This document shows positions 1 through 64,000 of a stretch of 64,000 nucleotides of DNA, one piece after another. Every line of letters starts with the position of its first letter. Positions within the stretch are counted from its first letter, which is position 1. Source of the stretch: Raja brachyura. Taxonomy: Eukaryota. A program made the translations under genes and the position numbers. The stretch spans positions 112,344,001 through 112,408,000 of the forward strand of contig OY740783.1 of assembly GCA_963514005.1 (NCBI GenBank). Reading direction: 5' to 3'. The notes beneath the pieces were generated by a model. The model was not told the origin of the DNA. It did no database searches and was given only the letters and a program-made list of their open reading frames with translations.

Positions 1-957
1 CGAGGTAATCTCGGTGCCGAGACGAAAAGTCGCTGCCAGCCGCCTCAGCGAAACTGAACGACTCCCGCGCTGATCTGCTCATGCGCCTCTTTTGGCTGAG
101 CTAGGCCCGACTGCCTCCAAGGGCATATGCGGTGTGAAGTCGGCACCCAACGCCGCAGCGTGGTGACCCGACATCCGCGCGGGCTTGCCGACTGTCCTTT
201 TCCTGGACTCGGACGGCGTACGGTCCCGTCCTGCCGCCAAAGGGGGATGCGGTGACCGTGGCGAGACTCCACCTGTATGTCTCCTCCTGGTCCAACTAGG
301 TGGTGAGTCTACACTGGCCCTCCCTGGTCTGCCAATGGACTCGGGTCTCGCTAAACCACCAGTCCGCAATCTAGCGGTCTCTGGTGAGATCTCTGCCCTA
401 AAAGGGCTTAGTTGTTGAGCTCTATCCCTGGCTCTTCGACGAGGGCTCAGGGAGAAGGGCCGTGCAGCAGCACGAGAAACCCGTTTGCTCATATCAGCCA
501 ATGATCCTGTTGGCGATAATGAAATGGAGTCAGGGTCTATCTGCTCCGGCGCCGTACCGACTTCCTGCTCTGCGGGAACCCCGCTTGTGCACTGCTGTGT
601 CGGTGGGTCGGGTCCTGTAAACACAGGGCTCCCCGATTTTCGCGCCTTTTTCCCGGCCCGTCTAGCGGGTGCTGTCGTTGAAGAGAGCTCCGGGTTTAAC
701 GGCCGGCGACTCCTTCCGGAAGTCCTGCGGCCCGTACTCCTATTATCCATGTCCCTGTTGGAGAAAAAATAACCAAACAGCAGGGACCACCAGCTCAAGG
801 TTGCCTGTACTTACCTGAGTGGCCCTTATGTTTTTTAGGGCTGGTGGTGAGCCGCGCTCCACCTCCAGCCGTCGACTGCAAATGCGTAGCGACGATATGT
901 CGTGCATGCGTGCTGGCGGGTTCTTCACAAAGTCACTCACGTAACTCCGAAATGAAA
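1..957 (-). mobile_element. 5' end of a DIRS-like (tyrosine-recombinase) retrotransposon, continuing off the left edge
   Basis: The GC/CpG-rich block ends abruptly at ~957. The minus strand starts TTTCATTTCGGAGTTACGTGAGTGAC (TTT terminus typical of DIRS). A short GT-AG intron-like segment precedes an R/S/P-rich gag-like ORF. No RT or YR domain lies inside the window, so the family call is inference. Confidence 0.5.
79..750 (-). pseudogene. Putative gag-like ORF1 of the DIRS-like element (MDNRSTGRRTSGRSRRP...), probably disrupted
   Basis: Part of ORF 79..798. The ATG at 750-748 lies 4 nt after a CAG|G acceptor. Low-complexity basic/Ser/Pro sequence with no recognisable domain. Confidence 0.35.
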
Positions 958-1469
958 TCCAATGGTGGCATGCACACCTAATCTATATTTGTTTTGCACA
1001 GGAGCTAATAGAAGTAGCGCGAGGTAGAACATTTATTTCAGTGTAAAATTGTATAGGATGTGAAATAAAGTGGAGGAAAAAATGTGAAAAAAACAACAGA
1101 AAAATATTAACAATCTAATTTCTATCTTACTATGATTTACTTCAAATAATCAAGCTGAAGGGATGAGATTCCATATTTGTAAACTTCTTTTCTAAATGCC
1201 AGAGTGATGGTTCAACTGTAATCAAGACCTATCACTTACAATTTAATGCACTCCATCCTTTTCTGAAGAATGTAGTAATTATACACATATCCACTTTATG
1301 TGCTTCAGTTCTGCGTCTTTGATTGGTTCCCAATGCCTCGGACAAGCAGCTCCACACAGACAGCAAGCCCCCGGATAATGGGGCCTGGGCATCACACAGC
1401 ATTCAATCAGTCTGCTTCACCAAAATCTGCAACATCCCTTAAGAACTAACTCTGCAACAGTAAGGCAAC

Positions 1470-1650
1470 CCCTCAGTACTGCCTCTTCGATATTGTAGCT
1501 TCCCCTCAGTACAGCTGACCTAAAGCACAGCATTCTCTTAGTTCTATCCCTGCTTCAGTGCACTACTCATGGAGCACTGAGCATTTTCCTTGTTTTCTCC
1601 CAACAACAGTACCGTATTGCCTCAGTACTGCCCATCCAACAGTTTCACAT
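1470..1650 (-). repeat. Degenerate ~33-bp minisatellite related to the Deu-SINE core (CCCTCAGTACTG units)
   Basis: Recurrent CCTCAGTAC motif; reverse complement of the ACTGAGGG units at 7685-8120. Confidence 0.5.
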
Positions 1651-2149
1651 GCCTTCTCTGCTGACCCTGACTCCTTTAGTTCAGGCAAATGTTTGACCAT
1701 GTTAACACACAAATTAGGAGCAGGAATGGCTCCCGAGCCTGCACCAATGTTCAATAAAATTATGGTTGATTTGGTGTGATCTCACCGCCACATTCACACT
1801 GACTCTGATGATAACCTTTCACCTCCTTAAAATATTAATTTCTGTCCCTTGAGGAAGAATTTAGCAAAAGCCTTATTCGGGAGTATCCATCATGAATCTA
1901 CGGCACATTATTTGAATTCTGAATCCTCTATGAAACCATGATATGTTTGCGATTATTCTGGCTTCCCTCATTATAAGGTAGTCAGTCCAATGGAAAATTG
2001 CTTCAGGCTTTGACATTTGTATTGATACCTGAGTATATTTTGTGAATTATGAATTGATCTTTGTTAAGATAGCTTCCAACCCCAGTAATTACTTTCTATT
2101 TAATGATCGTCATTTGTTTTATAATTGACATCATGCTACATTTACTGTA

Positions 2150-2680
2150 TACAGACCATATAAAGTAGAAATATTTCCAGAGTGCAAAATAGAGTCATCA
2201 AACAAACGTTGATGTCAAATCACTTTGGTAGATTTGGGGTAATTGAGTAAAGGCTTGTTCAATGGGATAGATTGTTTTGAGTGTATTAAAGACACTGAGA
2301 GGAAGAGAATTTTAAGTAGAGACCCTTGATAGTCGATTGTGAATCTTTTCAATTTAGGGATGACCATGGAGTCAGAATTGGAGGAGTCCAGAGACTGTTA
2401 GGACCTGTGGGATATTACAGGCCACAAGAGTGAGAGGTTGCAGAATGAGTTGGATAAAAAGTGAGATTATGGAATTGCTTAACTTAGAATCACGTCAGAA
2501 AACAAAGGATGATGAAACATGTGTAAGTCAGGGTCCAAGCAACAAAGTTTTGGGTGAGAAATTGACAAAGGGTAAAATGCTGGAAGGTGACCAGGAGTGC
2601 ATTGGAGTGGCTAAATCACAAGAATACAGGAGCATGACTGAGGTGTCAGTAGCAACCAAGCAGAGGTCAGAACCAGCTAA
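2150..2680 (-). mobile_element. Old, highly diverged L2-like LINE 3' fragment
   Basis: Purine-rich antisense sequence resembling an L2 RT C-terminal region (e.g. CCAGGAGTGCATTGGAGTGG...GCATGACTGAGGTGTCAGTAGC). Recognised by pattern only. Confidence 0.35.
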
Positions 2681-5239
2681 ACAAGAATGCAGAGACAGAA
2701 ACAGCTGGTATTGGTGCTCTGGGAGAGGTTCTGTGTGGAAGCTCATCTCAGTTTACAGACACCAACGATGCAATGTTGAATTCTGCTGCGTAGACATTAC
2801 AAGGGATTGAGTGGTCTGATTCACATTTGTGGCCCAGCAAGGGGGTTGGGCCTCTTCCGTTACCTGTGTAACAGTTCCACCGTTTTATCACAGACTGGGC
2901 TGTGAAATAAATAGCCTGCTGCAGGTAACCCTTTGGTTAATGTTGTATCAGGAAATGATCAATAAAATATATAATTATAATAAAGACTTTAGATGTAAAA
3001 TTTGTTTTCATTTTCTAATAGTACATGATCCCATTTTTGAATTTTTTGCAGCACACTTAAACAACTCTGAGAAACATTTGGAAGCCCATAGCCTTCAGAT
3101 GTCACCGGGAGCATGAGGGGGAATGAAAGGGAGCTTGAGCTTTCAGGATAGATTTCCTGTATATGGAAGGTAGCAGATGTTGATATTGGCAGTACTCTAG
3201 GGGGGGCAGGGGCTTTGGAGTTGTCTGGCTATGGGGACTGGGGTTCCTGGACTGCTGTGCTGACAGGTTTGTTTGTACAGCACGGAGCAATGTTGTTGGA
3301 GCAGTTTCATTTTTCACTCAATGCCTGGAAAAGCCTCAGCAGGGTTAGTTTATTGTCGGATCTGTACATGGTTGAACCCAGAAGCTATTCAGCTGCTCAG
3401 TGGGAATAAGGGGTTGTTTGAAGAGGGTGTTTATAATCTGGAAAAGCAGCAAAATGCCTTGACTTTGAAATGTCATCTCAGTGCGATAGAATGGTGCGGT
3501 CACACCGAATGTGTGCGCTGTGTGGGTGTGAGGGAAGGGAACTGTGTTGCAATAGACTCATTGCAATGTGATACGATGACCCAGAAAAGATACTGTACAG
3601 TCAGAGAATACAACTTGCACAAATGTCAGAGTACAATTTACAAAAGTATCAACACCAAATATTGACTGATTTATTAAACTTGGCAAGGGAGGCAAAGAAC
3701 AGAATGTGTGAGAGAGATGGAGTGGAAAGGAGGTAGAGTAAAAAATAAAAAGTAGAAGAAAACACAATTGAAGGCAAGAGGGAAGGAGGCAGTTTGAGAG
3801 GGTGAGAGAAACAGAGGAAGGAAGAGAATGGCAAAGGGGAGTCTTCATATTGTTGAATGAAAAGAAGAGGTGAGGGTGAGAGACTGGAACAGATAGGTAA
3901 AGAGAAAACAGTGGGAGACACGGGTAGCGAGTGCAAGTGAGAGACACTTTAGGAGTACCAAGCAAGGCCATGAAAGCAATGTGGACAGAGTGCTCATGAA
4001 TAAAACTAATCATTGGCAGGAATGTAGCTCATCATTATCCAGTGTATTATATCAATAATAGAAAGGGAGGTGACCTTGTGGAGACCTAGTTTATTAAGAG
4101 GGAGAAAGTAAAAACTAATGAATACCAAGTCCAGTAATAGAAGCCAACTTACCAGATATCTTGAAATAAATATTGTCCAGTGAGAATTTTAAAGGGAAGA
4201 TTTTGTCCAAATACTCATGTACCTGTCACTTGATGATTGAATCAGTTTTGATGGAAGTTTCCGGCCTGATTGTGAACACACGTGGTTGGTTATTAGGGCA
4301 GGGTTGTAAGATGCACCTGATTGGGGAATGTAAGCTCTCTGACCACAGTGCTGGCGTGGGCTGCTGATGAATTGGCAAGAGGGAGGATGCTCTGGTTGTG
4401 CAACTATGCAATGGGCTCTAATATGGAGAGCTGAACAGCTGATGATTCATAGCTTCTTTTGTGTGGAGTTAAATCAGAAGCAACCCAGGGCCGTGCCAGT
4501 TACCCAGTTGAGAATAAGTAAGCAGTGAGGGAAACCACTAACCAATTGTTAATTTAGGCTTGCCACTTAGAAAAACAAGGAGAGCTGGAGGAATCGTACT
4601 TTTAGATGTCCAGTAAAAAAATTTGGTTAGACCACACTTGGAGTGCTGTGAATGCATCTGGTTGCCAGATTAGAAAGAGATCTTTGAGTCACCAGACAGC
4701 ATATTGAACAGATACACTGGGACAGTACCATCAGTAGTAGAGCCATTAGTAGTAGAGCGTCACAGCTAGGGCAATTAAGAGTTCTGTGAACCTGGGTTCA
4801 GGGGAGACTGGAGGATGAGAGGTAATCATGGGGATAAATACGATCACAGATTATCACAGTGCACTGAAATCCTAGATGTTCTGGCAGTGGCCAACGATGT
4901 TTGTTTGGACTCATTGTCAAGGTAATGTTTTGGATTAATTTGCACAACTATTGTATGTCAACTTCAGTTATTGGATGAATGGTGAAATGACTCTGGTCTG
5001 CATTGCAATTTCACCAAGGTAAAGTATATTTTCAGGTATGTAATGCTGAAATAAACAGCGGAGCAGGAACAAACTTGTCGGCCTGGAGTCTGTGCGGGAG
5101 TTTGGAATGGGTCTTTCTGCCAGGAAGATGTTGGGCAATGTCAGTACAGACCTGTGAGTTGTAATCAGATCCAGCAGCTGATTGTGGAGCTCCTGGAGGG
5201 ATTGAGCAACCATTTGGGAACAAGGTGTTGTGGAGAGGT

Positions 5240-5330
5240 ACACAAAAGGCTGGAGAAACTCAGCGGGTGCTGCAGCATCTAAGCAGTGAAGGAGATAGGT
5301 GACATTTCGGGTCGAGACCCTTCTTCAGAC
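5240..5330 (-). mobile_element. 91-bp Penelope-derived element with hammerhead motif and 13-bp TSD
   Basis: Minus strand reads GTCTGAAGAAGGGTCTCGACCCGAAATGTCACC...CCAGCCTTTTGTG. Flanked by the perfect direct repeat GTTGTGGAGAGGT (5227-5239, 5331-5343). Confidence 0.8.
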
Positions 5331-6409
5331 GTTGTGGAGAGGTTGTTGGTCCTACCACAGCTGGTGAACCCTCTTGGCAGTCAACACTCCGGATCAGTAT
5401 TTTCATGAAATATGTGTTGGAAAACGATTCATGATTTGGTGAAGCGGCTGGAATCATGTTCCACGTTACAAAAATACAAATGTCCTTCGGCCACCCCCTT
5501 TCTGTAGTTGGGGGAAGGGGAGGGTGGCTGGATGTGGTGGGTGTGATTGTGGGAAGCCCCACCATCATTTTGAGAGTTTCATGGTGAGTGGGCAAGATGT
5601 TAACTTGCGCTAAACATTTGCCGGCAAAATTCCCTCAGTAACCAGAAGGCCAGAAAATATGATATATAAAAAGCTTTTGTCAAAATGAGGCAGACAGGCA
5701 GTTCAATCTGAATCCCTTCTATCTTTTAGATGAAAGTAAGGAACTATCAAACAAGAGCACAGTTATAGCCAGTGAAATCTGCTACTGGGGACAATATAAA
5801 CACTTTATGCAACCACACAGTCTGATCCATTTGACTGTCTGGACAGCAGGTCCCTCGACACCAGAGAGACAGTTATCAGACCAGAAGTGGTCAATGCAGC
5901 ATGTCTAATGGTGCAAAGATGTCCTAAGGACTTAGTAATGTCCCAATACATTCTGTAAATAGCCTTTTTGCTCCCTGGTTCTTAATACAAACAATTCTAT
6001 TAAAGAAGGATGTTCTGCCACAGCACATTTCAAGAACTCTAGTCGTCCTATTGCTATTTTGACATGCCGCCTGGGTTTAGTCATAGCAGAGTGGCTTTCT
6101 CCTATTATTTTTTTTTTTAACCAGACAACTGAAAATGAAAAGAGAGCTTCCTTGGCAGAAAATTGACTTGAATTTTTATTTGCAAATTGGAAGGGTTGTC
6201 TTGTTTCTTTCCTACTGCACATACACTGACACCAGACCATTACGCTGCACCCATCAGGCAACAACGGAGTCTGTTGGATTTATATTTAACTGTTTCCTCC
6301 TCATGTAATCATGGCATATCTTTTTAGCTTTGTTTGGAATTTGCTGCTTGCTTGCCATCAGAGTTATGTTTCACATTGTGAAAATGTGAAAACCCTTTCC
6401 TTATTTCCG

Positions 6410-6850
6410 TATTTAGGTAGTGAGGGGAGGAATGTTCTTATCACCTAGTATTGAGAGAGATATTGATGAGAGAGAAGTTGTGCATGTGCTGGGGGTTATG
6501 GGGAGAAGGCAGGAGAATGGGGTCAAGAGAGAAAGATAGATCAGCCTTGATTGAATGGTGTAGACTTGGTAGGCTGAATGGCCTAATTCTGCTCCTATCA
6601 CTTATGAAGAACTGCTATTACAGAAACCAGCACAGCTATTTAATCCTCAATACGAGTTTCAAACAGAGTGCCACGATTTTAAATCTCGGTGGCTGCGGAT
6701 TTGAGTCATCTTTAAATAAGAGTGAAGTGCCGGAAGACTGGAGGGTGGCAAATGATGTTCCTCTATTTAAGAAAGACTGCAGGAAAAGTACAGGCAAGTG
6801 AGACCTCTGTGGTCAGAAAATTACTAGAGAGTATTCTGAGGGCTAAGATT
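6410..6850 (+). mobile_element. CR1 LINE fragments (3' tail and RT piece VPEDWRVANDVPLFKK)
   Basis: CR1 tail GGCTGAATGGCCTAATTCTGCTCCTAT; ORF 6451..6801 contains the CR1 RT motif. Confidence 0.7.
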
Positions 6851-6959
6851 ACAGCAGTGGTTCCACTGGCGTGGTGTGATGGAATAAGGGTGTATACGAT
6901 CATGAGGTGAATAGATAGGGGGAAAAAAAACTGTCTTTTGGACAGGAACATGGATAGGT

Positions 6960-7070
6960 GACCCAAATCGTCACCAAACCATGTTCTCCAGAGATGCTAC
7001 CTAACCCACTGTATTATTCCAGCACTGTGTCTTTCGTTGTAAACTAGTATTTGAAGTTCCTTGTGTCCAC
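6960..7070 (+). mobile_element. Degenerate Penelope pLTR/3' fragment
   Basis: CTCCAGAGATGCT...CCAGCACTGTGTC similarity to the other copies. Confidence 0.55.
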
Positions 7071-7224
7071 ATTTACTGAATTCTGTCATGCTATAAGATT
7101 TTCCTTGTCCTTTTACCTGTTCAGTAATCATGTATGTGACATTTTATTGACTTCCTTCTGGAGTATTGTGAACAGTTTTCATCACATGTTAAAGGAAAGA
7201 TGTTGTTAAGCAGGAAAGGGAAGA

Positions 7225-7682
7225 GAGAAATTTACAAGGATGTTGCTTGGATCGAGGGCCTGAGCTATAGGGAGAGGTTTGAGCAGGCTAGGATTTTATT
7301 CCTTGGAGCACAGGAAGATGTGAGGTAATCTTGTAGAGGTGTACAAGGTCATGAAAGGAATAGATAGGGTAAATGCACAGTCTTTTTCCCATTGTAGAGG
7401 ATTTAAGAACCAGAGGACATGGGTTTCAAATGAGGGGGGAAAGATTTAGTAGGAACCTGAGTGGCAGCTTTTTTTAATACACAAAGGGTGGTAGGTATAT
7501 GGAAAGAGATGCCATAGGAGGTAGGTCAAGGCAGGTATTATTATAACTTTAAAAAAAACATTTGGACATGGATAGGATAGGTTTGGAGGGATATGGGCTA
7601 CATGCAGGACGTGTAGATGGGGCATGTTGGCGGATGTGGAGAAGTTGAGCTGAAGGGCCTGTTACCAGGCTGTATGACTATT
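7225..7682 (+). mobile_element. CR1 LINE 3' fragment
   Basis: Decayed FTRML..LSYRERL..RTRGH-type coding remnants and tail GCTGAAGGGCCTGTT...TGTATGACT. Confidence 0.75.
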
Positions 7683-7684
7683 AC

Positions 7685-8122
7685 TACTGAGGGAGCATCA
7701 CACTGTCAGAGAAGCACTAAAGACGAACCACTGCATTGTTGAGAATGTAGAAAGTGCTGCACTGTTGAAAGGATAATGCTGAGGGTAATACTGTACCATC
7801 AGGAAAGTAATACTGGGGGAATATTGCACTGTTGGAGGGGAAATACTGAGGGAGTATTGCTTTGTCGTCAGGGCAATACTGAGGAATATTGCATTGTTAG
7901 AAGTGCAGCACTGAAGGAGTTCTGCACTTGTGGAGGAGCAAAGCTGAGGGGTTACTATACTGTCAGTACTGAGAGAAAAATGCACTGTTGGAGAGGCAGT
8001 GCTTGATGGTATGCAATGCCACTGCAAGAACGATACTGAGGGAATGATGCTCGGTAGTGAGGGCCATGCTGGGACAGTACTGCAGAGAGACAATGCTGAA
8101 GAAGAACTGTGCTATTGGAAGG
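7685..8122 (+). repeat. Diverged ~33-bp tandem array (ACTGAGGGAnTGCTGCACTGTTGGAGGGnCAnT) related to the Deu-SINE core
   Basis: About a dozen units with CTGAGG...GCACTGT periodicity. The array resumes after the CR1 at 12333-12383. Confidence 0.65.
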
Positions 8123-8124
8123 GT

Positions 8125-11100
8125 GGAATGGAGGGTGAACTACAGAGTCTTTGGCTCAAGAGTCTTCGACGAGGCTGAGGAGACTATGCAAAAAGCTGGA
8201 GAGGATGGGACACGGTGAACACATGACGGGTAAGATGAGGCAGCGTGATGCTTGCAGGATGTGGGTGGCCAGGGACATGGATGGAGCCTCTGGCTGCTAC
8301 AACTGTGGCAAGTGAGTCCAGGTTCAGCTCCTGAAGAACCGTGTTGGGGCACTGGAGAAGCAGCTGGATGACCTCGGGGCCATCTGGGAAAATGAGTTTC
8401 CTGGACAGGACCTACAGTGAGGTTGTCATGCCGATGATTTGGGAAGAACGAAGGTGGGTGACTGAAAGGGTGGTAACCGTGCAGTGCAGGAGACCCACGT
8501 GGCTGTGCCTAATGAAAACAGGTACGCCCTCTTCGGAACTGTCGGGGAAGATGACGCTTCCAGTCCGAGTGGTGGACACGTCAGTGGCTCCAATCCTAGA
8601 GATGAGACACGGCTAGCGAGACCGGCGTCGGGCAGAGCTATAGTGGTGGGTGACTCCATTGTTCGAGGTGCGGACAGGAGATTCTGTGGCGGCAGGCGTG
8701 ACACGAGGATGGTCTGTTGCCTCCCTGGTGCCAGGGTGCAAGATGTCACGCACCGATTTCAGAACATCCTCTAGAGGGAAGGTGAACAGCCGGCAGTAGT
8801 TGTGCACATAGGCACAAACAACATTGGGAAGAAGAGGAAGGAGGTTCTGCAACGTGAGTTCAGAGAGTTAGGAAGAAGATTGAAAAGCAGGACTTCTAGA
8901 GTGGTTATCTTCCAGTACTTCTAGGGTGATTGTTTCCAGTACCTCGTGCTAGTGAGGACAGGAACAGGGAGATAGAATGTGTGGCTGAGGAGCTGGTGCA
9001 GGGAGCAAGGATTTAGATTTATAGACCACTGGGATCTCTTCTGGGGTAGGGGTGACCTGTACAAAAGGGACGGGTTACACCTCAACTGGAGGGGGACTGA
9101 CGTTCTGGCAGGCATATTTGCTTGGGCTACACATGTGGGTTTAAACTAAATAGTGTGTGGGAGGGATTGACTAATAGGGAGTATAAAGATGGAGTTGAAG
9201 GGGAAGTGAGTGCAGGAAAAGTTACAAAACACTCTTGAATTAATTGGAAAGAGAGTTTGAGATGGGATAAGAGAGTAAGGTCAGGGCCAATTGCGAGCGG
9301 TGCGAGAGGGGAGGTGAATACCGAGGTCAAAGTGTTGTATATGAATGCGCGAAGTATAAGAAATAAAGTGGACGAGCTTGAGGCTCAGTTAGAAATTGGC
9401 AAGTATGATGTTGTGGGAATTACAGAGACATGGCTACAAGAGGGCCAGGGCTGGGAACTGAATATTCAAGGATATACCTTCTATTGAAAAGACAGACAGG
9501 TGGGCTGAGGGGGTGCGTTAGCTCTGTTGGTGAGGAATGAAATTCAGTCCCTTGCAAGGGGTGACATTGAAACAGGAGATGTGGAGTCAGTATGGATTGA
9601 ACTAAGGAATTGTAAGGGTAAAAATACACTAATGGGACATCTACAGGCCCCCAACCAGTAGCCTGGATATAGGGTGCAAGTTGAATCTGGAGTTAAAATT
9701 GGCATGTAGTAAAGGTAATGCTACGGTTGTAATGGGAGATTTCAACATGCAGGTAGATTGGGAAAATCAGGTTTGTACTGGACCCCAAGAAAGGGAGTTT
9801 GTGGAGTGCCTCCGTGATGGATTCTTAGAGCAGCTCGTATTGGGAGAAGGCAATTCTGGATTTAGTGTAATGTAATGAACCAGATTTGATAAAGGAACTT
9901 GAGGTACTTCTTCTTCTTTCGTGTGGCGTGCACAGCCTAAAGTTGTAGGACAACTTGTTCTATTTTATCTTCCGTTTGTGCACGTCGAGTTGATTGCATT
10001 AGTCGAAACAGGGCTGTCCACGTGAAGGTTGCAATCTTCCACCCCAACTTGAGGTTAAGGAGCCATTAGGCGGTAGTGATCATAATATGGTCAAGTTTAA
10101 TCTACAATTGGAGAGGGAAAAGGGTAAATCAGAGGTGTCAGTGTTACAGTTGAACAAAGGGGACTGTGGAGCATGAGGGAGGAGCTGGCCAAAGTTAACT
10201 GGAAAGATACCCTAGCAGGGATGACCGTGAAATAACAATGGCAGGTATTTCTGAGAATAATTCAGAAGGTGCAGGATCAGTTCATTCCAAAGAGGAAGAA
10301 AGATTCCAAGGGGAGTAAGGGTCGACCGTGGCTGACAAGGGACGTCAGGGACAGTATAAAAATAAAAGAGAAGCAAGAGAAGGATTGGGTAATGTTTAAA
10401 GAGCAACAGAAGATAACAAAAAAGCAAATACATGGAGAAAAGATGAGTTACGAAGGTAAGCTAGCCAAGAATATAAAGGAGGATAGTAAAAGCTTCTTTA
10501 GGTATGTGAAGAGGAAAAAATTAGTTAAGACCAAAGTTGGACCCTTGAAGACTGAAAAAGGTAAATTTATTATGGGAACAAGGAAATGGCAGATGAGTTG
10601 AACAGGTACTTTGGATCCGTCTTCACTAAGGAGGACACAAACAATCTTCCTGATGTACTAGTGGCAGGGATCTGGGGTGAAGGAGGAACTGAAGAAAATC
10701 CACATTAGGCAGGAAATGGTGCTGTGTAGACTGATGGGACTGAAGGCTGATAAATCTCCAGGGCCTGGTGGTCTGCATCCCAGTGTACTTAAGGAAGTAG
10801 CTCTCGAAATCGTGGACGCATTGGTGATAATTTTCCAATGTTCTATAGATTCAGGATCAGTTCCTGTGGATTGGAGGGTAGCTAATGTCATCCCACTTTT
10901 TAAGAAAGGCAGTAGAGAGAAAATTGAATAATAGACCAGTTAGCCTGACATTGGTGGTGGGGAAGATGCTGGAGTCAATCATAAAAGATGAAATAGCGGC
11001 ACATTTGGATAGCAGTAACAGGATCGGTCTGAGTCAGCATGGATTTACGAAGGGGAAATCAAGCTTGACTAATCTTCTGCAATCTTTTGAGGTTGTAAGT

Positions 11101-12320
11101 AGGAAAATGGACAAGGGAGAGCCAGTGGATGTAGTGTACCTGGACTTTCAGAAAGCATTTGATAAGGTCCCACATAGGAGATTAGCAGGCAAAATTAGGG
11201 CACATGGTATTGGGGGTAGAGTGCTGACATGGATAGAAAATCGGTTGGCAGACAGGAAACAAAGAGTAGGAATTAACGCTTCCCTTTCAGAATGGCAGGC
11301 AGTGACTAGTGGGGTACCGCACAGTTCGGTGCTGGGACCGTAGCTATTTACAATATACATCAGTGATTTAGATGAAGGGATTCAAAGTAACATTAGCCAC
11401 TTTGCAGATGACACAAAGCTGGGTGGCAGTGTGAACTGTGAGGAGGATGCCATGAGAATGCAGGGTGACTTTGACAGGTTGGGTGAGTGGGCAGATTGAC
11501 GGCAGATGACGTTTAATGTGGATAAAAGTGAGGTTATCCACTTTGGTAGCAAAAACTGGAAAGAAGATTATTATCTAAATGGTGTCAAGTTGGGAAAAGG
11601 GGAAGTACAATGGGATCTGGGGACACTAGTTCATCAGTCAATGAAAGTAAGCATGCAGGTACAGCAGGCAGTGAAGAAAGCGAATGGCATGTTGGCCTTT
11701 ATAACAAGAGGAGTTGAGAATAGGAGCAAAGAGGTCCTTTTGCAGTTTGTACAGGGCCCTAGTGAGACCACACCTGGAGTATTGTGAGCAGTTTTGGTCC
11801 CCTAATTTGAGGAAGAACATTCTTGCTATTGAGGGAGCGCAGCGTAGGTTTACAAGGTTAATTCCCGGGATGGCGAGACTGTCATATGCTGAGAGAATGG
11901 AGTGGTTGGGCTTATATACTCTGGAGTTTAGAAGGATGAGAGGGGGTCTTATTGAAACATATAAGATTATAAAGGGTTTGGACATGCTAGAGGGAGGTAA
12001 CATGCTACCGATGTTGGGTGAGTCCAGAACCAGGGGCCACTATTTAAGAATAAGGGGTAAGCCATTTAGAATGGAGATGAGGAAACACTTTCTCACACAG
12101 AGTTGTGAGTCTGTGGCATTCTCTGCCTCGGAGGGTGGTGGAGGCCAGTTCTCTGGATACTTTCAAGAGAGAGCTAGATAGGGCTCTTAAAGATAGCGGA
12201 GTCAGGGGATATGGGGAGAAGGCAGGAACGGGGTACTGCTAGGGTGATCAGCATTGATCACATTGAATGGCGGTGCTGGCTCAAAGGGCCGAATGGCCTC
12301 CTCCTGCACCTATTGTCTTT
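8125..12320 (+). mobile_element. Near-full-length decayed CR1 LINE (ORF1 SGNH-esterase; ORF2 APE endonuclease + RT)
   Basis: ORF1 IVVGDSIVRGADRRFCG..VCCLPGARVQDV. ORF2 LYMNARSIRNKVDELE..GITETWL, VMGDFN, RPVSLT..GKMLESII, YLDFQKAFDKVPH, FADDTKL, YRALVRPHLEYC. CR1 tail GGGCCGAATGGCCTCCTCCTGCACCTATTGTC. Many stops and frameshifts. Confidence 0.95.
9906..10045 (-). mobile_element. 140-bp SINE-like retroposon with (GAA)n tail nested in CR1 ORF2
   Basis: Perfect 10-bp TSD AACTTGAGGT (9896-9905, 10046-10055). The minus strand starts GGGGTGGAAGATTGC and ends ACGAAAGAAGAAGAAG. It interrupts the CR1 endonuclease region. Confidence 0.85.
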
Positions 12321-13099
12321 TTGGATGGACCATGCTGAGGGAAAACTGCATGTTTGGAGGGGCAATACTGAGGGAAAGCAGCAACGTCAGAATTCTGGGA
12401 TCTTGTTAAACCACGTATCCATGTTATCAAACTTTACAGGCAACGGTATCTCGTTGCCTATAAAGTAATTAGGAGTGGCTTTGTTTGTGAAAAGAGCTAT
12501 GGGAAATGCAAACCTTTCATGTAATTTGTTTGTGAACCCTGGGGTGAGCGCAGCCCAGAAAAATAGTTGCCTTGAATTCGCAGATTTGGAATTCAATCTT
12601 ATTGGTGTCAAGATTATTTTTATATCACTTCTTAGGGATGATGTAATACAGTCAACAAGGTGGCATTGTGGAAGGCCCTTCAGCTGTCGCTGCCAGTGAT
12701 GGTCACTCCCGGGATAAAGATGTGTTGATGCACACAACTCGTGGTTAGATTTACATCATGAGGTGGGGGAAGAAGGTAGAAAGGCAAAAGCTCTCATTAA
12801 CTGCAATTGTTGTATAAGTGGGGAAATGGATTAAAAGATTCTTCAATAGGATGAAGCTATTCTATGCTAATTGAATTACCATTCTATTTTTATTTCTGCT
12901 CTGACTACTGCAACTTGTGACTTGGAGATTCAGAGACACTGAAGCCCTGTTGGAAAACCAAGCCCTGAGCAAGCATGGACTAAAGATAATGCCAAGTATT
13001 ATCTGAAGTCAAACCCTTCTCCAGTTAATTATCAGCAAACCAAAGGAAACCTGAAGTGCATCAAATGACCGAGCTCATTCAGAATGGTAAACATTATCT

Positions 13100-13290
13100 C
13101 CCTGGAGTATTGTGTCCAGAATTCAAGGCCTCTCCAGGAAGGTCATACTAGCTTGGAGGAGTTGAATTGGTATGCATTTCCTTGAGTTTGGGGGGCTGAA
13201 AGGTGATCTGATTAATGGGTTAAAATATTCAAAGAATTCAACATACAAGATGCAGATAAACTATCTCCTCATTGAAGTAATTAAACTTGA
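13100..13290 (+). mobile_element. Old CR1 fragment
   Basis: CTGGAGTATTGTGTCCAG (LEYCVQ) and GGTGATCTGATT (GDLI) remnants. Confidence 0.5.
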
Positions 13291-14324
13291 GGAGATGCAG
13301 CACTGGAAATTCTTTTGCATACTGCTCAGTTTTTGTGCATGACGCAAAATAATTTAAAGCCAGCTTTTTAATACAGTAAGGAACTCAGTGCATGCTCACA
13401 TGATATGCTCAGTTTTAAATTCTTGTTCATGAATTCCATTTTTAATATCTATAATAATGTAACACAAAGCGAACACATCACTTGCATGATGAATTCATGG
13501 TACTGAAGTAAAAATAATGGCAGCCTGAAAATATTATGAGCAAAATGAAGTCACTAACAAGACACAACATAAAAACATCTTGTATTCTATAGAATTCCAA
13601 GTAAAATTAGATCAATTTCACACATGAGAAAGTAAATGGAAACCATGCATTTTCATGTATGGAAGTGATTAGTGAGATTGAGGGTTTCACACCCACAACT
13701 GGGTCAGGAGTAAAAATCTTTTTTTTTTCTCTCTGTGAAAATTGCTTTCATATGAGCAAAAAAGGGGGTTGAAAGCTTATTTATAGGGAAAAAATATTAA
13801 CCACAATTTGATATGGCACAGATAATATTCACAGGCCTACAGTCCAGAATATAAGAGACTCCATATTTGCCAACTTAATTAGTCTGGAATTGTTTGGATT
13901 CGACAAAGCTCAGTGAGTGCATTAGTCAGGATGCTGGAAAGGCAGTGGAACCCCAGCAGCTGCTCCCATTAGTGTTACCCAGCTAAATTTAAATGTTGCT
14001 GTTTAATGACTCAATTCGCTTTGTACTTTTCACACATAATTTTCACGATGGGTTCAATTATGGCCAGCAGTTTATCGAGGGCAAATGTTTTGTTCCTGTA
14101 CACTTGAAACGGAACTTTGTAAAATTGTTAAGAAAATCAAACATTGGAAATGAGGCAGATAATGGTCCCTCAAGCTTGTTCCCCACTGAACAAGATCACC
14201 TTTGATCATACCCTTTTTCCAGATCCTATTATTCTCTTTGAATCCAAAGGAACTTATAGCTTGACAAGCAATCCTCAAAGAGATCAATGCTTGATTTAGG
14301 CCTGATCCAATTCAACTCGTGTTT

Positions 14325-14525
14325 AAGAAGGAACTGCAGATGTTGGCTTACACCGAAGATAGGCACAAAATGCTGGAGTAACTCAGCGGACCAGGGAGTA
14401 TCTCTGTAAAAAAGGAATACATGACGCTTCAGTCTGATGAAGGGTCTCGACCCGAAACGTCATCTATTCTTTTTCTTAAGAGATGCTGCCTGGCCCGCTG
14501 AGTTACTCCGCACTTTGCGCCTATC
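14325..14525. mobile_element. Head-to-head inverted pair of Penelope pLTR fragments with intact hammerhead core
   Basis: Left arm antisense, right arm sense. CTGATGAAGGGTCTCGACCCGAAACGTC at 14434-14461. Flanking repeats TTCAACTCGTGTTT / TTCAACTTGCGTTT (12/14). Confidence 0.8.
14434..14461 (+). ncRNA. Minimal type-I hammerhead ribozyme motif (PLE-type)
   Basis: CUGAUGA core, one extra A, helix II GGGU-CUCG-ACCC, GAAA, palindromic ACGU helix III and GUC cleavage triplet. Helix I is weak (about 2 bp). Confidence 0.6.
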
Positions 14526-14814
14526 TTCAACTTGCGTTTTTGTCCTGCTAACTGCTCAGTCTCAGTGGATCGGATGAGGCAGCTACCAAACGGGTTATTG
14601 GAAGAAAGTTTGATGCTCGGGTTGAATCAGAGGATTCTTGAATGGTGCTTTATTAAGTGGGCAGACCCTGCTGAGTATGAAACCGTTCATCAACACGTGG
14701 GTGGATGGTGTATGGAATTTGCAATGCATGCCGACATTGGCAATGGCAGGAGAATGGCTAGAAGGAGTCTGATCAGTGATCAGCAATAAAAATAGAAAGA
14801 AAGATGTATTTCTG

Positions 14815-14905
14815 AAGGTAGCACAAAATGCTGGAGTAACTCAGCGGGGCAGGCAGCATCTCTGGAGAGAAGGAATGGGTGATGTTGCGGGTCGAGACCC
14901 TTCTT
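14815..14905 (-). mobile_element. Penelope pLTR fragment truncated inside the hammerhead motif
   Basis: CACAAAATGCTGGAGTAACTCAGCGGGGCAGGCAGCATCTCTGGAGAG...GGGTCGAGACCCTTCTT. Confidence 0.75.
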
Positions 14906-15133
14906 ATTTCATTAACTTTGGTTCATGAACTACATTTACATTGCAGCCACTGTCGTAATGTGGGAAACGTATCATTACTTTGTGAACAGCAAAATCCCAC
15001 CACCTGTGATAATGGGTGGGGAAATTGTCTTTTAGTGATGATCACAGATAAAAGTATACTCTCCAATTTAAAATATTACGGTGGCATTGCATGATTATTG
15101 TCTGGATAAATGAAAGATAGTATGCCCAATATA

Positions 15134-16715
15134 CAGTGCATTGAAAAAGTATTCAGACCCCTTCACTTTTTCCATATTTTGTGACGTTACAGCCTTATGT
15201 AAAATGGAATCAAATTTTTTTTTAATCATCAATCTACCCACAATACCCCAGAATGACGAAGCGAAAACAGGTGTTTAGAAATTTTTGCAAAGTAATTAAA
15301 AATAACTGAAATATCACATTTACATAAGTATTCTGACCCTTTGCTATGACACTCGAAATTGAGCTTAGGTTCATCCTGTTTCCATTGATTATCCTTGAGA
15401 TGTTTCTACAACTTGATAGGAGTGGTAAATTAAATTGATTGGACATGATTTGGAAAGGCACACACCGGTCAGTATAAGGTCCCACAGTTGACAGTGCATG
15501 TCCGAGCAAAAGCCAAGCTATGAAGATGAAGGAAATTGTCCATAGACGTCCGAGACAGGATTGTGTCGAGACACAGATCTGGGGAAGGGTATAAAACAAT
15601 TTCTGCAGCATTGCAGGTCCCGAAGAGCACAGTGGCCTCCGTCATTCTTAAATGGAAGAACTTTTGAATCACCAGGACTCTCCATAGAGCTGGTCGCCCG
15701 GCCAAACTGAGCAATTGGGGGAGAAGGGCCTTGGTCAGGGAGGTGACCAAGAACCCGATGGTCACTCTAACAGAGCTCCAGAGTTCCTCTGTGGAGATGG
15801 GAGAACCATCCGAAAGGACAACTATATCTGCGGCACTCCACCAATCAGGCCTTTATGGTGGAGTGGCCGGACGGAAACCATCCTCAGTAAAAGGCACGTG
15901 ACAGCCCGCTTGGAGTTTGCCAAAAGGGTTGTTTTCTCTGGTGCTCTGGTCTGATAAAACCAAGATTGAACTATTTGGCCTGAATGCCAAGCGTCACTTC
16001 TGGAGGAAACCAGGCACCGCTCATCATCTGGCCAATACCATACCTACGGTGAAGCAAATGTGGTGGCAGCATGATGTTGTGGGGATGTTTTTCAGCGGCA
16101 GGAACTGGGAGACTAGTCCGGATCGAGGGAAAGATGAACAGAAAGATCCTTGATGAAAACCTGCTCCAGAGTCTTCTGGACCTCAGACTGGGGCAGAGGT
16201 TCACCTTCCAACAGGACAACGACCCTAAGCACACAGCCAAGACGACACAGGAGTGGCTTCGTGACAAGTCTGTGAATGTCCTTGAGTGGCCCAGCCAGAG
16301 CCCGAACTTGAACCCAATCGAACATCTCTGGAGGGACCTGAAAATAGCTGTGCATCGACGTTGGCCATCCAACCTGACAGAGCTTGAGAGGATCTGCAGA
16401 GAAGAATGGGAGAAATTACCCAAATGCAGGTGTGCCAAGCTTGTAGCGTCTTACCCAAGAAGACTTGAGGCTGTAATCGCTGCCAAAGGTGCCTCAACAA
16501 AGTACTGAGTAAAGGATCTGAATACTTATGTAAACGTGATATTTCAGTTATTTCTTTTTAATTATTTTGCAAACATTTCTAAACTATTTTTTTAATTATG
16601 GGGTATTATGTGTAGATTGATGACAAAAAATGAATTTAATCCATTTTAGAATAAGGCTGTAACGTAACAAAATGTGGAAGAAGTGAAGGGGTCTGAATAC
16701 TTTCTGAATGCACGG
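15134..16715 (+). mobile_element. Complete but inactive Tc1-family (DD34E, IR/DR type) DNA transposon
   Basis: TA flanks (15132-33, 16716-17). ~210-bp ITRs CAGTGCATT..AAAGTATTCAGACCCC / GGGGTCTGAATACTTT..AATGCACGG with inner direct repeats. Confidence 0.95.
15520..16508 (+). pseudogene. Tc1 transposase pseudogene
   Basis: [35 protein letters not shown]...[11 protein letters not shown] (34 residues between D and E), ending AAKGASTKY*. Frameshifts, a stop and small deletions. Confidence 0.93.
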
Positions 16716-16764
16716 TAGAGCACAGTGTTCCCTCTGTACCTTTCTGTTCAAGTTTCTGCAGTAT

Positions 16765-16990
16765 CATAGTCATACAGCATGGAAACAGGCCCTTCGCTAC
16801 ATTGTCCATGCTGACCAAGATGCTCCAGCTAAGCTAGTCCAATATATCTGTGTTTGACCCATGTCCCACTAACCCTTTCCTCTCTGTGTTCCTGTCCAAA
16901 ATGCCTAAGAACTAATTAAGGATAGTCAGTGTGGCTTTGTGTGTGGGAGATTGTATCTTTGAGTGGGAAACTTTAGTATGGGTGTAGGAT
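16765..16990. mobile_element. CR1 fragments (minus-strand 3' tail and short RT piece)
   Basis: TCATACAGCATGGAAACAGGCCCTTCG tail; ATTAAGGATAGTCAGTGTGGCTTTGTG (IKDSQ.GFV). Confidence 0.55.
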
Positions 16991-17089
16991 GGGGGTTGAG
17001 TAATGTGTTTACAGCAGCAGTATCACAAGGCTCAGACCAGCAGAAGACAAATTAATTTGTGTCCAGTCAAACCGGATCATAGTAAGCCA

Positions 17090-18078
17090 ACAGTACTATC
17101 CGCTTTCCAAAGAGAACACTCTCTCCACAACTCCTTAGTTTACTCGTCCTTTCCCTCCAAACCCGCCCCCTCTCTCCGAACCTACCCCCTCCCCAGGTAC
17201 TTTCCCCTGCAGCAGGAGATGTTAGACCTATACCTCGACCTGCTTTCCTCACTTCCATCCAGGGACCCCAGTAATCCTTCCAGTTGAGACAACATTTTAC
17301 ATGCATTTCTTCTACTGCATTGCTGTTTCAAATGTGACCGTCTTTACATCAGCAAGACCAAGCATAGACTAGGCAACTGCTTTGCCGAACACTTTTGGTC
17401 TGTCTGTCAAGGCCCGGTTGCGAACTAGTGTAATTGCCATTCCCATACCGACCTTTCTGTCCTGGGCCTCCCCCATTGTCAGAGTGAGGCCATTCAAAAA
17501 TTGGAAGAATAGCTCTTTATATTCTGCTCTGGTGTGATCATTGAATCCCCCAACTTAATATCCATTCAAGTAATATTGCCGTCAACCCTCTTTTTCTTTC
17601 CAGCCTCCCCCATCCCCTCCCTGGTGCACTCCCAAAGTCTCATACCTCCCAGTCACCCTTCTCCTTTCCCCTCCTTCATACACTCATCTCCCATCCTCCT
17701 TTTTCCATTCCCCTTTTTCCCTACCCCCTTCTTCTCCCCATCCTCCGTGTCCCTTCCACCCACATCCCTCTCTCTGGCTATACATTTCACTCTTCTTTGT
17801 CTCCCTATCTGACACCTTTTTTTCAGGTCTTTTCTGGTTATTTATTCCACCTATCTACCAATCAAACTGTCACCTGTATCCTCCAATCAATTGCCAGGCT
17901 TTGTCCCACCTCTCTTGTCCAGTTGTCATCCCCCTGCTTCCATCAGACTGAAGAAGGGACCCATTCTGAAACATCAATGTATTTTCCACCCCATATGCTG
18001 CCTGACCTGCTGAGTTCTTCCAGCACTTTGTGTTTTGCTCAAAATTCCAGCAACTGCATTACAGTCTCTTACGTCTCC
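17090..18078 (+). mobile_element. Penelope-like element 3' part: decayed GIY-YIG endonuclease, pyrimidine-rich region and pLTR
   Basis: Remnant of QGP..SFQLRQHFTC..YC..C.KC..LYISKTKHRLGNCFAEH. Degenerate hammerhead CTGAAGAAGGGAC...TGAAACATC at ~17948-17975, then the same tail as the short repeats. Confidence 0.8.
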
Positions 18079-18394
18079 AAGTCAACACTACTATTACACC
18101 AGGAGGAGCAAACTTGTAACTCATACCACACATTCTGTCGAACCATTGTGCAGAAAACTAGTTGTATTGCTGAGTATCATATAGTCGTATATCACAGAAG
18201 CAGGCCCTTCTCCCCATCACATCTGTGCTGACCATCAATCATTTGGCAGTGCAACATGAGATTTCTAACATGAACTATTTATTGGAATGAGAGAAGTTAT
18301 GGAAGTGGCGGCTCCTGTTCACTGCATTGATCCATTTGATGCAGAACAGCACTAATGATGAAGTTAGCACAAATGTAGATTTTAGAAAATCAGA

Positions 18395-18505
18395 AAAAAT
18401 GCAGATGTTGGAAATCTAAAATAAAAAATACTGGAAAGACCTTGCAAGTCAGGCAGCAACTATTGAAAGAGAAACAGAGTAAACATATCAGGCAGAAGAC
18501 CTTTA
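18395..18505 (-). mobile_element. Old Penelope pLTR fragment
   Basis: GCAGATGTTGGAAATC...GTCAGGCAGCA similarity to the other copies. Confidence 0.5.
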
Positions 18506-19884
18506 ATTCACTTGTTTTTTGTTACTTTAGGCAGGTTGGATCCACGGTCACAACGTGAATTTGTTCAGGAAATACTGGTTTAGTCCAACTGGATTCATTA
18601 GTTACTAACTTGATCCAACTTGCATCACATGCACCGTTATTGCAAAGAAGATTGTGCTTTTGTAAATGACTTGTGTTCAATTCAAACTTCACAAAGTTTC
18701 ATTGATTTAAATGTTCATAGTTCTGTCTTCCTGTAACTCTGTTAATACTGTGAATTCCTTCATTTTGTTAAGCTAATGTTGATTTTTCAGCTCAAGATTC
18801 ACTTTATTTCCCTCATTCCTTCCAATGACACTACTTGGCATGTTTGCTGTGCCCTAAATAAGCAATACACGTTGTCCAGGCAATTTGCCAAAGGCTGTTG
18901 GAAGATAGGAAATTGAAGCAACTGGGCAACTGTTGGTAACTTTTTTTACTTGCAAAGAGCCACTTAAAGCAACTTTATTGTGTGATTTGGTTCCTAGAGA
19001 AATGCACATTCATCTTTAAGTCTGAAACAAGCATTGAATTTGGCAGAGAAATTAACTAAACAGAAATCTGTCAGTGCAGAGTAATGTTGGACAGGGTGCC
19101 TTTAGTTATTTAAAATAAACACATCTCATTTTATTAATGATGTGTTAGCCTGGCACTGAGTTCCTTGCTCAAAGAACATTAATATGGAATTATATGGATT
19201 AATATGATTAATATGGAACAGCTCAATGTTGGTGCTAGGTGGGGTCACATCTGCAGTGGATATAAGGGTACCCTTGAGAGCCCTTGTATCCTTGTTAACA
19301 TTTGACATTAAGAAGCAAATATACAGATATGAATCTAGTTGTTTATGGACTGACCTGGTGCTATAATCTGTTGGAATTATCTATGATTGGAATAGATGTT
19401 AAATATCGCTCATAATTGAACAGTTTGTCAATGAGAAAACAGTCCATGAATGAATAAATGAATTTCTGTATGGCTGGAATTAGAACTGTTACATATCTAT
19501 ATATATATAAATGGTTATTTTGTAATCTCTTATGTCAAAAATTGTTATGTGATGGTACAATCTTATGTACAAACAATTGATGGTTTCCATGAGTTTCTTG
19601 TTTTTGAAAGAGGAAGCAGACTATTCTATACACTGTGTATCCTAAGTATATCTAAGGATTGACTGCACTGTGTGAGATGATGTATACGGAATAGACAGAG
19701 TACAGCCCTCACTGGCAAATAGCTGAACAACCAGCACTGGGAATCCATGACTCTCTTTGTGTTGTGGAAGGTACATTCTTTGTTGATATGGCCAATTTGC
19801 ATTGCAGACCTATATTGCCATTCACTACCATGCTGCTTTCCTGCAGCTCTTGCCACCGCCCTCTCTTGATTTATGTTGCACACA

Positions 19885-21330
19885 ACATAGAATATAAAAC
19901 ATCAAGCATGGAAAGGAACAGCACATGAACAAGCCCTTTGGTCCATAACATGTGTTAAACATGATGCCATTAAACTAAATTCATCTGCCTGCGCATGATC
20001 CATACCTTTCCATTGCCTGCAAATCTATGTGAAACATAGAAATTAAGTGCAGGAGTAGGCCATTCGGCCCTTCGAGCCTGCACCGCCATTCAATATCATG
20101 GCTGATCATCCAACTCAATATCCCATACCTGCCTTCTCTCCATACCCTCTGATCCCCTTAGCCACAAGGGCCACATCTCACTCCCTCTTAAATATAGCCA
20201 ATGAACTGGCCTCAACTACCCTATGTGGCAGAGAGTTCCAGAGACCCACCACTCTCTGTGTGAAAAAAGTCCTTCTAATCTCGGTCCTAAAGGATTTCCC
20301 CCTTATCCTTAAGCTGTGACCCCTTGTCCTGGACCTCCCCAACATCGGGAACAATCTTCCTACATCTAGCCTGTCCAACCCCTTAAGAATTTTGTAAGTT
20401 TCTATAAGATCCCCTCTCAATCTCCTAAATTCTAGAGAGTATAAACCGAGTCTATCCAGTCTTTGTTCATAAGACAGTCCTGACATCCCAGGAATCAGTC
20501 TGGTATGTGCCCATCTAAAAGTCTCTTAAATGCCACTATCCCATCTACCTCCAACACCATTCCCAACAATGCATTCCAGGTACTCCTCTGTGTAAAAAAA
20601 AAAAAAACTTGCCCCGCTCATCTCCATTAAACTTTGTCCTTTTCACCTTAAAGCTGTGCCCTCTAGTATTTGACATTTCCACCCTGGGAAGAAGGTTTTG
20701 ATTGTCTACCTGTTCTATGCCTCTCATAATGTTATATGCTTCTATCAGGTCTCCCCTTTGCCTCTGACACTCCAGAGAAAACAATCCAAGTTTGTCCAAC
20801 CTCTCCTCACAGCTAATACCCTCTAATCCAGGCAGCATTCTGGTAAAGGAGCTGAGCATTCTAAGCATTCTGGTAAGCATCTTCTGCACCCTCTCAAAGC
20901 CTCCAAATCCTTCCTGCATTGGGGCGACCAGAACTTTATACAATACTCCAAATGCAGCCTAACCAAAGTCCGATAATGTTGCTTTATGATTCACTGACTC
21001 TTATACACTGACCAATGAAGGCAAGCATACCATACACTTTCTATCCACATGGTGCCATTTTCAGGTAGCTATGGACTTGGACTCCCTCTGTACATTATCC
21101 CTCTGTACATTAATGTTATTAAGGATCATTACCTGTATATGGTCCCCTTACCTTTGCCCTCCCAAAACCCACCACTTCACACTTGCTCACGTTAAACGCC
21201 ATCTGCATTTCTGCACCTATTTCTATAGCTGATCTATAATCCATTGTATACTTTAACAGCCTTCCTCAGTCTGCAATTCCTGTAATCTTGGTGCCATCTG
21301 CAAACTTACTAACCCACCCACTTACATCGA
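19885..21330 (-). mobile_element. Older CR1 3' fragment interrupted by a younger CR1
   Basis: ORF 20545..20943 (FERVQKMLTRML..EERLDKLGLFSLE..TRGHSFK) and upstream FADGTKI remnant. Confidence 0.85.
20032..20503 (-). mobile_element. Young 5'-truncated CR1 inserted into an older CR1, 6-bp TSD
   Basis: Open frame MSGLSYEQRLDRLGLYSLEFRRLRGDLIETYKILKG...; TSD TATGTG at 20026-20031 and 20504-20509. Confidence 0.88.
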
Positions 21331-21944
21331 TCATATGACTGCATTACTTTCTCACAGGTTTAGTTGCTTAGCATATATTGTTGATGTCGATACACTTCCA
21401 TCAGTTGAAGGCTGACTGCCTTCACTGAAAGCCATTTTGTTAGTACTTCTGCCTTTCTTCATTGCATTCCTGAACAGCAAAACTAAGGAGCCTACAGACA
21501 CCACACCACAAACATGCCGGGCCGGTTCATGGAGTATTATAACTGAAAGCACTGAACAGGTTTCAGTGGTGTGTAAAGCTGAGAGTCAGTTGGGGGGAGA
21601 GCTGGGTTGTTAGTCAGCATTGCAAGTAATCTCATATAGGTTAAAAATTTCACACAGGATGCCAGCATTTTGTTCATGATGATGATGAGAAAGTTCATAG
21701 TGCACATTGTTGACTTATGCTGCGTAGCTGGACAACATTGGTTCACTGATAATGAGTACTTCCACTTATCTTGTATAAATACTGAATACAAATGCACGAG
21801 GAAACAGTGATTGCAAAATTAACAGGTGTTTAAATGTATTTGTGTCCTCTTTAAATTCCCTCTGGAGGGACTGCACTTCTTTGAGCAGAATGGGTGAGGA
21901 GAGTATTGGTTTTATTTATTTATTTTTGCACTGGATATGGATGT

Positions 21945-22230
21945 TACTGACATTTATAGTCCATCCCTAATTGCCCCTCAGCTGAGGGTCAGTCACATTG
22001 ATGGTTTGGAGTCACATACCCACATTCCTTCCTGAAAACATTATTGAACCATATGGATTTTATGAAAATACTGCATTTTCATTGTGAACATGACTGATTC
22101 TGCCCTTTTATTCCAATTTTTCAGTTTCATTTAATTTTTGAATTAAGTTCCCCCAGCTACCATGGTAGGATTTGAACTCGCGTCTCTGATCAATGATTCA
22201 GAGGTGTTGGTCATGATCCACTGACTATCA
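21945..22230 (-). mobile_element. Ancient tRNA-derived SINE remnant
   Basis: B-box-like GAGTTCAAATCC on the minus strand (GGATTTGAACTC) plus CATTTAT..CCATCCCTAATTGCCC tail. Related to 25755-26050 and 30230-30500. Confidence 0.5.
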
Positions 22231-22329
22231 CACCTTAGCGATTGAAAATTGTAAAGCGATTAGTGAGAGTAAGGAAGGAGAAACTGCTTGCACTAGTGCA
22301 GTCAGTCAGAACGGTGGAAAGAAGATCAA

Positions 22330-22915
22330 TGGAACTTTCAAAAAAATTGGAAACATATGCTGGAAAGGTTTTAGCAAGACTGTCCCGAAGGGCCGGGCAC
22401 GGCAGAAGCTTCCGAAGAGCCACACGCCGTTGCCATATCCCGGCAGCAGGCCTGGCTCACCCGCCGCCAAACCGGGATCCCCCTTGCAGTGGGAGCCTCG
22501 CCAAGGCATGTCTCCTGTTCGCCCCCGAGGACAGGGAACTGAATGGGATGGTAGAGGGAGTCGGTGAGGGCAGCAGATGCTGGATAAAGGGCCGGTAAGA
22601 AGAACCGAGGGTCTTACCTTCTGCGCCCCCAAGGTTGGCTGCAGGAGGCCCCCTGAGTCATGAAGGATGAAGGTAGTCGGAGATTCGCTGGACCAAATGG
22701 ACCATGCAATGGCTGCAACGAGCCTTTCTGCCAGCTGTAGCTGGCACTTCGAAAATGGCACCAACCTGGATTACTCTTGCATATGCTGGTCTCTTTCAAT
22801 GCATTCTGTCGTTAATCAAGAATTGTACTTATGTATGGTAATAATCTTACTGATTTGTATGCAAAAAAAATTATTTTCATTATATATTGGTACACATGAT
22901 AATAAAGAACCATTG
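22330..22915 (+). mobile_element. GC-rich non-LTR retroposon fragment with Rex1-like 3' tail
   Basis: Abrupt GC-rich block, then TGTATGCAAAA..TTTTCATT..GGTACACATGATAATAAAG tail. A related tail occurs antisense at 53215-53280. Confidence 0.4.
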
Positions 22916-22947
22916 GGAATAATTGCAGTAAAATAATTAATTTTGTG

Positions 22948-23110
22948 CAGTTTAGAGATACAGCGCAATAACATGCCATTCAGCCCACTGAGTCCACGGG
23001 GACCAGCAATATCCATATACTTTCACTATCCTGCACACTGGAGACAATTTACTTTTTTTTAAATCAAAGCCAACTACAAACCTGGAGAATACCCACATGG
23101 GCACAGGGAT
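22948..23110 (-). mobile_element. HE1-like V-SINE 3' fragment
   Basis: GTTTAGAGATACAGCG... tail and V-domain remnant CCTGTG..CATGTGGGTATTCTCCAGG on the minus strand. Confidence 0.6.
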
Positions 23111-23660
23111 TCTATCATCTCCCCTCAACCTCCGATGTTCCAGAAAAAACAGTCCAAACATTCTTTCCAACCTCTCCCTGTAGCTGAAACCCTTTAATCC
23201 AGGTAGCAATCTGGTAAGCCTCCCCTGCACCCTCTCCAAAGCTTCCACATCTTTCCTGCAATGGGGCGACCAGAAACACACACTCCAATACTCTAAATGC
23301 TGCCTAACCAAAGTCCTATAGAGCTGCATCAAGACTTCCTGACTGAAATTCAATGCCTCTAGCAATGAATTCAAGCATACCTTCTTTACCACACTATCTA
23401 CTTGTGCTGCCACCTTTAATGAGCTATACAAAGATCCCTCTGCTTATCAATGCTGTTAAGGGTCTTGCCACTAGCTATATATTTTCTCCTTGCATTCAAC
23501 CACCCAAAGTTCAACACCTCGCACTTGCTCGGGTTAAACTCTATCTGCCATTTCTGCAGCTGATCTACATCCCACTGTATCTTCTGAGAACCTTTCTCAC
23601 TGTCGGCAACTCCTCCAATTTTGGTGTCATCAGTAAACTTATTCACCAACATTTACATCT
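23110..23660 (-). mobile_element. CR1 RT fragment
   Basis: KFTDDTKIGGVADS..WQIEFNPSKCEVL and QLYRTLVRQHLEY. Confidence 0.85.
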
Positions 23661-23857
23661 ACGCTCAGATGTTAAAGGCTGAGCGAGTGCAGAGGGGGAG
23701 GACTATTGAGACGATATGGCAGCATTTGCATCCAACTCACTGACCTCAATGGACAGAAGGACCTGAAATCAAGCCAAAAGGTGGTGGCAGGAGGATTGAT
23801 GGTCAGAGGTCATGAGCTTAAGATTTTCTGACGGAACCAGAGATAGAAGAAGGAAAT

Positions 23858-23952
23858 GTGTAGGAAAGAACTGCAGATGCTGGTTTGAATCTAAGGGAGA
23901 CACAATGCTGGAGTAACTCAGCAGGACAAGCAGAATGCCTGGAAAGAAGGAA
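23858..23952 (-). mobile_element. Penelope pLTR fragment
   Basis: TGTAGGAAAGAACTGCAGATGCTGG...GCTGGAGTAACTCAGCAGG. Confidence 0.65.
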
Positions 23953-24175
23953 TATCCAAAAAGGTAAATATTTGAAGGGAAAAAATTTGCTGGGGAGAAA
24001 GCAGGGGCGCAGTATCAATAAAGTGACTGTTTAAAGTGACTGTTCGAAGATGGGCTTAATGGCCCTCGTCTGCGCCAGGTAGTTTTGTGACCCAAGGCTA
24101 GACTGGAAATTTTTTGTTGCTACTGTATATGTGAAGGTCAGATGATTTACCAGACACAGAGCATCCACTAATATT

Positions 24176-24482
24176 TAATTTAATCTAGTTTAGTTTAGAG
24201 ATACCGTGCGGAAACAGGCCCTTCAGCCACCAAGTTTCCGCCGACCAGCCATCACCCCTGCACTAGTTCTATACTACACACTAGGGACATTTTACAGAAG
24301 CCAATTAACATACAAACCTGCATGTGTTCAAAATGTGGGAGGAAACCGGAGCACACGGAAAAACCCACGAGGTCACAGGGAGAATGTACAAACTCTGTAC
24401 AGACAGCACCCATAGTGAAGGTTGAACCCGTGTCTCTGACGCTGTAAGACAGCAACTCGACCAAAGCGTCACTGTGCCACCC
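24176..24482 (-). mobile_element. Full-length HE1-type V-SINE (tRNA head, V domain, CR1-type tail)
   Basis: Minus strand GTGGCACAGTG..GGGTTCAACC (A/B boxes), V domain TTCTCCCTGTGACCTCGTGGGTTTTTCCGTGTGCTCCGGTTTCCTCCCACA, tail GAAGGGCCTGTTTCC..TATCTCTAAACTAAACT. Confidence 0.85.
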
Positions 24483-25754
24483 CAACCAATATACTCTAAG
24501 TGTTTGACTTTATCTCCCTTGGGGATCAATTGGTTGAAAATAATGGTATGATAATTGCCAAGTTGTCTCACAGCCATTGTGATGTGGAATGATGAATAGT
24601 GTTCTGACATCTATTGTGCTGCCCTCCTGCACATTTCACAATGCTGCACCACTAACCAGGAAACTCCTATTACCTCAAATCCACAATTCAACCAGACGGA
24701 ATTAGATGCAAGTAGTCACTGCATTCAACCATGAACTATACATTAAACTCACCACTGAAAATTCATTTAAGTAATTAATTGTGTGAGCTCCACTTTCAAC
24801 AATGTGGTAATTATAAACTACAGGCAACCCCTACATAATGGCAGTTTGGATAAAATAAATTCCCTCTTACAGAATTCACAAGTTACTTTCCAAAAAAGTA
24901 TGAAATTTATGTGGAATAAATATACACAAAATATGAAGGAAACAACGAACTTTGTCAATGTTTATAGTTAGTCAGTCATTACTGTGGGGCAATAGGATTT
25001 GGTTATGACATGACCATGTTAATTGGGTTGGCAGTCCGTCCTTTGCAATGCGCTCTCCAGACCGAGGACATGTGAACAGATGTCTCAGTACAGTGCTCCC
25101 CTGCTCTTCGTCTGCGAGGCATGTTCTCTGATATTGTGGGGAGCTGCAATGAATATGGCTGGCTTTTATACTGGCTCCTTAATGTGATCCCTCGACCTTC
25201 ATTCCACTTCCACTCAGTCAACATGCTTTAACCCATTGCCCCACTGAAGTCTTTCTACACCATCTTACTCCCAGGAACCTCAATCTTCGAATTCCATCCC
25301 TTTTCATGGTACCCTCACTTCCTTGTCCATCTCCCAAGTCTAACGTTAGCCTCAGCCGTTAAATAACAGTGTGTGCCACTTTGTCATTATTGATACAATG
25401 CAATTAAAAAGACAGAAACATCCCGTAGGATTGCAACTCCAAATAAAACATGGGATTCAATGGGATAAAGGGTTACGCTGTGGAAAATCATAATACTAAC
25501 AGATACTGACTCGGAACTCAACTAATCCAAAACACAGGGTTGCCAGCACTGCCATTTAACCTCTCATGAACAAGATGAACAATTGAGACTCTTCTTCAGG
25601 TTGTAAACTATTTTTGAGGATATTAAGAAGTCTGAAATTCAGGTACATTTAACTTTTAGTTTCATTTGCTGACAGTTTTAGTCCAGTTTTTATTTCACTG
25701 TCTATAACATAACTGAACTCAATTAAGCATGGTACTCTCCTATTATCAATGATC

Positions 25755-26050
25755 GGTAGCATGGTGGTTTAAGTTACCAAACTGATGGCTGAGTTCCCAC
25801 CATGGCAACCAGAAAAGGTGAGTTTATTGAAGTATTTAAGTGGAACTTGGACTAAAAAGCTTTTGTCAATAAAGTGACAATGCAAAAACTACTTAATTCA
25901 CAAGCTGCCTTCCTCAACCTGTGTGGCCTATATGTGACTCCAGGCCCACCAATGTAGTTGACCTATAACTGCCCAATGGAACTGCTGAGCAGGCTATTCA
26001 TCTGAATGGATAACAAATGCTGGCAAAGCCAGTGGTGTACTACACATCAT
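25755..26050 (+). mobile_element. Ancient tRNA-derived SINE remnant
   Basis: TAGCATGGTGG head; GGCCTATATGTGACTCCAG..GTTGAC core; AAATGCTGGCAAAGCCAG tail. Confidence 0.5.
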
Positions 26051-27146
26051 GTAGATTAATGTAATGCAATCTTAAATGTATTGGCAAAATAGATAAACTT
26101 GTTGTCACCATTCAGTCTAGCCTGGTAACCTCCTACATCATTTTCACTTTATAATGTCAGCATGTTGCCGGACATAGAAAGGGTGCTGTAGCTGAAAAGA
26201 CCCTGTTGTGAAAGGCCCATGCCAGTACCAAGGAAAGAAGGAATGCTGTTTTTGTCATATTCTCTGTGATGATTCACTGTACACTTTAAATCACTGCAGT
26301 CTAACCATGAACAGGCTGACCCCTTGTTTAATAAGTGAGGAAAAACGAATTGTGAAATAGTGTGATTTGAAGCAATTATGAAATAATAAACCATTGTTAA
26401 ACTATAAATGTGACGAGATAAACAAAATAGCATAGCAGTCCATTTCTCAGCATTCCTGATCCTAATAAGTTGATCTGATGCACTTCATCCCAGACATATC
26501 AGTAAGTAGTTGTGTTGGCTTAGGGGTTTGAGTAGCAGTCACTCTGCATAGGGAGCTGGTTCTGAACTTATCACTTTGGTACCAGCTGCGTTTGACTATA
26601 AAGTATGATGTCAGCACTCTGTCCAAAATTTAACAAAGAAACAGACCAAAAGTTTTAAATCTAAAGTATTGATGACCAATTCATTGATGTCCGCTTGATT
26701 CCTGATTACCAAATGGCACACGGAGGCTTTGTTAACTTATAATATGTAACTTATAGCCATTATTGCTTAAAAGTAACCCAACAAATCTGTTGAAAGGATC
26801 AATAATTAATACTGGCCCCTCGAGCTAAATGTAGATAACAGACATAAACAGATGAAAAAAAACATTTTTGAGAGTGCTTTTGTAGCTGTTGGGTGCTGTG
26901 AGCATGATTTCTATACAGTGTATCTGAGTAGTCGATCACCAGAGGCAATATATTTTTATCCAATCTTTCTACTCTTTGAAAGTAGCCGAGCAATGAGTGT
27001 GTAAAAAAAAAAGTGATAAATAAATTATTATTATTATTTCAGCTTGTAAACTTAGATCCATCTCTTTTAGTATCTGATGAAAACTGCGGTATTTTTCAAT
27101 TTTCCTTGCCTTATTCTTACACAGACTGACAATGTAGGAACAGGAA

Positions 27147-27241
27147 GGTAGACAAAAAATGCTGGAGAAACTCAGCGGATGAGGCAGCATCTATGGAGAG
27201 AAGAAATTGGCGACGTTTCGGGTCGAGACCCTTCTTCAGAC
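27147..27241 (-). mobile_element. Penelope-derived short element with intact hammerhead core (27212-27239)
   Basis: Minus strand GTCTGAAGAAGGGTCTCGACCCGAAACGTCGCC...CCAGCATTTTTTGTCTACC. Confidence 0.8.
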
Positions 27242-27285
27242 AGACCTGTCTGGTCCATGCCTGTGCTGCTGCCCTACATGACTAT

Positions 27286-28138
27286 TGGGGCAGTACCACT
27301 ACGGCGACCTAATTGGCGAGTTTAGGAGAGTTTGAAAAAGTGTCATGTTGAAGATCTCCTTCGACTATGTAGAAGACCTCCTTCGACTATGTGGAAGACC
27401 TCCTTCGACTAGCTTCGGGAAAATTGGACACCAAATAGTGGAGAGTGAAGACGATCTCCTTCGACCTCCCTTCGACTATGTTGAAGACTATCTACGACTA
27501 CCTTTGATTACCTTCGACTACCCTCGATTACCGACGAATAACTTGCCGACCTACTTCGACTAAACCTACGAGTAAAAAAAATATTGATTTTTTTTCCATG
27601 GCGACCTTTTTTTACTCGCAGGCATTTTTCAGCATGTTGAAAAATACGCCGCGACCTAGCTGAAGCCTCGAGTACGTGGGTAGCGGCGGAAACCCGGGGG
27701 GGGCCAAAGGGGACACGTCCCCTCCATGTTTTGAGAGGTGGGGGACATCCGCCCCCCCCCCCCAAGTTTTTGCAATCCAGATTTTAAAATCTCCGCTTTC
27801 CGCGAGACAGTGGAGGTGGGACTGCTGATCGAGGGCGCCGATTGGACGAGAGAGACGTCGGTCAGCAGGCAATGGAGGCGGGACATGATGTGGGTGAGTG
27901 TGCGCATGCGCATTTGTGGGTGAGTGCACGCATGCGCGCGCGGCCGCCAAATATTTGTGTCCCCCGTCCCCTCCATGTTTTCATAGCAAGTTCCGCTCTT
28001 GTATGTGGGGACTACTCTCGAGCATGAAGGAGAGTTACAAAGACCTCCTAGGACCTCGTGTCGACCATGCTGCGAGTATGAGTCGAGGGCAAACTCTTCT
28101 AAACTCGTCAATTGGGTCCCCGCAGTGGGACAGCCCCT
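27286..28138. mobile_element. Non-autonomous PIF/Harbinger-like MITE
   Basis: ~48-bp imperfect TIRs (GGGGCAGTACCACTACGGCGACCTAATTGGCGAGTTTAGGAGAGTTTG versus the reverse complement at 28090-28137). 3-bp TSD TAT/TAT. Internal 22-bp and ~11-bp TTCGACTA repeats. Confidence 0.75.
27681..28001. mobile_element. Non-autonomous hAT-like MITE nested in the Harbinger-like MITE
   Basis: 8-bp TSD TACGTGGG / TATGTGGG (CpG transition). Short imperfect TIRs TAGCGGCGGAA / TTCCGCTCTTG. GTCCCCTCCATGTTTT repeated near both ends. Confidence 0.75.
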
Positions 28139-28824
28139 TATCCCCGCACATGCTTCATCTTGCCCACCATCATTTCTTTCCATTCACGTGTTTCTGCCTG
28201 GTATCTTGAATGTATCCCCAGCAACCATTTCATGCTCACTGCACACTCTCATCACAGTCTGGCTGAAGAGGTTTCTTCAGAATCCTTTCTGGATTTATCT
28301 GTCATTAATGTAAACTCTCTCAAAAATGCACGGTGAGTGGAGGACAGTTACTCACTAGTGGGGGAGAGCTGCAATGTCAGAGAGTCTGTCCTATCAGTTG
28401 ATCCCATGATGCAATTTTCCAGTAAAGGGACATTTTTCCTGGTGTTCCGATTGATGATTATCTCTTGTTCTGTATTATGAAATGCATCATCTGGCCAGTT
28501 TCACGTTGCTGTTTGCGGGGGCAGACTCGGTATAGTTTGGCTTCACTTTAAGAAATACTTGCTTGACTGCAGGCATTGTGGAGCCATGAACAGTGGGCTG
28601 GACAGGTGCGCGCTACTTCTTTACACTTCCACAGAGCCTTTGGTGAATTACTGCTTCCAGCTGAGCTCTGCACTGGCCTCTGACTGTGGTTCAGCTGCAG
28701 GCTGCATTTGGAACATCATTATTCACCTACTGATGCCGATCCCTCTCCTCCAACCCACTTCACCCCTGATAAAATAAGGAGAATGGTAACTTCAGCAGGT
28801 CATCCACATCTACCTTCCTATTAT

Positions 28825-29007
28825 GTAGGAAGTAACTGCTGGTTTACACCGAAGATAGACACAAAATGCTGGAGTAACTCAGCGAGACAGGCAGCATCTC
28901 TGCGGAGAAGGAAAGGGTGAGGCTTCAGGTTGTCACCCATGTCACCCATTCCTTCTCTGCGGAGATGCTGCCTGCCCTGCCGAGTTACTCCAGCATTTTG
29001 TGTCTAC
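28825..29007. mobile_element. Head-to-head inverted pair of Penelope pLTR fragments
   Basis: Arms GACACAAAATGCTGGAGTAACTC... / ...GAGTTACTCCAGCATTTTGTGTC. Flanking repeats CTACCTTCCTATTAT / CTACTTTCCTGTTAT (13/15). Confidence 0.8.
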
Positions 29008-29439
29008 TTTCCTGTTATTTTTGCTTCTGAACTGTACTCTGCTAATGTGGCGCAGTAGATTGGAAAAGGTAACAAAGGTCTTTAATCTCGTTCAGTTTTT
29101 GACTCTTTCTAAGTTCCTATATTAGTCTGAGCCACTTACAGAGCTGATTGAATTCACAATATTTCAAGAATTTGACTCTCCCTATACAAATTATAGGTTA
29201 ACTGTCCAACTCTGCTTCCACTCCTGTATGGAATTCTGGACTTCAGAGATGATGTCATGATGTGGCTCATGCATTGAGTTTCATGTGCTTCAGTAACAGT
29301 CCTTGCACGCCAAACAGGTCAGTCCTGATTTTCTGACGTGGACTTTGGCCGGACAGAAGGGATCGTTGGTGCAGCAAAGATGGTTTCTCACCTGATGAGC
29401 TGATAGTGGTGATTTGTGAGTTTTGGGCTTGAGACTGAG

Positions 29440-29745
29440 CCTGACTTGCAGTCCCATGCACTGAGGGAGTATCTCATCACCAGGAGAGAATATTTGGGGT
29501 CAGTGTAATGTAGGAGCAATGTGTTTCAATGTTAGGGGAACGAGTACTGAGGCAGTGCCACACACCCAGGAACAGTGCTGAGATCCTACGACAATGCCTG
29601 AATCCAAATACTTCTAGTGAGATGTTAAATCACGGTCCTGTCTATCCTTTGGATTACAAATGTACAATACTGACTGTACAATGACTGCACGTCATATTCT
29701 ATGAAGCTCTTGGAAACATCAGGACATTATTATTTCAATTAAAAT
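29440..29745 (+). mobile_element. Deu-domain SINE remnant (SacSINE1/AmnSINE-like)
   Basis: ACTGAGGGAGT..., GAGATGTTAAATCACGGTCCTGTCT core and TGAAGCTCTTGGAAACATC tail. Confidence 0.5.
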
Positions 29746-30229
29746 GCAAATCCTTTCTCTCTTTTACATGGGTTAACCTGTGAGACTTGAGTGTTAGAAA
29801 CCATGTCTAACAAAAGTAAAGCTGCTTTTCATCCATACTTTATTCTGTTTGAAGTTGGTTTAAATATTTTCCATTTAAATCTTTTATTTATTGCTTGAGT
29901 CAAAGGTTTGTCAGTAGTTTGCAACCTTCCACAAATAATTACATTGTTTGCTCACACATATTCGCTTCACGTGACTGCTCGAGGAAGGAGGATGAGATAA
30001 AGATCAAATTATTAGTGGACATGGACAGAAAGATCACATCCTGCTTCCTTGCCTTATATCCACAGCCAAGATTTTAAATGCTAGTAAGTCTTCATTCCTT
30101 TCTGTGAAAATCTCTTCTCACATGATTTACCAAATTTAGTCTACTTTTTTCCACATTCTAACGTAGAGTAGTATCTTATCCCACTGGAGATCGAGCCACT
30201 GAGATCACCATGGGTGCGACAGAATTGCA

Positions 30230-30500
30230 GTTGCTGTAATCCAGAAGCCTGGACCAGTGATGTGGAGATGTGTTCAAACCCCATCATAGCCGCCGGTGAA
30301 TATTAAGTCAAGCAATAAAACCCTAATAAAATTTGAATAAAAATTAAAATTACCAGTGATGGTGATGGAATTATTGCAGAAACCCAATCTTACATGGTCT
30401 GAGCTCCAAAAGCAGACTGATGGCAGACTTCCAGTGGTTTACTCTCATATCCTCTCTGAAATGACCCACTTTTCAAGGACAGCATGCTCGCACCTCAAAT
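30230..30500 (+). mobile_element. Ancient tRNA-derived SINE remnant
   Basis: GTAATCCAGAAGCCTGGAC..TGTGTTCAAACCCCA (B box); related to 25755-26050. Confidence 0.45.
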
Positions 30501-30754
30501 GATTGAAGGAAAAGATCTGCTGGAAATAGACAATTCCAAGGTAAAGGTAAACAGCATATTTTACTCTAAAAGCCTCCACGATACTTCCATGAGGTGCTTT
30601 TCCTTGAATTTACACCGAGATTCCAACTTGGCACAGTGCAGCCTTCAGTCTGCATCCAACATTTTCAGCATTCAGATAATAATATATTCTCAGCATATCA
30701 CAAAGATGTTGTCTATTTCAAGTTAAGAGGAAATATCTGGTTACAGGGAAAAAT

Positions 30755-31065
30755 ATAACATAGAACATAACATGACTTAGCATAGAAACAGGCCCTGTGG
30801 CCCACATGGTCCGTGCCAAGCATGATGCCTTGTTAAACTAATCTCTTCTGCCCGCACATGATCCATATCTCTCCACTCCCTGCATTTCCATGTACCTATC
30901 CAAAAACTGCTTAGGCACCACTTTGCATCTACCTGCACCATTATCCCTGTGTGCACATTCCTGGCACCCACCACTCTTGTGTAAAAAAAAAACCTGTCCC
31001 ACACATCTTCTTTGAAATTTACTCTGCTTACCTTAAAACTATGCCCTCTAGTTTCTGACATATCT
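30755..31065 (-). mobile_element. CR1 3' fragment
   Basis: ETRGHSFKV..FFYTRVVGA remnant and CR1 tail. Confidence 0.75.
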
Positions 31066-31074
31066 TTCCCAATC

Positions 31075-31370
31075 CCACACCAATCCAGTCTTTGGATTGC
31101 TTCAATGCCAGATTGGTCAAATGCAAACTGGAAGGGCAACACCTCATATTCTGCCAGGGTAGTCTGCAACCCAATGGTAATATTTCAGTTTCAGATAACT
31201 CACACTCCCTGTGCTCCTCCAGTCCTCTTCTGGTTTTCTCCCCTCCCTCCCCTGAGCCACCACCTAGTTTAATTCTACTCCCCCATTTCGCTCCAACTGC
31301 CCATAACCCACACCTTACCTCACCTGGACCATTCTTATCTCCAGCCTCCTCCAGCCAGACCTTCACAGAA
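31075..31370 (+). mobile_element. Penelope ORF C-terminal fragment
   Basis: CKLEGQHLIFCQGSLQPNGN resembles the PLE C-terminus (KLEEQHLIFRLGxLQPxGxN), followed by a pyrimidine-rich tract. Confidence 0.65.
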
Positions 31371-31739
31371 GCTGCAGTTCCTGCTGTTGTTTTACATTTA
31401 GTTGTTCCTTTCTATTTACTTGTCCTTGTTTGGTTATGTCTTTCTGCTTTAATGTGTTTTGTTTTATTTATTAATAATTGTTGTAATTTTCATTATTACA
31501 CAAATTTACTATTTATGAAAATATATCTCCAAACGTTTCAAGTTTTGGCAGCAGGTGCAGTCTTGCCTCTTGTCCAAGGATGTCAGAGCGTTCCAAGGTG
31601 GGGCCAAGACAGTACCTGACCCGAGTTGTGGACTTCCCTGGGCTTACTACACCTCCACACCTAACCTTGAGAGGTGGGTCCAGGTGGGAGGCTGAAGCAA
31701 GCCAACTCACCCCTACATTTGCAGCTATTGTCTGAGCAG

Positions 31740-32330
31740 TAACATCACATTACCCTGGAGTATTTGTAACTGCAGTGAAGCAATTCAGGATTTATTTTAG
31801 CAAAATTGATTTTTTTTTTTAAATCTGCGTTTGCAATTAATGGCAAAATAATTTTGTGTTTTGATTACTCAAATTGCTCAGAAAAAGTGGTTTATTTGTT
31901 GCTCTGTTTGGGTTCAACACATGTCCTTAATTGACTTAATTGTGGTTATAGTTTGCACCTTTCAGAATGTGTTTGTTCACTTTGTTTTGGATTATGATTA
32001 ACTAATTTGTGCTTCCAATAAATAATCCGCAGTAAATTGTGGCACAGGATGACAATTGAAAGGAACTGGAGATAACACTGACATTACCGATTGCTGTCTG
32101 CAGCCAAGGGGCTCAGCATTCCCCATTCATAGCAAGCAGAGCAGTTCCCAAGTGGCAGCAGCTCACCTCAGTACATCAATCAGCAATAAACTATGGAAGG
32201 GCTGGAATTGCTCAGCTCGTATCTACTGTAGGAGAAACATAATCGGAACCAGAAAAAGCAAAAGCTGTAACAAATGCAGAATCAGGGCAAGTGGGAGGAT
32301 GATGCAGTGATGTGTGAGAGGCTGATGTGT
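31740..32330. promoter_or_regulatory. Candidate conserved non-coding enhancer
   Basis: Unique sequence dense in homeodomain (TAAT/ATTA) and Fox/Sox-like (TTTGTT, ACAAT) motifs near bnc2. Conservation not tested. Confidence 0.3.
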
Positions 32331-33314
32331 GACAGGGCGGTGAGCAAGCGAGCTTCTATAACAGAGGAGCAAATGAGGTTTGGGGTGGAACAAAGCAAGA
32401 ACCATCATTGGGCCTTGAGCTTGAGCCTTGAGCAGGGCATCACTTGCATCACCTGGCTAGCGTTGGAAAATCATGCACCTCTCTTTGAGTCTGGAAAGAA
32501 TGTGATTGGAAAGGTGAGGTACATTGCCTTGAACTTGTACTAAGTCTTCTGTTACATCCTTGAGCTCTACCACGGTAGGATATAGTCATTGACACTTTGT
32601 AAAAAAACATTCAGCAGGGAAGGAGTTAAATCTACTCGGCATTCAATGGTTCAGGGGTATCAGTATATCTACATTTACATAAGACTACAGGGTAAGGGAA
32701 GAGTTTAATCTCCATGGACATTTTTCCATATTTGAAACAAATTGTTTTAATATAATAAAGTGATAGTGAATAAAATGGATTGAAGTAAAAAATCAATGAT
32801 GTGAAATTAAGACCAGTGGTACCCAAAATGGACTGGCTTATAAAGTCATAGAGAATCCCAACATTTGCAACCATTAAGTGTGCAGACAGTGCGACTGAGA
32901 CTCCATCATGGGTCGCTTAGGTAAAGACAAGAGTGAGACTTCCTTTGCATGCACATGAAATAAACAACACCAGCTCTGGGTCGTACTGTAACACTGCCTT
33001 TCTTCATTACAACCAGTGATACTACCAAGCGAACACTTATTTGAAATGTCAGCCAAATAAGCAACTGCTCACCAAGCAAGATCTCCATTAACCAACCCTC
33101 CTTCTTCTGGCCCTATCCCTCCTCCCCAGTACTGGCCCCCACTCATCCTTTGGGTGACACAGAACTGAGGTAATGGACCTGCTTGATCCTGCCAACAATG
33201 GCAACGGGTGTGTATAGGAGGACGGGACGTTTCACTCCCAAGGCGCACTGTTTCAAAGGGACTCTTTGCTTGACCATGAGACAATTGCAAGGAACGAACT
33301 ATTCTTAATTCTGG

Positions 33315-33504
33315 AAACACAAGAAACCGCAGATGCTGGAATCTTGAAGGAAACACAAACTGCTGGAGTAACTCAGCAGGTCAGGTAGCATCTGGGGAGG
33401 AAAAAAACAGGGTGATGTTTCAGGTCGGGATCCTTTGTCGCCTATCCATTCCCTAAACTGATGCTACATGACCCATTGAGTTACTCCAATACTTTGTGGG
33501 TTGC
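33315..33504. mobile_element. Head-to-head inverted pair of older Penelope pLTR fragments
   Basis: GCTGGAGTAACTCAGCAGGTCA... / ...TGACCCATTGAGTTACTCCA. Flanking repeats TCTTAATTCTGG / TCTTAATTTTGG (11/12). Confidence 0.7.
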
Positions 33505-36500
33505 TCTTAATTTTGGCGTCCTAATTTTGAGGGAATTGAGGCAACATGCACCCACCCCTTACCACACGGATTTGCTTGTGTTCCCACCCAGTCTTTTAAT
33601 GGCTCTACTGAAGCCTCCTATGCGCAGCTGAGAATCCCACTTCTGCCTACAGCAGAAGTAGAAGTCATGGAACCTCTGCTCTCTGAATGATTTCAGGAGG
33701 AAGGGGGAGGGAATGGCAAGGACCCCTGTTCAGCCCTTTAAACTTAATTAGAACTATATATTCCTATTCTCTTATTGAGTTTGTATTACAATCATTTTAC
33801 TTCGTTAAGAGACATTTGAAGGAAATCGTTTCTGCGGCTTTCAGGGTTTTCATTTTTTTTAAACATATTTCCAGGGATGAGATTTCCTGAACATACAAAA
33901 TCTTTTACAGGTTTAAAATCTTACAGCCAAAGCTGACCAATAGAATGGGATGCTATCTCTTTAAAAATGCATGAAATGCATTGTACATTATGTGGTGAAA
34001 GGACAGCTTACAAATTTCAGCATTCTCCAGGAGCTCTTCCCTAATTTAAAGAAATACATATTTAATAATTGTCTTGAGAAATAATACTTGCAACTGTACA
34101 AGTAGAATGATAGGCCCTTTATATGTGTGTGTGTGTGCGCGTGCAAGAGACCTTGTGTTAAAACAATTTAATTGTCTTGTTGTATCTTATTAATTTCAGA
34201 TGTGACTTACTCTCTCAGCTCCTGTTTTTCACTCTATTCCTTGAAACTTGTGCTATGCAGTGGATTGAAGGGAATGTGACATTTATGCAAATCAGTTCTG
34301 TAATGAAAGCATTTGAAAAAAAACTGCTGCTCTTTTCATAATAATTATTCATTTGAAAATGGCCCTTTAGTGCACAGTAACATCAGGTTTAGATTAGTGT
34401 AATATTTTTTCCTGCGGTAGAATTCTCTTAAGATAATCTGTGATTAGGATAAACTTTATTTAAAGTGCTAGACATTTTTAGGTGTGGATAGATTCTTTGA
34501 AGGCTCAGAACTAGAAACGCTAATAAACAGCCCTCACAGATTCCCACTTTAAATGGCTCGGGTAACAATCACTCTATTTTCCACAGCCTCCACTCAGATC
34601 ATCTTATGTGTAAATGAAAAAGAAATATAATATCCATTTTGTACTGAATCTAAATGAATAATTGAACATTAAAATTAAATTGCAATCATCTGGAAGACTC
34701 TGGGTGAAAGGTCAGTGAAAGTAGATTTAATAGTATCTTTGCAAAAGGGAATCCCGTTCGTATTTAACAGGGCAAATATGCAGGCCTGTGAGGAAAGAGT
34801 TGGGGAGAGTGGAATTAATTGGATCACTCCTTCAAAGAACTGATCAGGCCAGATGAGATGAATAACTTCCTTCGGCGTTGTAAAATTCTATGATTTTAAT
34901 TTCAGGTAACTGTAAATCCCCATGAAAAATTCTACCTTCAAGCATTCCAGCAGTCTTTAAATGTATGTGCCTCACTAACATCCAAATAATCAAGTTGGTG
35001 GGATTTAGTGAGCCAGGGGTAATTCATTTGGTAATTTGCTATATCTGCTCCCAAGCCGTCATTTGGAGGATTTACAACCTGTGAGATGACAACTAGCTGT
35101 ATCATCCACAAGTAATTCTGTCATTTTCCTGGAAGAATTTGAAGAAGGCAGTAAACAAAATCAAATGTAATAGCAGAATCACCTCTGGTATCTACGAGTA
35201 AAGTTCTGGCTGTGAGGTGCATCTGCCAAATTTCTAATGGAAATTCTTCTCCCCCCAAATCATGCAGCATCACACAGTTCTAACGACTCTGAACCTTTGA
35301 AACTCTTGTCTCCTTTGGGCATTGTTACATATGGAGCAGGGAATTGTTCTTTAGACTCCAGCTGACAAGCGAGACTTGCTTTCATTAAATATTAGAGGAA
35401 ATATTGGTTGATCTACCTTAAGAGTATGGTGATCTAAGCAGGTTACACCACCGTGTCGCGCCCCCCCCCCTCAAATCCTCTCTCTAATCCCATTTCTTTG
35501 TCACAATTAAAAATGGTCAGGAGATTAAAGGGGTATTAGAATTGCTGTGGATGTCTGGTCATTGCTGCCCTGCGACTGGTGTGATGACTTGCAGTAACGG
35601 TTTGGAGGTTAGCTATTTATCCTGATGTCCAGAACCTTGAGGTCAGTCAGTGCTATGTACTGGATAAGCACAAGAATTAATTCTCCCATCTGATGAAGAA
35701 AAGCAGCCAATGGCTGACTCTATATTGATGTACCTCTCACAAATTATTCAAAGGCTGATGGCAAGGGGAGCTCTGGAGATGATGCAGAATGATGGATATG
35801 GTACTCAGTGGAATGTGCTGACTTGGTTAGTCCCCCAACTTAATCCATGTAACAATTCACAGTCCCTGGGTATTTGTTCTTGGCATTCAACAGAGGGCCA
35901 GTGATTCCATACTCTATTGCTTAGTCAAGATTAATAATTGATTATTAGTTGATTGACCCTTTCAGTGCTGAATACAATAATTGATTGTTGTGGTTCCCTC
36001 ATATTTCTCAAATATAAAATATTGCTATGGATAAGTATAAGTATTAGTTATCTGACAAACCATGAATGGACTGTTATGTTTCATTTACTAAAAACATTGT
36101 CTGAAAAGTTTAGTCGTTTATGATTTGATCTTAATATTTTCCTGTCTGAGATTGTAACATTATCATGGCATCAAAGTTAAATATCTTTAACCACATTCCT
36201 TTTGTCAGTTCCAAATATGTTATCCATCTTTCTGGCCGGAGCTCCAGAATTTCAAGTTCCTTTCCTAGCTTTTGCTAGTTCTTAAACTTTCAGACAGATT
36301 TTCCATGTCAATCGTTTTACTATTTAAGGTAGTTTTAATTTGCCCACTGTTTGCAGAAGCAAAGCAAAAGCACCCAAACACTCCCAAGAAAAACCTTGCA
36401 GTCTCTGGGACAGAATCTAATACCGACTGCTGTCAGATTACAGTTCGATAGGATCCCTGATGGCCAACGCTTCTAATGTCATTAAATTAACTGAGTAACC

Positions 36501-36787
36501 GATCACTTAAAAGAAATGGAACAGAGGGGAAACCGGGATCTAATTTTAAATTACCTTAACCATCTAAAGTGTTAAATAAAGAATAAAAGAACCTTATATG
36601 ATTAAAGTAGATGCTGAATTCTCCGTATTTGAAAATATTTTAATTTCAAAATTCCTTGTTTAAAATATTTGTGTAAAGAAATTACAGTTCATCTAATTTA
36701 ATTAATCACTTACAGCCAGTTTGATTGCTGTGTTCAAATGTTAGCTAGATAACATTAAAAGCTCACCTGGACCACATGCATTTATAG

Positions 36788-37542
36788 GGCCCTTCAAGCC
36801 AGCATCGCCATTCAATGTGATCATGGCTGATCATCCACAATCAGTACCCCGTTCCTGCCTCTCCCCATATCCCCTGACTCCATGATCTTCAAGAGCCCTG
36901 TCTAGCTCTCTCTTGAAAGTTTCCAAAGAACTAGCCTCCACCGCACTCTGAGGCAGAGAATTCCACAGATTCACAACTCTCTGGATGAAAAAGTGTTTCC
37001 TCATCACCGTTCTGAACAGCTTGCCCCTTATTCTTAAACTGTGGCCCCTGGTTCTGGATTCCCCCAACATCGGGAACTTGTTTCCTGCCTCTATCATGTC
37101 CAAACCCTTAATAATCTTATATGTTTCAATAAGATACCCTCTCATCCTTCTAAATTCCAGAGTGTACAAGCCCAGCCACTCCATTCTCTCAGCATATGAC
37201 AGTCCCGCGATCCCGGGAATTAACCTCGTGAACCTATGCTGCATTCCCTCAATAGCAAGTCCTTCCTCAAATTTGGAGACCAAAACTGCACACGATACTC
37301 TAGGTGTGGTCTCACTAGGGCGCTGTACAACGGCAGAAGGACCTCTTTGCTCCTATACTCAACTCCTCTTGTTATGAAGGCCAACATGCCATTCGCTTTC
37401 TTCACTGCCTGCTGTACCTGCATGCTTACTTTCATTCACTGATGAACAAGGACCCCCAGATCCTGTTGTACTTCCCCTTTTCCCAACTTGACACCATTTA
37501 GATAATATTCTTCCTCCCTATTTTTGCTACCAAAGTGGATAA
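36788..37542 (-). mobile_element. CR1 3' fragment, same subfamily as 8125-12320
   Basis: MKVSMQVQQAVKKANGMLAFITRGVEYRSKEVL and LSYAERMEWLGLYTLEFRRMRG nearly match the large CR1. Confidence 0.9.
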
Positions 37543-48100: not shown

Positions 48101-51100
48101 TTTTTTTTACTTCTGATTACTAAACGATCTGTATGTGATTGAGTTTTTGGTTCTGTGAAGCGTGCAAGGTAACCCTTGATTTTCTCTTTAAACGTGGAAA
48201 TTAAATATAATTAAAGGGAAGGAAAGCTTTTAAATAAAATCATCCTTTCAATTGTAAGTCTTGACTTGATAATCAACGTAGTATGATCTGCATCGATCAG
48301 TTATTAAATGCTAGATTGAATGTCGTGTTCATCTGCAGGTATATTGTAAAGATGTGGGTATTTCCTTTACACAGTTAGCTTTTTGAATTTATAAGTGCAT
48401 GGTACAGGTGAAATTATGTCAACATTGTGCTATTAGTGGTTTGGGATGGAGAACCACCTGTGGTGGCACAAAGCAGCAGGTACCTGGGCAACAGGAGACT
48501 GTACATGTAAATGACCCAGGCTGTGCAAGTGATAGGCCCACATTCCTCAGCAGATTTACATTTCATTTGACATTGCTGGATTTATTTCCCCTTTTTCATG
48601 GATAAGGTACCAGAATACCCGGCGCTAATCCTTTTTTTTATTATTTCTTTACTTGTAAAAGTGTCTGAATTTTTCAAAGAGCAAGGTCTGCCTCGGGACA
48701 CTGATAACCCCTTAAAGAACAGCTGCAGTGGCAGAGCTTTGGGAAGGCAAGCACTGGGAAGCTTTTTGATCTGTGACAGGTCGAGACTGACCAGAGTCTC
48801 CCAAGCTGGCTCTCTCCTACTCCTGCTACTGATAGACTTCTGCTGCGACTGCACTCTGCCATTCTTTTGTGGTGTTTTTCTCATCAGAAAGGTAGTCTGG
48901 TTTTAATCTATGCATTGCCGCACTTTCCCCCCGATTAACCAAGCTTTAAAGTAACACGCTTTTGATTGTATTGCGCATGTACTAAGCACAGATTTCTGAA
49001 TTTGTCAAAATAACTTAAAATCAATTAACTTCCAAAGAGTTAGAAAGGTGACTCTGCAATACTGGAGAATCCAAATGCTGAACACAAGGTTTGCCACTGT
49101 GACCTGGTGGCAAAAGGATCTTGAAACTCCTGAAATTAATGGCATTTAAAGGAAGGACTGAAATACCAGTCAGCTCTGACCATCTATGCTTCTCTCTTGT
49201 TAGTTGATGAGCAGAAAATATGATTTAAAGCAGCATGGAATAAACTTGCTTTTACATGAGAAAGTGCCATCTGTGCTCTCTGAAACGAGTGCAGAATCAT
49301 GATTAAACATATGCATTAACAAATCAATAAAAAGTGCCAGAAAGGCTAATTTTGGTTATTTTTGAACGTGGCTGTACGGGGAGAAAGTGAATCCGAAATT
49401 AACAGAAAATCATTCTGGCAATGTATTTTGTTAACCTGAAAACCCCACTGTGGCAAAGTCACACTGGCGTGTCTTGCATTCAGTCTTAATGTCATTGATC
49501 TTTTTTCTTACAAGGGTGGATTTCCAATTCTGAAGTTCACAATTATTTTACATCGTGCCTTCAATTCAAGACCTGTGGGCCAATATGTTTTACCAGCAAT
49601 CAAACAGCATTTTCTCCAAGATTTCTGGGCATAATAGCAGTGTGGTACCATGGTTCAGATTATTTTTTTAATTAGAGCTGCAAATTATATTTTGACTCCC
49701 ACTCAATATTTTAGGGACACTAATGGAAATACAGCATTATTATTAAGTTTAAATGGGGCAGTAATAGGAGATTAATGTTGGTCACTATTCTTCAATTAAC
49801 CTTTTCAAGCTGGTCTGCCCGTTGTTTGTGCATGTTTGAAGGAGTTGACACATTACCATGCCCCTCTTGATTAACACTTGGAGAAGTAGCTTTGCAGCAG
49901 AACATTGCTGCAGACTCCCACTCTGGAGTAAGGAGTCAGGAAGTAACTTTGGTGACTAATGAGTTGCTGAATAAGACATCTGGTAACCGTACAGTTTAGT
50001 TGTGTCATTGTCGAGGCCAGAGATTATTTGGACTGTTTGTGATGTTAAGAATTTATTCACTCGGGTCATTGTGACACAGTGGGGCAATTCAAGCAAACGA
50101 AGGCTGTACACATTGTACACTGATAACAGGCTGGTGAGATGGAACTAAACACGGAACAGAAAAAAATCTTTTTGACCTTTTGGCTTAATGAGGGAGCAAA
50201 GAAAACTAGTCAAGTATGCTTAGACTTCATCTTATCAGTGTGTGATTGAGGCAATCTCCCCACAGCCCACCCCAGCTGTCCCCCACAATTCTACTGCCTA
50301 TGATTGAAATTATTTTTGTTTCAAACAGATAATTGACCCAAGGGAAAGCTGCTATTAACTCTGTTCTCAAAGGCATTCTGGGTTTATAATGACACTTTTT
50401 TGTGCATTTATTTTATAATTAATCATCCGTTTTATTGGATATTTTATCTTGTTCATTTGCACTGTCTGGTATAAAAGGATGGGTGTGAATTACTCCTCTC
50501 CCCACTGTCAGCCTCTGAATTGCCAGATAGAAGTGTGACCCTCTGAGATGGTTGTTCACCTCAGGAGGTATGACTGAGGCTGGTTATTAATCATAACATG
50601 AGATGACTAAACCCACTCTGTGCCACAGCTCCCCAATTACACCCTCAACAGAATTTCATTGCGAACCTCTCCAGAGAAGTAGAGAAACACAGTGAATCAT
50701 TGAAACATCCCTTGGTTCAAAGCGTTTGAAGACTAAGCTAGATGGTGCATTCTGGATACATTTGGGCTGTTCTGGGAGCTGAAATGCATCATCTCAGCCA
50801 CAGGAAATGGGCTTATTATAGAGATGTCCTTGGATTTCTACATTTGTTCAATACCTGCTTTTTAACGTTCAGCTGTTAAATTCTGTACAGAATCACTTTT
50901 GCAATGGGAAATAAGTATTTCCTTGAAGCCAGCGATGTTCTTGTAGAAACCATGTGCTTAAAAGTACAAGCAGTCACAATAATCTATTTTATTGGGAGAG
51001 ACAAAGGTACTCTGGCCCTGTGCCTGTTTAGCAGTTTATCATATTGCCCAAGACATACATGCTTACATACAATGTAAAGTAGGATTTAAATCTTTTGACC

Positions 51101-51814
51101 TGGCAATTAATAAAATTTCATTTTAATATACCTTGTTTTTCCCTAACGCGTCTGATTATCAAATGCCATTCTGTTACTTCAGTTCAATGGGGTTCAAACA
51201 CAGCAAATGTAAAGGAGGAGTGCTGAGATAGGGATGCTCTGCAGTAAAAGAGGCAGAAATGTCCTTGGCCTTTCCCAGCAGCTGAGCTTTCCTTACTGTG
51301 CCACCAGCTCCCTTCATCTGCATGCACCAACCTTGTTTTCATTATTTTCCAAAATTGCATGAGCACACTAGTTTGTAGATTAAGTGAAATTGTGAGTTTT
51401 CAACCAACACTGATTTGTAAATTAAATTAAATTGTGAGTTTTCAACCATCATGGTGCAGCAATGAGGGTCACTCTTAAGATGTGGCCTTCTTGCATTATT
51501 CTTCATGTGGTTCATCAGGAGAGCAATGGGTTTGAGTTTTCATGCTTCACACATTGATACCTTGCTGCCTACTGCCTAATCAATCCAACCGAAACTTCTG
51601 TTTTAACCTCTCCAGCATTTCCTTTTACAGCTAATTTACTAGCATTCCCAGTTTAAAAAAAAATGGGATCAGGATGTTCTGAACTACAATATATTTGAGG
51701 TGCAAATATGGTCACAGATGTAATACAAGGAATTGCATACAGCAAGATCACGCAACTAATAATGTGATTGGTTTTATGTTATAGAATGAGAGTTAAATAA
51801 AGATCAGAATACTA

Positions 51815-52025
51815 TGGGCAGACTGCCCTGCTCTTCTGTTAATTATGGCAGGAATCATTGATGTCCATTAGATAAGGCAAATCATCTGACATGTTGTCTG
51901 AAATCTCATTGTAAAGAAGGAAGCTTTGATAGTGCAGTGCTTCCTCAGGTGGATTTGGCACACAAGTCTTGTTGTGGACCCTGAGCTCATAACTTTATGA
52001 CCTCGAGCAACCAACTGAATCATGG
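51815..52025 (-). mobile_element. Deu-domain SINE remnant in the bnc2 intron
   Basis: CCCTGCTCTTC..., ATCTCAT..AAAGA..TGATAGTGCAGTGCTTCCTCAG, antisense to the Deu core. Confidence 0.5.
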
Positions 52026-53159
52026 CAGGCATTTTAATTGCATTGCCTTTTTAACAAAGAAAAACATTTTAAATTTCATTGAGTATTTTATTTTTAATGC
52101 TGCTGACCACATTGGCCCCCAATCAACATGAGTTAACACAGATACTTCCATTAGTTACTTGAGCTAAGGTCCAGTAAACAAATTCGGGTGCTGGGCTAAT
52201 GGGTCTGTGTGCAAAGGATGTAGGGTAGCAGCTGCAGCTCATTCATCTCCTGGCTAAATCCATAACATTCAGTTTACCCAAAGTTCTGCTGCCCAAGTAC
52301 CAGTTCCCCGATCGCACTACATCCCGTTTGTCCTCAGCAACTACCCATTGTCTCTGCACTTGCAGATCCACGTTGGCTTCCTCTGACCATCCACCTCATC
52401 TCAGTTAAAGGTTTGTTCCCTTGTTCTTAAATACATCAGTATTCTCACCTGACCCTGGCTTCACCAGCTCCCCCAATCCCACCATTCTCCATCATCTCTG
52501 CACGTCTCCAGTTCTGGAAATTCATTCATTGGCAAAAATAAATGGTGCGATTAATGAAAACGTGTGTTCTTGGCACTAATGAACTGCCCAAATACACCAA
52601 CTGGAATAATCTCTCTGTGGAACAATATAAAATGGATCATCTTAATCTCATTCGCTCATAAATTTTCTTCATTTTTCAATTTAATTTCTGTTGTCCTGTA
52701 TTGAGGTAAAATGGCTGCTCCCAGTTCCTGCCAATATACTCTGACATTTCAATATGGAACATTTGAAAACCTGGGATTTACCGTCAACTCTTACTGCCCT
52801 GGCTGGATTCCACCCAGCTATCACGGTTGATTAAGGCAACCAGAAGGATTCCATTTTTGAAATTTCTATTGAATCACCCCCATTTAATCTAAACAATGCA
52901 ATTTTCGCCAGCTCATCTGTATAAAGAAGAGTTTCCAAGTCTCGCAGTGTAAAACTGTGTCCCCTTGTAATGGATTGTGATTATCATCATTGCAAACAGT
53001 CCTTTCAATCTTCCAACTCATGGGAGTGCAGGCTTTTTCGATGCAACCTGCTCTTGAGGTTGAACATCTTGACCTCTGGTGTCTTTCTGGTAAGGCAAGT
53101 ATATATACCTTGTCTGCAAAAAGAAATACAATTTTAATGGTGATAGGATCTACCTGGCT

Positions 53160-54345
53160 AAAATCATACAGCACGTAAACAGGCCCTTCGGCTCAACGTG
53201 CCGATGTTGACCATGATTCAATGATACTTTATTGTCACATGTACCTAGGTACAGTGAAATGCTTTGTGTTGCATACAACCCAATAAAGTTGTATAGCAGA
53301 CCTCACCTAGGCAGTACACAAGTGTTCCCACGATTTGATGCTGACAAAGTTCACAAAACAGTCCTATGTGCAGCATGCAGCTGCACCTGGCAGCAGCCTT
53401 CCTCCCCCCTCCTTGCTAGGTCCATTCTTGGTGATGGGGGATCCATCTACACTTGTCTTACCTACCTGCATTTGGCCCATATCTCTCCAAGCCTTTCCTA
53501 TCTATGCACCTGTCCAAATGTCTTTTAAATGTAGTTATAGTAACTGCCTCCTCTGGCAGCTCATTCCATTTACCCACCACCCTCTGTGTGAAAGAGTTGC
53601 CCGTCAGATCCTAATAAATCTTTCCCCACTCACCTTAAACCTATCTTTTCTGGTACTTTATTCCCCTACACTGCCTAAAAGACTGTTCATGCACCCAATC
53701 AATTTCCCCCTTGACCTTGTACACCTCTATAAGATTACCTCTCTTCCATCCTTTCTCTGGGAATACAGTCCTAGTTTCCCTGTAGCGCAGCCTATCAAGT
53801 CCTGGCAATATCCTTGTAAATATTCTCTGCACTCTTTCCAACTTAACAATCCTTTCTATAGTACGGGCACCAAATCTTAACACAATACTCCAAATTCGGT
53901 CTCGTCAACATCTTGGCCAACAGTAACATAACATTCCAACTTCTGAAGAAGGGTCCTCAACCCAAAAGATTATCCATCCTCTTTCTCCAGAGATGCTGCC
54001 AAACCCGCTGAGTTACTCTATACACGGTACCCTGACTGATGAAGACCAATGTACTGAAAGCCTTCTTGACCATCGTGTATATACCTGTGACACCACTTTC
54101 GAGGAACCACGTATATGCACTCCAAGATCCCCCTGCTCTACAACATTCCCCAGGAACCCGCAATTCTCTGTGAAGGTCCTACCATGGTTTGACTTCTCAA
54201 AATGCAACACCTTGCACTTATCTGCATTAAACTCCATTAACCATTCTGCAGTCCACTTACCCAACTGATAAAGATACGGCTGTAATTTTTGATAAGCATC
54301 TTCACTATCTACGATACCACCCACTTTAGATTATTCTGCAAAGTT
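53160..54345 (-). mobile_element. CR1 3' fragment with nested Rex-like (53215-53430) and Penelope (53943-54018) pieces
   Basis: GGIVDSED..WLMEFNADKCKVLHF and LERVQRIFTRILPGL. CR1 tail at 53160-53210. CTGAAGAAGGGTC..GAGTTACTC insert. Confidence 0.85.
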
Positions 54346-55088
54346 AAGAACTGGGGGAGGATTTGGCCTTGCCTGGTGGCAGGTGTTCACAGGGAGCAAT
54401 GAAGCTCACACACATCCAGGTATGAATCACCAATGATCCTATATAATGCAAGATCCCAGCCGTCATGAAACGTCTGTGTCTTGCACTTTGTGGCTAAATG
54501 CAGCATAACCTAAAACATTGCTGTTCAAAGTTATTCTATATTCATTAATAACCTGGGAGGAAGTTCATAGAACCATAGGCACTGCTCAAAAAAATATTTG
54601 TGTTTCAACCATTCCTGATTATTGAGGTGTAAAGGCTTCATGGACAAAATGTGACCTGATGATCTTTAAATCTTGCTGCTGCTTCCTCCATTTGCTCATG
54701 TCATGTATAGGCAGCGAGCAAGAAGACCATAACTGGCAGAGTATAGATCATGGACAAAATTCAGTTGTTTAAAAAAAAAAGTTTTATTATTGGTGTTAAA
54801 GTAATTCTCCCATTCCTATTCCCTGTTATAACTTCAGTAAAACTGCAGCTGTCTGCATTTTGTAACATAACATATCCATTGCACTATCAGTGTGAATTGT
54901 TATAATAAAGGTAAAAATAAAATATAATGAAGGTAAAAGGTTGAAAATGTTTCAAGAAACTACATTCAGGAGTTATGAATCCCCCCTTGTTAAGTGTCTG
55001 ACTCCAGTATCAAGTGACACTAAGTATGGGACACCTCTCTGCACAAACTCTGGGATTGTTCCTTCCTGAAATTGTGTTTTTGGCATAA

Positions 55089-55318
55089 TTCCAGGGTTAT
55101 GTCCGTGCCCGGGTGGTGTTAAACAGGGACTACGCGCTGTCCAGGGGCACCCTAGGGGATTTCCGGGACCGCTTGGCACCGCGGTGGGGTTGAATGCCTC
55201 CTTGAGAAGGATTGTAAGATAGTTGTATAATAGTTTATCGTTATATTCTGTTTTGTTTCTTACTGTACCGTGTACATTATTTTAATGTTTGAATAAATAT
55301 TTTGGATTTAAATAAAAG
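55089..55318 (+). mobile_element. Tx1-like (L1 clade) 3' end
   Basis: FQGYVRARVVLNRDYALSRGTLGDFRDR resembles the Tx1 ORF2 C-terminus. Followed by a T-rich UTR, AATAAA and an A-rich tail. Confidence 0.65.
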
Positions 55319-57221
55319 GAATAAAGACCTGTTCAGCTCTTGAGCCACCAATGAAAGTTATATTAGTTATCCCAGCCTGTTGTGAATATACCAATGGCGT
55401 TAATAGGTCCTGGCTTATTAGTGCTGGGTGACAATGTCACTTTACAAGAAAGTACTGCAGTCCTGTCCTTTCAATTTGGCTGGCTTGGAGCAATGACATG
55501 CAGTATTTTACGCCCTGCCCTCTATTATAACTGTGGATATAGGTTGAGGCATCATCACCAGGGTTTATCAAGGAAGGGTGCTGAAAAGCTCTTGTGGCTT
55601 TCAATGCCCTCTGGGGATGCGACGTCAAGAGGAGGTGTTAATGCCATGGCTGATTTAATAGTTTGACACTGAATGTCACCACCCCTCCTGTCAGCAGTTA
55701 ATCAGGGGACATTACCAACATTCCTTCCCTCATTAGTTGACATTGCCCACAAGCTTTCTGCAGCGTGCAGCACGCCAGTGTCGTCTGCTGGCTGTGATCT
55801 TCAGATCCTCCCAGATCCTTCTAACAACTAAATCGAGGGGGGAATCATTTTAATCTTCAGCCACATAATGTTGTTTTCTCTTCCTAAAGTCCCACTGACT
55901 CTTTGTTTCCTTGGTTAAATTGGCACAATGCTGGATACACAAAAAGGCATGTGTGATGGTATCTAAAGTGATCTGACACCTCCCCTTCCTCAAGTTTAAT
56001 GCTAAGACAGCTGCGACTTGCTGATTTTAGATACATTCCAGCCGGGATTTAGGGAGTTATCTTTCCAGTGACGGATGCAGTTTCAGTAGCTATTAATTTC
56101 AGAGAAGTAGAATTTTTAACCTATGGTTTCTGGCCCATGATCTTTTCTCACTAAAATAAATACCTGATAAACTGGTCAGTTTGGTTTGACTAAATGTGCT
56201 GGTAAAATCTGCCTTCATTACTGTATCTCTTTTGTGGGATGACAGTATCTGACTTTGAGGGTGATGTTACAGGAGCTTTACATGATTCAGAATTAGATGA
56301 ACAGATGGAACCCCATCCCATCCCCATTAGGTTGATCTCGTGCACTGGCAAACATCAAGGCTCAAAGCCCAGCTCACTTGATAATGATACTGCAAGTAAT
56401 GTTTACAGGGAATATCACAGCTCAAGAAGAGGCCATTCACCCCATTATGCCTGAGCTAGCTCTTTGAAGGAGCAATCCGCTTATTATCACCTGCTAGTCT
56501 TTGCCATGCTACTGCAATTCTCTTTTTTGTGAATTTATGAAATTCACCTTGTAGCTGCCGTTTCAATCAGCATGTTTTGAAATGCAACTAAATGTTGAAT
56601 ATCTTTTTCTAAATATTATCTTTTCTCATGCTTTATTATCTTGCATATGTTCCCTTTGTTACTAACCCTCCTGGCAGTAGGTGCAGTTTTTATTTTATTA
56701 GTACTTTGATTTTGAACACAAATCAAATGTCTTTAACCTTTCTTGCTGTGGAGAAGACCAGCCAGACATCTCCAGCCTTGCACATTACTGATACCTTTCA
56801 TCCCTGGTGCCACTTTAGTGAATATACTAAATCTGTATACTAATACACTGAATCTTTTCAATATTTTAATATTTAAACTAAGACAGTGAGGTCCTGAATG
56901 GAACATAACACTCCATCCATGGACTAAACAGATTCATGGCAATTTATTTTAATTTCTAAGGTGACTTTCCAAAAGCTTTCCCAACCTGTCCAACCACACT
57001 CACATATTTCTTTACACAATCCCTAGATTGGTTTCCTGAACTACTTTAAAATTGTACCGATTTAATTAATAAACAATTAAGATGTGTCATAAACCCTGTA
57101 ATCTTTATTGTCCAGTTGCCCACAGATCAGCTTCTTGAGATCGCAGACGATGAGCTCTGATGGTAGCCATGATGGCTCATTCCTTGCTCACCTCTGAACT
57201 AACTGGCATCGATTCAAAGGG

Positions 57222-57560
57222 TGTGGAAACAGACCGTTCAGTCCTACTTGCCCACACCAGCCAACGTGTCCCATCCACACTAGTCCCACCTGCCTGAATT
57301 TGGCCCATATCTCTCTAAACGTGTCCTATCCATGTACTTGTCTAAATGTTTATTTAACGTTGGGATAGTACCTGATTCAACTACCTCCTCTGGCAGCTCC
57401 ATCCATACACCTACCACCCTTTGTGTGAAAATGTTACCCCACAGATTCCTATTAAATCTTTCCCTAAGCACCTTAAACCTCTCTCCTCTGGTTCTCTATC
57501 CTCCCCACTCTTGGCAAGAGACTCTGTGTGTCCAACTGATCTTTCCTGATGATTTTATAC
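57222..57560 (-). mobile_element. CR1 3' fragment
   Basis: ERFNRNLWGNIFTQRVVGVWMELPEEVV and CR1 tail. Confidence 0.8.
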
Positions 57561-58559
57561 ACTGAGGCAGAAGGATTCATCAGAGCATTCATGGCTCTTT
57601 GTATTCTGTCCCTCCCAGCGCTGCTTTATCAGGTAGTGCCTTAGAATATATGAGCCAATAACTGATTTGTTCATAAAGAAGCTAGCCATATTTTGAGAGA
57701 GATGTATGGGTAGTATTTGTGGGAGATGAGAAGAAGATTCTATGATGCAACCTAGTCCATGTTTTTGTCGAACCCTTGGATGTTTAATATTCCACTCCAT
57801 CCATGTAGGTTTCAATCTTTGAAATTCCAGCTGGTTGACCATGGTTCGCTTGGGTTTGTTTTTATATCATAAAGGTGCAGGCCTTGTGCATGATGGAAGT
57901 GCCTGTCTGAAGGACTCTCCAATTAGCTCCACTCCCTTGCTCTTTCTCTGTGGCTCTGAAAAATAAAAAAAAATAGATATTTCAAATTGAAAGATTGCAT
58001 TCTATGATCAAAAATTGTCCTTTAAGTCTTTGGGAAAAAAACCCTGATGTGATGGCATTTAAAACATCAGTTACACTTCAGTGATGTTTTCCTAAATAAA
58101 GAGAGAAAAGACTGCTGTTCCAATTTGCAATTCTCCCTTTGCAAACTCGCCAGGTTGGGATTTAACCATGAATTGAACTGCTTGACAAAAATAACATTAG
58201 TGGTTCAGAAGTTTCTGCACTTCGCCCTTTTCCTTACACTTGCAACTTAGTCCACCTGATTCAGAGCCTTCAGTGACTGCTTCTTAACAGGTCGTTGCCT
58301 GCCTTGTGAAACCTTACTACCCCCCCCCCCCCCCCCTTAATGATCAACACTGAATTAGTCTCAATACTGAGAGTAATAGCTGAAATCAATAGTGATATGC
58401 CCTTATCTGAGATTCTGGTAAGATACTGTTTAATTCAGTAGATGGGACGATAAGTTAGTCTACATAAACATTTTAAAAATACATCAACATTAGCGTGAAG
58501 CAAAGGGGGGGGGGGAACTATTCAGCTTTTATTTGCAGAATTGTTTTTGCAATCTTTGT

Positions 58560-58596
58560 ATGTGTGTGGTGTGCCCTCGCATGTGCACGCAAGTAG

Positions 58597-58636
<40 letters not shown>

Positions 58637-58817
58637 CCCCCCCCCCCTCCTCTTTCTCTGCCAAATGCTTGTCACTGCAGAGGTGGACCAGTGGTGAGGG
58701 GGGAGGGATGGAAGGGGTGGGGGAGGGAGACTGCTAAAATCGTGTCACGTAGCACTAATTCATCTGCACTCATTAGAGTGAGCTGGGGACAGCAGTGATG
58801 GCCAAGAGCTCCACTCT
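58560..58817. promoter_or_regulatory. Promoter-like element with (CT)n, C-run and a G-quadruplex motif next to a gap
   Basis: GGGGGGAGGGATGGAAGGGGTGGGGGAGGG at 58698-58727 and a Pax-like GTCACGTAGCAC. CpG-rich DNA follows the gap. Confidence 0.35.
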
Positions 58818-58989
58818 NNNNNNNNNNNNNNNNNNNNNNNNNNNNNNNNNNNNNNNNNNNNNNNNNNNNNNNNNNNNNNNNNNNNNNNNNNNNNNNNNNN
58901 NNNNNNNNNNNNNNNNNNNNNNNNNNNNNNNNNNNNNNNNNNNNNNNNNNNNNNNNNNNNNNNNNNNNNNNNNNNNNNNNNNNNNNNNN
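58818..58989. other. Assembly gap (172 N)
   Basis: Run of N. Confidence 1.
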
Positions 58990-60317
58990 TTGAAGGACCC
59001 AGGGTATTATGTGTCATTGACAAGTCACAACTGTACCTCACAGCTTTAACCCTTTAGGTGGCACGGGAGAGGATTAACTTTACAGGCACCGCGATTGACA
59101 AGAATAGCGAATTCCCATTTGGGAAAACCTTCAGTCGGGACAGCCAGGAATAGTGCGACGTGGGCGGGACTTGAATCAATGCTGGACGTGGTTGTTTTCT
59201 GTGTAACATGAAAAACCTTTCTGCTTATTATTGCTAGAGAGGATTAGTCGGACCTGAGATTGTCGTCGGGATTGACGTGACATTCCTCGCATCACTGGGT
59301 GGTGGGACGGGGGTTACTTTTAATCCCACATTTGTAGTTTAATTCTCAATGGTTAAATGTCTATTATGACTTTACACTTGTAACGATTTTTACATTTTTA
59401 AATGTCCATATAATTTCTCTATTTCCACCTCGTCCACATACCTTGACAAAGAAAATATAGTTACATTGATACGGAAATTTAATTCCGCCTCCACCAATGA
59501 ATGAGGTGTACAGAAAAAGAGCATAAACCTTTCAATAATGGGATTAAAGTAAAACTGATTTTATAATGTCTCAATGATAAAACTTACAAAGCCTTGATCA
59601 ATCAATCGCCCTCGTCAGTTGCAAGGTATTTGTTTATATATCAATAATGATATAATGATATTTACTCGGATAGGATCCACACTATAAAAACAATTGAATT
59701 CATCGCGGAACACTGTGCGGGAGAACGGTGCAGCAATGCACTAACATGTGGAATATTGTGGTCAATTGGCACCACAAGTGCCTCTTGTAATTTTCTCGGT
59801 GCGCGGTGCCGTATATTGGTCCACCCTTTGGCTAAAGGGTTGGGTTGAAGTGTAGAGCCGTGGGAGAGTTTTATGCAAGGCCGCTGATACGGACGTTTTG
59901 CACGCACTGACAATTCACGTGAACATTGTGTGTTGACGCGCTCGCAGCTCAGAAATCAAGGCCAAACACTCCCCGCTGATCCCAGAGCAAGAAAGTTGGC
60001 ACTTCACCGGCAATATAAACGGGTGGTTGATAATTGCGAGTAGTGAATGTGTATTTACGGTGAACAGCACTTTGAGGTGAGCGCACAAAAGCTGAAACCA
60101 CGCGAGAAATCTATTGCCATCTTCAAGTCAACGAGATGGAGTTTGGAGCCGGGTGGGTGTCATTTGTTTGAGCCCAGGCCGCAGCACGGGGCTAGGCTCA
60201 ATTCTACAGGGGGTAGTGGCGGCAGGAGGCTGGACTTCCAGAAGTCAAACCAGGTATCTCCGTTTCATTCGAAGTATCAAGGTAGGCAGATGTCCACCAC
60301 CGACCAGTCAGACTCTC

Positions 60318-60416
60318 AGTCAGAAGAAAGGTCTCGACCCGAAACGTCACCTATTCCTTTTCTCCAGAGATTCTATCTGTCCCGCTGAGTTACTCCAGCA
60401 TTTTGTGTCTACCTTC
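60318..60416 (+). mobile_element. Penelope-derived short element with mutated hammerhead core (CAGAAGA)
   Basis: CAGTCAGAAGAAAGGTCTCGACCCGAAACGTCACC...CCAGCATTTTGTGTCTACCTTC. Confidence 0.8.
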
Positions 60417-61732
60417 TGTGCCAGTGAAAGCGCCGCTCAGTGGAACCTGACCAGGGAGCCGCCACCGGCGGTTTGCTCCTCTTGACTAACCAACTGCGCA
60501 CAACCCATCCTTGAAAGAATCCAAACCTGCAGATGGAGCTGGAATTCTGCAATAAAAAAACACAAAGATAATGGATCTGAAAAAGCGAGCTCCAGCTCTG
60601 CGGGCGCTGCCTGGCCCGCTGGGAATTGCCAGCATTTTCTTTATTGCCATTCTCAGGATTATTCTCTGGGCGAGGTTGGCTTTGAGAAAGTACGGCCGCG
60701 GATGGAACTCTTTAGTTGTACCCTTTCCGTCTGCTCAGTTTGAAGGTGGAGGGATGGGATACCATGGTTGGTGGGAGGCGATGGCAGTGTGAAACCCAGC
60801 GGGAATGTGGCAGAATGCCCCACACGCAACCTGCCGCTGCTCCGCTCCAGCCACACGTGCAACAGCAGGAGGCTTCGACGCAACCGTGTATTCAGCTTGG
60901 CCTCTTCGCGAGAAACTGCAGTGTTGGTTTTGAAGATGGTAATAGATAAGGACATATGTATGATAAAAAAACGAGGTTAATTGATTGATGAAAGGCAGGA
61001 ACAACTCGGAGAAAATATGTCCAACACTGGCAAAGAGCGATACAGAACAGCAATAGGAAATATTTAAAACGGTGATTAGAATGCAAGAAATATATTCCTC
61101 TGAAAGTATGAGATTCCATGAATAAATAAAGACAAGGGACCAATTGAGGGTGTTGAAAGAGACAAACATTAACCAGCGGTGAAGAATAGGATTTGAGGGG
61201 ATTAGATGCAAAACGCATTAAGAAGGGAAAGGGGAACTGGGATTAAATGAACAGGGGACATAAAAGAAAATGGTAAAATACAACAGGGAATATATTCAAT
61301 CAACGAATCAAACTCCGAGCTAAGACCCATACTCCAGACAAATTGTACCCACGCACTTTTGCAGATAGTTAATAATCGGCGAGAAAAAAAGTGCAGAGGA
61401 TAAGTAAATGTAAAACGTTTCAGGTAAAACGTAAAAAGTTCTAGTAAAACGTATAGGGGGGAGGGGGGTAGAACGTGGTCTTTACACCTTGGAAGGAAAA
61501 AAGTAACGGAACACTATTAAAGGGTAAACAAGACAACATATCGAAATTAAAAGTCCAATAACGATTCGGCAGTGTGGATTTCAGCATGAAATATCTTGCT
61601 GGAGAAGCCTTTCTTGGCTTTTCGACGTGGAACAGAAAGACTAGACAATGCCGAAGTAAAATTTAAAAATATGACTAGTTAGTCCTCCCAAAAGACAAAC
61701 AAAGAAGGAAGCAGAGGGTTTGAATAAAAGGT

Positions 61733-61839
61733 AGGCACAAAAATGCTTCATCTCCTCTCATGCGGGACAGGCAGCATCTCTGGAGAGAAGGAATGGGCGA
61801 CATTTCGCGTCGAGACCCTTCTTCAGACCTTCAGAATTG
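61733..61839 (-). mobile_element. Penelope-derived short element with 11-bp TSD
   Basis: ...GGGCGACATTTCGCGTCGAGACCCTTCTTCAGAC, flanked by GAATAAAAGGT (61722-61732, 61840-61850). Confidence 0.75.
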
Positions 61840-62074
61840 GAATAAAAGGTGGCTACTCCCAATGATAGCAGGTGGATAGTGCAGATCCAGAATGTCGTTG
61901 TTGAGACCATTGCCCTTCTCACTTACATGAACAAATCAGACTCTTAATCCAGAGCACAATTTATACATTTATGAATATTGTTAAATTGGCAATAGGGGGG
62001 GAGGGTCCCAAGTTACACGAATGCATGAATCACCTTCGACAATATGAAAATCAGTAACAACTGAAGTACAAACC

Positions 62075-62600
62075 AGATACATATGAGGTAGCACATTTTG
62101 ATAGGAAGTTGTGAGGCTGAGTGGAGTTGGCAGAACAAATACACTAATAACTAAACGTTGCAGTGCATGTGGGCAAAGTTATTGAACAGGCAGAGCACAT
62201 ACGTTTAATTCCAGAGCGATAGAATTGATAGGTAGGGCGATTAGATTAAAATCTTTATTTAAGGTTTTCATTAGACTACGTTTGGAGTGCTGTGCACAGC
62301 TCTGGTCAATGTAGATGCAATGAAAAGGGTGCAGAGACAATATACAAAGATTATACTAGAAATGTGAAGGTGGACATATTAAGGATGAACAGTCTGGCTC
62401 TCTTTTCCCTTGGTAGGGAAAACGTATTTATAACATGATAAAAGCTTTCAAAACGATTACGCATTTTGTTGAAGGGAATGCAACTAGTTTTGGGGAAAAG
62501 TGTAATTGGAAGATTAGAAAACCTTTTACCCAAAGGTTGGTGAGAATGTTGAAGTTGCTCGCGTGGAGTATTGAGTGGAATAGCACAGTGCACATGGTGA
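62075..62600 (+). mobile_element. Very old CR1 fragment
   Basis: TTGGAGTGCTGTGCACAGCTCTGGTCA (LECCAQLWS), AAAAGGGTGCAGAGA (KRVQR), FTQRLVR. Confidence 0.55.
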
Positions 62601-62768
62601 TTGTCGGAGCAAAATGGTCAGGCTTCTGGGCCACTGATCTGACACATACGTGAGTTTGAATAATTTAAACGATTGCGAAATTTAAACTTGAGTGAAATAC
62701 ATCTGAATTTATTTTTATAAACAAGTCTCAACAATAGAAGCCACTGGATTGTCCTAAAACCACTTCTG

Positions 62769-62860
62769 CTGAAGAAAGGTCTCGACCCGAAGCGTCACCC
62801 ATTCCTTCTATCCACATATGATGTCTGTCCCGCTGAGGTACTCCAGCATTTTGTGTCTAT
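62769..62860 (+). mobile_element. Penelope-derived short element with degenerate hammerhead motif
   Basis: CTGAAGAAAGGTCTCGACCCGAAGCGTCACCC...CCAGCATTTTGTGTCTA. Confidence 0.75.
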
Positions 62861-63149
62861 CTGCTTCACTAACGTCCTTTAGAGGATGAAATACGCTGTT
62901 TTTGAATAGTCGGTCCAACATATGACTGCAGTCCCATTTCCGTTCAGGGACGATTAGACATACACAATAGGTGCTGAAAAATAAAGATTGCAAGCCATGG
63001 CCATATCCATAGAATGAATAAAACAACGGGAAGGCTGAATAGGTTAGACAATGATAGTTAAAACTGATGGATTTGTGGATTGGGCATAAATGGTGACAAT
63101 ATATTTCTAACTGGTATTCAGTTTGAGGAGAACTTGGTGTTGCCAGGTT

Positions 63150-64000
63150 GTCCCCGTCCTTCTCGTTGAATGAACTCGCGGGTTTCTGAACAAACTACTC
63201 CTAATTGATCCTTGGCCTTCTCCTTCCCGAATTCTGCGGCCCTCATGCGCAAGGCAGGTTAATAATTCTAAAGGGTGAGCCCAGAATGATTGTTGCCCGT
63301 GGACTGAGCGCTGGACGTTGTGAAATTTCGGCAGCGTGCCTGGTACCATCAGCTCTGGTGATAGTTAAAATACTTGTCAAGGAAGCGTACAGAAATAATG
63401 TTTCTTTCACATGCGTAGCAATGTGGCTGGACTGCCGACCACGTGTGAAGAATTGTACCAAGATGTCAAACATTAGAATCGTGTTGTAGGTCAAGACGAA
63501 TCCGCTCAGAATTCCAAGTATTCCAACTTATTTTTTTGAAGAATCCGAAAGTTGTTCAATTTCTCTCTCCCCCCCCCCCCCCCCCCCAATGTTGATCGCG
63601 AGATCTGGTCCATGAAGAGTTAATCAAGTTAACATTTCAGGCCCGAGGTTCGGTCAGCTGATCCACTCCATGAAGCTTTCCAAAAATTACTCAACCCCCC
63701 GTGGGCTTGTGATGCCTTGCAACTTAATCAGTGTTTAATTAGTCTTTGTCACAGTAGTTAGCCTAGTATAGTGGTGGCTGAGACCGCGTGTACTAGCGTG
63801 TAAATTGTAGGTTCTAATGAAAGTGAGCGATTTGTGTGTGTTTAAGTGTGCACGGGAACATAAATATGCGTAAGCATAATTTGGAGGCGTTCAGATGCGT
63901 GAGGGGATAGTGTTTGTGCTTGAGACGGTGTGCGTGCATGCGCGGGCGCGGACACGAAGTGCAGGAGCAACTGAATTTGTCGACTTTCGAACTTTTCTAA
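63150..64000. promoter_or_regulatory. CpG-enriched unique region at the window end
   Basis: Rising CpG density (GCATGCGCGGGCGCGGACACG). Possibly the edge of an intronic CpG island. Confidence 0.3.

Follow-up and report, generated by a model that had tools for sequence, protein, structure and literature searches.

Short hammerhead-bearing repeats are insertions of the ribozyme-bearing end of a Penelope element, with a sharp left edge that may mark its RNA start

The window analysed here, a stretch of DNA of 64 kb, holds many short repeats with a hammerhead ribozyme motif at one end. Are they a mini-element family of their own or fragments of a longer element, and what fixes the left edge that so many of them share? 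Positions within the repeat are numbered from the C of CUGA (+1), with predicted cleavage after +28. An nhmmer profile built from six window copies was searched against the window with a cut-off of E<0.001 and gave 16 matches at 13 sites, three of which are head-to-head pairs (6/16 matches are arms of such inverted pairs). The first-pass annotation, made by eye, had put the number at about 15, and all seven coordinates that it named are among these matches. Two further matches are weak (18425, E 0.18; 60606, E 0.016), and the reversed window, used as control, gave a best E of 8.8. Nine of the 16 matches start at -7..+4, in agreement with the earlier remark that several copies begin near the CTGA motif. 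As for the size of about 90-110 bp, the repeats are indeed short, but their length distribution has two peaks, at about 95 and 130 bp. The features of the window are as follows.

5227..5239, no strand: first copy of the TSD, 13 bp.
5240..5330, minus strand: untailed mini insertion of the young subfamily type, spanning -2 to about +89.
5301..5328, minus strand: minimal hammerhead core (CUGAAGA, helix II, GAAA, GUC), with C15.2 of helix III changed to T here.
5331..5343, no strand: second copy of the TSD, 13 bp.
6960..7070, plus strand: old tailed copy starting at about +16; right end approximate.
14319..14527, both strands: head-to-head pair, tailed arm on the minus strand, untailed arm on the plus strand from -5.
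14812..14905, minus strand: untailed mini from +4.
17184..17539, plus strand: remains of the Penelope ORF, namely its linker and GIY-YIG end, both decayed (tblastn E 1.7e-15; blastn match to L213).
17905..18075, plus strand: 3' pLTR of a long copy, with a tail and a hammerhead that starts at 17948; right end approximate.
23865..23952, minus strand: tailed copy truncated at about +34.
27145..27241, minus strand: untailed mini from -2.
28820..29009, both strands: head-to-head pair with arm starts at +9 and +26; by eye the minus arm has a decayed tail, missed by the motif test.
33321..33500, both strands: old head-to-head pair, tailed arm on the minus strand from +3.
53942..54019, plus strand: decayed mini from -1.
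60316..60415, plus strand: untailed mini from -5.
61722..61850, minus strand: mini (61733-61839) between 11-bp TSDs.
62769..62863, plus strand: untailed mini from +1.

The minus-strand copy at 5240-5330 lies between exact 13-bp TSDs (5227-5239/5331-5343) and the mini at 61733-61839 between exact 11-bp TSDs (61722-61732/61840-61850), both as annotated before; the 11 extra 5' bases of the latter partly repeat the first bases of the element itself. A TSD of at least 10 bp was absent at the other 10 of the 12 window sites tested, and in a control with simple repeats left in, 9 of 295 random window positions had one of at least 11 bp. The proposed tie to Penelope was upheld: the stretch at 17248-17539 is a remnant that aligns with the EN end in a family ORF (tblastn E 1.7e-15, 49-61% identity), and downstream of it the motif recurs at 17948, where the copy is tailed and its homology extends far upstream. 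Just upstream of this remnant, 16053-16508 on the plus strand holds a decayed DDE_3 transposase end (Pfam E 1.5e-14), which we take to be Tc1-like. The minimal type-I hammerhead with a palindromic helix III was borne out for the family, although the 5240 copy itself has lost the palindrome (GAAATGTC). A scan against Rfam gave no match at the gathering score. A search of the window for tRNA found none. The window also has a C/T-rich stretch with strong skew at 44001-46000 (GC skew -0.50, AT skew -0.53).

We then sampled the 2.7-Gb genome in 160 evenly spaced 10-kb stretches (1.6 Mb) and found 648 matches, which extrapolate to about 1.1 million, or about 3% of genome bases. Copies extending upstream lead, in translation, into GIY-YIG and RT frames, and 20 long young copies were retrieved to define the parent element. 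L213 is near full length: its ORF starts at about +160, and two direct repeats of 132 bp, which are 95% identical and each hold a hammerhead, lie 3,946 bp apart as the partial tandem that forms a hammerhead-holding pLTR. L216 has RVT_1 and GIY-YIG Pfam matches (E 2.6e-6 and 0.0026, neither of which reaches the curated cut-off) and an atlas match to RT/GIY-YIG clusters (score 0.98); Pfam found nothing in three pieces of the L213 ORF. Ahead of the RT lies a long N-terminal stretch rich in Pro and Ala (L213 3120-4941, about 450 aa), which has no Pfam match. The optional 30-40 bp tail and the inverted 5' copy with TSD, both EN+ Penelope traits, are also present. The parent is an EN+ Penelope-like element, with an ORF for RT and C-terminal GIY-YIG upstream of the motif, and the short repeats are real insertions of its ribozyme-bearing end, not a separate mini-element family. 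A C-x4-C-x2-C motif in the translated linker before the EN points to a Neptune-type family, as described in the accessible text of PMC8557442.

Left edges were placed by alignment plus EM for 591 of the 648 matches, namely those that reach the 3' part and have room for flanks. The edge fell at -7..+4 in 186/379 solo copies, in support of the non-random 5' boundary seen in the first-pass annotation. The left-edge hazard in this band was 0.106 per nt, compared with 0.004-0.012 in four other bands (n=379 solo), and the per-base drop at the hammerhead 5' edge was about ten times that elsewhere. Selection against long copies was rejected as the cause, as it cannot give an absolute pile-up of about 16 copies per nt against 2.6 in +5..+24. 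The method does lean toward the edge: with uniformly simulated truncation, 69 of 407 copies were inferred in the band for 43 true ones, and the EM put 13/68 true long copies at -4..-7, where about 54/379 solo copies were placed. This bias is insufficient, because 69/407 is far below 186/379 and because the flanks of minis have background composition (pyrimidine-rich in 9/170 minis versus 61/68 long copies). Exact genome counts for the young subfamily were 29,497 with +1..+38, 18,598 to -3, 14,857 to -4 and 8,618 to -11, a fall partly due to point mutation and sister subfamilies. The modal edge was -2, the base (outer pair) of the 2-bp helix I, in 11/42 young solo copies versus two at -3. TSDs of at least 11 bp flanked 20/202 minis and none of the shuffled pairings, so the minis were inserted at mini size.

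At the other end, TSD-defined right edges cluster at +89-96 and +120-130, and a tail of about 35 nt was found on 206/587 copies. According to the accessible text of PMC11167929, the RT of the lizard Penelope PAc starts at two internal sites and extends both strands; in vitro, both strands are cut, and uncut RNA is inserted and is the main template. By analogy, we infer that the right edges (about +95 and +130) are probably RT start sites. One-sided tails and inverted pLTRs are already known in Penelope-like elements (accessible parts of PMC3846280 and PMC8557442). We defined an inverted pair by ribozyme ends within 120 nt, so that a long arm places a pair among the solo copies, and obtained 95 head-to-head pairs; 21/95, with flanks in range, share a TSD of at least 9 bp (0.3 expected). 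Exactly one arm is tailed in 65/95 pairs versus 45 expected (p=2.6e-5) and in 24/34 young pairs (p=0.012). In 66/95 pairs the end of the longer arm lies at -7..+4, and in four it lies beyond -12. Tailed arms of pairs are more truncated (median start +12 vs +3), and long young copies are mostly untailed (4/25 tailed); the two RT start sites may differ in processivity. L238, L244 and L250 share one head-to-head pair together with its right flank, which indicates that this pair was multiplied inside another repeat.

The explanation that we favour, with somewhat better than even confidence, is that the cDNA runs off a capped RNA start at CAGT (-3) and that no template jump precedes its joining to the target. 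Reverse transcription, whose predicted start lies some 95 or 130 nt downstream from the ribozyme, would run off the likely capped start; joining without a jump to the 3' part of the RNA would leave a stub. The left edge would then be the transcription start, and long copies would need a template jump or a read-through transcript. For a head-to-head pair, both nicked strands would be primed, one at each RT start site, and the two cDNAs would be joined near the TCAG-T-CTGA palindrome. The ribozyme would be copied uncut and would matter only in master elements. All subfamilies have (T/C)CAGT at -5..-1, which resembles the initiator consensus; a TATA-like word about 30 nt upstream occurs in some subfamilies only, with no peak over 68 long copies.

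A stronger version, which we put forward tentatively and at less than even confidence, makes this an obligatory strong-stop step: a protein dimer would use two sites close to the capped start to prime the two strands of the target, each cDNA would have to jump to the 3' part of the RNA to yield a long copy, and most would fail. In LTR elements, minus-strand strong-stop DNA likewise results from priming near the RNA 5' end, and this short cDNA must transfer. The primer proposed here is nicked target DNA and not a tRNA, so that a failed transfer would be fixed in the genome; unlike LTR elements, the family has no LTR, PBS or integrase. Linkage across the ribozyme, which could reveal template jumps, had 0 informative downstream sites in 25 long copies, and the ends of direct tandems were scattered, with no jump acceptor at +28.

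A capped start at A(-3) leads one to expect an untemplated G before this base, the cap signature published for L1 and SVA (accessible text of PMC3287187 and PMC11702581). Genome-wide, the base before A(-3) was G in 2,039 cases, A in 1,075 and T in 627, whereas the control at +2 gave G 223 and A 378 (odds ratio 3.2 for G before A(-3)). The loose-end consensus before -3 ended in G in all three contig sets of other runs that list it, and G or AG directly precedes -3 at five of the tandem joints listed for such contigs. Of the inspected loci, 11/20 with G versus 4/16 with A are inverted or tandem junctions, at which a G can be templated. In 8/16 inspected A loci a G stood one base further out, which points to short re-copying of the first bases. 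Solo copies unselected for this base gave 14 G, 8 A and 7 T, and a lone G was rare at TSD-defined junctions. Taken as sequence evidence, the G excess moderately favours a capped start. Repeats of the element's own first bases are frequent at 5' junctions (L251-L266, L226 and window 61828-61839) and look as if the RT had re-copied the template end.

An alternative that we consider unlikely, yet the most serious one, accepts the same by-products and takes the left edge for an uncapped RNA end or a roadblock. Either trimming of the upstream RNA would stop at a ribozyme covered by protein, or the pyrimidine tract would carry a protein that halts the RT at the helix I base (-2). The modal edge at the outer pair of helix I and the long pyrimidine tract upstream fit this account, as does the protein-assisted folding of the PAc ribozyme (PMC11167929, accessible text). 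It is at odds with the G excess at -4 and its negative +2 control, with an upstream RNA nearly without structure (60 nt fold at only -1.5 kcal/mol) and with a hammerhead fold that lies above the energy minimum (-3.9 vs -7.3 kcal/mol). Since the ribozyme is already unwound by then and the upstream RNA folds so weakly, structure should not stop the RT at -2. The truncation defined by ribozyme structure that the first-pass annotation had offered is unlikely on similar grounds: the RT reaches the edge after copying the whole ribozyme, and left edges show no peak at the cleavage site (10/379 at +25..+33).

The family hammerhead has a helix I of 2 bp and a helix II of 4 bp, and a dimer through the palindromic helix III (ACGU) is possible, though not favoured in silico. 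Helix changes are from U-A to U-G in helix II and at helix I, with almost no double changes. RNAalifold on 58 decayed tailed copies gave no consensus structure; an 8-bp stem of +47..+54 with the tail is near-invariant and lacks covariation.

It is in our judgement improbable that the minis form a non-autonomous family of SINE or retrozyme type that propagates itself, with the Penelope protein mobilising it in trans. About a million matches by extrapolation, with discrete ends and TSDs of their own, are what such a family would look like, and pLTRs can act in trans (PMC3846280, accessible text). Yet an 8-component mixture resolved 336 copies into five subfamilies, 4-20% from consensus, each of which holds long, mini and inverted copies in differing proportions (p about 0.01); no mini-only cluster appeared among these 336, where small lineages could be missed. 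Since all five are mixed, the minis are best read as by-products of the 3.9-kb RT/GIY-YIG element, and we regard their origin from this long element as very probable. Partial direct tandems number only about 10/543 copies, none in ribozyme-to-ribozyme phase, and minis have no sequence beyond the RT start, which PAc needs according to the accessible text of PMC11167929. Across consensuses, 2/28 ribozyme columns vary versus 23/67 downstream (p=0.005), and the core is invariant in the five except for loop II and one CpG; in single copies, it decays neutrally (0.073 vs 0.063-0.083 downstream). The core is thus better conserved than the downstream part between subfamilies and not within copies; the ribozyme is kept in masters and decays in stubs. 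No Pol III A/B-box pair was found on the sense strand of the five consensuses. On the antisense strand, two of the five have A-/B-box-like words (+70..+60 and +19..+11, 53 nt apart, chance about 1% each), which lends this alternative some support. The same words may matter for the antisense-template idea in the accessible text of PMC3846280. From the first-pass interpretation, the Penelope origin, the hammerhead and the shared 5' boundary stand; the separate unit and the structure-set truncation do not.

We give still less credit to the edge as a splice acceptor (pyrimidine tract, CAG), with minis made from spliced RNA. Acceptor-like sequence is found in all subfamilies, and the D. virilis Penelope intron ends at helix I (accessible text of PMC4209133), but there is no common upstream exon: mini flanks are background and TSDs abut the edge, and no GT..AG joint was seen among the joints listed. 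That ribozyme cleavage sets the template end is hardly credible, despite the core conserved across subfamilies and a palindromic helix III that allows a dimer, since it would leave edges at +29, in the band of lowest hazard (10/325 at risk), and minis keep an intact core.

With the run-off reading preferred, the family can be set beside known systems. Truncated and inverted insertions of EN+ PLEs are known already. The Adineta Pen2a EN+ insertions (PMC3846280; Fig. 2 of PMC8557442) share the hammerhead pLTR, a 30-40 bp tail at one end, a head-to-head copy, TSDs of 9-17 bp and an RT with C-terminal GIY-YIG; the accessible text of these two papers describes frequent truncation and no fixed edge, and explains inversions by self-priming on an antisense template, whereas in the present family no product is as common as the stub, whose left edge sits sharply at the ribozyme. 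PAc, a Poseidon element of Anolis carolinensis, likewise shows a pair of right edges, separated by about 35 nt and lying shortly after the ribozyme, which its inserts retain uncut; its ORF starts inside the ribozyme (accessible text of PMC11167929), unlike the ORF here, which begins past both edges, and the linker motif points to Neptune and not Poseidon. As in the metazoan PLE minimal hammerheads of PMC4209133 (accessible text), we see CUGANGA, an extra A before helix II, G10.1-C11.1, a loopless palindromic helix III and mostly solo copies. A difference is that the helices are 4 bp (II) and only 2 bp (I), as in D. virilis, and the short helix I and unfavoured monomer fold are in line with the weak, factor-dependent activity described there. 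In D. virilis, an intron separates the ribozyme from a transcription start some 120 nt upstream (accessible text of PMC2377424 and PMC4209133), so a start at the ribozyme edge would differ. The non-LTR retrozymes in the accessible text of PMC7229834 and bioRxiv 10.64898/2026.07.22.740005 have a type-I hammerhead, no ORF and a PLE-pLTR origin in common with our minis, which differ in being neither tandem nor ribozyme-to-ribozyme units, in having a minimal and not a canonical ribozyme and in forming no lineage of their own. A search of the main text of open-licence PMC and bioRxiv papers returned neither a fixed left edge nor the strong-stop reading.

If the strong-stop reading is true, about one million stubs are a fossil record, at base resolution, of a transcription start, of both RT start sites and of two-strand priming, and a single scheme would explain pLTRs, one-sided tails and head-to-head inversions together. 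If the left edge is the RNA start, about 3% of the genome consists of failed first steps of one retroelement, and the in vitro system that already exists can be used to test the replication cycle directly. Penelope elements are the closest mobile relatives of telomerase. Our results also carry a warning that the solo minimal hammerheads counted in large numbers in fish genomes are mostly dead stubs and not ribozyme genes or retrozymes.

In the oriented sequence of the long copy L217, a 66-bp tandem of +21..+87 without the CUGA core occurs twice (1116-1303 and 6952-7110, 95-98% identity). The body of this copy is of the young subfamily and its end of an old one, with the switch within the ribozyme region.
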